Positions 1-64,000 of a DNA stretch of 64,000 nucleotides are shown one piece after another. The stretch comes from Eledone cirrhosa (taxonomy: Eukaryota). The number at the start of each line of letters is the position of its first letter. The first letter of the stretch is position 1. Under the pieces are notes generated by a model. It did not search any database and was not told the DNA's origin. It saw nothing but the letters and a program-made list of their open reading frames with translations. Made by a program: the position numbers and the translations under genes. The DNA lies in assembly GCA_964016885.1 (NCBI GenBank), contig OZ024741.1, positions 149,172,001 through 149,236,000 of the forward strand, given 5' to 3'.

Positions 1-28
1 ATCTCAGGAATTTTACCCGCCCTAGAAA
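1..28 (+). mobile_element. 3' tail of RTE-clade LINE
   Basis: atctcaggaattttacccgccctagaaa matches the 3' end of the RTE fragments at 50255-50335 (+) and 55186-55575 (-); followed by (TA)n. Confidence 0.55.
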
Positions 29-42
29 TATATATATGTATG

Positions 43-101
<59 letters not shown>

Positions 102-361
102 CAAAATGAGCCAGCGTTGTAGTTTTAACTCCCGGTTATATGAAACGCATAGACGTTGCAAGGACCTACTTCCACCGACTCGGAAACGAAGAACGGCCCG
201 ATTACTGCCGAGAAAGTAAACGGGAATTGTTGAGTTAGGAAGAGTAAGTCAGGCGAGCGCTGACGAACAAGAAAACTAGTATTACTGAGCAAAATGGCGA
301 GACATGATATGTGTGCTTTGGAGCGTGGAGGTGAGACATAAGACAAGAATAACAAAGAAAT

Positions 362-655
362 AAGTTGGGTATTGTTGGATAATTGTTAAGACTATTATTT
401 AGTCGGGTATGTTGGGTAAATGATAAGGTTAAACTATTGTTTAATTGGGTAAGTGTTAAGACTATTGTTTAGTTGGATACTGTTGGGTAAGTGTTAAGAC
501 TATTATTTAGTTGGATATAGTTGGGTAAGTGTTAAGACTATTATTTAGTTGGGTAAATGTTAGGACTATGACTTAGTTGGGCACTTTTGGGTAAGAGTTA
601 AGTCAATGACTTAGCTGGATACTGTTGGGTAAGAGTTAAGGCTATTGTTTAATTT
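362..655. repeat. Degenerate minisatellite (about 20-40 bp units)
   Basis: Recurrent gttgggtaagtgttaagactatt(a/g)tttagttgg units. Confidence 0.75.
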
Positions 656-1235
656 CCGTTCACATTTCGAACGATTTCATTTTAGTAACGTCTCCAGTGC
701 TCTTGGGAAACATCTATATATGTTAATATGCGGTTTCTTTTATCATTAGACAATTGCAGGAAAGACGAAATGATTATATGTTAATCACATATTAATCTTC
801 AGGCGTCATTTTCGCCATAAAAAAAACCTACAAAAACTGTTGAATTTTCGTCGCCCCGCGATTCTTGTTCGATGAAATTGTTTTAGTTTTAACGCACAGT
901 CTTGGATCATGTCACTTGTCAGACAAGTACAACTCGGAAACTTAATCCTTCATTGCCCCAATCCACCTACTGGGCTTGGCTAGGAAAATTACCGTTGATA
1001 GGATACCTTCCTGTCCCAGTGAACATTTAATTTTACAGAATCTGGAATTTAAGCAATAGCTGTATAAATATTTGATTCGCGAAAGAATTGACTCTCTTTT
1101 GTTTATCTTAAATTATATGAATTTGAATTTCTTAATATTTTATTAGACAAAACTGCTAAAGTACATTTGAACTATCGATGATGCGTAAGTCGATAGCTTG
1201 TACATATCCTTTATAAGTTTCTCTGTTGATGCACC

Positions 1236-1590
1236 ATAGCCGAATGGCTAAGAGGTTCACTTCACAATCATTAAGTTCAGAGTTCGATCCCACTGCAGGG
1301 CACCTCGGACAAGTATCATTTACCATAGCTTTGGGTTGACACATGGGAGTGAAATTAGGTAGACAGAAACTGTTTTGAACCTCGTTGGATGAACTGTATC
1401 TGTAATCGAAAAGGTCAACCTTGTCACACACTTTGTCGGGTTGAATCTCCCTGAGAATTACATTAAGGGTATACGTGCCTGGAGAATGCTCAGCCACTAA
1501 GACATTTATTTCATGAGCAGACTGCTCCGTAGACCAAACAACTGGAACAGTCATCGTCGAAACCAACGGAGGTCGTTCGATCAATCTTGT
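1236..1590 (+). mobile_element. tRNA-derived SINE, family B (CORE-like centre, long tail)
   Basis: Pol III A/B-box-like head (tggctaagagg...gttcgatccc), ggcacctcggacaagt core, tail shared with 3490, 18050, 18315, 24840 and 26915. Confidence 0.7.
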
Positions 1591-1720
1591 AAGTTGCTCT
1601 TCTATTCTATGTTTACTTATTTCTGAAGCCAAGAGAATCAATCTCATCCAGTTGACAAATGTAGTTAAAATACACAGTTTTGAGCTGTTCAAATTGTTTA
1701 TCGTGTAAAATACCAGTCAG

Positions 1721-1775
<55 letters not shown>

Positions 1776-1923
1776 CGCACACTCTCTCTCTCTCTCTCTC
1801 TCTCTCATTCTCTCTCAAACGCACACTCATCTTTATCTCTCTCTGTTTCTCACTCTCTCTTTGTGGCTATGTAACATGTAAAATACCAAAATACCATTCG
1901 GATAGTCTCCCCCCCTCTCTCTC

Positions 1924-1969
<46 letters not shown>

Positions 1970-2358
1970 TCACACACTCTCTCCCTCTCCCACACATACT
2001 CTCATCTCTATCTCTCTCTCTATCTCACTCTCTCTCTCACACACTCTCTGTCACTCTTTCCCACATACACTCTCATCTCTCTCTCTCTCTCTCACTCTCT
2101 CTTTGCGGCTATGTAACGTGTAAAATACCAAAATATCATTCGGATAGTCTCCCCCCCCCCTTTTTATTCCCCCTCTTTCTTACTCTCTCTTTGTAGCTAT
2201 ATAACATGTAAAATAACATTCAGATAGTCACCCTCTTTCTCCCTTCTTTCTCTAAAGCTATGTGACTTAATTATGGTGCATTATTTGCATAAAACTAGTG
2301 TTTTACTATTGTTCCCAGAAATAGAAATATTTTTATTAAGTAAGAATTAATTGATGCT

Positions 2359-2418
<60 letters not shown>

Positions 2419-2860
2419 TAATAACAAAAATAATAAAAGAAACAGCACAGTACATGGAAGAAATATATTAGTTTAACGCTTGAAATAACAAGAAGAGAGT
2501 CTTAACGTTTCGGACACTAGTCATTCATGAGAATATAGAGTTAGAAATAGAAGATAAATAGAAAGTAAAGAGTGATGAGGGGAAGGATGAGAAAAAAACT
2601 GAGGAGGAAAAAAAAAACTGTGCGTATTCAGTCGGCCATCTTGGAGAGTGGCTGGTGAATGGTAATTACGGCGTAAAAGAGATTTACAAAGGGAGATAAC
2701 TAATAGCTCCTCCATGAGAACGACGTTAAGAATGCTCGTGTCTGTGGACTGCTCAGCCACTCACATGTTAATTTCACGTGCATGAAGTCCCGTTAATTGA
2801 ATCACTGGAGCACGTCGGAAAAAACGTAGGTCCAACAACAATATATACAAGTGTGTGTGT

Positions 2861-2892
<32 letters not shown>

Positions 2893-3489
2893 CAATATTC
2901 ATGCTTTAGTTTATGTTTACATTAGTCCTAAACCCTTATTGTTATTTATGCTACTAGAATATTTTTCAACACGCTGACGTGTATGTGTGTGCTTGTGTGT
3001 ATGTGCATTTATATGTATGAGTATATAAATATAAACGCGCAAACACAGACACACTTACAAAAATACACACTCACAGACATACATTTACACAAACACACAC
3101 ACACATTCACACAAACACGCACGCACACACATACATTTACGCAAACATACATATACACATACACTCAGACACAGCGTAGCAAATGGAAACGCCAGCCGCT
3201 GTTTTGCTATAGCTTTTTCACCATCCCTTTCCTTCTTTTTACACACACATACATTCACACAAACACCCACACACACATTCACACACATTGTGAGACGGGC
3301 GGAAGTCGCTCAAATTTATATATAGATACCCGTGACTTAGCGATTCTTCAAACAAAAGTCGATAAAATGAGTACCAGACTTCAGCAAGATTGGAACCCTG
3401 AACGCAATGAATAGTATATAACTAATCGTTACCACAACGCAATTTGTCCGGCGCTCTACCGATTTAGCTAGTCACCGCGCTATTGTTAG

Positions 3490-3830
3490 TAGGCATGGTG
3501 AAGGGTTAAAAAGTTCACTTCACAATCATGAGGTTCAGGGTTCAATCTTACAGCATGGCATCTTGAGAAAGTGTCATTACAACAGACTAGGGTAAAACCT
3601 GGACTTTGGAGTAATATTGGGTCGATGGAAACTACGTGGAAGCCCATCGGATGGATTGTACTTGTAATTCAAACATCCAGCTTTGTCACACATTGAATCA
3701 AGCTGATGCGGTTTGGGAATTACTTTCGGAATACTCAACCACTTCCACGTTAATTCACTAGCTGGTCGTTCACTTGATCAAACAGTTGAATGTTAATCGT
3801 CGAAACCGACGGAAGATTTATCATGTTTTC
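3490..3830 (+). mobile_element. tRNA-derived SINE, family B
   Basis: Colinear similarity to 1236-1590 (cacttcacaatcat...ggttcaatc...cgtcgaaaccgacgga). Confidence 0.7.
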
Positions 3831-4611
3831 AAAGAACGACTTTGGTTTATTCCTTTTATGCAACATTGCTATCTTACAAAGGATCCATCATTAGCATATA
3901 TATGTAGGCTATGCTATGTATTGTAACTTATCAACTGTTCTTCTTTAGAGATCGATCTTTCCCACACTCCAGTATTTAGGTGGAGAAAGTTTAGCCTCTT
4001 GAACTTAAAACGGCTACATACATACATACCCACATACACACTTACATACACACATACATACATATACACATACATTCATATATACATTCATAAACACATA
4101 CATATACCGATACATATACCTACACACACACACAAACATACACACCTACTTACACACACATCCGTATACATAAACGCATACACACACACACACACAAACA
4201 AAAAACATCTCTTCGATACAATTATTATGCAGATCGCTGAAGGATGGCAGGGAAGGAATTGAATAAGATCAATAATTGATGAAGAATCACTTGAACGATT
4301 GACTGGGTCGAAGAAAGAGTTATAGTAAGAAGTTAGTAGCCACAAAAATAACCACGAGTACTTTATGGTTTATTTGTTTGGTTCCTCTGAAGCGCTTCCT
4401 GATAAATGGAGCGTAAACGACCCTTGGAACTCTCGTCGAATAGCAGTGTAGAGTTCCAAGCCTAGCACAATATAATTCTGGACAGAAATTAATCGATAGA
4501 AGATCGAATTTACACACAAAGAAAGAACAATACTTTGAAAGTATTTTCGTTGTTTATGACATGCCTCTTTCTTTTTCTTTTCTTTTAAATAAATAGAATA
4601 ATTTATAACAG

Positions 4612-4775
4612 AGAGGCGGCGAATTGGCAGAGTCGTTAGAACATCGAAGAGAATACTTTGTGTTTTCGTTTTTTTTTTTTGTTCCATCTCTGCATGCTGA
4701 GTTCAATTACCGAAGAAGGATTACTTTTCATCCTTTCAAGGTGATAAAAAAAAAAAACATACCATATCAGTACAG
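4612..4775 (+). mobile_element. tRNA-derived SINE, family A (interrupted)
   Basis: ggcggcgaattggcagagtcgttagaac head, gagttcaa B-box, ttttcatcctttc..ggtgataaaa central domain; appears to resume after about 5372. Confidence 0.7.
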
Positions 4776-4776
4776 G

Positions 4777-5371
4777 TAGGCCCAGATCTAGAATTTGGGG
4801 GACCTGGGGTACTTCAGGTTTGAGGGACCCTCAATCACAGAAAATAAAAAAAAACACAATAGCCTCCCAATTTCAAAGTCGGCCTGGCACATGTAATTCG
4901 AATTGCCAATTTATACATACAGATGTTAAATGAAAAAAATTGACCACCTTTGTTTTAAGTGCGCTTTCCACACTTAAATATATTTAAAAACACACACAAG
5001 CACACATACATACACAAATATATAAATACATTTATAAATACACCAATACACACATGTATACATACACTATATTCTTAGATAAAAGAATCTGACGATCACA
5101 CCCACTTACCTTCTATAACAACCATCTGATGTGGCTAAAGTAGAGAAATAGATGCATTTACCATAGGATTGACAATAAATACTTTTTGTTAAAAGCATTG
5201 TTATGGTGTGTCTAAAAGATAAAGTCAAAACGCCCATCCGGGGGCACGCCTGTGTCAGTCCCAGGACACACCTATTTTACTACGCCCCAACCACCGTCGA
5301 TAAGGCCCCCAGCTGATGGAGGATGGTTCTGGGGCATGTGCCCCGTCAGCCCCGCTATAAATCCGGTCCCG
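4777..5371. mobile_element. Probable non-autonomous DNA transposon nested in a SINE
   Basis: GC-rich ends with weak inverted similarity (ggcccagatcta / taaatccggtcc), AT-rich core, interrupts a family A SINE. Confidence 0.4.
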
Positions 5372-5869
5372 AGTTCAGGAGTTGATTCTTCCTTAATCTC
5401 CCCTCCTCCCTCTCTCTCTCTCTCTCAGAAATTGGCTAAGTTCAGACGTAGAGAGGGGTGAGCTCTGCCAGGTTTAAAATGCCAAAGAAACGCTGTATGT
5501 CATTATGATGTCCCTAGAACTCCACCAAGAGTTACGGGTCCATACATACATGCGTGCAATGTGTTGCTGAGGCAAAACAAACAAACAAAACAACATTTTT
5601 ACATGATCTACTTCAGTGTTTTATATTCCTGAGTTCAAATTCCAGCAAAACTATGTACCTTAGTGTTTATAAAGAAAAATGATGAAGTCGGGTATTTTGT
5701 GTAATTTTTACTTTTTAGTGAAAGATGGAAGGATAATACCCATTAATCTCATTTGGGCCTCGGGGACTGATATGAGGGTGGTAGAAAGGAAGGTATCCGT
5801 AAACTGAAGGCCTGGTCCAAATGCTTCCAAAAGAGAGGACTCTGCTACAGACATTCTAGGGCCAGATGG

Positions 5870-6035
5870 TGATATTAAACCGGTCGACTGATTAAATCGA
5901 CCCAGTACTTGATTGGTACTTTGTTTTATGATGAAATGTTGAAAGGCAAACTGGACATCCGGTGGGATTTAAACTAAGAACGTAAAAAGCCTTAACCAAA
6001 TACCACAATGCATTTTTGTCCAACGCTTTAACGCC
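5870..6035 (-). mobile_element. SINE family A
   Basis: Reverse-complement similarity to 20645-20870 (aatcgacccagtac...tgaaaggcaaa...gggatttaaact). Confidence 0.65.
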
Positions 6036-6059
6036 TGTCTCGTTAGAATATATAACTCA

Positions 6060-6800
6060 GTCTTCACTACATCTAACGCTGCAGTGACTTCATCAAGGAA
6101 GGATCTGTATTCGGACTGTTTGGTTCATAAACTTGCACCACCCAGCCTAAACTTCAAGAGGTAAATCGCCCCTCCTATTGGATGGGGGGAGGGCATATTT
6201 TGATAGCCGGAGGCTTGTGAGTATCCCCACTTCCACCTGTCATTTCTGGCGTCACACCTGAATAGTGGAGTTTCCCACCTCCATCCAAATCTACAGTACC
6301 ACCTATAGAACTTTGTTGACGAAACTCCAACTATATCTAGGCGGTAGCATCTATCTTCCTCCACTAGTCCCTGCCCCCTACCTGTAATGGCTGTGATGTT
6401 CTAGGTTCAAATTGTCATGGTTTGCTCCATTTCGAACCCTTTTGGGGATTTCAGGTTACGCAATATTTGTGCGTCCATCCCATAACTCCTAGGACTGGTC
6501 GAAAGCCCATCGCCAGTTTTTCAGCATGAGATGTAGACTCCAGTATATATTTTCGAACAGGCTCCTCTACCCAAGGCCTGAATACGGCCCTTGTTAACCC
6601 GCGTGAAGGACGATGCAATATGACTGTCTTTGTTGTATCTAGCCATATTGCAAGAATTTTTCGCGCCAGTCACCAGTCTGGTACTTTTCTCAGACCCGCA
6701 AAGACTAGGCTTTTTTGTTAGAGGCGGCCTTTACTCGCCTGATAGTAGTTACATCACTAGGATGTGAGAGTTTCCTTGGGAGCTAAAGGTGTCAGCCATT
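6060..6800 (-). mobile_element. RTE-clade LINE 5' fragment (AP-endonuclease N-terminus, decayed)
   Basis: Minus-strand translation contains YRLDIVGVSSTK, typical of the RTE APE start; frameshifted. Confidence 0.6.
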
Positions 6801-6889
6801 GCTCCATCTTCAGCATTTTGTAATCAGAAGAAGCGGGGTAGGTATAGATGCCAAACTCACTATCCTCAATTCGGTATTCATGCTAAACT

Positions 6890-7220
6890 TTACCTGAGGT
6901 CATAACTCTTTGGTAATGACTGAAAGAATACGATCGCGATGGCAAGCAGCCGAAAGGGGGTTCCGCCGAGGCGTCCTGGGAGTAATGTTACCCGATAGAG
7001 CGCGTAGCTAGAATATCAGAGGCTTGTTTCAGGTAGAGCCCCTACTTCTCCGAATTGAGAGATCACAGCTCCGATACTACGGGTATGTGGTTAGAATATC
7101 TCAGGAAAGAATCGCTGGACAAATTTCACGGGCCATACGAACTGGCAGGAGACTTATGGGTAGATCCCAAGAAGAAGCTTTAACATCTGAGCCAAATCGT
7201 CGCATTGTGGAGCCGGCATA
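6890..7220 (+). mobile_element. RTE-clade LINE 3' fragment
   Basis: QVEPLLLRIERSQLRYYGYVVR...GRR..GR, the RTE C-terminal signature. Confidence 0.75.
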
Positions 7221-7489
7221 ATTACTGTGGGCTGCGAAAACTAAATTCACAAGTCGGTCTATAAGAGGTTCGGTTAGAATGAGAAAGGAGGTGGAGAGAG
7301 AGAGTGAGAAAGTGGAGAGAGAGAGGGGGGGGGGAGAAGGGGGAGAGAGAGGGACGAGCTAGCTTAATAGAAAACAAACACGGAAACTGTTGAAACTGTT
7401 GACTCTGACCAAGGACAAAGGATAATAAGTTTGAAAAAAGTTACAAAACTGCAGTTGTTAAAGCAAAACAACAACAACAACAGCAATAA

Positions 7490-7695
7490 TTCTTAGTATA
7501 GGCACAAGGCCAGTAATTTGGGGGGAGGGGAAAGTCGATTAAATCGACCCCAGTACGTTACTGGTGCTTTATTTTATCAACCCCGTAAGGATGAAAGGCA
7601 AAATTAACCTCGGCGGAATTTGAACTCAGACGGTGAAGGGCCGTAACTCTATGCTGCAAAGCATGATGTCCGATTCTCTACCGATACTGCCAATA
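7490..7695 (-). mobile_element. SINE family A
   Basis: Near-complete reverse complement of 20645-20870; closely similar to 48340-48520. Confidence 0.8.
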
Positions 7696-7699
7696 ATAA

Positions 7700-9350
7700 T
7701 TATTTCATTTATTGGCCACAAGGGCCAACATATAGGGGACAATACAAAATACTGGGACAGTGGCGGTTTACATATAAACGTGTAAACAATATAAAAAACA
7801 ATAACAAAGTAACAAGAAAAATACAAGAGAAAATTTCCCAATAGGGGGGATGACCACCCAGGGTTCACTCAGGTACCCCACCAATCCTGAACGACCCGAC
7901 GATTCGAGAGCACCCGCGAAGGGCACACCTCTCCTCCTCAAATTTACCCACCTACAGGTGCATGATCAGAGTAGGCCCACTCACACGGGTCATTCTCATT
8001 ACATTGACCCACCTTTCAGCAAATGTACTGGGGGGAGGGGGCAGCACTTCTCTCTCCACCCTCACTTTCCTTTCCAAGTGAAACTTGAAGAAGTTGATGA
8101 GGGATTGGCCGAAGAGAAAAGTGTTTGTCTTCAATCCTTTCAACCTCGTCCACCATACAACCTCTTTCGCTACTGCCACCAGACAGAGGAAAATTGCCTG
8201 CCCTTCCTGGCCATAAGAAGGCGGCGGTCGATCTTCACTGTGGACTCGGCCGATAGCCGGATCCGTTCTACACGCGACAACAGCTGTTCGACATAACTCC
8301 ATAAGTCAGTAATGCACGGACACTGGACGAGTGCGTGCAAAACGGTTTCGTCGCTCTGCGCGAATCTCGGGCAAGTCCGCCTGACAGCACTTCCGTGTCT
8401 GTAGAGTTTATCTTGAACCGGCAGTGCTCCCCAGTATCACTGCCAAGCGAGGGATTTTTGGAAATTATCCATCGTCCCCAGCTCGAAAGTCCTCCAGAAC
8501 AGACTGGTTAGTTCGACTCGTCGACGCCCAGAGCCTCTCCGGGTGCGTCGTCGCACTTACCCACCACTAATCCTCTATAGAACTCGAGAGTGGAAGTTCC
8601 ACTGACCGCATTGCCTGCCTGGTAGAGGGCAGTGAGTGCCTGGCAACGTTCCAGATGCCAGATGCCAGTCACCCAGTCTCGGTCTCTTCTTGACCCAGGA
8701 CTGCAGCTCAGTCAAAGAGACGAACTGCGGAAAGGCCCGTCTGACAAACAGCGACCACACTTGTTCACCATTTAAGCAGAATATCTGAAGATGCCGCAGC
8801 CTCAGCGCGTGTCTGCGCATCATTAACCACGGCATGCCCAGCTCTCCACGTAGAGGGTGCTGGCAGCAGATGAACCGCCTCACCGATGGAATCTTCCCCT
8901 TCCACAAAAAGTTGAAGAGCAGGCGTTCTAATTTGGGGAGGTGCTAACGAGGGCAAGGCACGATAGTCAGGTAGTAATAGATGATGGACGCGATATATAC
9001 GTTGGCCAACTCCTCCCGACCTTTCAGAGATAGGTTCCTTACCGTTCCGTCCTGGATGATACGGGATGTTTTTTAGCTGTTCCGGTTTGATTTGGAAAAG
9101 GATTTCCAAATCCATCCTGGACCAGTCCTCTCGGGCAATTTTGGTGACTATCGGTACCCTTCTCGATTACGCACCCTAGGAACCACTACATGTCCAGTTC
9201 TGGTGGGATCCTGGGAATGCGGACTCTCACTGTCGTCCTGCCCATATGAGACGAGTGCATCACAACGTGGTCCGTCCAACAAGGGGCCACCAAATGCTTT
9301 ATAGCAAGGACCTCGGAGTTAAACAGCACTGAAATGGTGCTAAATTGTTT
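7700..9350 (-). mobile_element. L1/Tx1-like non-LTR retrotransposon, 3' part, decayed
   Basis: GC-rich block; minus-strand DETVLHALVQCP (CCHC-type finger) and ORF2-like C-terminus (7952-8302); AATAAA near 7710 on the minus strand. Clade assignment is inference. Confidence 0.6.
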
Positions 9351-9629
9351 GCCCCTTGTTATATATATATATAGTCTATGTCTTCTCGGATGCATTTCAG
9401 TGCAGCCTCCACTTCAACTTGTGGGGTTAATTCCGCTTTGCAAATCTGCGTTGAAATGCATCAATATATAATTGACCTCTGCTGTACTACCTCCATTGCT
9501 TCGGCCTGGATGGTTAGGTTGGCCCAGGTGTTTTATCAGGTTCCATGCCTGGGCCAAACCTTAATCTTTGTCCATCAAATCCATGTTTTTACATGACCAT
9601 TTTTAGCAGCCGCAGCAGTGAATGTACTT

Positions 9630-10170
9630 TTGTTGTTCATTTTGTTGTTGTTGTTGGTGGTGGTGGTGGTGGTGTAGATGGTGATGTTGTAGTTGCTATT
9701 GTTATTGGTGTTGTTTTCCTTGTTGCTGTTGCTGTCATTGTTCACGTTGTTGTTGTAATTGTTATTGGAACTGGTGTTGTTTGTTTTGCTGTTGTTGTTG
9801 TGGTTGCTATTGTAGTTGCTACTGTTGTCGTTACTGCTGTTGTTGTTGTTTTGCCATTGAGAAAAATATTTTACAAACAAAAACTCAAAATAATACTAGT
9901 GCAAAGAAGATTTACAGGTTGTAGTTGTTCCACAACTAGGAAGTTTGACGCTCCCACTCTGATACTAAAGATGGTTTGAAGCAGTTCACAAGGGCAACAA
10001 AGGATTATCAGTGAATAGGACAAACTCTCGTAAACAATACAACTATAACTATATTGTTGCAACAACATTAATGGTGTTGATAGCGTTGTTGTTGGTGGTG
10101 GTGATGGTGGTGGTGGTGGTGATAGTGATGGTGGCGGTGGTGCTGGTGGTAGTGTTGGTGGTGAGGATGA
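9630..10170. repeat. (GTT)n/(GGT)n low-complexity tracts
   Basis: Directly visible trinucleotide repeats. Confidence 0.85.
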
Positions 10171-10439
10171 TCTGTTTATCGCCAGGGCTCTATTTATTCA
10201 TACTCCGCAACACCATCTCCCTCAAAGAAAAGTGTAACAATTGGGCTAGAATACTTGTGGGTAGATACGTATGGAGAGAGATATTTAGATAGGTATAGAA
10301 TAGATTTCACAAAATAAATATACACACACATATATTAATTCATGGTATTAGTAATAGATCAGAGATAAATATATAGATAAGCACAATAATACGTTGAACA
10401 CTTCTTTTTTTTCTTCTTCTTCTTCTTCTTCTTCTTCTT

Positions 10440-11545
10440 TGCCCACTTATTCCCGAGAGGGTCGTGAGGGCAGAGTCCTCAAACACTCCTTCCTCGGCCG
10501 CGTGTATTCGCGGTCGTATTCTTTCGGTCACTACCAAAGATTTATGACCATAGGTAAGGGTTGGCACGAATAGAGAACTGAAGATAGCGAGTTTGGCTTT
10601 CACACCTACCTCGCTTCTTCTGATTACTGAATGCTGCACCAGCTCCAGCAATACTTGCACTTAATTCAGATTCTTGCCTTCCATCATTCGTGAACACGGC
10701 CCCGAGATATTATGGTTTCTCCACCTTCTTCAGTGGAACTCCAATCTTATATAGAGTGCACTGCGCAGGCTTCCACGAGAGGATGAGTGTCACAGTTTTG
10801 GCAGCACTGATTTTCATTCCAGCCATGCAGCATTCGGCATCAAACCTATCAAGTACAAGTCGGAGATCACCTTCGTCGAGTTAAGTAATACATATCATCT
10901 GCAAATTCCAACCGACTGATTTTACACCTGCCAGTCGTGATACCACTTCCACCGCGAAGTGATAATGAACATAATGAACAGGAGAGGTGCAGATCCGATT
11001 CCCACAAAAATACACCTCTTGGCGGTACTCCCACGATTTCTTAAATACCTGCCGCAGTGTGAATATTTGGTTGGCTGTGCTGCGTCCGATGCGAAACCTG
11101 CACTGTTCACCAGCTAGCTTTGACTCGACGATCTCCCTACATCTTTCTCTTTGCCAGACACTTAATATAGATTTAACCGAGGAGGCTTAACAAGGAGTTC
11201 CCTCTATAATTGGAAAAATTTCTCTTGGCTCCCTTTTTAAATTTAGGATTATCACTCTCGATTGACGTTACTTAGGTGCCTTTCCAGAGATTCAGGAGAC
11301 CCGGCACACACGAGTCAACCAGCCAGAGAATACATTCTCTATTTAATGTTTTTACCATCTCCAGCCAAATTTCATCCTCCCTAGCGGCCTTGCCACAATA
11401 GAGCTCTTTAATTGCTCTCTTAACCTCAACCCCCGAGAGATTAGTCATCGCTTCCAGATGCACCTCGTGTACATAAGAAGATGCTGTTGTGATCGGATTT
11501 AGAAGATCAGCAAATTATTCTCTCCATCTCGTGAGTATGCACTTC
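10440..11545 (-). mobile_element. RTE-clade LINE RT fragment, decayed
   Basis: AKLAIFSSLFVPTLTYGH, PLLFIMF and tttgcagatgat (FADD) on the minus strand; (GAA)n tail near 10410-10440; same family as 38700-39390. Confidence 0.8.
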
Positions 11546-12504
11546 GTGGGTTTGAGAAAATACCAGATTGGTAACTGGCGCAAATATGACCACCAAAACT
11601 ACAATATGGTGTGAGGTAAGAAAATAATCATACCACATCGCTCTTCGTACGGGTTAACAAGGGACGCGTTCAAGCCTTATGTAAAGGGGCCTGTTAAAAA
11701 AATATATTCCAGTCTCCATTTCTTGTAAAAGTTGGTGATGGGCCTGCAACTTGTTCTGAGAAGCGTGGCATGGATGCACAAAGATTGCGTATCCCAAGAC
11801 CCCAAAGAGGTTTCGGATGGGAGCAAACATTGACAATGGGAACCTGGAACATCATAACCCTTACAGGTTAGGAGCATGAACTAATGGAGGAGGCTAAATA
11901 CATATATAGATAGATTAACACAGGATAATATAGATAGGCTCTGGACTCCCTTGGTAAATACCATGGTATTTACCAAGGAAGTCCAGAGCCTCTCACTATT
12001 AAAAATTTTGAAAGTCCAACGTATTATAGAAAACATCTTTCGTTGAAATTTGCTCTTTTTGAAACACTCACACGCACACACACGAATATAAAGTTGAACA
12101 ATGAAAACAAATAAGACGAGTTTTTGTGCTGAATTAATCTATTATTTTACGATCGTTTCAAAGAGCAAAATGAACCAGGATATTATCGTTCGTTACATTG
12201 TCTAATCAACAGAAGTTATGCAACTCGATAGTATTAGTCTCAGTAAAATACATCCATTATGCCGTTTATTCTCAGGAACAATTAAGCAGTAAGCTCGTCT
12301 TATTTGCTCAACCATATATATCTGACTCGAGTTTCTTAGATACTCAATGACATGTTTAAGATACTCATTTTCCACAAAAACAAATTTCGCTTTGCTTCGA
12401 TGAGATATTCAAATCTTCACTACAATGAGTTTTAATAGCGTTACAAGTCCTACTTAATTAAGTAAAATATTAATATATATATGTGTGTGTATATGTATAA
12501 GGTG

Positions 12505-12685
12505 TGGTGGAGGCAAAATTGGTAGAGCGATCGGATAAAATGTTATTGTGGTATTTGTTCTGGCTCTTCATATTCTGAGTTCAACTCACGGGGTCGATAA
12601 AATAAAGTATCACTCAAGTAATACGGTTGATGTAATTAACTTTACCCTTTCCCCAAATTTGCTGGCCTTGTGCCTAAATTAGAAT
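12505..12685 (+). mobile_element. SINE family A
   Basis: ggcaaaattggtagagcg head, ctgagttcaa, ggggtcgataaaataaagta, gctggccttgtgcctaaattagaa tail. Confidence 0.75.
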
Positions 12686-12687
12686 TC

Positions 12688-12748
<61 letters not shown>

Positions 12749-13481
12749 GCGCGCGCACACACGCACACACACACACATACACACACACACGCGCGCGCGC
12801 GTCTGTGTGAATGGGTGGATGAGTATCCTCCCTCACTATATATGATGAGCAAATTAATAAAATAGATAAATGTATACCGAGTCGATATCTCTTTAAGGAG
12901 TTTTAATACTATTGTTGCTGTTGTTATTGTTGTTTTTGTTTCATGTTTCTGTTTCAATATAAACTGGACAATAGGATTTCTAATGAGGCTGTGATTTATA
13001 ACAACGGTTTATGAGAATGTTTTAGTAGAATGTACAATGTTATACAAGCGGTGCTCTTATCTAAATGATGAAAACACACACAAACACCATCGCCGCCGAC
13101 TCAAGGGAAGACGATCGATTCCTATCACACGTTCGTATTTTCACAGTAACAAGTTGAAAATCAGTTGGAAAAAGAAAAAAAAAAAGGAAAGAAAATAGAT
13201 AAAAATAGAGATGAAGATAAACAAGAAAAAAAAAACGTTTTTATGGCAAAAGCCAAAATCAATATTTCTTATATTGCTGCTAACGAGTGTATCCATTGCA
13301 GTTCAGCAGTGTAGTAGTGGTACTTACCTTATACCGTCGTGTCTAAACATCATTTTAATATGTCGAATACCTCTGGTTTAGGGGTGGCGTTTGATTAGGG
13401 AGATTGTAGGGATAGAGAAGGGAGCATCATGTTATCGTCTGCTCCTCCAATTCCATTTAATCCAGCATCACATCATTCGAT

Positions 13482-14118
13482 ATGCTAAACTTCCCCAGTC
13501 GCTACAACACCGACTGGATGTCGGAGCTGTCGGACCAAACATCTTTAGCACACCTAACAGTACCAGGCACACACAATACTATGGCTCATTACGGCGGCGA
13601 TATGGCAGAATGTCAACATTGGTTGTTATATTCACAACTACAGGCTGGAATACGTTTCTTAGATATTCGCTGTCGGCATTATCGCAATGGCTTACCAATA
13701 CATCACGGTATCAAATACCAACACGCTGATTTCCCCATGGTTTTGCGAGAGGTCTTTCGATTTCTGCAAGACTATCCCACAGAGACCATCATTATGCGCA
13801 TTAAAAAGGAATTCCAGTCGGCCGAGAACTCCCGACCTTTCGAGGAAACGTTCCAGGCCTCCATTGAACAATACATGAGGGATGGTCGAATATGGAACCG
13901 TTACACTTCTATTCCCATTCTTGGAGACGTTCGCGGCAAAATTGTTATCTTGCAAGATTTCCGAGGGTCTCCGTACGGACTGGATTATAATAATGGAGAT
14001 ATGTTTTCTATTGAGGACCACTGGAAAGTGCCTACAATTCTGGACTTACACATCGGACACAAATGGCAGCATGTCAAACGTAAACTAGACACTTCCGGTG
14101 AGGACGAGGAAAGTTCCG
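13482..14118 (+). CDS. PI-PLC X-domain protein (bacterial-type 1-phosphatidylinositol phosphodiesterase-like), coding exon 1
   Basis: Motifs DWMS.L.D..SL..LTVPGTHNT, QL.AGIRFLDIRCR, PIHHG, FL..YPTETIIMRIKKE, P.LGDVRGKIVILQDF, with both catalytic His present; donor G|GTAAGT at 14118/14119, phase 1. The start codon is uncertain. Confidence 0.9.
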
Positions 14119-14294
14119 GTAAGTTGAACTTTATTATTACTTTCAGGAACTAGTTTAGGGTACTTCCTGTAAAGTGTAATGCCTAGTGTACCCGACAGTA
14201 TCTATATAGGAATAGAGCCACTACAATATACTAACTACAATTCAGTACCTTAATAATAATACAGTACCTACTATAGGATGTCAGTCCCTTGTAA

Positions 14295-14550
14295 AGCTGT
14301 AAAATTTAGCCCACCCCTAAGCTGGCAATAGGCCATGGCCAGATGTAAAACATACACCCCCCAACAAATTGGTACTAGGCTCAGCAATAGGCCCAGAATA
14401 CATATAAAATATAAGCACCCAAAAGCTGGTAACAGGCCCATTTCAGATGTAAAATGTACCCCCTCCCTCGAGCTGGTAATAGGTCCAAGTTTGATGTAAA
14501 ATGTATGTACCCTAAGCTGTTAATAGGCACAGACTAGATATGAAATGTAG
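14295..14550. repeat. Degenerate tandem repeat (about 45 bp) in the intron
   Basis: About 5-6 units of agctggtaataggcc...gatgtaaaat. Confidence 0.6.
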
Positions 14551-14932
14551 GCCCTATTTTCAAACTGCTTATTAAATATTTGAGTAATCAGTATGGGTTA
14601 TAGGTATGTATTATATATGTACATGTTGTGTACCGAAACATTCACAAGTAACAGAACAGAATAAAAGAACCAGAATGATTTGTGAAAATGTAACAGGCCC
14701 TCTTCCAAATCGTTGGTCCATGCTAACTGGTCTGCTTGCACCCCTTCCTTCTGTTCTGGCCTGCCAAATATACTGTACAATAACTCGTTCATTCGAATAA
14801 CTATAGAGTTGTACACACTACTACATTGAAAGTAGTGTGTAGAACACACACACACACACACACACATACATACACACACACACGCACATACATACATACA
14901 TACATACATACATACATACATACATACATACA

Positions 14933-14964
<32 letters not shown>

Positions 14965-14986
14965 CTGCACTAACAAAAATATTATT

Positions 14987-15017
<31 letters not shown>

Positions 15018-15213
15018 TGCATTCACGAAAATATTATATATATATATATATCAACTAGAAATTGATTAACATATATATATATATATCTAAAATAAACACA
15101 TGTAACAATCACAGGGGATAATTTGTAAAGTGTGTAAGCACATACAGCTAGGTAGGTAACTAATTAAAGTTTAACTAAAACTTCAAATATAGATACCTTT
15201 TAATATATACCTT

Positions 15214-15286
<73 letters not shown>

Positions 15287-15870
15287 CGAGCCAACGAGGG
15301 AGCCTCTCGGTGATCGTCCGATCTACTTGAAATAGTTGCTGCGGTCAACCATACCATCTACAAAGGAAGGTCACGTTGGATAATGTAGTCTGAGACATCT
15401 CTAAAATAAGGAATCGTCGCAGCTAGATCACCTATCATCATAGGTCTGTCCGATCAATGTAGACCTGTAGATAAAGAAGAACATTATCGGTGTTAAACTT
15501 AATCCATCGTCCATTTTAACACCTCACCTGGCCCTGGGGTGGTTTTAACAGCGTCCACTCTGTTGCAAGTATTTGAATCAGGTCTCCGGTTTGAGAATAG
15601 CTTCCTTCCTCACTCCCTCACACTATTCTTAGAGACCTCGAAATGGGCCAATCGGACTACATTTCCCTCCCTCACTAAACAGTAAAAAACAATAACAAAA
15701 AACAAAAATACGATATCCTATATTATATTTACAACACTACAGGACACATTACATATATACTATATATCCGTACTAATACACTACACTATAGGTATACTGC
15801 ACTCTAGATATATTACACTATAGATATACTATACCACACTACAGATATACTGAAGCACAGGTAGAGAACA

Positions 15871-17210
15871 CTATAGATATACAATACTATAGTGCAGATA
15901 TGTTATTATAGATATACAATACTATAGTGCAGATATGTTACTATAGATGTACAATACTATAGTCCAGATATGTTATTATAGATATACAATACTATAGTCC
16001 AGATATGTTATTATAGATATACAATACTATAGTGTAGACACGTTACTGTAGATGTACAATACTATAGTGTAGATATGTTACTGTAGATGTACAATACTAT
16101 AGTGTAGATATGTTACTGTAGATGTACAATACTATAGTGTAGATATGTTACTGTAGATGTACAATACTATAGTGCAGATATGTTACTGTAGATGTACAAT
16201 ACTATAGTACAGATATGTTATTATAGATATACAATACTATAGTGCAGATATGTTATTATAGATATACAATACTATAGTGCAGATATGTTACTATAGATGT
16301 ACAATACTATAGTCCAGATATGTTATTATAGATATACAATACTATAGTGCAGATATGTTACTGTAGATATACAATACTATAGTGTAGATATGTTATTATA
16401 GATATACAATACTATAGTGCAGATATGTTACTGTAGATATACGATACTATAGTGTAGATATGTTATTATAGATGTACAATACTATAGTGTAGATATGTTA
16501 CTGTAGATGTACAATACTATAGTGCAGATATGTTACTGTAGATGTACAATACTATAGTGTAGATATGTTACTGTAGATGTACAATACTATAGTGTAGATA
16601 TGTTACTGTAGATGTACAATACTATAGTGTAGATATGTTACTGTAGATGTACAATACTATAGTGTAGATATGTTACTGTAGATGTACAATACTATAGTGC
16701 AGATATGTTACTGTAGATATACAATACTATAGTGTAGATATGTTACTGTAGATGTACAATACTATAGTGTAGATATGTTATTATAGATATACAATACTAT
16801 AGTGCAGATATGTTACTGTAGATGTACAATACTATAGTGCAGATATGTTACTGTAGATATACAATACTATAGTGTAGATATGTTACTGTAGATATACAAT
16901 ACTATAGTGCAGATATGTTATTATAGATATACAATACTATAGTGTAGATATGTTACTGTAGATGTACAATACTATAGTGCAGATATGTTACTGTAGATAT
17001 ACAATACTATAGTGTAGATATGTTACTGTAGATGTACAATACTATAGTGCAGATATGTTACTGTAGATGTACAATACTATAGTGTAGATATGTTACTGTA
17101 GATGTACAATACTATAGTGTAGATATGTTACTGTAGATATACAATACTATTGTGTAGATATGTTACTGTAGATGTACAATACTATAGTGTAGATATGTTA
17201 CTATAGATAT
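15871..17210. repeat. 35-bp minisatellite, about 38 copies
   Basis: Unit ctgtagatgtacaatactatagtgtagatatgtta; intronic. Confidence 0.97.
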
Positions 17211-17364
17211 ACGGCACTGCACTACAGCATAAACGCAATATACATACACTAACACACTATAGTAATGATAGTAAAGATTATAAACGTTTCAGGGTAACCA
17301 CTCATGTCACTGGAATCTACAATATATCTATGTGTGAGTGCGAGCGCGTATGTGTGTGTGTATG

Positions 17365-17452
<88 letters not shown>

Positions 17453-17542
17453 AAGGTTAAACAAGGTTCAATTAATAAATCAAAGAATAAAGTTTTACAA
17501 TAGATTAGACGCACTCCACAGTTTGGTTTTCCGGAGTTATTA

Positions 17543-17878
17543 ATATTAATTCAAAATATTAATAAAAATAGACATTCGTGTGATCAAGTATATTTTATTA
17601 TACATATTTCAGAGGTACTGAGCTATCTTCAACAGTACGTCCTCATCAGATAAAATAAGATGATGCATGACATACCCTGACTTAGTAGATGGTTAAAATT
17701 CAGTCATGGCAGTCATGCTGAATTTTAACCATCTACTTAGTCAGGGTATGTCATGCATCATCTTATTTTATCTGATGAGGACGTACTGTTGAAGATAGCT
17801 CAGTACCTCTGAAATATGTATAATAAAATATACTTGATCACACGAATGTCTATTTTTATTAATATTTTGAATTAATAT
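17543..17878. mobile_element. Fold-back palindromic element (about 336 bp) carrying hammerheads
   Basis: Near-perfect inverted repeat centred near 17710, between (TA)n tracts. Confidence 0.9.
17764..17830 (+). ncRNA. Type I hammerhead ribozyme (mirror copy 17591-17657 on -)
   Basis: UAUUUUAU-CUGAUGA-[GGAcGUACUG..CAGUACcUCU]-GAAA-UAUGUA-UA|AUAAAAUA; 8-bp stem I; predicted cleavage after 17822. Confidence 0.8.
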
Positions 17879-17900
17879 ATATATATATATATATATATAC

Positions 17901-18000
<100 letters not shown>

Positions 18001-18314
18001 TATGGGGTATATAAGAAGTCATTTATATATACCAATATGAACTGTACAGGTAATTGTACAAAGCGTCACCAGTCTTGTCACATTATATCGCACTGTATAT
18101 CTGTGTGAATTACGTTAAGGGTACACGTGTCTGTGAAATACTCAACAGTTTAAACGTTAATTTCATGAGCAGGCCGTTCCATTAATCGAACAACTAGATC
18201 ACTCATCGTCGAAACCGATGAAAGTTCATTTGCCACTTTGTTAGCCCCGTTTCGTACATCGAGTATTTCTGCTGAACACTTCTACCTCTGGAACTCTCTC
18301 TTTTCAAGTGGACG

Positions 18315-18610
18315 CTGGAATGGCTGAATGGTTAAGATATCCACAGTTCGGTCCCACTGCGTGATATCTTGGGCAAGTGAATGAATTTGAGTAGACAGAA
18401 ATTGTATGGAAGCCCGGCAGGTGGATTTTATCTGTAATTCAAGATCCAGCCCGGTTGCATATTGTCTCATGCTGGTTCATCTTGGGAATTACGTTATGAC
18501 CACACGCGTCTGTGTTCGGAATACACAGCTACTTACTTATAAATTCACGAGTTGGACGTTCTATTGATTGTACAACTACATGATCATCGTCGGAACCGAC
18601 GAAAAATTTA
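18315..18610 (+). mobile_element. SINE family B
   Basis: tggctgaatggttaag head, cttgggcaagtg core, shared tail. Confidence 0.7.
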
Positions 18611-19744
18611 TCATGTTTTTAAAGAATGAAGAATGACTTCGGTTTATTCCTTTCATGCAACATTGTTATCTTACACAAACGTTCACACACACTCGCTTCT
18701 TTTCCACACACATACTTACATCCACACACACACACACACACATACACACACTCACATCTACATATACACACACACTTTACCCTCCACCGTCTCTTCCTAG
18801 ACTCTGAGTATTTTGGCAGCCTCCTCTATCTAGCCTCTCCTCCTTCTCCCCCTCAACCCACACCCCTATCCCCACTACCACACCCTTCACACTGGACCTA
18901 TACCCCTATCCCTTTTATTTTTATTCTTATTTTTATTATCATTATTTTTTTTTTTACATTGTAACTTCCCTCCTTGGAGATCCTGTTCTTCCCCTATCCG
19001 AACTTTCCTGATGAAGGACTTCTGTCCCTTCATTTCCCTGTTGTCTCACTAGATATTAATCTAAACTATAGTAAAGGAAGGTCTGCGGGACTGCGTACGA
19101 TTTATTCTTTTTTTATCCCGTTAGTAAAATAAGTTGGATTACTTTGAATAAATAATGAATGAATATTACATAATTTATCTACTAAATTTCGTAAACAAAA
19201 ATAATTTCGTAAAATTAAATAATTTAAAATTGACTTCTTTTCAAAGTTGCACTTCCAGTATATCTTTACCCCCACCACTACTTCAACTACCATATATATA
19301 GAAAGAGAGAGAGTGTGATGTCAACACTTCCGGTGGCGATCACTTAAATAAACATACTAATTTTCTGTCACTAATTTTCTCCTAATGTAGTTTATATATG
19401 ATATCGTCTTTTTTTTTATGTATAATGGATTACGTTACTGATTACATAAGACAGTGTAACAACGTCTTCGTTCAATTTCTGTGTATATTGTCAATTACGA
19501 TTATATTTGATGTATCATATCTACATGTATATATACTTGCGTATAATATCAATATACACACTACACATGCTAGCAGAAAACCACGCGAAAGGTGGTTTTT
19601 CTGCTAGTCCTATATAATATTGTTAAATGTCTCTTTATATTTAAGGCAATCGTTAAATAGATTTATCTCTGTACTGATCATAATTTAAAGTTGTAATCGG
19701 ATTTTAAAAAATAGAACTGTTTGCAATATTATCTGGCCTCGGGG

Positions 19745-19960
19745 ATAGTGGATTGGCAGAATTGGCAGAGCGTCGGATAAAATGCTATTGCTGTGTTTAT
19801 TCAGGGTCTTTACATTTTGAGTTCAAATCCTGTCGCGGTCAACTTTGCCAGTCATCCTTCCGAGGTCGATAAAATAAAGTACCAATCAAGTATTGGGGTT
19901 GATTTAATCAACTTTACCTTTCACCCGAATTTGCTGGCCATATGCCTAAACTAGAAATCA
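19745..19960 (+). mobile_element. SINE family A
   Basis: A/B boxes and tcatccttccgaggtcgataaaataaagtacc central domain (MetaSINE/MESC-like). Confidence 0.8.
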
Positions 19961-20644
19961 GTATTATCTCACCTCATTGGGAATGGTGAAGACAGAGCCA
20001 ACTGAAGATGCCGGCAAGTCGGGCTGTCAGTCCCCGTCCTAGGGCATCACGCGCAGAGGCTGCTATGCTACGTGTCTGGAGTCTTCCAAATACAACAAGC
20101 AAAATGTGAAAATAAATAAAATTAAATAAAGTAAAAAAAAAAACCCTCTTAATTACATCTATAGATGAACAGCACCATTTCTTTAGTTTCTCTCACACGC
20201 CCATCCCCCTCACAGATTTTGTTTGTAACGACAACGAGTGGGAAGTGGGCCGGTGTTTATAACGACGATGGGTAGAGGATAGTTGATGTTTAGAACGATG
20301 ATGAGTGGAGCATGGGTAGGTGTTTTCCAATAATAGATATATGCTCCACCCCAACACTGCCGTGGATTAACCCTTTCATTACTATATTCCTAATGAAATA
20401 CACTACTTATGATTTTTAATAAATTTAGAAATAATAAACAATTCAAAGGAATTTAGTTAAATGACCAACCATATTAAAAGCTGGTATTTAGGACATAGCT
20501 TAAAGATATTTTCCAATAACATAATTTCTTTTTTTTTAATATGAACAGTTTAAAACAAGAGATTTGTTTGATCAGAGAATTGGGGCGGTTTTGAGCGGCT
20601 TAGTATTAAACAGTGTGATGAATTATTATTATTAGAACCGAAAT

Positions 20645-20870
20645 TAGGGCGGTGGATTAGCAGTATCGGTAGAACGTCGGTCACCATGCTTTGCAGCAAA
20701 GTGTTACGTCCTTTTACGGCCTAAGTTCAAATCCCTCCGAGGTTAGCTTTGCTTTTCATCCTTACGGGGTCGATAAAATAAAGCGCCAGTAATGCACTGG
20801 GGTCGATTTAAACGACGTTCCCCTCCCCTAAAATTGTTGACCTTGTGCCTAAATCAGAAACCATTATTAG
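20645..20870 (+). mobile_element. SINE family A
   Basis: ggcggtggattagcagtatcggtagaacg...agttcaaatccc...ttttcatccttacggggtcgataaaataaag...ccttgtgcctaaatcagaaacc. Confidence 0.8.
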
Positions 20871-21059
20871 AACCGAAACTCGGGTCAAGCTATTGATGTT
20901 TTTCAATCTACAAAGAAATATGTAAATAAGACCTGTTCACACATTTACATATGTAAATGTGTTTACATTTTCATTTCTCAGAGCTTCAGTTAACTCCTGC
21001 ACTGTTTGTGTATAGATACGAATTTATTGTATATTTCAGTTGCTTAGCGCACAATTTAA

Positions 21060-22079
21060 TCTATATATATAAAACTGTGGTTGTCTGTCTGTCTATCGAT
21101 TTTTGGCACACATCTCCTCTTAGAATCTCTCACGGAATTGCACCGAAATTGCTATACTTGTACATTGAGCCCTAGCGAAGACATCGGAAAAAAAAATTTC
21201 AAATTGACCCACCCTATGTGACGAAATCGAATATAATGTATCGATTTTTGAGCGTAAGTTATCAGTTATTTCCCTTTGTTCTGTTTACATTGAGCGTCTT
21301 ACGTAAAAAATTACGCTGGCTTTAACAGTTGTCGAGCCAGCAAAATATTGACCTGCAAAATTCATCAGTTCGAACACTAAGCTTCCGTTTTGCTTCATTT
21401 CCATTTAAAAGCATTTTAAAACAATATTTTTACTTGAAAACAAGTCTATTTAAAGACTACGTAAAACAAGCAAATATTTCGTCGTTAGGCGTGCAGACAG
21501 ACAGTCGTGCAGACAGACAGTCGTGCAGACAGACAGTCGTGCAGACAGACAGTCGTGCAGACAGACAGTCGTGCAGACAGACAGTCGTGCAGACAGACAG
21601 TCGTGCAGACAGACAGTCGTGCAGACAGACAGTCGTGCAGACAGACAGTCGTGCAGACAGACAGTCGTGCAGAGAGGTGATATACGCGTGCAGACAGATA
21701 GTCGTGCAGAGAGGTGATATAGGCGTGCAGACAGATAATCGTGCAGAGAGGTGATATAGGCGTGCAGACAGACATAACTGATAATTTGGTTACGCTAATG
21801 TTTTTCTCTGCGTTGCAGTGTTTACATTTTCGATCTTTGTTAATAAATAACCAGTGCAGTTTCTATCCCCAGCATCCTCTTTTGTTATAACATTCGGGTT
21901 ATCGTTATGTTTTCTTAACTTCATAAGGCATATTGTTGGTTGAGGGAATATTAATCAAAAACACCACATGCAAGTCTGCACAGTAGACACTACAGTTTTT
22001 AAGCCAAGAAAGAAACTTAACATTGTAACTTTAACACAGCTACTGAGCGACCCCGAGCAACGCCGGGCTTTACTGCTAG
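21060..22079 (+). mobile_element. Non-autonomous Helitron
   Basis: A|TCTATATATATAAAA 5' end; subterminal hairpin cccg-agcaacgc-cggg; CTAG|T 3' end; inserted in an AT dinucleotide; no TSD. Confidence 0.85.
21491..21775. repeat. 16-bp minisatellite inside the Helitron
   Basis: About 11 perfect copies of gtgcagacagacagtc, then longer variant units. Confidence 0.95.
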
Positions 22080-22410
22080 TATATAATAGAATTAACTACC
22101 AACGTAAACACTAACATTATGCAAATCAGCAGATCCAGTTCTCAGTTACTACCACATTTGATGGGTTTGTAAAGCTTTTAGTTACGTATTTCTCCGTGGA
22201 ATATGGACGGTGTTGATAACGTTTGATGAAGGTCACAGCAAGGACCCAAACTCGTGTCAAGCTATTTTTATTTTTTTTTACAGTCTGCGGAGAAATGCGT
22301 AAATAAAACCTGTTTATATGTTTACATATATAAATGTATGTGTTTATAACACATTTCTCGCAGCTTCAGTCAAATCCTGCACTTGTATTTTTATTTTTTT
22401 TTATTTTCAG

Positions 22411-22631
22411 TTATATATATCACATACACCAGTGGAACAAGCTTCTGGGCTTGGCCTAAGGCCGTAGCTAATCGTCTCAACCCTCGGCTCCAGGAGTATT
22501 TACAGGGAAAGAAACCCAAGAAACGATTTGGTATTATCTGTATGGATTTTCCAACGATCAATCTGGTTGAATCTATAGTTCGTTGTAATTTTCAATCGGG
22601 ATCGAACTCACTGTCCACTTGTAAGAAATGA
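22411..22631 (+). CDS. PI-PLC X-domain protein, terminal coding exon
   Basis: Polypyrimidine tract + CAG acceptor at 22410; G+TT rebuilds Val in frame; IYITYTSG..P..VANRLNPRL..YL...RFGIICMDFP..LVE.IV..N is the typical PI-PLC C-terminus; stop TGA 22629-22631. Confidence 0.88.
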
Positions 22632-23062
22632 ATTCATCACATACATTGGCGAAAACACTAACTACAATAATTTCACTTTTAAAAATATCTCACACATCAG
22701 TAACATCGTTTATAAATAGAGAAGTGATTTAAGAGTGATGTTCCCTTGTGTGCATGTAGAGTGTGGATGTAAGGGAGGGGTTGTTAGATCTAAGGCCGGT
22801 TAGACAGGGTGTCGATCATGGTATTTACCAGAGAGCCCGAGGCCCCGTCACAAATTAAAAAAACTATTAAAGAAAAAATTTTTTAAATATGTTGTTTTGG
22901 AAATATACCGGTCCCATATCTCTTATATATATGTGTGTGTGTTGTGTGTATATATATGTGTGTGCGTGTATGCATGTGTGTGTGTATCCCGGGTTCAATC
23001 GGGAGTAACCACAGTAAGTAAGGTACTCAATACATAGCAGAGTATAAATATTTAATATAGAA

Positions 23063-23159
23063 ATGACTTCTACAGGACTAGAACGGTTTCATTCAAAGGA
23101 AATCGTCAGGAAAGCCCCTGATTATTTCCTTCGAATGAAACAGTTCTAGTCCTTTAGAA

Positions 23160-23164
<5 letters not shown>
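23063..23164. repeat. Small fold-back with two divergent degenerate hammerhead cores
   Basis: About 48-bp arms around aaagcc; minus arm CUGACGA-UUUCCUUUGAAU-GAAAC, plus arm CUGAUUA...GAAAC; (TA)n flank. Confidence 0.65.
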
Positions 23165-23225
<61 letters not shown>

Positions 23226-23699
23226 GCCAGACGGTCGAGCTTAAACCGTATCGATGTTTGTTCTCAACTAGTGGCATCTCATCCACACACATATAATTGT
23301 TGATTTGTTAACAAAAAACTTGATTTTATAATGTTTTGTCAGGAGTGGGGACCCAACTCGGTTATCACACTCCTGATTAAAGTTAACGTCTCTGTTTCCT
23401 ATCTTCTACCACAAATCTGTTGGCGTTCGTAAAGTAAACAAAAAAAAAGGGATGCAATTTTTTTACGTTCAGTACAAGCAGGGCTGGTGCTACCTTTATG
23501 CTAACGAGAAAGCTGCCTAGGGCGCACAAATGATAAGTGTTAAAAACTGACCCTGTCTCTTTGCTACGGGCGCAAAATGGTCAGGTGCCGGCCTCCTGAG
23601 TAGAAGGAGGCATAACATGTTAATTTCAAACAACCAGTGGGAACAACTGCTCCATGACTGAAGGACACTGACGTATCGCAATGGTTCAACATGTCAAGT

Positions 23700-24230
23700 A
23701 CAGAAATAAATTAACCAGTGAAATACCAATGTATATTGTACTTTTATAGGAAATTAATCAATGAAATACCCTTCTATTTATGTATATTGTACGTTACCAT
23801 AACATTGTGAAAGATTAACCAGTGAAATATCATTGTATATTATACGTTACCACAAAACTGTAATAAATTAACCAATGAAATATCCTTCTATATACATTTT
23901 ACGTTACCATAGCCAGTAAAATATTCTTTTACATTGATCGTTACCATAACGCTGTGAGAAATTTACCAGTGAAATACCCTTCTGTATTGTACGTTACCAT
24001 AACGCTGTGAGAAATTTACCAGTGAAATACCCTTCTGTATTGTACGTTACCATAACGCTGTGAGAAATTTACCAGTGAAATACCCTTCTGTATTGTACGT
24101 TACCATAACGCTGTGAGAAATTTACCAGTGAAATACCCTTCTGTATTGTACGTTACCATAACGCTAGCAGAAATTAACCAATGTAATATCCTTTTTGTAT
24201 ATTGTACGTTACCATAACAAAGTGAAAAAC
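23700..24230. repeat. 53-bp tandem repeat
   Basis: About 4 near-perfect copies of gttaccataacgctgtgagaaatttaccagtgaaatacccttctgtattgtac plus diverged flanking units. Confidence 0.9.
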
Positions 24231-24309
24231 TGTTGTAACATCACAATACCTTTGAGAAAAATATTTTAATAATTCCGTCTGTTTTTCAATGATGATTTAT
24301 ATTATAATT

Positions 24310-24475
24310 AAGGCGGCGAATTGGCAGAGTCGTTAGAACGTTGGGTATAATGAGTTGCAGTATTCGTCCCGGCTCTCTGCACTCTGAGTTCAAAACCGGC
24401 CAAGGTCAACTTTGCCTTTCATCCTTTCCAGGTCAATAAAAAATGTACCTGTCCAGTACTGGGATCGATTCTTCC

Positions 24476-24480
<5 letters not shown>
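24310..24480 (+). mobile_element. SINE family A
   Basis: Head identical to 4612 (ggcggcgaattggcagagtcgttagaac); tttgcctttcatcctttcc domain. Confidence 0.75.
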
Positions 24481-24548
<68 letters not shown>

Positions 24549-25931
24549 TTTTCTGGAAGAAAGGAAGAAATCGGCTGTGTTCAGACCTGGAGAGGTGATG
24601 GATTCCGCAAGGTTTAAAATGCCCCAAACATGCTGGATGTGACTTCGATGCCTCCACGACTACATCAGGAGTTATGGATCGATACATACATATATAATAA
24701 TTATTGTTACTAGTACACGTAAAGATCATAAGGTCGTGAGTTTGATTCCCGGTGGTGCATTGTGCCCTTGAGCAAGATCCATCATTTAACATTGCTCCAG
24801 TCTACTCAGATGACAAAAATTAGTTGTATACGTAATTCATAGGGTAAACCTTGTTACACACTGTGTCACGCCGAATTTCTCTGATAATTACGTTAAGGCT
24901 ACACCTGTCTGTGGAATGCTCGACCATTTGTACGTTAATTTCACGGGCAACCTTTTCGGCTGATTGAATAACTGGAACACTCGTCGTCAGAATCAACGGA
25001 GATCCAAACAACAGCAACTAGTACACAACCTGTTGTCTTTGCTGAGGAGAATAAGTAATATTTGTTATAAATTGCTGAAGAAACTGAATATTTCTTATTG
25101 TCTCAATAAAACATCGAGTACTAGTTCTAAATAAAAATGTAAGAATATTTTTGTGAGATTGTAATGTTCGTGTGTGACAGACGGACAAAAATCTACCATA
25201 CAGTTAATATAATATAGATTGGAAACTATTTCATATGCTAGAACATCTAAAGATAGTAGTGGTTGTCAAAAGATGAAACCAGCAGAAGATATGGAAATAT
25301 TGAACTAACTAGTCATAGAAGTAATTATTGATAACTAAACATATTTGAAGTGTTATATAAGATTACACCGTCCTATGAAACCTGGTGATAAACCCAGACA
25401 GATTCCTATGTATAACGTTAGAAAATAATGACAAAACCATACTGAAGATGACATACCGGAAACTCGGAGAAGTATCCAGACAAACTCCTAGAAATAAAAC
25501 AAAGGAAATATTCATAAAGCCATACATGAATGAAGATGACATACATTTTATGTTCAAGTTTTCTTGATAGTGTGCAGTTTTGACTTGGTTTCACCTTAAT
25601 TATTAATGTTGGTATTGTTTAGTCCCTGGTCATCCCTGATCGAGCAATCTTCAGATCAAAAGGGTTCTAACTGTCCAGTCCCGATTTGCTAAAAAGGATT
25701 GTCACAACTAGAATATATATCAAGGACTACATTGTGTCCAATGTGTCCTTTTTTTATAAAGACGGCAGGGTGTTATCTGAAGGAGATTTGGCTGCTATTT
25801 CTAGCAGGTCGAATGACCGCTGTACAAGCTATGTTAGCTCGATTAATGTCGATTTCTTACATAAGCACAAAACTATTCTTTTCTAGGGGGTGGGATATTG
25901 ATTGATTCTTCTTCAAAATATTAATGATTCT

Positions 25932-25975
<44 letters not shown>

Positions 25976-26216
25976 GGTTTTCTCTGATAATATATTTAAA
26001 ACATTGTGGCCAATTTGTAAGGAAACATTGGATGAAATAAACTTACTTTGTTTTTAACATGGAGTTTACTTTTTAATTGCGGATTTCTCCGATCGTATAA
26101 ATCTATCTATCTGTCTGCCTATCTGTTTGCCTGCCTACCTCGTTCCTCCTATCAATCAATCTATATATCTATCTACTTACCCCCTATCTATCTATCTATC
26201 TATCTATCCATCCATC

Positions 26217-26327
<111 letters not shown>

Positions 26328-26359
26328 TTATCTGTTTATTTGTCTGAATGTCTATTACA

Positions 26360-26680
26360 GGCGCAGTCATGCCTGTCTAGTTAATTAAGGAGCTCGCTTT
26401 GCACCCAAGCAATTTCAGGTTCAGCCCTTCAGCGTAGCACCTTGGGCAAATATCTTCTACTCTAGCCCCTCTTGTAGGCGGAAACTGTGTAGAAGTTTTG
26501 TTTGTGTGAGTATGTATCTATGTCCCATAATTTAGCGATTCCACAAAAAGGGATCAATAAAACATGTACTAGACATGAAAAACATAAGTATTGGGGTCGA
26601 TATGATCGACTGGAAACTATCTAAGACGGTGCCACAGCATGGTCACAGTTTAATGACTGAAACTTGTAAAAGAATAAAAG
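26360..26680 (+). mobile_element. tRNA-derived CORE-like SINE
   Basis: aggcgcagtcatgcc head, gcaccttgggcaaatatcttctac core, ggtgccacagcatggtcacagtttaatgactgaaac tail. Confidence 0.7.
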
Positions 26681-27239
26681 AATATCAACATCTAAAGAAT
26701 ATCAGACTTTTATCAAAATTGTAAGTGGTCTCATGAATAAATCCAATTAGTGTTTACTAGGTAATGATGTATCTAATTATTAAATTGACAATAAGGATAT
26801 AAATATTGAACCATCAACAGATGGCGTTGATGATGAATCTTATACTCTATTGGATGATGGCACCACCAACACTGAAAATTTCGCCTTCATAAAGAGTATT
26901 TACAGTAGTAGTGGACGTAGGCTTGGTCTAGTGGTTAAGAAGCTCGGTTTGCTAACATTAGGTCTAGGGTTTGATTTCAATGCGTAACGTCTTTTTGACA
27001 AGTTCCTGTTACCATAGGCTCGTATTCACCAAAGACATGTCGGTGAAATTGAGTAGACGGAGACTGTACAGAAGCCCATCAGATGGACTGTATCTGTAAT
27101 TCACCAGTCGATAAATAAAGTATCATTCCAGGGCGGTGGATTAGCGAAATTGTTAGAGGAGTGGTATTTTCTTTTCGGTTTTTGGGGTTCTGAGTTCAAA
27201 TTCCGCAGTGGCCTATTTGGATGAAACGCTAACGATTTA

Positions 27240-30200
27240 ATTTGTTACCCAGTTTAACACCACCACCTAGTCTTTGATTGGTAGACTTAATCTATTACTA
27301 GGTTTAACACCACCACCTTGCCCTTGGGTGGTAAACATAATCTGTCCACTAGTTTAGCACCACCTAGTCCTTAGGTGGTAGACATAATCTGTCCCCCAGT
27401 CTAACACCACCATCACATCCTTCATTGGTAGACTTAATTTGTCCTCCAGTCTAGCACCACCATCACATCCTTGATTGGTAGACTTAATCTGTCACCCAGT
27501 TTAACACCACCATCCAATCCATGGGTGGTAGACTTAATTTGTCACCCAGTTTAACACCACCATCCAATCCATGGGTGGTAGACTTAATTTGTCACCCAGT
27601 TTAACACCACCATCTAATCCATGGGTGGTAGACTTAATCTGTCACCCAGTTTAACACCACCATCTAATCCATGGGTGGTAGACTTAATCTGTCACCCAGT
27701 TTAACACCACCATCTGATCCATGGGTGGTAGACTTAATCTGTCACCCAGTTTAACACCACCATCTGATCCATGGGTGATAGACTTAATCTGTCACCCAGT
27801 TTAACAGCACCATCTGATCCATGGGTGATAGACTTAATCTGTCACCCAGTTTAACAGCACCATCTGATCCATGGGTGGTAGACTTAATCTGTCACCCAGT
27901 TTAACACCACCATCTGATCCATGGGTGGTAGACTTAATTTGTCACCCAGTTTAACACCACCATCTGATCCATGGGTGGTAGACTTAATTTGTCACCCAGT
28001 TTAACACCACCATCTGATCCATGGGTGGTAGACTTAATTTGTCACCCAGTTTAACACCACCATCTGATCCATGGGTGGTAGACTTAATTTGTCACCCAGT
28101 TTAACACCACCATCTGATCCATGGGTGGTAGACTTAATTTGTCACCCAGTTTAACACCACCATCCAATCCATGGGTGGTAGACTTAATTTGTCACCCAGT
28201 TTAACACCACCATCTAATCCATGGGTGATAGACTTAATCTGTCACCCAGTTTAACAGCACCATCTGATCCATGGGTGGTAGACTTAATTTGTCACCCCAG
28301 TTTAACACCACCATCCAATCCATGGATGGTAGACTTAATCTGTCACCCAGTTTAACACCACCATCCAATCCATGGGTGTGTAGACTTAATCTGTCACCCA
28401 GTTTAACACCACCATCCAATCCATGGGTAGTAGACTTAATCTGTCACCCAGTTTAACAGCACCATCTGATCCATGGGTGGTAGACTTAATTTGTCACCCA
28501 GTTTAACACCACCATCCAATCCATGGGTGGTAGACTTAATTTGTCACCCAGTTTAACACCACCATCCAATCCATGGGTGGTAGACTTAATCTGTCACCCA
28601 GTTTAAGACCACCATCTGATCCATGGGTGGTAGACTTAATCTGTCACCCAGTTTAACACCACCATCTGATCCATGGGTGGTAGACTTAATCTGTCACCCA
28701 GTTTAACACCACCATCTGATCCATGGGTGGTAGACTTAATCTGTCACCCAGTTTAACACCACCATCTGATCCATGGGTGGTAGACTTAATCTGTCACCCA
28801 GTTTAACACCACCATCTGATCCATGGGTGGTAGACTTAATCTGTCACCCAGTTTAACAGCACCATCCAATCCATGGATGGTAGACTTAATCTGTCACCCA
28901 GTTTAACAGCACCATCCAATCCATGGATGGTAGACTTAATTTGTCACCCAGTTTAACACCACCATCCAATCCATGGATGATAGACTTAATCTGTCACCCA
29001 GTTTAACAGCACCATCCAATCCATGGGTGGTAGACTTAATCTGTCACCCAGTTTAACACCACCATCCAATCCATGGGTGGTAGACTTAATCTGTCACCCA
29101 GTTTAACAGCACCATCCAATCCATGGGTGGTAGACTTAATCTGTCACCCAGTTTAACAGCACCATCCAATCCATGGGTGGTAGACTTAATCTGTCACCCA
29201 GTTTAACACCACCATCCAATCCATGGGTGGTAGACTTAATCTGTCACCCAGTTTAACACCACCATCCAATCCATGGGTGGTAGACTTAATCTGTCACCCA
29301 GTTTAACACCACCATCTGATCCATGGGTGGTAGACTTAATCTGTCACCCAGTTTAACACCACCATCTGATCCATGGGTGATAGACTTAATCTGTCACCCA
29401 GTTTAACAGCACCATCTGATCCATGGGTGGTAGACTTAATCTGTCACCCAGTTCAACACCACCATCTGATCCATGGGTGATAGACTTAATCTGTCACCCA
29501 GTTTAACACCACCATCTAATCCATGGGTGATAGACTTAATCTGTCACCCAGTTTAACAGCACCATCTGATCCATGGGTGATAGACTTAATCTGTCACCCA
29601 GTTCAACAGCACCATCTGATCCATGGGTGATAGACTTAATCTGTCACCCAGTTTAACAGCACCATCCAATCCATGGGTGGTAGACTTAATCTGTCACCCA
29701 GTTTAACACCACCATCCAATCCATGGGTGGTAGACTTAATTTGTCACCCAGTTTAACACCACCATCCAATCCATGGGTGGTAGACTTAATCTGTCACCCA
29801 GTTTAACACCACCATCCAATCCATGGGGGGTAGACTTAATCTGTCACCCAGTTTAACACCACCATCCAATCCATGGGTGGTAGACTTAATCTGTCACCCA
29901 GTTTAACACCACCATCCAATCCATGGGTGGTAGACTTAATTTGTCACCCAGTTTAACAGCACCATCTGATCCATGGGTGATAGACTTAATCTGTCACCCA
30001 GTTTAACAGCACCATCTGATCCATGGGTGATAGACTTAATCTGTCACCCAGTTTAACAGCACCATCCAATCCATGGGTGGTAGACTTAATCTGTCACCCA
30101 GTTTAACACCACCATCCAATCCATGGGTGGTAGACTTAATTTGTCACCCAGTTTAACACCACCATCCAATCCATGGGTGGTAGACTTAATCTGTCACCCA

Positions 30201-33200
30201 GTTTAACACCACCATCCAATCCATGGGTGGTAGACTTAATCTGTCACCCAGTTCAACACCACCATCTAATCCATGGGTGGTAGACTTAATCTGTCACCCA
30301 GTTTAACACCACCATCCAATCCATGGGGGGTAGACTTAATCTGTCACCCAGTTTAACACCACCATCCAATCCATGGGTGGTAGACTTAATCTGTCACCCA
30401 GTTTAACACCACCATCCAATCCATGGGTGGTAGACTTAATTTGTCACCCAGTTTAACAGCACCATCCAATCCATGGGTGGTAGACTTAATCTGTCACCCA
30501 GTTTAACACCACCATCCAATCCATGGGTGGTAGACTTAATCTGTCACCCAGTTTAACACCACCATCCAATCCATGGGTGGTAGACTTAATCTGTCACCCA
30601 GTTTAACAGCACCATCTGATCCATGGATGGTAGGCTTAATTTGTCACCCAGTTTAACAGCACCATCTAATCCATGGGTGGTATACTTAATTTGTCACCCA
30701 GTTTAACACCACCATCTGATCCATGGGTGATAGACTTAATTTGTCACCCAGTTTAACAGCACCATCTAATCCATGGGTGGTAGACTTAATCTGTCACCCA
30801 GTTTAACACCACCATCTGATCCATGGGTGATAGACTTAATCTGTCACCCAGTTTAACAGCACCATCTAATCCATGGGTGGTAGACTTAATTTGTCACCCA
30901 GTTTAACACCACCCTCCAATCCATGGGTGATAGACTTAATCTGTCACCCAGTTTAACACCACCATCTGATCCATGGGTGGTAGACTTAATCTGTCACCCA
31001 GTTTAACACCACCATCTAATCCATGGATGGTAGACTTAATCTGTCACCCAGTTTAACACCACCATCCGATCCATGGGTGGTAGACTTAATTTGTCACCCA
31101 GTTTAACACCACCATCTGATCCATGGGTGGTAGACTTAATCTGTCACCCAGTTTAACACCACCATCCAATCCATGGGTGGTAGACTTAATCTGTCACCCA
31201 GTTTAACACCACCATCCAATCCATGGGTGATAGACTTAATCTGTCACCCAGTTTAACACCACCATCCAATCCATGGGTGGTAGACTTAATCTGTCACCCA
31301 GTTTAACACCACCATCTAATCCATGGATGGTAGACTTAATCTGTCACCCAGTTTAACACCACCATCCAATCCATGGGTGGTAGACTAAATCTGTCACCCA
31401 GTTTAACACCACCATCCAATCCATGGGTGGTAGACTTAATCTGTCACCCAGTTTAACACCACCATCCAATCCATGGGTGGTAGACTTAATCTGTCACCCA
31501 GTTTAACACCACCATCTGATCCATGGGTGGTAGACTTAATCTGTCACCCAGTTTAACAGCACCATCCAATCCATGGATGGTAGACTTAATCTGTCACCCA
31601 GTTTAACACCACCATCTGATCCATGGGTGGTAGACTTAATCTGTCACCCAGTTTAACACCACCATCCGATCCATGGGTGGTAGACTTAATCTGTCACCCA
31701 GTTTAACAGCACCATCTGATCCATGGGTGGTAGACTTAATCTGTCACCCAGTTTAACACCACCATCTAATCCATGGGTGGTAGACTTAATTTGTCACCCA
31801 GTTTAACACCACCATCCAATCCATGGGTGGTAGACTTAATTTGTCACCCAGTTTAACAGCACCATCTAATCCATGGATGGTAGACTTAATTTGTCACCCA
31901 GTTTAACACCACCATCCAATCCATGGATGGTAGACTTAATCTGTCACCCAGTTTAACACCACCATCCAATCCATGGATGGTAGACTTAATCTGTCACCCA
32001 GTTTAACACCACCATCCAATCCATGGATGGTAGACTTAATTTGTCACCCAGTTTAACACCACCATCCAATCCATGGGTGGTAGACTTAATTTGTCACCCA
32101 GTTTAACAGCACCATCTAATCCATGGATGGTAGACTTAATTTGTCACCCAGTTTAACACCACCATCCAATCCATGGATGGTAGACTTAATCTGTCACCCA
32201 GTTTAACACCACCATCCAATCCATGGATAGTAGACTTAATTTGTCACCCAGTTTAACACCACCATCCAATCCATGGATGGTAGACTTAATCTGTCACCCA
32301 GTTTAACACCACCATCCAATCCATGGATGGTAGACTTAATCTGTCACCCAGTTTAACACCACCATCCAATCCATGGATGGTAGACTTAATTTGTCACCCA
32401 GTTTAACACCACCATCCAATCCATGGGTGGTAGACTTAATCTGTCACCCAGTTTAACACCACCATCCAATCCATGGGTGGTAGACTTAATTTGTCACCCA
32501 GTTTAACACCACCATCCAATCCATGGATGGTAGACTTAATCTGTCACCCAGTTTAACACCACCATCCAATCCATGGGTGGTAGACTTAATTTGTCACCCA
32601 GTTTAACACCACCATCCAATCCATGGGTGGTAGACTTAATTTGTCACCCAGTTTAACACCACCATCCAATCCATGGGTGGTAGACTTAATTTGTCACCCA
32701 GTTTAACACCACCATCCAATCCATGGATGGTAGACTTAATCTGTCACCCAGTTTAACACCACCATCTAATCCATGGGTGGTAGACTTAATCTGTCACCCA
32801 GTTTAACAGCACCATCCAATCCATGGGTGGTAGACTTAATCTGTCACCCAGTTTAACAGCACCATCTAATCCATGGGTGGTAGACTTAATCTGTCACCCA
32901 GTTTAACACCACCATCCAATCCATGGGTGGTAGACTTAATCTGTCACCCAGTTTAACAGCACCATCCAATCCATGGGTGGTAGACTTAATCTGTCACCCA
33001 GTTTAACAGCACCATCTAATCCATGGGTGGTAGACTTAATCTGTCACCCAGTTTAACACCACCATCCAATCCATGGGTGGTAGACTTAATCTGTCACCCA
33101 GTTTAACACCACCATCCAATCCATGGGTGGTAGACTTAATCTGTCACCCAGTTTAACAGCACCATCTAATCCATGGGTGGTAGACTTAATCTGTCACCCA

Positions 33201-34712
33201 GTTTAACACCACCATCCAATCCATGGGTGGTAGACTTAATCTGTCACCCAGTTTAACAGCACCATCTAATCCATGGGTGGTAGACTTAATCTGTCACCCA
33301 GTTTAACACCACCATCTGATCCATGGATGGTAGACTTAATCTGTCACCCAGTTTAACACCACCATCTGATCCATGGGTGGTAGACTTAATCTGTCACCCA
33401 GTTTAACACCACCATCCAATCCATGGATGGTAGACTTAATCTGTCACCCAGTTTAACACCACCATCCAATCCATGGGTGGTAGACTTAATCTGTCACCCA
33501 GTTTAACACCACCATCCAATCCATGGGTGGTAGACTTAATCTGTCACCCAGTTTAACAGCACCATCTAATCCATGGGTGGTAGACTTAATCTGTCACCCA
33601 GTTTAACACCACCATCCAATCCATGGGTGGTAGACTTAATCTGTCACCCAGTTTAACACCACCATCCAATCCATGGGTGGTAGACTTAATCTGTCACCCA
33701 GTTTAACAGCACCATCTAATCCATGGGTGGTAGACTTAATCTGTCACCCAGTTTAACACCACCATCCAATCCATGGGTGGTAGACTTAATCTGTCACCCA
33801 GTTTAACACCACCATCCAATCCATGGGTGGTAGACTTAATCTGTCACCCAGTTTAACAGCACCATCTAATCCATGGGTGGTAGACTTAATCTGTCACCCA
33901 GTTTAACACCACCATCCAATCCATGGGTGGTAGACTTAATCTGTCACCCAGTTTAACAGCACCATCTAATCCATGGGTGGTAGACTTAATCTGTCACCCA
34001 GTTTAACACCACCATCTGATCCATGGATGGTAGACTTAATCTGTCACCCAGTTTAACACCACCATCTGATCCATGGGTGGTAGACTTAATCTGTCACCCA
34101 GTTTAACACCACCATCCAATCCATGGGTGGTAGACTTAATCTGTCACCCAGTTTAACACCACCATCTAATCCATGGGTGGTAGACTTAATCTGTCACCCA
34201 GTTTAACACCACCATCTAATCCATGGGTGGTAGACTTAATCTGTCACCCAGTTTAACACCACCATCCAATCCATGGGTGGTAGACTTAATCTGTCACCCA
34301 GTTTAACACCACCATCTAATCCATGGGTGGTAGACTTAATCTGTCACCCAGTTTAACACCACCATCTAATCCATGGGTGGTAGACTTAATCTGTCACCCA
34401 GTTTAACACCACCATCCAATCCATGGGTGGTAGACTTAATCTGTCACCCAGTTTAACACCACCATCTAATCCATGGGTGGTAGACTTAATCTGTCACCCA
34501 GTTTAACACCACCATCTAATCCATGGGTGGTAGACTTAATCTGTCACCCAGTTTAACACCACCATCCAATCCATGGGTGGTAGACTTAATCTGTCACCCA
34601 GTTTAACACCACCATCTAATCCATGGGTGGTAGACTTAATCTGTCACCCAGTTTAACACCACCATCTAATCCATGGGTGGTAGACTTAATCTGTCACCCC
34701 AGTTTAACACCA
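27240..34712. repeat. 50-bp satellite array, about 150 copies
   Basis: Unit gacttaatctgtcacccagtttaacaccaccatccaatccatgggtggta with a few recurrent variant sites. Confidence 0.98.
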
Positions 34713-35309
34713 TACCCAGTCCTTGGATACTTTTAGTGGGGTCCACTCTGTTGCAAACGTTCGGAGCATGTTTCATCCGGTTAGAGGATACTTTCTTCCT
34801 CCCTCCTCCCACACACCAGCCACAGAGGCCCTGAAAAGGACCATGGACACTGCCCTTTCCTCCTTGATTAAACAGTAAAACAGAAAAGAAAGGAGGTGGG
34901 GCTGCAAACTTTCCACGGATACAAGTCAGTAGTGACAGCATGTCAACACGGCTACTGGTGATTCATAAAAGAAACAGAAGTAGATAAAGATCGTAATGAA
35001 GATATAGAGACGACAGGGCGATGGGGGGGGGGTCTGCATGAGAGTGTGTGTGAGAGAGAGAGAGAAAGTGGGGGAGAAGGAAAGAGAAAGTGAGTGTGTG
35101 TGTGAGAGAGAGAGAGGTGGGGGACATAGGGGAAAGAACGGAAAGAAGACAAACTTGTTATCTGATATGAAAAATCATCTGGAGCAGCTGAAGATACAGG
35201 GAGAGTGATAAGGTGTAAATAATTAGATTTATGGCAAGATAAAAAGACAGTCTAGGACCTCGAAGCAATAATTGACGGTGTGCGTCTATATATGTGTATA
35301 TATATATAC

Positions 35310-35352
<43 letters not shown>

Positions 35353-36109
35353 CGCGCGTGTTTATGTATATACATGTATAGTATTTGTATAAATTATGAA
35401 GAGTCGGGACCCGACAGCTGAGCTCTTGCCGTTTTGATAGTAAATAATAAAGAAAAATAATAAAGAAAAATGGGTAAATTACCCTTAGAGGCGACAAAAG
35501 AATGAAAGAATTGAACAAGTATTTTTAAATGAGGAAAGACTGTGCACTGAGCCAATCACACTCTCTGAGCGACAGTAGCTATAACCCTAAAAGAAGAAAA
35601 GATCAACATCATCGGTAACTACTGAGCCGCAAGCTTTATGTCGGAGTTATCCCAGTTTCCTGAGTTGCCTTCTCCTAGAAGAATGCCTTAACAAAGGCTA
35701 GGGGTCCTTCACTCCCAGTGGTTTAACCGCGCGATCGGGTATCCAGCCCGATTATTTCTATGTCCCCGCGCATATACTTACACATACTTATGTATATAAA
35801 TATTTACACATTTTTGGATGGCCGTTGACTATCATGAGTTCTTCCGCCCTTTGTCAGGTTTTGTTTTTTGTCCTGCAGGGTGTCCATAATCACCCTCCTC
35901 ACCAAGTAAACTTAGTGGGGTTGCCGGTTTAGTCGCCGACGATCCGACCATGCGACAGGTTGTACTGGGTTACATGCTACCAGTAGCACTCAAGAGTGAC
36001 CCGACATACATGCATACATACATACATACACACACACATACATACATACATACATACATACATACATACATACATACATACATACATACATACATACATA
36101 CATACATAC

Positions 36110-36790
36110 ATAGGAGAGATATGGAATAAAGCCTGATATAAATCTCTCACCCAAAGAAATCGGAAGATCCTATCTACCAAATATCTGCTGCACAAAAGGG
36201 GAGGGCCATCAGCTGACAATAAATGTAGGCTATGTAAAACAAAGATCGAGGATGTAAGCCACATTGTTGCCAGCTGCGAAAGAATGTCATCTCGCTACTA
36301 CCTCCCATGAGACACGATGGGATAGCTAGAACCATCTGGAACGCGCTTCGGAAAACAAAATTAACAACAAACGAGGAAGAATATATTGAAACAGATGGCA
36401 CTAAGGAATACTGGTGGAACCTGAAAATAAAAACTGCCACCAAATTAAAGCACAACCGGCCTGATATTGTTGTTTGGGACCACACATTGAAAACGTGTTC
36501 TGTTGTGGAGATCAGCTGCCCACTTGATGTAAACGTTGTCAGAAAAATACAGGAGAAGGGGGACATCTACGGACCATTGATGAGGAGTTTGCAAATCCAG
36601 TATCCAAGATACACCTTTAGCTTCATACCCATCATTATTGGTGCTACGGGTTATATACCAACCCGCTTGGACCACAGTATGACTGAACTTGGATTTGCGG
36701 ACAAAAAGCGCAGCTCCCTAATTCATAGTCTACAAATGGCTGCGAAAGCTGGCACCTTCAAAATTTGCAAAATATTCTTGCGATTCAAGG
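36110..36790 (+). mobile_element. RLE-type (R4/Dong-like) non-LTR retrotransposon 3' fragment 1
   Basis: CRLC...H...C finger, RHD motif, RPDIVVWD...VVEISCP restriction-like endonuclease, IPIIIGATG; preceded by (TACA)n. Confidence 0.85.
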
Positions 36791-36887
36791 GACGACAATT
36801 TCTCTTCTTTTACAACCTTGCCACCAGGAACGTGGCCGGTCAAAAAATATACTCGAAATTAAGAGAAAGAGATAACATACATACATA

Positions 36888-38230
36888 GACGAAATCCGAG
36901 CAATTGATGTTAAAACTCGAAAAATTCTAAACAACACCGGAAACTTCCACATCAACAGTGACATAGACTGTCTCTACTTGAAACGTAAGTAGGGTGCCAT
37001 ATGCCTAACATCAGTCCAGATAGCATTTGAGTGTTGCATCATATCCCTCCGACAACATTTACGAACCTCGATGTGTAAGAGCCCATCTATTGAGCAAGTC
37101 TGTCTGCATAGACAGATAATATCATGAGAGTTGAGAAGAAGCTCCTTGAAAGATACTCTCTGCATGATAATCAAAAACTCACAGCCAGGGAAATTGCCCA
37201 GCAGTACCAGAATCCATGGATGAAAAACTGCATGTTTATCAGCAAAAGATCATGCATGGATATGTTGGCAACAACCGCTATATTGGCTCCCACTTTGAGG
37301 GATACGCTTTTGCAATCCAAGAACAGGAAATTAACACGAAATACCTGATTCACAAAAGAGATAGGGATGCAGACAAAACGCCTAGATGTGATAACAAGTG
37401 CAGACTCTGCAGAATTAACATCGAAGATGTCACCCATGTCATCAGCAGCTGCCCAAAGATGTCATCTCGGTACTATCTACCTATGAGGCATGATGTAGTG
37501 GCCAAAACACTGTGCAATGTAATCCGTAGAAAATATAGACCCGATAATAAACACATTAAAAGCTACAGCAATGTGGAAGACATCCATATACATAATATGA
37601 AAGAGTACAGGTGGAATGTTCCAGTAAAAACCCCAATAAAATGCAGGCATAAAAGACCAGATATTATGATATGGGACAGGGAAAAGAAAGCATGCACAGT
37701 AGTGGAAGTTAGCTGCCCAGCAGATGCCAATATAATATCAAAGATTAGCGAAAAGGAGAATATTTATGCAGAACTGATGAGAAATCTGCAGGTATTCCAC
37801 CCTGATTACACCTTCAGATTTATGCCTGTGATTATTGGGGCACTTGGGTATGTTAGTGACTGCCTCAATACAAATCTTGAGAAGCTAGGCTTCACATGAA
37901 CAGAAAAACACAACTAGTTAGGAAATTACAAGTACAATTCATTAATAGAAAAGTAAAAATATGTAAAACATTCCAAACATTTTGCATCTAATTACTGCAT
38001 ATACACAAGTACAGATACAAAGCATATACACATGCACACATACAACTCAAAACATACACATCCACACATACAATAACATCCATATCTACACATGCATGCA
38101 TGCAGGAATGCATACATAATCTACCTAGTTGATGTGTAAATTCCAATGAGAGAGTCTTGTGTCTATGTTAGAAACCGACTCTCTCTCTCTCTATTGGCTA
38201 AAATTTGTGAAATTATAAAACCAGAAGAAT
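36888..38230 (+). mobile_element. RLE-type non-LTR retrotransposon 3' fragment 2
   Basis: AIQEQEI, CRLC..EDVTHVISSC, RHDVVA, RPDIMIWD..VVEVSCP, PVIIGALG; stops and deletions; TACA repeats on both sides. Confidence 0.85.
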
Positions 38231-38699
38231 ATACATACATACACACATACATATATGTGTTTAAATGTGTGTATCTCGTATATATAATGAAGGGTGAAAT
38301 ATCAATTTAACAAACGTTTATTTTCATTACTTGTATTTCACTCTAAATTCGGCTTCTGGTTCAAATACTTTCTATTCAGTTAGTCCATTTTATATCCTTT
38401 TTTCGTTCTCCTTTTCAAATTATACTTATTTGACGACCTAATCTACAGTAAACTCGAATGTTTGGTCAATGTCAGACTCTCCCCCAGAGTCCCATGACCA
38501 GGCTGCCTTGCCCAAACGGTTTGGGGCGTCGAAATCTACGTAAATGCTCGGCTCTGTCTCTTCACTGTTTTCTTTCCTCCATCCGCGCTTGCTCCCGTCT
38601 GGTAGGTAACACCCTCTCCTTTCCAGCATTGATTAGTTCTAACAGGGGAGAGATACCTTCAATAACTTTCGAGAGATACCTTCAATTCTCTCTTTGATC

Positions 38700-39390
38700 A
38701 ATCCGATCAATTTTCAAGGAGTCATCACTACCAGATGTACCTTGTGTACATCAGAAGAGGCTGTTGCAACTGGGTTAGGAGATAAGCAAACTATTCTCTC
38801 TCTGAAGAGAGGAGATCCCCAGACGCATTCCTGACAGTAGATGTCGAGGGGGACCTATTTCGAAGTCGGTGGATGGTCAGCCAGAGCACTTTATTTGGGA
38901 TTATCACTCCCGATTGCCATTGCTTAGGGGCCTTTCCAGTGATCCAGGCCACCCAGCACACATGAGACAGCCAGAGAATACCTTCTCTATTTAAGGCTTT
39001 TAAAATCTCAGGCCGGATTACATTTTCTTCGGCGGTCTTGTCACATTTGATCTCTTTAACTGCTCTTGTGACCTCAGCCTCGGGGAGATTCAGCACCGCT
39101 CCCAGATGCATCTCGTGTACATCCAAAGATGCTGTTGAGGTCCGGTTTAGGAGATCAGCAATGTATTTTTTCCACCTCGTGAGGATGCACCTCTCTGAGA
39201 GGAGAACCCCAGAAAGCAAGTGTAGAAGAGGACTTCTTATTACGAAGAACTCTTTATTTGCTGATCTGAAGTCGGATTCCAACTTAACCCCAAAGTCCTC
39301 CCATGTCTTAACTTTGGTCACCTTTACTGTCTCTGCTGCGATTCTTCGTGCCTGCTTGTACCGCAAGCGCAAGCAATCATCCCAGTACAT
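38700..39390 (-). mobile_element. RTE-clade LINE fragment (APE-RT linker), rearranged
   Basis: WEDFGVKLESDF, RWKKY..DLLN, IRPEILKAL, PKQWQSGVIIP. Confidence 0.8.
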
Positions 39391-40288
39391 TACCGGTGCT
39401 TTATTGTATCGACCCCGTAAGGGTGAAAGGCAAAGTTAACTTCGGAGGGATTTGAACTAAAACCGTAAAGGGCCGCAACTCTATGCTTCAAAGCATGACG
39501 TCCGGCCCTAAACCAAATATAAAGATCATACTAATTTATGTTTAATTACTTGTTCTTATTTTTATAGTTTTTACTTTTTATTTTTATCGTTGTTAAGCGC
39601 TGTTTCTTTATGAAATAGAGTTTAACTCTTACTGTTTATACGCATGTACAGAGCCCGTACTTTTTGGAGTCGAACCCAAAGATTACACAATTGATAGAAT
39701 TATCAATGCTTTTGAGCCGAATTTGGTGTAATGAAAGTAAATGTTTCTTAAGTTGAGCCAATAATTTACAAATAATTTGTTTATTTATAATTCTTACAGA
39801 ATGAAAATCTATACAAATATGTACAATACTTAATTACATATATCTACGTCTTACCCAGGGACAAAAGGTAAGACTATTTGTTCTCTTCCCATCAACTCTA
39901 GACAATCCAGCCGGCTCCAGGGCCCTCTTCATAATTAAATTTAGCTCGGTATGACGAGCGAAGTGACCAGCATTCAGGCCGCAAGACAAATCATGAAGAC
40001 CTGTGGAATCAAGGGGCCTTCCTCAGCGATATTTCAGTCCCCCACTGACATCGGTTCTCACTCTGAGTGCAATGGAGATGAGGAGCTCATGCTCTTCAGC
40101 TTTGATACCTATTCGCTGCAATCTCTGTTGATAGCAAGTATACGCCACTTTCCATCCATTTTGTTGACACTAATAAATGTTCATCATATGATGCTAAAGT
40201 TCTTTTTCATTGTTACTTTATTTTCGTCATCCTTTCTCCCTTATTTTTCACAATTCACCAAAAGTTCTGGTCCATCGATTTCATTCTC

Positions 40289-40362
<74 letters not shown>

Positions 40363-40390
40363 ATCTCATTTCTCAACTTATATTTTAGAC

Positions 40391-40674
40391 CAGGCATGGG
40401 CAACCTTTTTTGAGAAGCAGGCCGCATGAGATATCATCAGGCGGGCCGCAAGCGTTAATTCACATTCGTGACCACATTAAAAAAAAGGGTCGTAACTCAG
40501 GTTGTTTTGATTTATTCCTTCAGAATTCTTTGACATTGTTTTCTTCGATCGTAAACATGATAGAAAGATAAATTACGATTGAAAAGTTGGGGTAAAAAAA
40601 TCAGAAAGATTTCACTTAGGTGACTTAGGCGAGACATTCAGAAAACTTCGCAGGTCACAAGTTGCACATGACTG
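40391..40674. mobile_element. hAT (Charlie-like) MITE
   Basis: TIRs CAGGCATGGGCAAC / GTTGCACATGACTG; 8-bp TSD ttttagac / atttagac. Confidence 0.8.
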
Positions 40675-40840
40675 ATTTAGACTCTCTTTCTCCCTTTCTT
40701 TCGCTCTCTCCGTTCCTCCGCTCAATGTATGGTTATATCGTAACCCGACTTTTTACTTATACATACTGTAATCAACTATCTACACCTACAATTTTATGAA
40801 AATTCATATACACTCATCGCTTCAAGCCTTTTCAGTGAAT

Positions 40841-40889
<49 letters not shown>

Positions 40890-40982
40890 CAAACATACAT
40901 ATCATTATCATCATATTATCATCATATAATATGAGAAGATAAAAAAATCAGTCTACGGCTTAGTAGCAGTAATTAACGGTAC

Positions 40983-41017
<35 letters not shown>

Positions 41018-41072
41018 ACATATATATATATATATATATATATAACATATATATATATATATATATATATAT

Positions 41073-41109
<37 letters not shown>

Positions 41110-41116
41110 CATATAT

Positions 41117-41261
<145 letters not shown>

Positions 41262-41728
41262 CAGATAATAAGCTCTAGAGGATACAGGCTTTCGGAAATT
41301 CAATATTGGTAGATAAATAAAAAGGAGCTGATAAGTTGATGAAAAGATAAACGAAGTAGACTTGCCAGCACAAACAGAAAGAGAGAGAGAGAGAGAGAGA
41401 GGGAGAGGGGGGGGGCTAAACACACATAGATACCTGCATGCAGACACACAAAACACGTACACATGTCTCCAGTGATAGAAATAGCGGGTGTATTACACAG
41501 GAAGTCGGTGTACACCTACTTTTGAGTTTCCAGTGTGTGGAATTGGAGGTGGGGGTGAGGTGGGAGAGATCATAGTATTTCCCTACGCCTCCTTCGCAAC
41601 CTTATCCTCATCTTCATGGAATTTAGCGTACCCAGAGTTCCTTGTGGCACACAAATATGCATGGACATAGATAAACAAGCACACACATACACAAGCACTT
41701 TTGACACACACACATATATATATATATA

Positions 41729-42401
41729 CTAGCTAAACTACCCGTCCTTTGGACGGTTCAAGTAGCTTTCGATGTAGCTCATTAAACTAAACAAAGTAAA
41801 TTTGAATACATAGAAGAAAAACGTACTTTATGTAAACATGAAAACCTTAGGCACTATTCCAGTGAAATAATTAATATGTGAGCTCGGTGACAACAGTAAA
41901 AGCGCATCATGAAATAGAGAAGTGAAGTGAATAATAGACACTATTATGTACAAAGCATAATATGGTAAAAGTTATGACATCACTTAAACGAGGTTGAAAC
42001 GATAAATTATACAATGTCAAATCTATAACTTAACTTAGTAGTCTGTTAGAAATTGCTGGTTGTGAAATATACAAAATGATATTGTTAGTCTCAAGGAAGC
42101 GTACCTTTTGTTTCAAGTACAAAGAGTAAATTAAAATCCGAATTAGCCGAACTACGAAAGATAACTCTTGTCTTACTTAATCACGAAAATTCACACAAAT
42201 AACCGAAACTTTTTTAATGACTCCAAAGGCCCCAATATCTATTTTTGAAAGCCTTTGTAGATCATGTACAGGTTTTGTGCAAGGAGAAGCTCTGTAAAAA
42301 ATTTCAAAGAAATCGCATGAATGGTTTAGAATATATGAGCCCTCATTAAAAATTGTCCACACACACATACAGAAAACTTCGTCTTTATATATATATACAG
42401 A
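41729..42401 (-). mobile_element. Non-autonomous Helitron
   Basis: Minus strand: A|TCTGTATATATATATAAAG 5' end, hairpin ccgtcc-aaa-ggacgg, CTAG|T 3' end. Confidence 0.8.
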
Positions 42402-42561
42402 TAAAAAAAATTTAGTTTACATGCCAACACAAGAGCAAGAATGAGAGGCTCATTCTACTGAGAGGCTCATTCTAATGGCTTAAAAGAGGGTGTTTGCATA
42501 ATTGCAAACGAATCGAATATTATTATTAATATTCGAAAAACTCAGATTACATTTATTATAT

Positions 42562-42592
<31 letters not shown>

Positions 42593-43174
42593 GTAGGAAG
42601 TTATAGTTCACTTGAAGCATTGTGTAATGAGGTATAAACGTTTGTATATGTATAATAAAGCCAAAACAATGCAGGTATGGACATAGAATAAAGAATGCAA
42701 ATGCAAAAGATATTGTTGACAATTAGTCTTTTACCTTAGATTTATTTAAATGTCCTTAATTTTCGAGATAATATCTCTTCTTCGGAGGGAAGTAAAGCGG
42801 TTAAACCAGTGTTCTAAATAGCTTGCCAAGTCATGCTGACAGGAAATGGTATAGAGTATCTGTTCTATCTCTAATATCAAAGAGTTAAGGTTAGGTGGAT
42901 AAAGAGTAGTCTCCCTTTAAAAGTGGTTTTTTTTTTTGTACATGCTTGTTTAAGTGTGTGGGAGAATGCGTGAAGGTGTAAGTATGTGTGTGTGAGTGTG
43001 AGAAGATATGTCTATACGTAAATGTGGGGGATAGATGTTATCTCGTGTTAGAACTGGTCTTTGTGTGTGTATGTGTGTGTGAGAGAGAGAATAAGTGGAG
43101 GTGTAAGCGTGTGTGTGTGTGTGTGTGCGTGTGTGGGGGGGAAGGAGGGTGTAAATATGGCGCTAGATGCTCTA

Positions 43175-44499
43175 TCAAGTTATAAATTGGGTGTTGAGTT
43201 CTAGTCTATTATTGATTGGTGGTTGTGTTTTGTCTATAATTAGTGCTTCCTTAATTCTAAGATTGCCGAGGTTTCTTTCCTTAGTTTCTATCCTAACTGT
43301 TATGGTTTTGTCGGTGTTTTTGCATTTAACTAGGTGTTTCTTAAATGAGGAAGCGTTAGTATTGAGGTGTTCTTTTATTCTTATGTGGAGTGGTCTGGTG
43401 GTGCCACCTACGTAGAAGTTGCTGCATTTGTCGCACTCTAGTCTGCATACGACGTAAGCTTGGTGGCATAGGTCTGTGTCGTTGATGGGGCAGTTGGCTA
43501 GCCTGCAGCTGTTGTCATGTCTGGTTGAATGTCTTTTGGTTAGCTGTCCGCGTAGAGAAGAACCTGAGTGGGCCAGTTGGATATCTAGTCCCTCTCGTCT
43601 GATAGCTCTGCGGATGGCTGTTGTTGTTTCGTCACTGAAGTGTGGGAGCTTCGGGAAGCAAGTGTTAGTGCCTCGTGTGTGGTGTCCTCTGTTCTTTCTG
43701 GCACGGTTTGTGGTGGATGTCGTGTATCCGTTCAGTTTGAGTACTTCCAGGGAATGTGTGATGTGTGTGTCTCGGTCTCTAGCGTCGGTGCATTCGTTCC
43801 GGATACGTGTTAGTTCGTTCCTTATGTATCCGAACTTAGCGCCGGCTGGGAGGGCCGATCTGAAATGTACGAACAGGTCCCTGCTGGCGGCTTTTTTATA
43901 GAAGCAGGTGTGGATGTTGCCTTCCTCTGTTACCCTGAGTTGGAAGTCCAGTAGTGATAGGGATCCGCGGTCATCGGGGTGTTCCATGCTGAACATTATA
44001 CTGGCGTCCATGCTGGAGAATGTTGTGTATATTTTATCCGCCTCGTCACGGAATGATGTAAGGATGAGTATGTCATCTACATATCGGGTGAAGAAGGTAT
44101 GGGAATGGCAGGTGTTGAGGGCTCGGCATTCTAGCTGGTTCATATAGGTGATGGCCAGCAGGCCCGATAGGCTGGATCCCATGGGTAATCCTGTTGTCTG
44201 TCTGTATGTGTGGTGGTGGAAGGTGAAGTACGTGTTGCCCACTGTGAAGGACAAAAGCTGGTGTATGTCCGTCGGATGGAGGCCGTAGCAGTGGATGTCC
44301 TCTGCGACCACGCAGTCCGTCAATAAATCGACAGCTGGATGAGCGGGGACTGTAGTGTAGAGGGAGACAACGTCGAGGCTAAAGGCGTATCTATTTAGTT
44401 TAAGTTGTTCTGGCTGGAGTTGGTGTAGTCTACATATGACTTCGCCGGAGCTACTGACCCCGGGAAAGGTGGAGAGTAGAGGCTTGAGGACCTGGGAGA
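43175..44499 (-). pseudogene. PLE RT + GIY-YIG endonuclease, 5'-truncated but open
   Basis: FSLDVVSLYT, GLPMGSSLS, RYVDD, LDF, YKK, then C..C..FYVGGTTRPLHIRIKEH...KEA..I....P.IN. Confidence 0.9.
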
Positions 44500-47012
44500 A
44501 GATCCAGCTATCTGAAAAGGGCGCCAAAGCCCGCTGCCAAATAAACTTCCTAAAACGATGTCTGAATAACAACATCAGCCCCAAAACTATCAAAAACTTG
44601 CACCTACCAACATGCTTCAAATCACCAGGCCTCAAACGATCACTTAGCTACATACAAAAATTCTGCCTAAGAAAACTCATACAACACCTACACCACACGC
44701 TATAACAACACATACGGACTATTTCCAGCCTTGTACCACAACTCGCTGAAACCCCAGAACCTCTGTCCAGAGTTATCTCCGCCGCTATAGACAGGTCATA
44801 CCACCATCGCCGAGACTACGAGAAAATACGCCTAACGCAAAAATTTATCAAACTCAGCACGGCTAACCGTCTTAACAACATCCCAACTCTAAGCACCAAC
44901 AGAGGCGAACAAGACGGTACCAACACCGAACCTAACGGCGCCCCGACCAACAACACACCTGACGCAAAACACCTCGTCACAGACTTGACAGGATCCCTCC
45001 CCCGAGAGGAATTAGACCTCCTCAGCCTGGGTCCCAAGTTCATATTGAAACAGGGACTGGACGACAAATTATGGCTCAACATAGAAACGAATTTCTGTCG
45101 GGCTGCCTACCAACTAAAATGGATATCGACTCTCGGCAACAACACCACGGAATCTATCAAACCCAGATTCCCGATATACCAACTAGATCGCCCACTCTGT
45201 CCACCGCCTGCCAACCGCGAGCTTGAAGAAAAACTCTCGAGGCTAAAACATTCCGTATTTAACATCTTACGGTAACAGAAGAAGATAGCCCCAAACCTCT
45301 CCAGGACACAACAACTCGCTCTGAAGAACCTACGGAATAGGGAACTTATATACTTACCATCCGACAAAGGTAAAGAGTTTTGCGTCATCTCTCAAGCCAC
45401 ATACAACAACCTAGCCTTTGAACACCTAAGCGACAATTAACTATATACAGAGATCCCGGACATGACTGCAGCCCAGATCGAAAAACAGACCAGCTCCATC
45501 TGGTTCGACATCTGTAGGAGAAGACAACTCCCAAATAAAGTTAAGCTCAACTACACCACTAGAAATAGCAGACTGCCCACTTTCTACCACCTCATCAAGA
45601 CCCACAAGAAGAGTACTAAGACACAAATAAGACCCATCGTCTCTAGCATAGAAGGACCCCTATACAAAATTACCTGCCTCCTCTCCCAGGTCCTCAAGCC
45701 TCTACTCTCCACCTTTCCCGGGCATGTCAGTAGCTCCGACGAAGTCATACGTAGACCACACCAACTCCAGCCAGAACAACTTAAACTAAATAGATACGCC
45801 TTTAGCCTCGACGTTGTCTCCCTCTACACTACAGTCCCCGCTCATCCAGCTGTCGATTTATTGACGGACTGCGTGGTCGCAGAGGACATCCACTGCTACG
45901 GCCTCCATCCGAAGGACATACACCAGCTTTTATCCTTCACAGTAGACAACACGTACTTCACCTTCCACCACCACACATACAGACAGACAACAGGATTACC
46001 CATGGGATCCAGCCTATCGGACCTGCTGGCCATCAACTATATGAACCAGCTAGAATGCCGAGCCCTCAACACCTGCCATTCCCATATCTTCTTCACTCGA
46101 TATGTAGATGACATACTCATCCTTACATCATTCCGTGAGGAGGCGGATAAAATATACACAACATTCTCCAGCATGGACGCCAGTATAAAGTTCAGCATGG
46201 AACATCCCGATGACCGCGGATCCCTATCTCTACTGGACTTCCAACTCAGGGTAACAGAGGAAGGCAACATCCACACCTGCTTCTATAAAAAAAGCCGCCA
46301 GCAGGGACCTGTTCGTACATTTCAGATCGACCCTCCCAGCCGGCGCTAAATTCGGATACATAAGAAACGAACTAACACGTATCCGGAACGAATGCACCGA
46401 CGCTAGAGACCGAGATACACACACACCACACATTTCCTGGAAGTACTCAAACTGAACGGATACACGACATCCACCACAAACCGTGCCAGAAAGAACAGAA
46501 GACACTACACCCGAGGCACTAACACTTGCTTCCTGAAGCTCCCACACTTCAGTGACGAAACAACAACAGCCATCCGCAGAGCTATCAGACGAGAGGGACT
46601 AGATATCCAACTGGCCCACTCAGGTCCTTCTCTACGCGGACAGCTAACCAAAAGACATTCAACCAGACATGACAACCGCTGCAGGCTAGCCAACTGCCCC
46701 ATCAACGACACAGACCTATGCCACCAGGCTTACGTCGTATACAGACTAGAGTGCGACAAATGCAGCAACTTCTACGTAGGTGGCACCACCAGACCACTCC
46801 ACATAAGAATAAAAGAACACCTCAATACTAATGCTTCCTCATTTAAGAAACACCTAGTTAAATGCAAAAACACCGACAAAACCATAACAGTTAGGATAGA
46901 AACTAAGGAAAGAATCCTCGGCAATCTTAGAATTAAGGAAGCACTAATTATAGACAAAACACAACCACCAATCAATAATAGACTAGAACTCAACACCCAA
47001 TTTATAACATGA
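44500..47012 (+). pseudogene. PLE ORF (N-terminal region, RT, GIY-YIG) with stops and frameshifts
   Basis: LLSLGPKF, PSDKG, FYHLIKTHK, RPIVS, RYVDD; in-frame stops near 44703, 45273 and 45438; frameshift near 46290. Confidence 0.92.
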
Positions 47013-47403
47013 TAGAGCATCTAGCGCCATATTTACACCCTCCCTCCCCCACACACACGCATGCACGCACACACACACACACACGCTTACACCTCCACTT
47101 ATTCTCTCTCACACACACACACATACACACACAAAGACCAGTTCTAACACGAGATAACATCTATCCCCCACATTTACGTATAGACATATCTTCTCACACT
47201 CACACACACATACTTACACCTTCACGCATTCTCCCACACACTTAAACAGGCATGTACAAAAAAAAACACTTTTAAAGGGAGACTACTCTTTATCCACCTA
47301 ACCTTAACTCTTTGATATTAGAGATAGAACAGATACTCTATACCATTTCCTGTCAGCATGACTTGGCAAGCTATTTAGAACACTGGTTTAACCGCTTTAC
47401 TTC

Positions 47404-47438
47404 CCTCCGAAGAAGAGATATTATCTCGAAAATTAAGG
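47404..47438 (+). ncRNA. Minimal variant hammerhead in the PLE 3' region (mirror 42754-42788 on -)
   Basis: CCU-CCGAAGA-A-GAGAUA..AUCUC-GAAA-AU-UA|AGG; U4C core variant, loopless palindromic stem III. PLE pLTRs are known to carry minimal hammerheads. Confidence 0.6.
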
Positions 47439-47552
47439 ACATTTAAATAAATCTAAGGTAAAAGACTAATTGTCAACAATATCTTTTGCATTTGCATTCT
47501 TTATTCTATGTCCATACCTGCATTGTTTTGGCTTTATTATACATATACAAAC

Positions 47553-47626
<74 letters not shown>

Positions 47627-47631
<5 letters not shown>

Positions 47632-48319
47632 ATATATCTACCCCAGCGCGTTCAATAACTGGGTAGGTTATTGGGAAAACGGAGGAGGGAGGGAAGGAAA
47701 ATAGAAGGGAAAAGAGAAAAAAGGGAAGAAAAGAGAAAAAACAGCGAAAAAAACAACAAACCGAAGAATGTGCGAGCAACTTAAGGTAAGAAAATCCAAG
47801 TCCACATCGGTAACTGAACTTAAGTTCGACTGCGTGTGGGCGAACGAAAAGACACGTCTGACCCCAGCGAGTGTAAGTGAGAAAAGGACTGCTAGAGGGC
47901 CAAGCGAGGGAAACAATGAGGTGGCTGGCAGAGAGAGGAAGAAAGAGGGGAAGAGTAGATAGCAACGAAATAGGTAGGTAGAAGGAGAGAGAAGACGGGT
48001 CACAGCGAAACATGATAAAATATATGGAGAATATGATTGGCTGTGTAGTTGCTAGATAAGGTAGGCTTAAAAATGCAATGAGAATAAGAACGGGGGGTGG
48101 GTTCCTCATCAGTTGTCTACTGGGGGTCTCGGATATTTCAACGCTTTAAAGACAATATATCGACCCCCAGAGCGTTCAATAACTGGGTAAGTTATTTGGA
48201 AAACGAAGGAGGGAGGGAAGGAAAATAGAAGAGGAAAGGGAAAAAGGGAAGAAAAGAGAAAAACAGCGAAAAAAACAACAAATCGAAGAATGTGCGAGAA
48301 ACTTAAGGTAAGAAAATCC
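47627..48319 (-). mobile_element. Non-coding element with about 170-bp terminal direct repeats (pLTR/retrozyme-like)
   Basis: 47627-47797 resembles 48150-48319; (TA)n on both sides; CTGATGA on the minus strand at 48106-48112. Confidence 0.7.
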
Positions 48320-48339
48320 TATATATATATGTATAATAA

Positions 48340-48520
48340 TTGTTTCTATTTTAGGCACAAGGCCAGCAATTACCCAGTACATTACTGGTTCTTTTATTTT
48401 ATCGACCCCGTAAGGATGAAAGGCAAAGTTAACCTCGGCGGGATTTGAACTCAGATCATAAAGGGACGTAACTCTATGCTTCAAAGTATGGTGTCCGACT
48501 CTCTACCGATACTGCCAATC
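48340..48520 (-). mobile_element. SINE family A
   Basis: Closely similar to 7490-7695. Confidence 0.8.
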
Positions 48521-48572
48521 CACAATGATTAGAGAACAAAGAATTAGTGTTGCATCATATACATATTTAATC

Positions 48573-48663
48573 ACATATTACATATGTTTCACTGCCGATC
48601 AGCTCGAGGAATGATCGATTATGTTCGTTCCTGACTCAGGAATCGAAAGCTCTTCAGATGTGT
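48573..48663 (-). ncRNA. Type I hammerhead, extended stem II
   Basis: ACACAU-CUGAAGA-GCUuUCGAUU...GAUCGGcAGU-GAAAC-AUAU-GUA|AUAUGU; homologue at 54783-54874. Confidence 0.7.
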
Positions 48664-49002
48664 TCTCACATGTCGACTCACGTCCAAATGCTCTGCTCCA
48701 CAATATATTTATATACTATACACACGTATAAGCATAATTATGCCGAATGTCTCACCTATATATCATTTATCTATTGAAGTTTGTCTTATAATCCGCTTCA
48801 CTGCATTCAGCGTCATCATCATCCAGTTCAGGGTTATGCAGAACACAATCCCTAAGTAATGGTGGTTCTGCCTGACAACGCTCCTTATCCTCCCGCTCTA
48901 TGTCCGCCGGTCTCACTCCCGCCGGACATCCTTCATCCAAGTCCTTCTTGGTCGCCCTGGGCCTCTACTGCCTCCTGGATCGACATTCATCACTTTGCTG
49001 AT

Positions 49003-49784
49003 AAGCTGTCTAAACGTATTGTTATAACTCTGGGGTATTATTCTCCATCGAGTGCTAAGCTGCATTCCGAATCTGCATTCGTTAGCTTGGCCGCAGTCAA
49101 AAGCTTCGTTAATGCTGTACTAACATTTGTATTTTTAACTCCTAGAATTAACGATTAACTGATTAATTTAATTAGATAATTCTATTGATTGATTAATTGT
49201 TTGTTTGTTTGATAACTTCTGGTTGAGTGCTTAATTCGGTTTGTCTAAGGGAATTTCATTCCTTTGTCCCAAATTTCGAATTGACCGCCAAAACGGGGGT
49301 TACCTCCCTTTGGGAAAACCACGTGTCTATAGCGAAAATTACTGCTAGAAAACACACCCGTCGAGGCTATAGAACGCAAGACTTGTTGACGAAGTAAATC
49401 CTTTGTTGTGTCGTCAAAGGCCATTAACTTGCAGACCCCTGCAAGCGGAATTAGTCGATCTCAGATTTACAGAAACCTAGCGTGGATGTTGTATGTTATA
49501 TGTGATGTATATTGTATGCTATACGTTATGCTTTATGTGTTGCATTCGATGTCCACGTGATGGTCCATGTTAGTCAAAATCTTTTCCTGAGTTCGGTTTT
49601 TTTTCGTTGCTATGGCAATGCGGCTAGACTGTCGGTCGCTATATTTGATTTGCAAAGCTGTCTAAACGTATTGTTATAACTCTGGGGTATTATTCTCCAT
49701 CGAGTGCTAAGCTGCATTCCGAATCTGCATTCGTTAGCTTGGCCGCAGTCAAAAGCTTCGTTAATGGTGTACTAAAATTTGTAT
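49003..49784. mobile_element. Element with 130-bp near-identical direct repeats
   Basis: 49003-49132 matches 49655-49784 with about 2 mismatches; ends in (TA)n; related inverted fragment near 61775-61802. Confidence 0.7.
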
Positions 49785-50890
49785 ATATATATATATAACA
49801 ATTAAATTAAAAGTGAATGACATATATATATATAATAAACACATCAAACAATTACAGGGGATAATTTGTAAAGAGTATAAAATCACATAGTTACGGAGGT
49901 AACATATTAAAAATTAATAAGAACCTTAAATATAGATACCTTGCAATAATGATTAATTTCCTTTGTATATATTCCATTAAAGAAATATATTTCACCATTA
50001 ATCAATGAATCACAGATGTCAAATATTGGATCATCGGCAAAGGAGAAGGTTTAACTATCTAGGGTTACACCCTAAAAGCAAATCAGGGAAATGACGACGA
50101 AAAGCACATGTGGTTTTTAAAAAAATCAGCGCGTCGCCGTCAAACCAGTGGCGTGAATAGGGTTATCGACAGCTAGAAATAGTAGCCGAGTCCTTTCAAC
50201 ATAAAAAGCTCTACTAACACACTTAAGAGCCGTAAATACTACCAAAATTAGATTAAAGACACAGGACATGGCGGCGATGATGGACAGAGACCGCTGGAGA
50301 GAACTCGTACATAGATCTCGGGAGTTTTACCCGCCATATATATACACATATATATATATATACATATATATATACATATATATGTATATATATATATATT
50401 TGAATAAGATGGTGTCTGAGAAAACTACTGACATGCGCCATATCGCCTGCAAAGAAAAACTCAAGGATAAATTCAGAGCTCTTAATATAAATTCAAAAGC
50501 GAATGACATATATAGAAATATATCAAACATCTTTATTCGTTTTTGTAATATAGATACCTGAAAGGTAAAAAGTTATGTACGAGAGAGTAACATAGTTATA
50601 TAATGTCCAGTATGTTTCGTTTGATATTTTTGTTAAACTCACTATACTGCTCATTCTTTGCAAATTATCTCCTGTTTTAATGTTTGATATATTTCTATAT
50701 ATGGTATTCGCTTTTCAATATATATATATATATATCGATAGTCGAACGACTTTCGTCAAATCGGACCGAGGAAACAATGTTTCCGTTGGTCTTTCCAATT
50801 GCTAATACTCTCTATTGGTCACAACTCCAAGAATCGAACACACAATCTCACGATTGCGAATCCAATTCTCTTCCCACTTAGCCACGTGCC

Positions 50891-51091
<201 letters not shown>

Positions 51092-51930
51092 GAAAAACAT
51101 GGGAGGAACGAACAAAAGTATCCACTTCCTCTTCAGCAACCTTTGAGCAGTGCAATTTTGTGCATAAGGTTGGTATTGCACAATAATGTGCCACGGTTGC
51201 GCGACGTCTTAGAAGAAGTCACCAGAACGATACATATGAGATAATACAATATAGAAACAAGTGTCAACAAGTGAGTGTCATGTCAAGAAATAGGACAGGA
51301 TATGGTGCAGACATGTGCAATTGGTAACGCTGGAAGAAGGTAAATATAGATAGACTTTCATAAGAAAAAAGAATATATATAGACAGAGAAGGGGTGGGGG
51401 GGGGGGAGTTTAATAGGAGTCAACAAATTTTAACAAATCGTTACGGCTTTTCCTTTTTTTCTTCTTTTGTTTTCCAAAGATAATTCTGGCTTAATTAACG
51501 TCATTTTTTAATCCAACTGTTGAAATGGTCAGCTCACTTTGCTGTGTCTCTTATTATGCTAAATATTTCGAGGGCTATCGCTCGTTCTAACACGTAACAA
51601 CTTTCTCTTTCAGCTATGGTTACCTATCTACATATTTGTTTGTCATGTTTTCTTTGCGTTTTATTTCAGGTGTTTTCCTGTTATTCATCGGTATGTACAT
51701 TTTCCCTCTTTCTCCTCCGAACTCGTATTCCTTGTATTTAATCCCGAATAGCTATCTTTTGTTAGAAGCTATTGGTGCGCTGGGAAGAGTAGTATTGTCT
51801 TCGTGTCTGAAACTACAAAGTCACACAGTAGACAGGTGACGAGCGGGATATTATCTTTTCCAAGCTTACAATGTCCTTCGTTTGTCCCATGTGTTAATTT
51901 TGGACACCCTGTACAGATAAAACATTGCTA

Positions 51931-52058
51931 AACTCCGAAGAGTCGATTTATCACGGTGCTAACGCAAAGTACCGGTAATCGAGTTTTCCGATAAAAAACA
52001 ATCGGATTAGGGATTCTAGATATTGCTCACCTACTTATTTACGAAACACGTGTCAGTT
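51931..52058 (+). ncRNA. Putative variant hammerhead with about 100-nt stem II insert
   Basis: AACU-CCGAAGA-GU...AC-GAAAC-ACGU-GUC|AGUU. Confidence 0.5.
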
Positions 52059-52106
52059 ACGTTAATCCTTCAACTCCGAAATTGTATTTATGTGATTTAT
52101 TATATC

Positions 52107-52175
<69 letters not shown>

Positions 52176-52290
52176 CAGAATGTTATTTGTTAGTGATATA
52201 CTCAATAAATGATAGCTAAAAATACCAGATTTATTTTAGTTTGCTCTGCTAGGAATCTCACGTGTCTAACTTTGTAAAAGTTATTCTCTC

Positions 52291-52366
<76 letters not shown>

Positions 52367-52639
52367 TCTTCAGATTTATTATTATTACTATATATATATG
52401 ACACGCATTAGGCGCTGTGACATGTGCGTTCAACAACACATAGTTCTCAGTCTTCTTAAGTCTTTTGAAGTGAAAGGTACGAATTTCCTGGATACCCGTA
52501 GAAGAGCACAGGGATAGTGACTGTCACTTAATAATTGTTGCAAAACATTAGTGTCTGCAGTTCTGTTTACATGCCAACACAAGAACAAAAATGAGGGGCT
52601 CATTTTACTGAGTCTTGTTTGCATAATTGGAAACGAATC

Positions 52640-53460
52640 GAACATACAAAACTTAACATTCCTTTTAATTTAGCCAAACGTATATGCACCATAGTATCAG
52701 ACCCAGTTAAACGGGAACAAAGACTAAATGAACTCAAATACACACTTACCTTAAGAGCCTTCCCACTTGACATAATTAATAACGGAACAGACAAAGCAAA
52801 ACATGCAAATTTTCATCAACCCAACAACCCAAAGCACAGAACCACAAACAATATTTTACCATATGTATCCACGTTCAACCCCCAAAACACCGAAATGTTC
52901 GACCTCCTACATGACCCTCCCCCTATTTAAAGATGAAAAAATTTTAAAAAAATTCTAGAAACACACAAGATCATCAAAAGCAAAAGGCAACTAAAATCAC
53001 TAAAACACATTCTCACTGGAACAAAGATACACAAACCTATCTCCAACCTTACGGTAACAAAATGCGGAAGAAGAAACTGTGGAACATGCCTATACTTAAC
53101 TGAAGGACATAAATTCCCGTTTAAATATGGCCAAACTTTCACAGTGATAAACAAAACAACTTCACTTGCAACTCGGAGAACCTGATCTATGTAATCACAT
53201 GTGGTGGTTGCCGACATAACTATATAGGACAGACGGAGTTGTCATTACGCAAAAGAATGACCATCCATCGCCAACAAATCCGAGACGTAAACACAAGGAA
53301 AATCCCCTTAAGTAGCCACATTGCAGATTGTGCAGGAATGACTCTACCCAACTTTAAAATCTTCCCCCTTTACAAGTGCTCCGATTCTTACACTCAACAA
53401 CAAAGAATAAATAGGGAAAAACTATTTATTAACAAATTTAAACCAAAACTAAATATGTAA
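52640..53460 (+). pseudogene. Second PLE, 3' fragment (thumb, Cys-rich linker, GIY-YIG)
   Basis: NIPFNLAKRICTIVSD, KCGRRNCGTC, NLIYVITCGGC..NYIGQT..SLRKRMTIHRQQI...RE..FI.KF.P.LN; frameshifted; sequence distinct from the 42.6-47.6 kb PLE. Confidence 0.85.
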
Positions 53461-53774
53461 TCACCCCTATTAGACCCCACCCCACCCCACCCCCACCCCA
53501 CACACACACACCACAAAATAATTTTTAGTTTTTGACAATTTTCTGAATTTTTTGGAAACAAATGTTTAATTTCCCACCAGAAAGAGACCTGTGACAGACA
53601 AGCTGAAAAAAACACACACGCACACCACAATCCCACACCCCACCCACACCATAAAATAAGAGAGAAAAAATTACTCATTCCAGAAGTTACTGTTCGAGAG
53701 CTACTACTGATACTCTACTCTGGATTTAAACATTTTTTTTTTTATTTTTAGATTTTGAGAATCCTTTTGATTTT

Positions 53775-54619
53775 GGAACGCTGTACTAGTTTCAAGCTTA
53801 TTAGCTATCATCAGCAACGTATACCTTCCTGCCAGATGATTGAACGTCTGAAAGTATATACTTTCCTTATGCCATATTAACGGCTGAGCAGCCTAATTTG
53901 CATATCGAGTGAGTTAATCGGCCGGGGTACCGAAAACGATAAACGGAAAAAATGAAAAGAAATTTCATTTCTCACTCTTAGTACGGCTGTTACTTAAATA
54001 TAAGTATGTATACGTACATACATATATGTATACAGACGTACAGTAGTATGTATATATATATACATACATACACACATATATACATGTACGTATGGATTCA
54101 CCGAACATTTATTATAATGCTCGGTGTGTTTGTAAACAAACATCCCGAATTAAGCCGTACAGTGTCTAAGAGTGAGAAATGAAATTTCGTTTCATTTTTT
54201 CCGTTTATCATTTTCGGTACCCCGGCCGATTAACTCACTCGATATGCAAATTAGGCTGCTCAGCCATTAATATGCATAAGGAAAGTATATACTTTCAGAC
54301 GTTCAATCATCTGGCAGGAAGGTATACGTTGCTGACGATAGCTAATAAGCTTGAAACTAGTACAGCGTTCCTTTATCAGTGTTGAACAAATGAGTAACGA
54401 TGGTTGCTAGACACTGTATAGCTTAATTCGGGGAGTTTGTTTACAAACACACCGAGCATTATAATAAATGTTCGGTGAATCCATACGTACATGTATATAT
54501 GTGTGCATGTATGTATATATATATACATACTACTGTACGTCTGTATACATATAAGTATGTACGTGTACATACTTATATTTAAGTAACAGTGAGAAATGAA
54601 ATTTCGTTTCATTTTTTCC

Positions 54620-54625
<6 letters not shown>
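53775..54625. mobile_element. Permuted/inverted copies of an approximately 420-bp hammerhead-bearing unit
   Basis: 53775-53980 is inverted at 54168-54371; 53985-54167 is inverted at 54407-54590. Confidence 0.85.
54326..54368 (+). ncRNA. Minimal type I hammerhead (copies at 53778-53820 and 55827-55869 on -)
   Basis: ACGUUG-CUGACGA-U-AGCU-AAUA-AGCU-U-GAAAC-UA-GUA|CAGCGU; palindromic stem III ACUAGU. Confidence 0.85.
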
Positions 54626-54668
<43 letters not shown>

Positions 54669-54782
54669 TATTAACGTGCAAGTTAATTGCGTCCATAGGT
54701 GGTATGCCGAATGAGCACTCGGTGCTCTTGGGGGGCAGAGTGTAATACTCAACCACTCTCAAACGCGAGTCTACATGTTAAA

Positions 54783-54874
54783 ACATATCTGAGGAGCTTC
54801 AGATTCCAGAATCAGGTTCGATCATTAATAGATCGTTCCTCGAGCTGATCGACAGTGAAACATATGTAATATGT
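54783..54874 (+). ncRNA. Type I hammerhead, extended stem II
   Basis: ACAUAU-CUGAGGA-GCU...AGU-GAAAC-AUAU-GUA|AUAUGU. Confidence 0.72.
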
Positions 54875-55185
54875 AATTAAATATGTATATGATGCAACAA
54901 TGATTCTTTGTTCCCTTATATATTACTATATATATACGTGAAAAAATATATAAAGGAGAACAAACCGTTAAAACAGCACCTACGTACGTTTCGTCCGAAA
55001 AGGGCTTCTCAAGGGCATCACGTGTATCCGCTCTGCATATTTTCTCGTCCGCTAGATATTAACACTTCCAATATTTAACACTGAGGGCACATGTATTGAG
55101 CACATTTGCATATGCTATTGGCAAATAACTATATGTATCGCCTATCACTTCTCTCTATATATACTTAAATACTATATATATATAT

Positions 55186-55575
55186 TTTTTTTTTTTTTTT
55201 CTAGGGCGGATAAAATTCCCGCGATCCATGGACGAGTTCTCTCCAGCGGTCTCAATCCCAAAATTATCGCTGCCATGTCCTGCGTCTCCAACAGACCAGT
55301 GTCTGTCCTTAGGGCATCAACATACGTTAACCTTGGTCTTCCTCTTCTAGTGTGTCCATGTAGGGGCTCCCACAGGAGCACTGAGTGCAATGACAACTCT
55401 GGATGTTGGTGAGCATGTCCAGCTAACCTCAGTCTCCTCTGTGTCACTTTTGAGCTGACTTTTGGGAGGTTCCCATACAGCTCTGAGTTTTTCATCCTCA
55501 GTGTATACTGATTAATGTTCAGAGCCATCCTCAACATTCTCGTGTGGTACCCATCCACCATCAAGAAACTCACTC
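55186..55575 (-). mobile_element. RTE-clade LINE 3' fragment with A-tail
   Basis: [10 protein letters not shown]...RRLRLAGH..LLWEP.HG..RRGRP..TYVD; poly-T on the plus strand at 55186-55200. Confidence 0.85.
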
Positions 55576-55649
<74 letters not shown>

Positions 55650-55660
<11 letters not shown>

Positions 55661-56172
55661 ATGTATATATATACATACATGCACATATATATATATGCAC
55701 GTATCGGTTTACCGAACATTTATTATAATGCTCGGTTTGTTTGTTTGTAAACAAACAAACAGCCCGAATTACGCCGTACAGTGTTTAGGCAACCACGTCA
55801 CCTTTTTGTTCAACACTGACACAGGAACGATGTACTAGTTTCAAGCTTATTAGCTATCGTCAGCATCGTATACCTTCCTGCCAGATGGTTGAACGTCTGA
55901 AAGTATATACTTTCCTTTTGCATATTAACGGCTGAGCAGCCTAATTTGCATATCGAGTGAGTTCAGTCGGCCGAGCACACCGAAAACGATAAATGGAATA
56001 GAATGAAACGGTAAACTGATACATGCATATATATATGTGTGCATGTATGTATATATATATATATATACATACTACTATACGTCTGTATACATATATGTAT
56101 GTACGTATACATACATACTTACATCTAAGTAAGTGCCGTACTAAGAGTGAGAAATGAAATTTCGTTTCATTC

Positions 56173-56175
<3 letters not shown>
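55650..56175. mobile_element. Diverged, differently permuted copy of the 420-bp hammerhead unit
   Basis: Same segments as 53775-54625 in a different order, with an inverted terminal part; (TA)n flanks. Confidence 0.8.
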
Positions 56176-56237
<62 letters not shown>

Positions 56238-56238
<1 letters not shown>

Positions 56239-56450
56239 CGGAGGAAATGTGGTAAGGAACCAGGTGGACCATAACGCACCAAAGTACTCAATACTTAGGG
56301 TAGTAGTAGAGTGGGTAATAGGAACGAGTAGGACCCCGACGGCTGAGCTCAAGCCGTTTCGACGGCTAATTCTGGACTAAAAAAAAAAAGTCCAGAATTA
56401 GCCGTCGAAACGGCTTGAACTCAGCCGTCGGGGTCCTACTCCTTCCTATA
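56238..56450. mobile_element. Approximately 200-bp hairpin element family (copies 57165-57300, 59567-59775, 62030-62218; diverged 59830-60015)
   Basis: Shared tgtggtaaggaaccag.tggaccataacgcacc..agtactcaatacttaggg leader plus about 60-bp GC-rich inverted arms; each copy lies between (TA)n tracts. Confidence 0.9.
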
Positions 56451-56465
56451 TATATATATATAAAG

Positions 56466-56586
<121 letters not shown>

Positions 56587-56648
56587 GCAACGGGTCACTT
56601 TGTGGCTCAATGAAGTGTTAATAAATTAAACAGTCAGAGCCATATATC

Positions 56649-57116
56649 ATAAAACATGTCTATAGAATCACCAGATAAAATATATACCGTTTCCTCTCCC
56701 AATTAGCATAATTAACCATATAAAAAATCGCGATCACTTTGGAAAATTAATTGTCTAAATTTGAGCTAACTCCTGAAGAGTCCGGTGCTCCAGATGTCCG
56801 ATGTTATCGGATATCTTAAAATGCGGACGAAACCATGGTAGAGGTACTTAATATGTTCACTTTTCTCCTAGTTTATTTTACACCTAATTCTGTTTAGTTG
56901 ACTGTATATCTGGACGATTTATACATGCTGTCGAAATACTCGATAAATACTCCGTCGCAACTGCAGCGAAGGGCTGCTTTCGCTTATTTGTCGGAGATTT
57001 CTTCATAGAAGCATTTATTCTTATAGCTTGGTCTAATCGATTTTTTATATGGTTAATTATGCTAGTTGGGAGAGGAAACGGTATATATTTTATCTGGTGA
57101 TTCTATAGACATGTTT

Positions 57117-57119
<3 letters not shown>
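56649..57119. mobile_element. Element with 82-bp terminal inverted repeats enclosing a hammerhead
   Basis: 56649-56730 is the reverse complement of 57038-57119 (1 mismatch). Confidence 0.85.
56770..56843 (+). ncRNA. Type I hammerhead with canonical core
   Basis: CUC-CUGAAGA-GUCCG-[inner hairpin AGAUGUCCGAU/AUCGGAUAUCU]-CGGAC-GAAAC-CAUG-GUA|GAG. Confidence 0.85.
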
Positions 57120-57166
<47 letters not shown>

Positions 57167-57903
57167 CAAAGGAATTGTGGTAAGGAACCAGATGGACCAT
57201 AACGCACCAGAGTACTCAATACTTAGGGTAGTAGAGTGGGAAATAGGAAATAGCCGTCGAAACGGCTTGAGCACTGCCGTCGGGGTCATACTTTTTCCTA
57301 TATATATATATATAGTTACCGTATTTTTTCGGAATTCAAGACGCATCCTTATTTTGGAAACAAATTATTGTAGTTTTTCACATTTTTATTCGGTGTACAG
57401 GACGCAGAGCATTTCGCTCGGATTAACACCATCATCTGGCCCTGGGTGGTGGTGTGGATTTAGTAGAATTAAATTCGTTCAAACATTTTAATCAAATCGT
57501 CACTCTGAAGATGTATTACTCAATATTACTCAGTATTACTTCAGTCATGGTTTCTCCTCCCTCCTCGACCACAACCGCCAGCCTTTTCAGTGATCTGTGA
57601 AAAGTTATACGAAGGGGCGGGGGCTGCTCTCCCCCCTCTGACTGGGTCATACAAAATTAGCAAAATGTCCCACTTCCACTCGCATGAAGGTAAAATATGA
57701 TATCACATGAGATATAACATGATACTCTCTCGTGTCTTTTGTAAAACATCGTGACGGACAGAATTACGAATGCGTTACCTCGAGGAATAGCGAGAGAGAT
57801 GCGCTGAAACCATTATTTATTAGATAGGTGGTCGCCAACCTTTTCACTAGAAAGGACCCCCTTTTATTTAAATGTATTTTCCCCCATTACAATTACTCTG
57901 CTC

Positions 57904-58577
57904 CAGTCGTATGTAGCGAGGAGGGAAGAGGGTGTCACAGCCCCGGGCAACATTATAAAGGTAGGTGGTGGGGCATCCCATCAAAGAGTCATGCATGTTT
58001 CTCTATTTAATACAACTACAGACGCAGCGTCCACTTCGATTTCTCTAGCACCCATCCAAAATCTGCGCCCTGTTTTCTGCCCAGATCAAAAGAATGAGAA
58101 ATGTATTACCTTGAAATCCTATACATATGTTCGGGCAAATCTAATGTGACTGGTTTTATATTAACTTAAAGTGTTAACTGTTTCTATTAACTTAGGCAGG
58201 AGGCTGCAGTATTTAAGACTATTCAACAGAATTCGTAATATAATCGGCTTGTCTCCCCACAGCCCCGGCGGACAGAATAGAGAAGACGTTTCTCCGGAGA
58301 GAGACGGCAAGAGAGACGCGCTGGAAAAGCCACTCCAACTCGCGGGGCTCACACCTGCGGCTGGCCAGCTCAGCGCCTATGGTGGTGCGTAGGGAGGTAG
58401 CCCTAGGGCTGAGGACACCAGAAGTCTCCACTGCCAAAGGTACAATTCATATTTTCATCTGTCTTTATATATTTAAAAAGTCTTCCTTGCTCACATTTCC
58501 CAGTACTAGGCCCTAGTTTTAGGGATATACAATCAAGGAGTTGACCCCGGGCGTCACCAAACCTTCGCACGCCACTG
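57904..58577. mobile_element. Non-autonomous hAT-like DNA transposon
   Basis: CAGT...ACGCCACTG termini; 8-bp TSD ctctgctc / ctcttctc. Confidence 0.6.
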
Positions 58578-59505
58578 CTCTTCTCACAGATAATTATACA
58601 TTTTGTCTGTGTGACGCAGCTCTGTTATACCGCATAGACTATGGTTACCTTCATCCCCATTTTCCTTACTTTCGCTATTTAATGTTTTCCTTCAACAGAA
58701 ACAACTATAAGAAATGGAACAATAAAAAATGTCAATAAAATATTTTTTTTAAAGCTGCTCTCATGTCTGTCTGAATATTAATCCAGTTCTCTGCTTACTT
58801 CTGTTATACAGTTTGAATAACAATCAAAGGATGGGGATGGTTATACAATCAAAGGATGGGGATGAGAAGAATGCATAGTATGCTGTTGTTGTTGTTTGTT
58901 TTTTGTTTTTCTTAAAAGTACATGAAATTGAGAAGCTATCGCAAGAATCCTCAATAACCTCAGCTACAGAACCGAAACTAGTGCAAAATACTTGCAGGGA
59001 CACAACCGCTTAATTATTTCATCTTCGTTACCTCCCTTGAAACCTAAGTATATTCCGGTAGGTGGCGTCTGCATTTGTAATATAACCGAGAACCTTGCCC
59101 TATCGTTTGACAGTTGTCGGTAGACTTGATTGGGGCAAGTCTTAAATTTTTACCCGGGTGAGTTATTCATCATATGGTTGCATTTTTGCTTTCAGATTTG
59201 CTTTTTTTTTTCTTAATATATTTTTTCCCTTGCAGTTTAATTTAAAAGAATAACAATTATTATTGTCTGCATCAATTTACTAACATGATGAAGCCAGCAT
59301 CATCCTCAATATAGCTCTAACATGAACCAATGCTATGCAACATAACCTTCACCATTACCTGAAGGTCGTACACTGACAATCTAAAAGCTGGCTGGCAAGG
59401 TATCCTGTATATACCCTATAGATACTCATAGATTGCTGCGTTTCTTATACAAACAACTAATACAATTAATATCTGTTCTTTAATCGGTAAAAAAAAATAT
59501 ACTCC

Positions 59506-59570
<65 letters not shown>

Positions 59571-59772
59571 AAAAAGTATGACCCCGACGGCAGAGCTCCA
59601 GCCGTTTCGACGGCTATTTCTGGACTGAGGTAGCTGTCCAGAAATAGCCGTCGAAACGGCTCGAACTCTGCCGTCGGGGTCATACTTTTTCCTATTTCCC
59701 ACTCTACTACCCTAAGTATTGAGTACTCTGGTGCGTTATGGTCCATCTGATTCCTTACCACAATTCCTTTGT

Positions 59773-59830
<58 letters not shown>

Positions 59831-60098
59831 GATGGATTCAGTTTGAAACTGGTTAGACCAGTACTCAACAGAGTACTCGATACTTAGGGTATTAGAGTAT
59901 GGTTATATTATAATAAATTGGGACCCCCGATGGCTGATCTCTTGCCGTTTTAACAGCTAGTTCCAGACTCAGCTGTTAAAACGGCAAGAGCTCAGCCGTC
60001 GGGATCCCGACTCTTTAGTATATATATATGTATATATATTTATACATACATACATGCATACATATATGCATACATACATACATACATACATACATACA

Positions 60099-60131
<33 letters not shown>

Positions 60132-60592
60132 TCATGCATACATGCATGTATACATACATGCATACATGGTGGCTGCCAACTCGTTTTCTAGTACGGCCAC
60201 TACTTTATATCCATGTAGGAGAACCCCTACCGATGCGCTGAACGAGTGCGACTTGAAAACTCTGGTACAAACACTACACTTGTGACAATTATTGACACAT
60301 AGTGCTAGGCCCATGGTACCATGTGACGACAAGTGCATATAGAGATGATTGATGGAATTTTACCTGTGTACTCACAGAATCATCATAATCATTATTGGAC
60401 CTAATATAACTATGTAAAATTGCCTCCTATGTTTTGTATTTCATTTAACACTATATATATATATATATATATATATAGTTTTATTAGTTTTGTAATTCTC
60501 CTCACCAATTCTGTAAAATAGTTTTAACATAACAAGCGCTTTCTGTTGATTTTTTTTCATGCCATTTACTAACAATGGTGATGATGATGATG

Positions 60593-60657
<65 letters not shown>

Positions 60658-61629
60658 TCGAATTTAATGATAAGGTGTACTTTATAACATAAAATGCTGA
60701 AATAATTTATCGCCAACGAAAGAAAGAGAAACTAAGAAGTAACCGTATTTAGTTCACCTTGAACTTTGAATGTCAAGGTCTTTTCTAGTAGTAGCACACC
60801 AACAACAAAAGATTAATATAGTAGATTCAGAAGAAATAGTTTCCTTATAATCATTATCTCCCTTCATAATATTTTGTAAACTAGAACAAAATAATTTGAA
60901 TATTAAAATTAATTAATTTCCAATTTGCATAATAAAAATACAATGACAATCGTTAGTATTTAGAGTAATTACAATTTACTATTTCTGGAAATTACGTTAT
61001 CATATTTAATTAACATATTCCAATACATCGAAGAAAAAAAAACGTTCTGTAATATTAATCAATATGTATTAGAATATTTTATATCATAGTGGATTACTGT
61101 TGTTACTGTGGATGTTATTGATGTTATTGTTCTTGTTTAGCACTTAGAATCCAGCCCTTCGGTGCTGCGTTTAAAAGAAAAAAAAAATTTCCCAAAAAAA
61201 TTTCGTCTTCTGACGCCTATCTGCCTTTCTGACCCCAAGCTGCCCCTCTGACCCAAATCCCTTATCATTCTCTGTCCTTCTTATGACCCGGCCTTAATTT
61301 CTTTGGGGGACAGAAAGTTGGTGCCAACTTTGGCAAGATATTACAAAAACATCTAAACGATGATGATGACACAAACACATATATATATACAAACACACAT
61401 ATATATATATACATACAGACACACATATATATACACACATATACACACCCACACATATATATATAAGAGAAAATAATCACACACGCAATACTAATTAACA
61501 CCATATCACTATAGAGACCTGTTGTAAATAAACAAACTGTATCGTAACTTTCAATGTAAAAAAAAACAAAAAAACACATTCACTTGTCATAAAAATTAGT
61601 TTCACTTTCTCGGACGTTATATTTTACCT

Positions 61630-61699
<70 letters not shown>

Positions 61700-61917
61700 T
61701 ATATTTATATTTATATGTGTGTGTGTGTGTGTGTGTGTATCTATATATATATATATACAAGTGGAAGCTTAGTAAAATCGAAGCTTTGGCTGCGGCCAAG
61801 CAAAGTCGACCTACAATTAGGAATGAGTAGCTAAGCACTCTATAAGGGTAGGAGGTCCTTAGAGTAATAACATACGTTTAGATAGCTTGACAAATTGAAA
61901 ATTGCGGCAGGCAAACC

Positions 61918-62032
<115 letters not shown>

Positions 62033-62214
62033 CGGAGGAGGTGTGGTAAGGAACCAGATGGACCATAACGCACCAGGGTACTCAATACTTAGGGTAGTAG
62101 AGTGGGTAATAGGAGAAAGTATGACCCCGACCGCAGAGCTCAGGCCGTTTCGACGGCTAGTCCAGAAATAGCCGTCGAAACGGCTTGAGTTCTGCCGTCG
62201 GGATGACACTTTCT

Positions 62215-62416
<202 letters not shown>

Positions 62417-62825
62417 CACATCTTTCCCTCTCTCTCTCTCTCTACACACACACACCTTTCGATATATTTCAGTAACAAAATTCTGTTCCCTTCTTCCAAA
62501 CATGTTCAGCAAATTCCGTTGTTTAAAGGTAACACAGACCAAGAGAATATCTTCCTATTATCTTCTGTATAAAACATCTTTGTATTTTATGACTTTACAT
62601 ATTGTAATATAATCTAGTCGGTATACCTCTAACACTTCTGACGTTAAAAGTACATCTCGTAGTTTTTGAAATGTTAGACTCGCGATTGTCTGCATACCAT
62701 TCTTGCAAAATATTCAAAGGTAAAGGAAATGTTTTGGATGTTTCAGGTGATTTAGAAGGGCGCTGTAGTGCTATAACAAGCTAACCCCCTCTCTCTCTCT
62801 ATCTATCTATCTATCTATCTATTTA

Positions 62826-62888
<63 letters not shown>

Positions 62889-62891
<3 letters not shown>

Positions 62892-63218
62892 ATCAAAAGA
62901 TGGTTAAAGGAGTTCCATGTATTTTATTATGCGCATTTCAAAAACAAACATCATCATGCAATAATAATATTTGTGTTTTCATCAGATAAAACAGGAGGAC
63001 ATGATATGAAGGCTAAAAAACACTTGTGGATAGTGCAGTTTTAAATCAACACATATGTTGATTTAAAACTGCACTATCCACAAGTGTTTTTTAGCCTTCA
63101 TATCATGTCCTCCTGTTTTATCTGATGAAAACACAAATATTATTATTGCATGATGATGTTTGTTTTTGAAATGCGCATAATAAAATACATGGAACTCCTT
63201 TAACCATCTTTTGATCTT
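62889..63218. mobile_element. Fold-back palindromic element (about 330 bp) carrying hammerheads
   Basis: Inverted repeat centred near 63053 (aatcaaca-cata-tgttgatt); arms differ at a few stem II positions; (TA)n flank. Confidence 0.9.
63114..63187 (+). ncRNA. Type I hammerhead (mirror in the left arm on -)
   Basis: UGUUUUAU-CUGAUGA-AAAcACAAAUAUUAUUAU..AUGAUGAUGUUUGUuUUU-GAAA-UGCGCA-UA|AUAAAAUA. Confidence 0.8.
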
Positions 63219-63475
63219 ATATATTATGTATACTCCAGTCCTACAAACTGTAGAGTGCTTCTTATCCGATATCTGCATTGCTTTATTGTACTACAATAAA
63301 ACTCACCTCCTACATATATATATATACAGAAAGAGAGAGATTAAAAAGAATCGAAGTCAGTGTTTGCAGCATGAATACAAACATTATTGGCATAAGTTAA
63401 CACACCTGACTTATAATATATATATATATATATATTGGAAAATGTGTGTAATCCTTGGTACAGTTAGGTATATTA

Positions 63476-63925
63476 AGACAGGGGGGAAGAAAAAAATGGC
63501 TTCACTTGTGCTTTCAACAAATTTATTTTCTTCACAAAATCCCAAAAGAATTTTTTTTCCGAATTAGAAAAAAAAATTTTCTTAAAAAAAAAAAAATTAT
63601 TTTATAAATTAAGTTGTTGGTTGTTGGTTGTTGGTTAGGTCTTAGGAGTTCTTGGTTAACGTAGGAGGTATTGTTTCGTTTTTAGAACGACCTTTCACGT
63701 TGCGGTGCGCTTGTCAAGCGTTCTAAAAACGAAACAATACCTCCTACGTTAACCAAGAACTCCTAAGACCTAACCAACAACCAACAACCAACAACTTAAT
63801 TTATAAAATAATTTTTTTTTTTTTAAGAAAAAAATTTTTTCTAATCCGGAAAAAAATTCTTTTTAGATTTTGTGAAGAAAATAAATTTGTTGAAAGCACA
63901 AGTGAAGCCATTTTTTCTTCCCCCC

Positions 63926-63930
<5 letters not shown>
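63476..63930. mobile_element. Fold-back element with about 213-bp arms and a 29-nt spacer
   Basis: 63476-63689 is the reverse complement of 63719-63930; (TA)n/(GA)n on the right. Confidence 0.88.

Positions 63931-64000
<70 letters not shown>

Follow-up and report, generated by a model that had tools for sequence, protein, structure and literature searches.

The window, by which we mean the whole 64,000-nt stretch of Eledone cirrhosa DNA analysed here, contains two palindromes for which a preliminary description had proposed one ribozyme blueprint under selection, and this raises the question of what the palindromes are and on what any such selection acts. Both palindromes are present, with inverted arms at 17538–17703 and 17718–17883 (166 nt, 98%) in the copy at 17.7 kb, hereafter family A, and at 62883–63051 and 63056–63224 (169 nt, 100%) in the copy at 63.0 kb, family B. 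Across the 64-kb window a type I hammerhead descriptor matched one ribozyme motif in each of the four arms. In family A the cores lie at 17772 on the plus strand (predicted cut after 17822) and at 17649 on the minus strand (predicted cut after 17599); in family B they lie at 63122 (plus, predicted cut after 63179) and 62985 (minus, predicted cut after 62928). The pattern is far above chance, with a mean of 0.03 and a maximum of 1 match in 30 shuffled windows. All features of a type I hammerhead are found in the arms, namely the CUGANGA and GAAA cores, stems I–III and the NUH site, and the shared details described previously hold as well: stem I is UUUUAU/AUAAAA, the cleavage triplet is AUA, stem III carries a compensatory A-U to G-C swap (AUAUGUAU versus AUGCGCAU) and in stem II three pairs precede a mismatch, either C.C or C.U. 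At 54789–54868 on the plus strand lies a fifth, unrelated hammerhead-like motif of type I, which has a long stem II and a palindromic stem III and sits in a TA-flanked element of a different family.

The two loci had been said to have little overall similarity, and the identity of arm plus tail is indeed only 61%, against 53% in 100 shuffles; as this is above the shuffle maximum of 59%, the resemblance is weak but real. Rfam returned only sub-threshold miRNA or snoRNA matches, with no hammerhead model among the matches listed, and a miRNA precursor was rejected as their identity. Folding predicts a collapsed hammerhead core in the isolated arm, and in the full palindrome it pairs the core with the antisense arm (p about 1.0; MFE −278 to −298 kcal/mol). 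The hammerheads are predicted type I ribozymes, which in family A have a minimal, near-palindromic stem III: descriptor and folding place one at 17764–17830 (plus), predicted to be sequestered in the full palindrome, and the descriptor places the other at 17591–17657 (minus), in the long arm.

Neither palindrome is confined to its locus. In the 3.0 Gb genome to which the window belongs, and to which all genome-wide counts refer, exact 30-mers matched 3,606 times for family A and 14,643 times for family B, and a pattern common to both hammerheads gave 33,060 matches (control, 0). At least 13 close opposite-strand pairs, counted by eye, were seen among the first 100 hammerhead matches listed; such pairs, 100–700 bp apart, have already been noted in truncated Penelope-like elements (PLEs; Cervera and de la Pena 2014, PMC4209133). 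The palindromes are 94% (family A) and 99% (family B) identical to ORF-linked copies, and in full-length copies the arm with its extension forms the 5' leader of an RT-endonuclease (RT-EN) ORF, while the arm without the extension recurs at the 3' end. The family B leader lies directly upstream of the RT-EN ORF, and this family is young, since 150 of 150 scored N-terminal matches were 96–100% identical, many of them in 821-aa open frames. A first pattern for the continuation of the family A tail had 0 genome matches, and the ORF partner was located through its RT instead; the family A leader opens into a homologous ORF, broken in most copies, which shares about 50% identity with that of family B. 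It is virtually certain that both palindromes are head-to-head 5'-truncated stubs, an inverted pLTR joined to a pLTR with a tail, which two high-copy Hydra-clade PLE families have left in (TA)n.

The encoded protein fits this assignment. A single ORF, 800 aa from the ATG in copy L102, contains an RT together with a C-terminal GIY-YIG-type EN, and its predicted structure (pLDDT 82.8) has RT and TERT as top fold matches. Pfam gave no match on the Hydra-type ORFs, and the EN was therefore assigned through motifs and alignment. The DKT motif is found in families A, B and G (a third family of the window, described below), and the N-terminal RWK occurs as variants, RWR in families A and G and RW(I/T) in family B. 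The CxCX5C linker, the CxxC and the CxH read CNCRIKNKC, CNLC and CLH in family B, with no CCHH in the EN, and CNCPDRSIC, CNLC and CKH in family G; in family A only CNCRNRPDC was found, read in a broken copy. Between RT and linker, family B has an insert of about 75 aa that is rich in Asn and Thr and predicted with low confidence (L061:5000–5250; P0021); it recalls the N-rich inserts described for rotifer Penelope (PMC3846280). The canonical hammerhead is present in the pLTR of families A and B, and 45 of 54 family A ends and 68 of 83 family B ends have a TA repeat no more than 4 nt away.

These properties agree with those given for the Hydra clade of C-terminal-EN PLEs by Craig et al. (2021, PMC8557442), which has the RW, DKT, CxCX5C, CxxC and CxH motifs, no CCHH, (TA)n targets, a canonical pLTR hammerhead, tandem and inverted arrangements and a tail at one end, and which is listed there in an octopus, a coral and a sea cucumber. 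The elements described here differ from that account in their tails (about 60–100 nt, against 30–40), in their unit length (3.5–3.9 kb, against under 3 kb) and in that family G lacks a hammerhead. The literature already describes truncated pLTRs in inverted arrangement, one-ended tails, (TA)n targets and pLTR hammerheads as PLE features; taken by themselves, the palindromes are therefore ordinary PLE stubs, and we propose that they are inert copies. Two further hammerhead-bearing Hydra-type families of the host genome, family C (L017, L030, L074 and L127) and family D (L121), have the same hairpins and TA-bounded ends. Among relatives outside the host, L163 bears the hammerhead listed for Penelope-1_NV, and L158 has two different hammerheads 137 nt apart (2262 and 2399) at its 3' end. 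Other PLE remains also occur in the window. A head-to-head PLE of another clade at 42600–47600, with RVT_1 and weak GIY-YIG Pfam matches and cysteines inside the EN region, has a one-sided tail of roughly 40 nt in (TA)n and no hairpin match; a PLE fragment at 52595–53460 on the plus strand contains a GIY-YIG domain (Pfam E 2.2e-06), and nested inverted copies of another repeat at 53780–54620 and 55700–56170 have arms of 182–211 nt that are 90–96% complementary.

The 17.7-kb copy had been placed in a PI-PLC intron, and this placement stands. A plus-strand exon at 13461–14118 (Pfam PI-PLC-X, E 6.5e-13) ends at a GT donor (14119), and past the AG acceptor at 22410 the reading frame runs on into 22411–22631, a second exon in which Pfam found no match. 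Among the matches listed for the PI-PLC exon there was no RNA record. From these signals we infer the splice 14119–22410, that is the plus-strand intron of the PI-PLC X-domain gene that would host the family A stub. It had also been suggested that the pre-mRNA could be cleaved there. This is unlikely, because any single transcript would contain one sense ribozyme together with its own antisense, leaving the core predicted as paired, and because PLE hammerheads with a minimal stem III are reported to lack activity as monomers and to have little of it as dimers (PMC4209133); in that study the short palindromic stem III, which resembles the one found here, is thought to need dimers, and the ribozymes predicted here differ in their longer stem II with an internal mismatch. 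A host-selected ribozyme pair whose 17.7-kb member cleaves or regulates PI-PLC pre-mRNA would be in keeping with the intact cores, the intronic position and a core that in the stubs is slightly poor in rare variants (4 seen, about 10 expected). The per-site counts, which are small and come from copies taken as best matches, are 3/567 in the core, 9/595 in the hairpin and 128/11,195 elsewhere for family A stubs, and 1/553, 3/455 and 66/9,560 for family B stubs, and they show no deficit in hairpin 1 (see below) among stubs. Together with the 33,060 genomic matches and the fact that on either strand the antisense arm would be transcribed first and sequester the core, this makes such a host function extremely improbable, and the genome-wide copies and core sequestration led us to reject it. 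The common blueprint itself is real and is explained by the common descent of two PLE families. Likewise, the structure has been conserved by selection as was claimed, but that selection acted on the retrotransposon lineage and not on these two loci, which are two among thousands of recent stubs, and the divergent placement of the hammerheads is a by-product of head-to-head insertion.

What is constant in the leaders is another element. The preliminary description had noted a motif shared by the one-sided extensions, which we found at 17503–17537 on the minus strand (the 17538 given before is one base too long) and at 63232–63266 on the plus strand. In full-length copies this motif occurs twice between the hammerhead and the ATG, each time as a bulged hairpin of the form RCUC-N...N'-UH-GAGY-RCU, with a basal RCUC/GAGY stem, a 2-nt bulge on the 3' side (UU in 37, UA in 6 and UC in 6 of 52 hairpins), an upper stem that varies and a flanking RCU. 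The second copy lies just past the end of the tail in full-length members of family A, family B and further families of this genome. From 5' to 3' the leader consists of a putative TATA box and initiator, the hammerhead, hairpin 1, a spacing of 57–99 nt, hairpin 2 and the ATG of the RT-EN ORF, hairpin 2 being 13–58 nt upstream of the ATG in every family that has it. The TATA and initiator labels follow the usual consensus sequences and PMC3846280; the signal is weak in family B. Five more hairpin matches in the window, at 49027 and 49679 (plus) and at 59898, 61865 and 23043 (minus), lie in short TA-flanked stubs, probably of further Hydra families, and the one at 23043 comes after a hammerhead-like core.

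With this layout the anatomy of both stubs can be read. The long arm of family A, pLTR plus tail, spans 17446–17712 on the minus strand and is 94% identical to the 5' leader of the ORF-linked copy L145. Its start adjoins the putative initiator, and its other end (end 2) falls about 3 nt short of the position of hairpin 2 in full-length copies, the exact point being blurred by TA microhomology. The short, inverted arm (17718–17879, plus) stops at end 1, about 5 nt before hairpin 1, and is followed by (TA)n(TG)n. Hairpin 1, the motif described previously, occupies 17503–17537 on the minus strand (hairpin proper 17537–17511; ACUC, upper stem, 2-nt bulge, GAGU-GC), and the tail (17446–17537, minus) extends from end 1 to end 2, the hairpin spacing being 97 nt in L140. 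The stub is flanked by a (TA)n target array on the left (17371–17450) and by another on the right (about 17876–17997). In family B the short inverted arm (62883–63051, minus; hammerhead 62920–62993) has its end 1 4–7 nt before hairpin 1, and the long arm (63052–63315, plus; hammerhead 63114–63187), 99% identical to the leader of L061, carries hairpin 1 at 63232–63258 (plus, by motif match) and reaches end 2 within (TA)n, 4–6 nt before hairpin 2. Of 15 joints shown in matching contigs of unrecorded kind, 11 have one side at 63048–63053, which fits a fixed 5' point in family B. The idea that the extension is an RT-recognition signal is plausible, but the motif within the tail marks the short end, and the long end adjoins a second hairpin, which the stub never includes.

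The hairpin is not restricted to this genome. A metagenome scan yielded 79 loci of relatives, 27–48% identical, most of which, if they have a leader, share this layout. After removal of 5 of 47 entries (one indexing artefact, three duplicates and one without upstream sequence) the motif set comprised 42 families; at least one GAGYRC hexamer lies within 150 nt of the ATG in 35 of them, both hairpins could be parsed in 19, and in the other 7 of the 42 the hexamer is absent from these 150 nt, in leaders taken as they stand and possibly truncated. Of the 58 hexamers within 150 nt upstream of the 42 ATGs, 47 form the full hairpin; of the 30 that occur in 63,417 nt of ORF, none does. Its first upper pair is formed in 50 of 52 hairpins (37 C-G, 13 U-A), where 5,000 shuffles gave a mean of 40.8 and a maximum of 46, and fits with a 2-nt bulge and with no other bulge length. 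Pairing holds in 91% of the cells of a 50-row alignment, and both sides changed in 44 cases, against 15 in shuffles (0/500). Two of the five measures taken did not exceed shuffles (122/500 and 105/500), and three of the basal pairs are invariant. An RT tree of 19 rows, from which four short ORFs had been dropped beforehand, requires four changes for the C-G/U-A swap, at least three of them independent and forced by well-supported branches. RNAalifold recovered only the 4 basal bp from the hairpin alignment, and folding gives the upper pair of hairpin 2 a low probability (median p 0.14). Among the consensi of PMC8557442, read by eye, Hydra-2_Amil, Hydra-1_Ajap (both copies) and Hydra-2_Ajap contain the hairpin, the 3' end of Hydra-1_Ajap halts just before hairpin 1, Hydra-1_Crog and Hydra-1_Obim have hairpin variants, and in Hydra-1_Amil, which is incomplete, it was not seen. 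As far as aligned sequences can tell, the hairpin recurs in relatives from other animals, including coral and sea cucumber, with repeated C-G/U-A swaps.

Insertion ends fall at these hairpins. In an unbiased sample made of the first 30 family A and the first 30 family B loci, chosen on the hammerhead alone, 59 of 60 copies have their end no more than 16 nt 5' of a hairpin (33 at hairpin 1, 26 at hairpin 2), where uniform ends would give about 20%; the modes relative to the hairpin are −5 and −3 in family A and −4 to −7 in family B. A larger, less neutral sample, freed beforehand of a yardstick with a TA run (F42) and of overlapping loci, gave 54 of 57 family A and 83 of 98 family B ends that fit hairpin sites. 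Among relatives outside the host, 14 of 24 stopping matches end at a hairpin, the other 10 being cross-family matches (9 of them to one yardstick). Very likely, then, it is the hairpins that set the insertion ends. The pairing of ends is stricter still. All 56 classifiable head-to-head pairs of families A and B within 1.5 kb (19 of 19 in the unbiased sample; 35 of 91 pairs were unclassifiable) combine one end 1 with one end 2, and over families A, B and G together 74 of 75 classifiable pairs have one arm at each site, the single exception being a 1/1 pair in family G. Wider-spaced divergent family B neighbours, inspected by eye, fit mixed ends in five of six cases, and one is 2/2. The 5' starts peak at one point in 9 of 30 family A and 11 of 30 family B copies, and many copies extend further. 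Leader layout, end positions, end pairing and (TA)n targets are all directly visible in the genomic copies.

Family G provided an out-of-sample prediction. Its stub at 59565–59778 (plus; motif match, boundaries approximate) is a lopsided palindrome with hairpin 1 at 59701–59726 and no hammerhead, and sequence matches place further stubs on the minus strand at about 57120–57300, 56250–56450 and 62000–62220. We predicted a hairpin 2 right after the tail end; it was found 3 nt beyond, with 437 genome matches (control, 0), and it leads to an intact 719-aa Hydra-type ORF. The family is abundant and forms 3.54 kb tandem units, whose 1,286-nt spacer contains no CUGANGA hammerhead core; hence the hairpins, and not the ribozyme, are the constant part. 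At loci chosen independently of G, 56 of 63 ends fit hairpin sites, 18 of 19 classifiable pairs are mixed (end 1 plus end 2), and 40 of 63 5' starts coincide with a T(T/C)AGT point that lies some 28 nt below a TATA-like box, with only one upstream of that point. The 5' end region of family G also contains a GCCGUC-GAAA-CGGC hairpin.

A mechanism can be sketched by combining the hairpins, the ends and the family G result with the in vitro data on Poseidon_Ac (PAc; Frangieh et al. 2024, PMC11167929). There, internal RT initiation takes place at two sites, which delimit the tail, both target strands are nicked and extended, hammerhead mutants still insert, and a dimer is predicted. In the scheme that we favour, and hold to be reasonably probable as a whole for both stubs, two RT-EN molecules would bind the twin hairpins of the leader RNA, one per hairpin, and the GIY-YIG EN would nick both strands of (TA)n. 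Each subunit would then prime from the opposite target strand, one at site 1 and the other at site 2, a few bases 5' of its hairpin. On a template started at the pLTR promoter, a start suggested by the TATA/Inr-like sequence, both cDNAs, by then some 170 and 260 nt long, would run off the RNA 5' end, and their head-to-head joining would yield a lopsided palindrome as at 17.7 and 63.0 kb, with the one-sided tail as the interval between the two cDNA starts. Read-through or tandem templates would give long inverted or full-length insertions from the same two starts, and the hammerhead would be a pLTR passenger, dispensable for the insertion step. Protein binding, action at the RNA level, the dimer and the transcription start are what we infer in this scheme. 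Taken singly, it is likely that the hairpins act as RNA bound by the RT; that both cDNA starts occur in one coupled complex is a proposition towards which we lean with less assurance, the strict 1+2 pairing suggesting two coupled starts on a sense template.

PAc and the scheme proposed here agree in two tail-bounding RT starts, AT-rich targets, cutting and extension of both strands, a dispensable hammerhead and a dimer. They differ in that PAc belongs to the Poseidon clade and starts in an AC-rich stem-loop within the ORF, distinct from the hairpin motif found here; its binding motif is bracketed only to the first 172 nt, and the portions of PMC11167929 covered report neither a duplicated signal nor end pairing. 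Inspected by eye, the PAc start region appears to contain a pair of similar GCC...GAAAG stretches, which may be the counterpart, in that clade, of the twin signal. Adineta vaga Penelope (Arkhipova et al. 2013, PMC3846280) likewise has head-to-head inverted pLTRs, an optional tail and a pLTR with TATA and TCACT initiator, but its head-to-head arrangement was ascribed to self-priming on an antisense template.

The main rival to the twin-start scheme has the hairpins acting in DNA: the GIY-YIG EN would recognise a cDNA or DNA intermediate and trim it 3–7 nt upstream, so that the ends would record resolution and not RT initiation. PMC8557442 ascribes the tail to EN-mediated resolution, in older work cited in PMC11167929 the D. 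virilis EN needed the tail for DNA cutting, and the strand comparison, with 8 G.U against 7 A.C pairs in the upper stems and a basal stem that folds on both strands (median p 0.80 sense, 0.58 antisense), is compatible with it. We nevertheless consider it unlikely, given that in vitro mapping in another PLE places RT starts at both tail boundaries (PMC11167929), that the 2-nt bulge and covarying stems suit a folded single strand and that the sense strand folds better. Alternatively, RNA cleavage or termination just 5' of each hairpin might provide free 3' ends on which RT primes, with hairpin 2 mainly controlling translation from the ATG. The position of hairpin 2, 13–58 nt upstream of the ATG wherever it exists, and the RNA-seq read ends at start sites in PMC11167929 are compatible with this, but independent ends predict that about half of all pairs be 1/1 or 2/2, of which 1 in 75 was seen, and its probability is therefore low. 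Self-propagating non-autonomous units, MITE-like or retrozyme-like and copied whole, could explain why the palindromes are so numerous, why at least 13 close opposite-strand pairs appear among the first 100 matches listed and why they share a preferred centre; this is largely refuted and very improbable, for junctions and arm lengths vary from copy to copy, the same two ends bound full-length ORF copies and the palindromes do not form tandem arrays. A MITE identity was rejected on the differing junctions and shared ends, and a tandem non-LTR retrozyme identity because copies are head-to-head or solo and the tandem units seen are 3.5–3.9 kb and ORF-bearing. Non-LTR retrozymes (bioRxiv 10.64898/2026.07.22.740005) also have type I hammerheads derived from PLE pLTRs, but theirs are head-to-tail tandem units, unlike the head-to-head by-products of autonomous elements described here.

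The twin-start reading bears on the origin of inverted pLTRs and the one-sided tail in PLEs, the sister group of telomerase RTs, which the cited papers treat as an open question. The clade-wide twin hairpin signal and the 74/75 pairing rule appear to be unreported: the main text of PMC8557442, in which the words hairpin, stem-loop and bulge do not occur, makes no mention of twin hairpins or of one end per hairpin, and we found neither described in the literature covered, which consisted mainly of openly available papers and included PMC8557442 and PMC3846280 in part. The twin hairpins offer a defined cis-signal and a near-exceptionless rule, testable with purified protein of a young family that has many intact ORFs, and the twin-start reading would explain thousands of short genomic palindromes, some of them intronic, as by-products. 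Tentatively, and with slightly less than an even chance in our estimation, Hydra-clade PLEs may integrate two-ended, unlike single-start TPRT, with one RT-EN dimer docked by the twin hairpins and two simultaneous internal initiations per insertion. If so, a hairpin of roughly 25 nt, kept across animal phyla, would tell a telomerase-related RT where to begin, as a portable 'start copying here' tag, and such a movable RT start tag could serve RNA-templated insertion tools.
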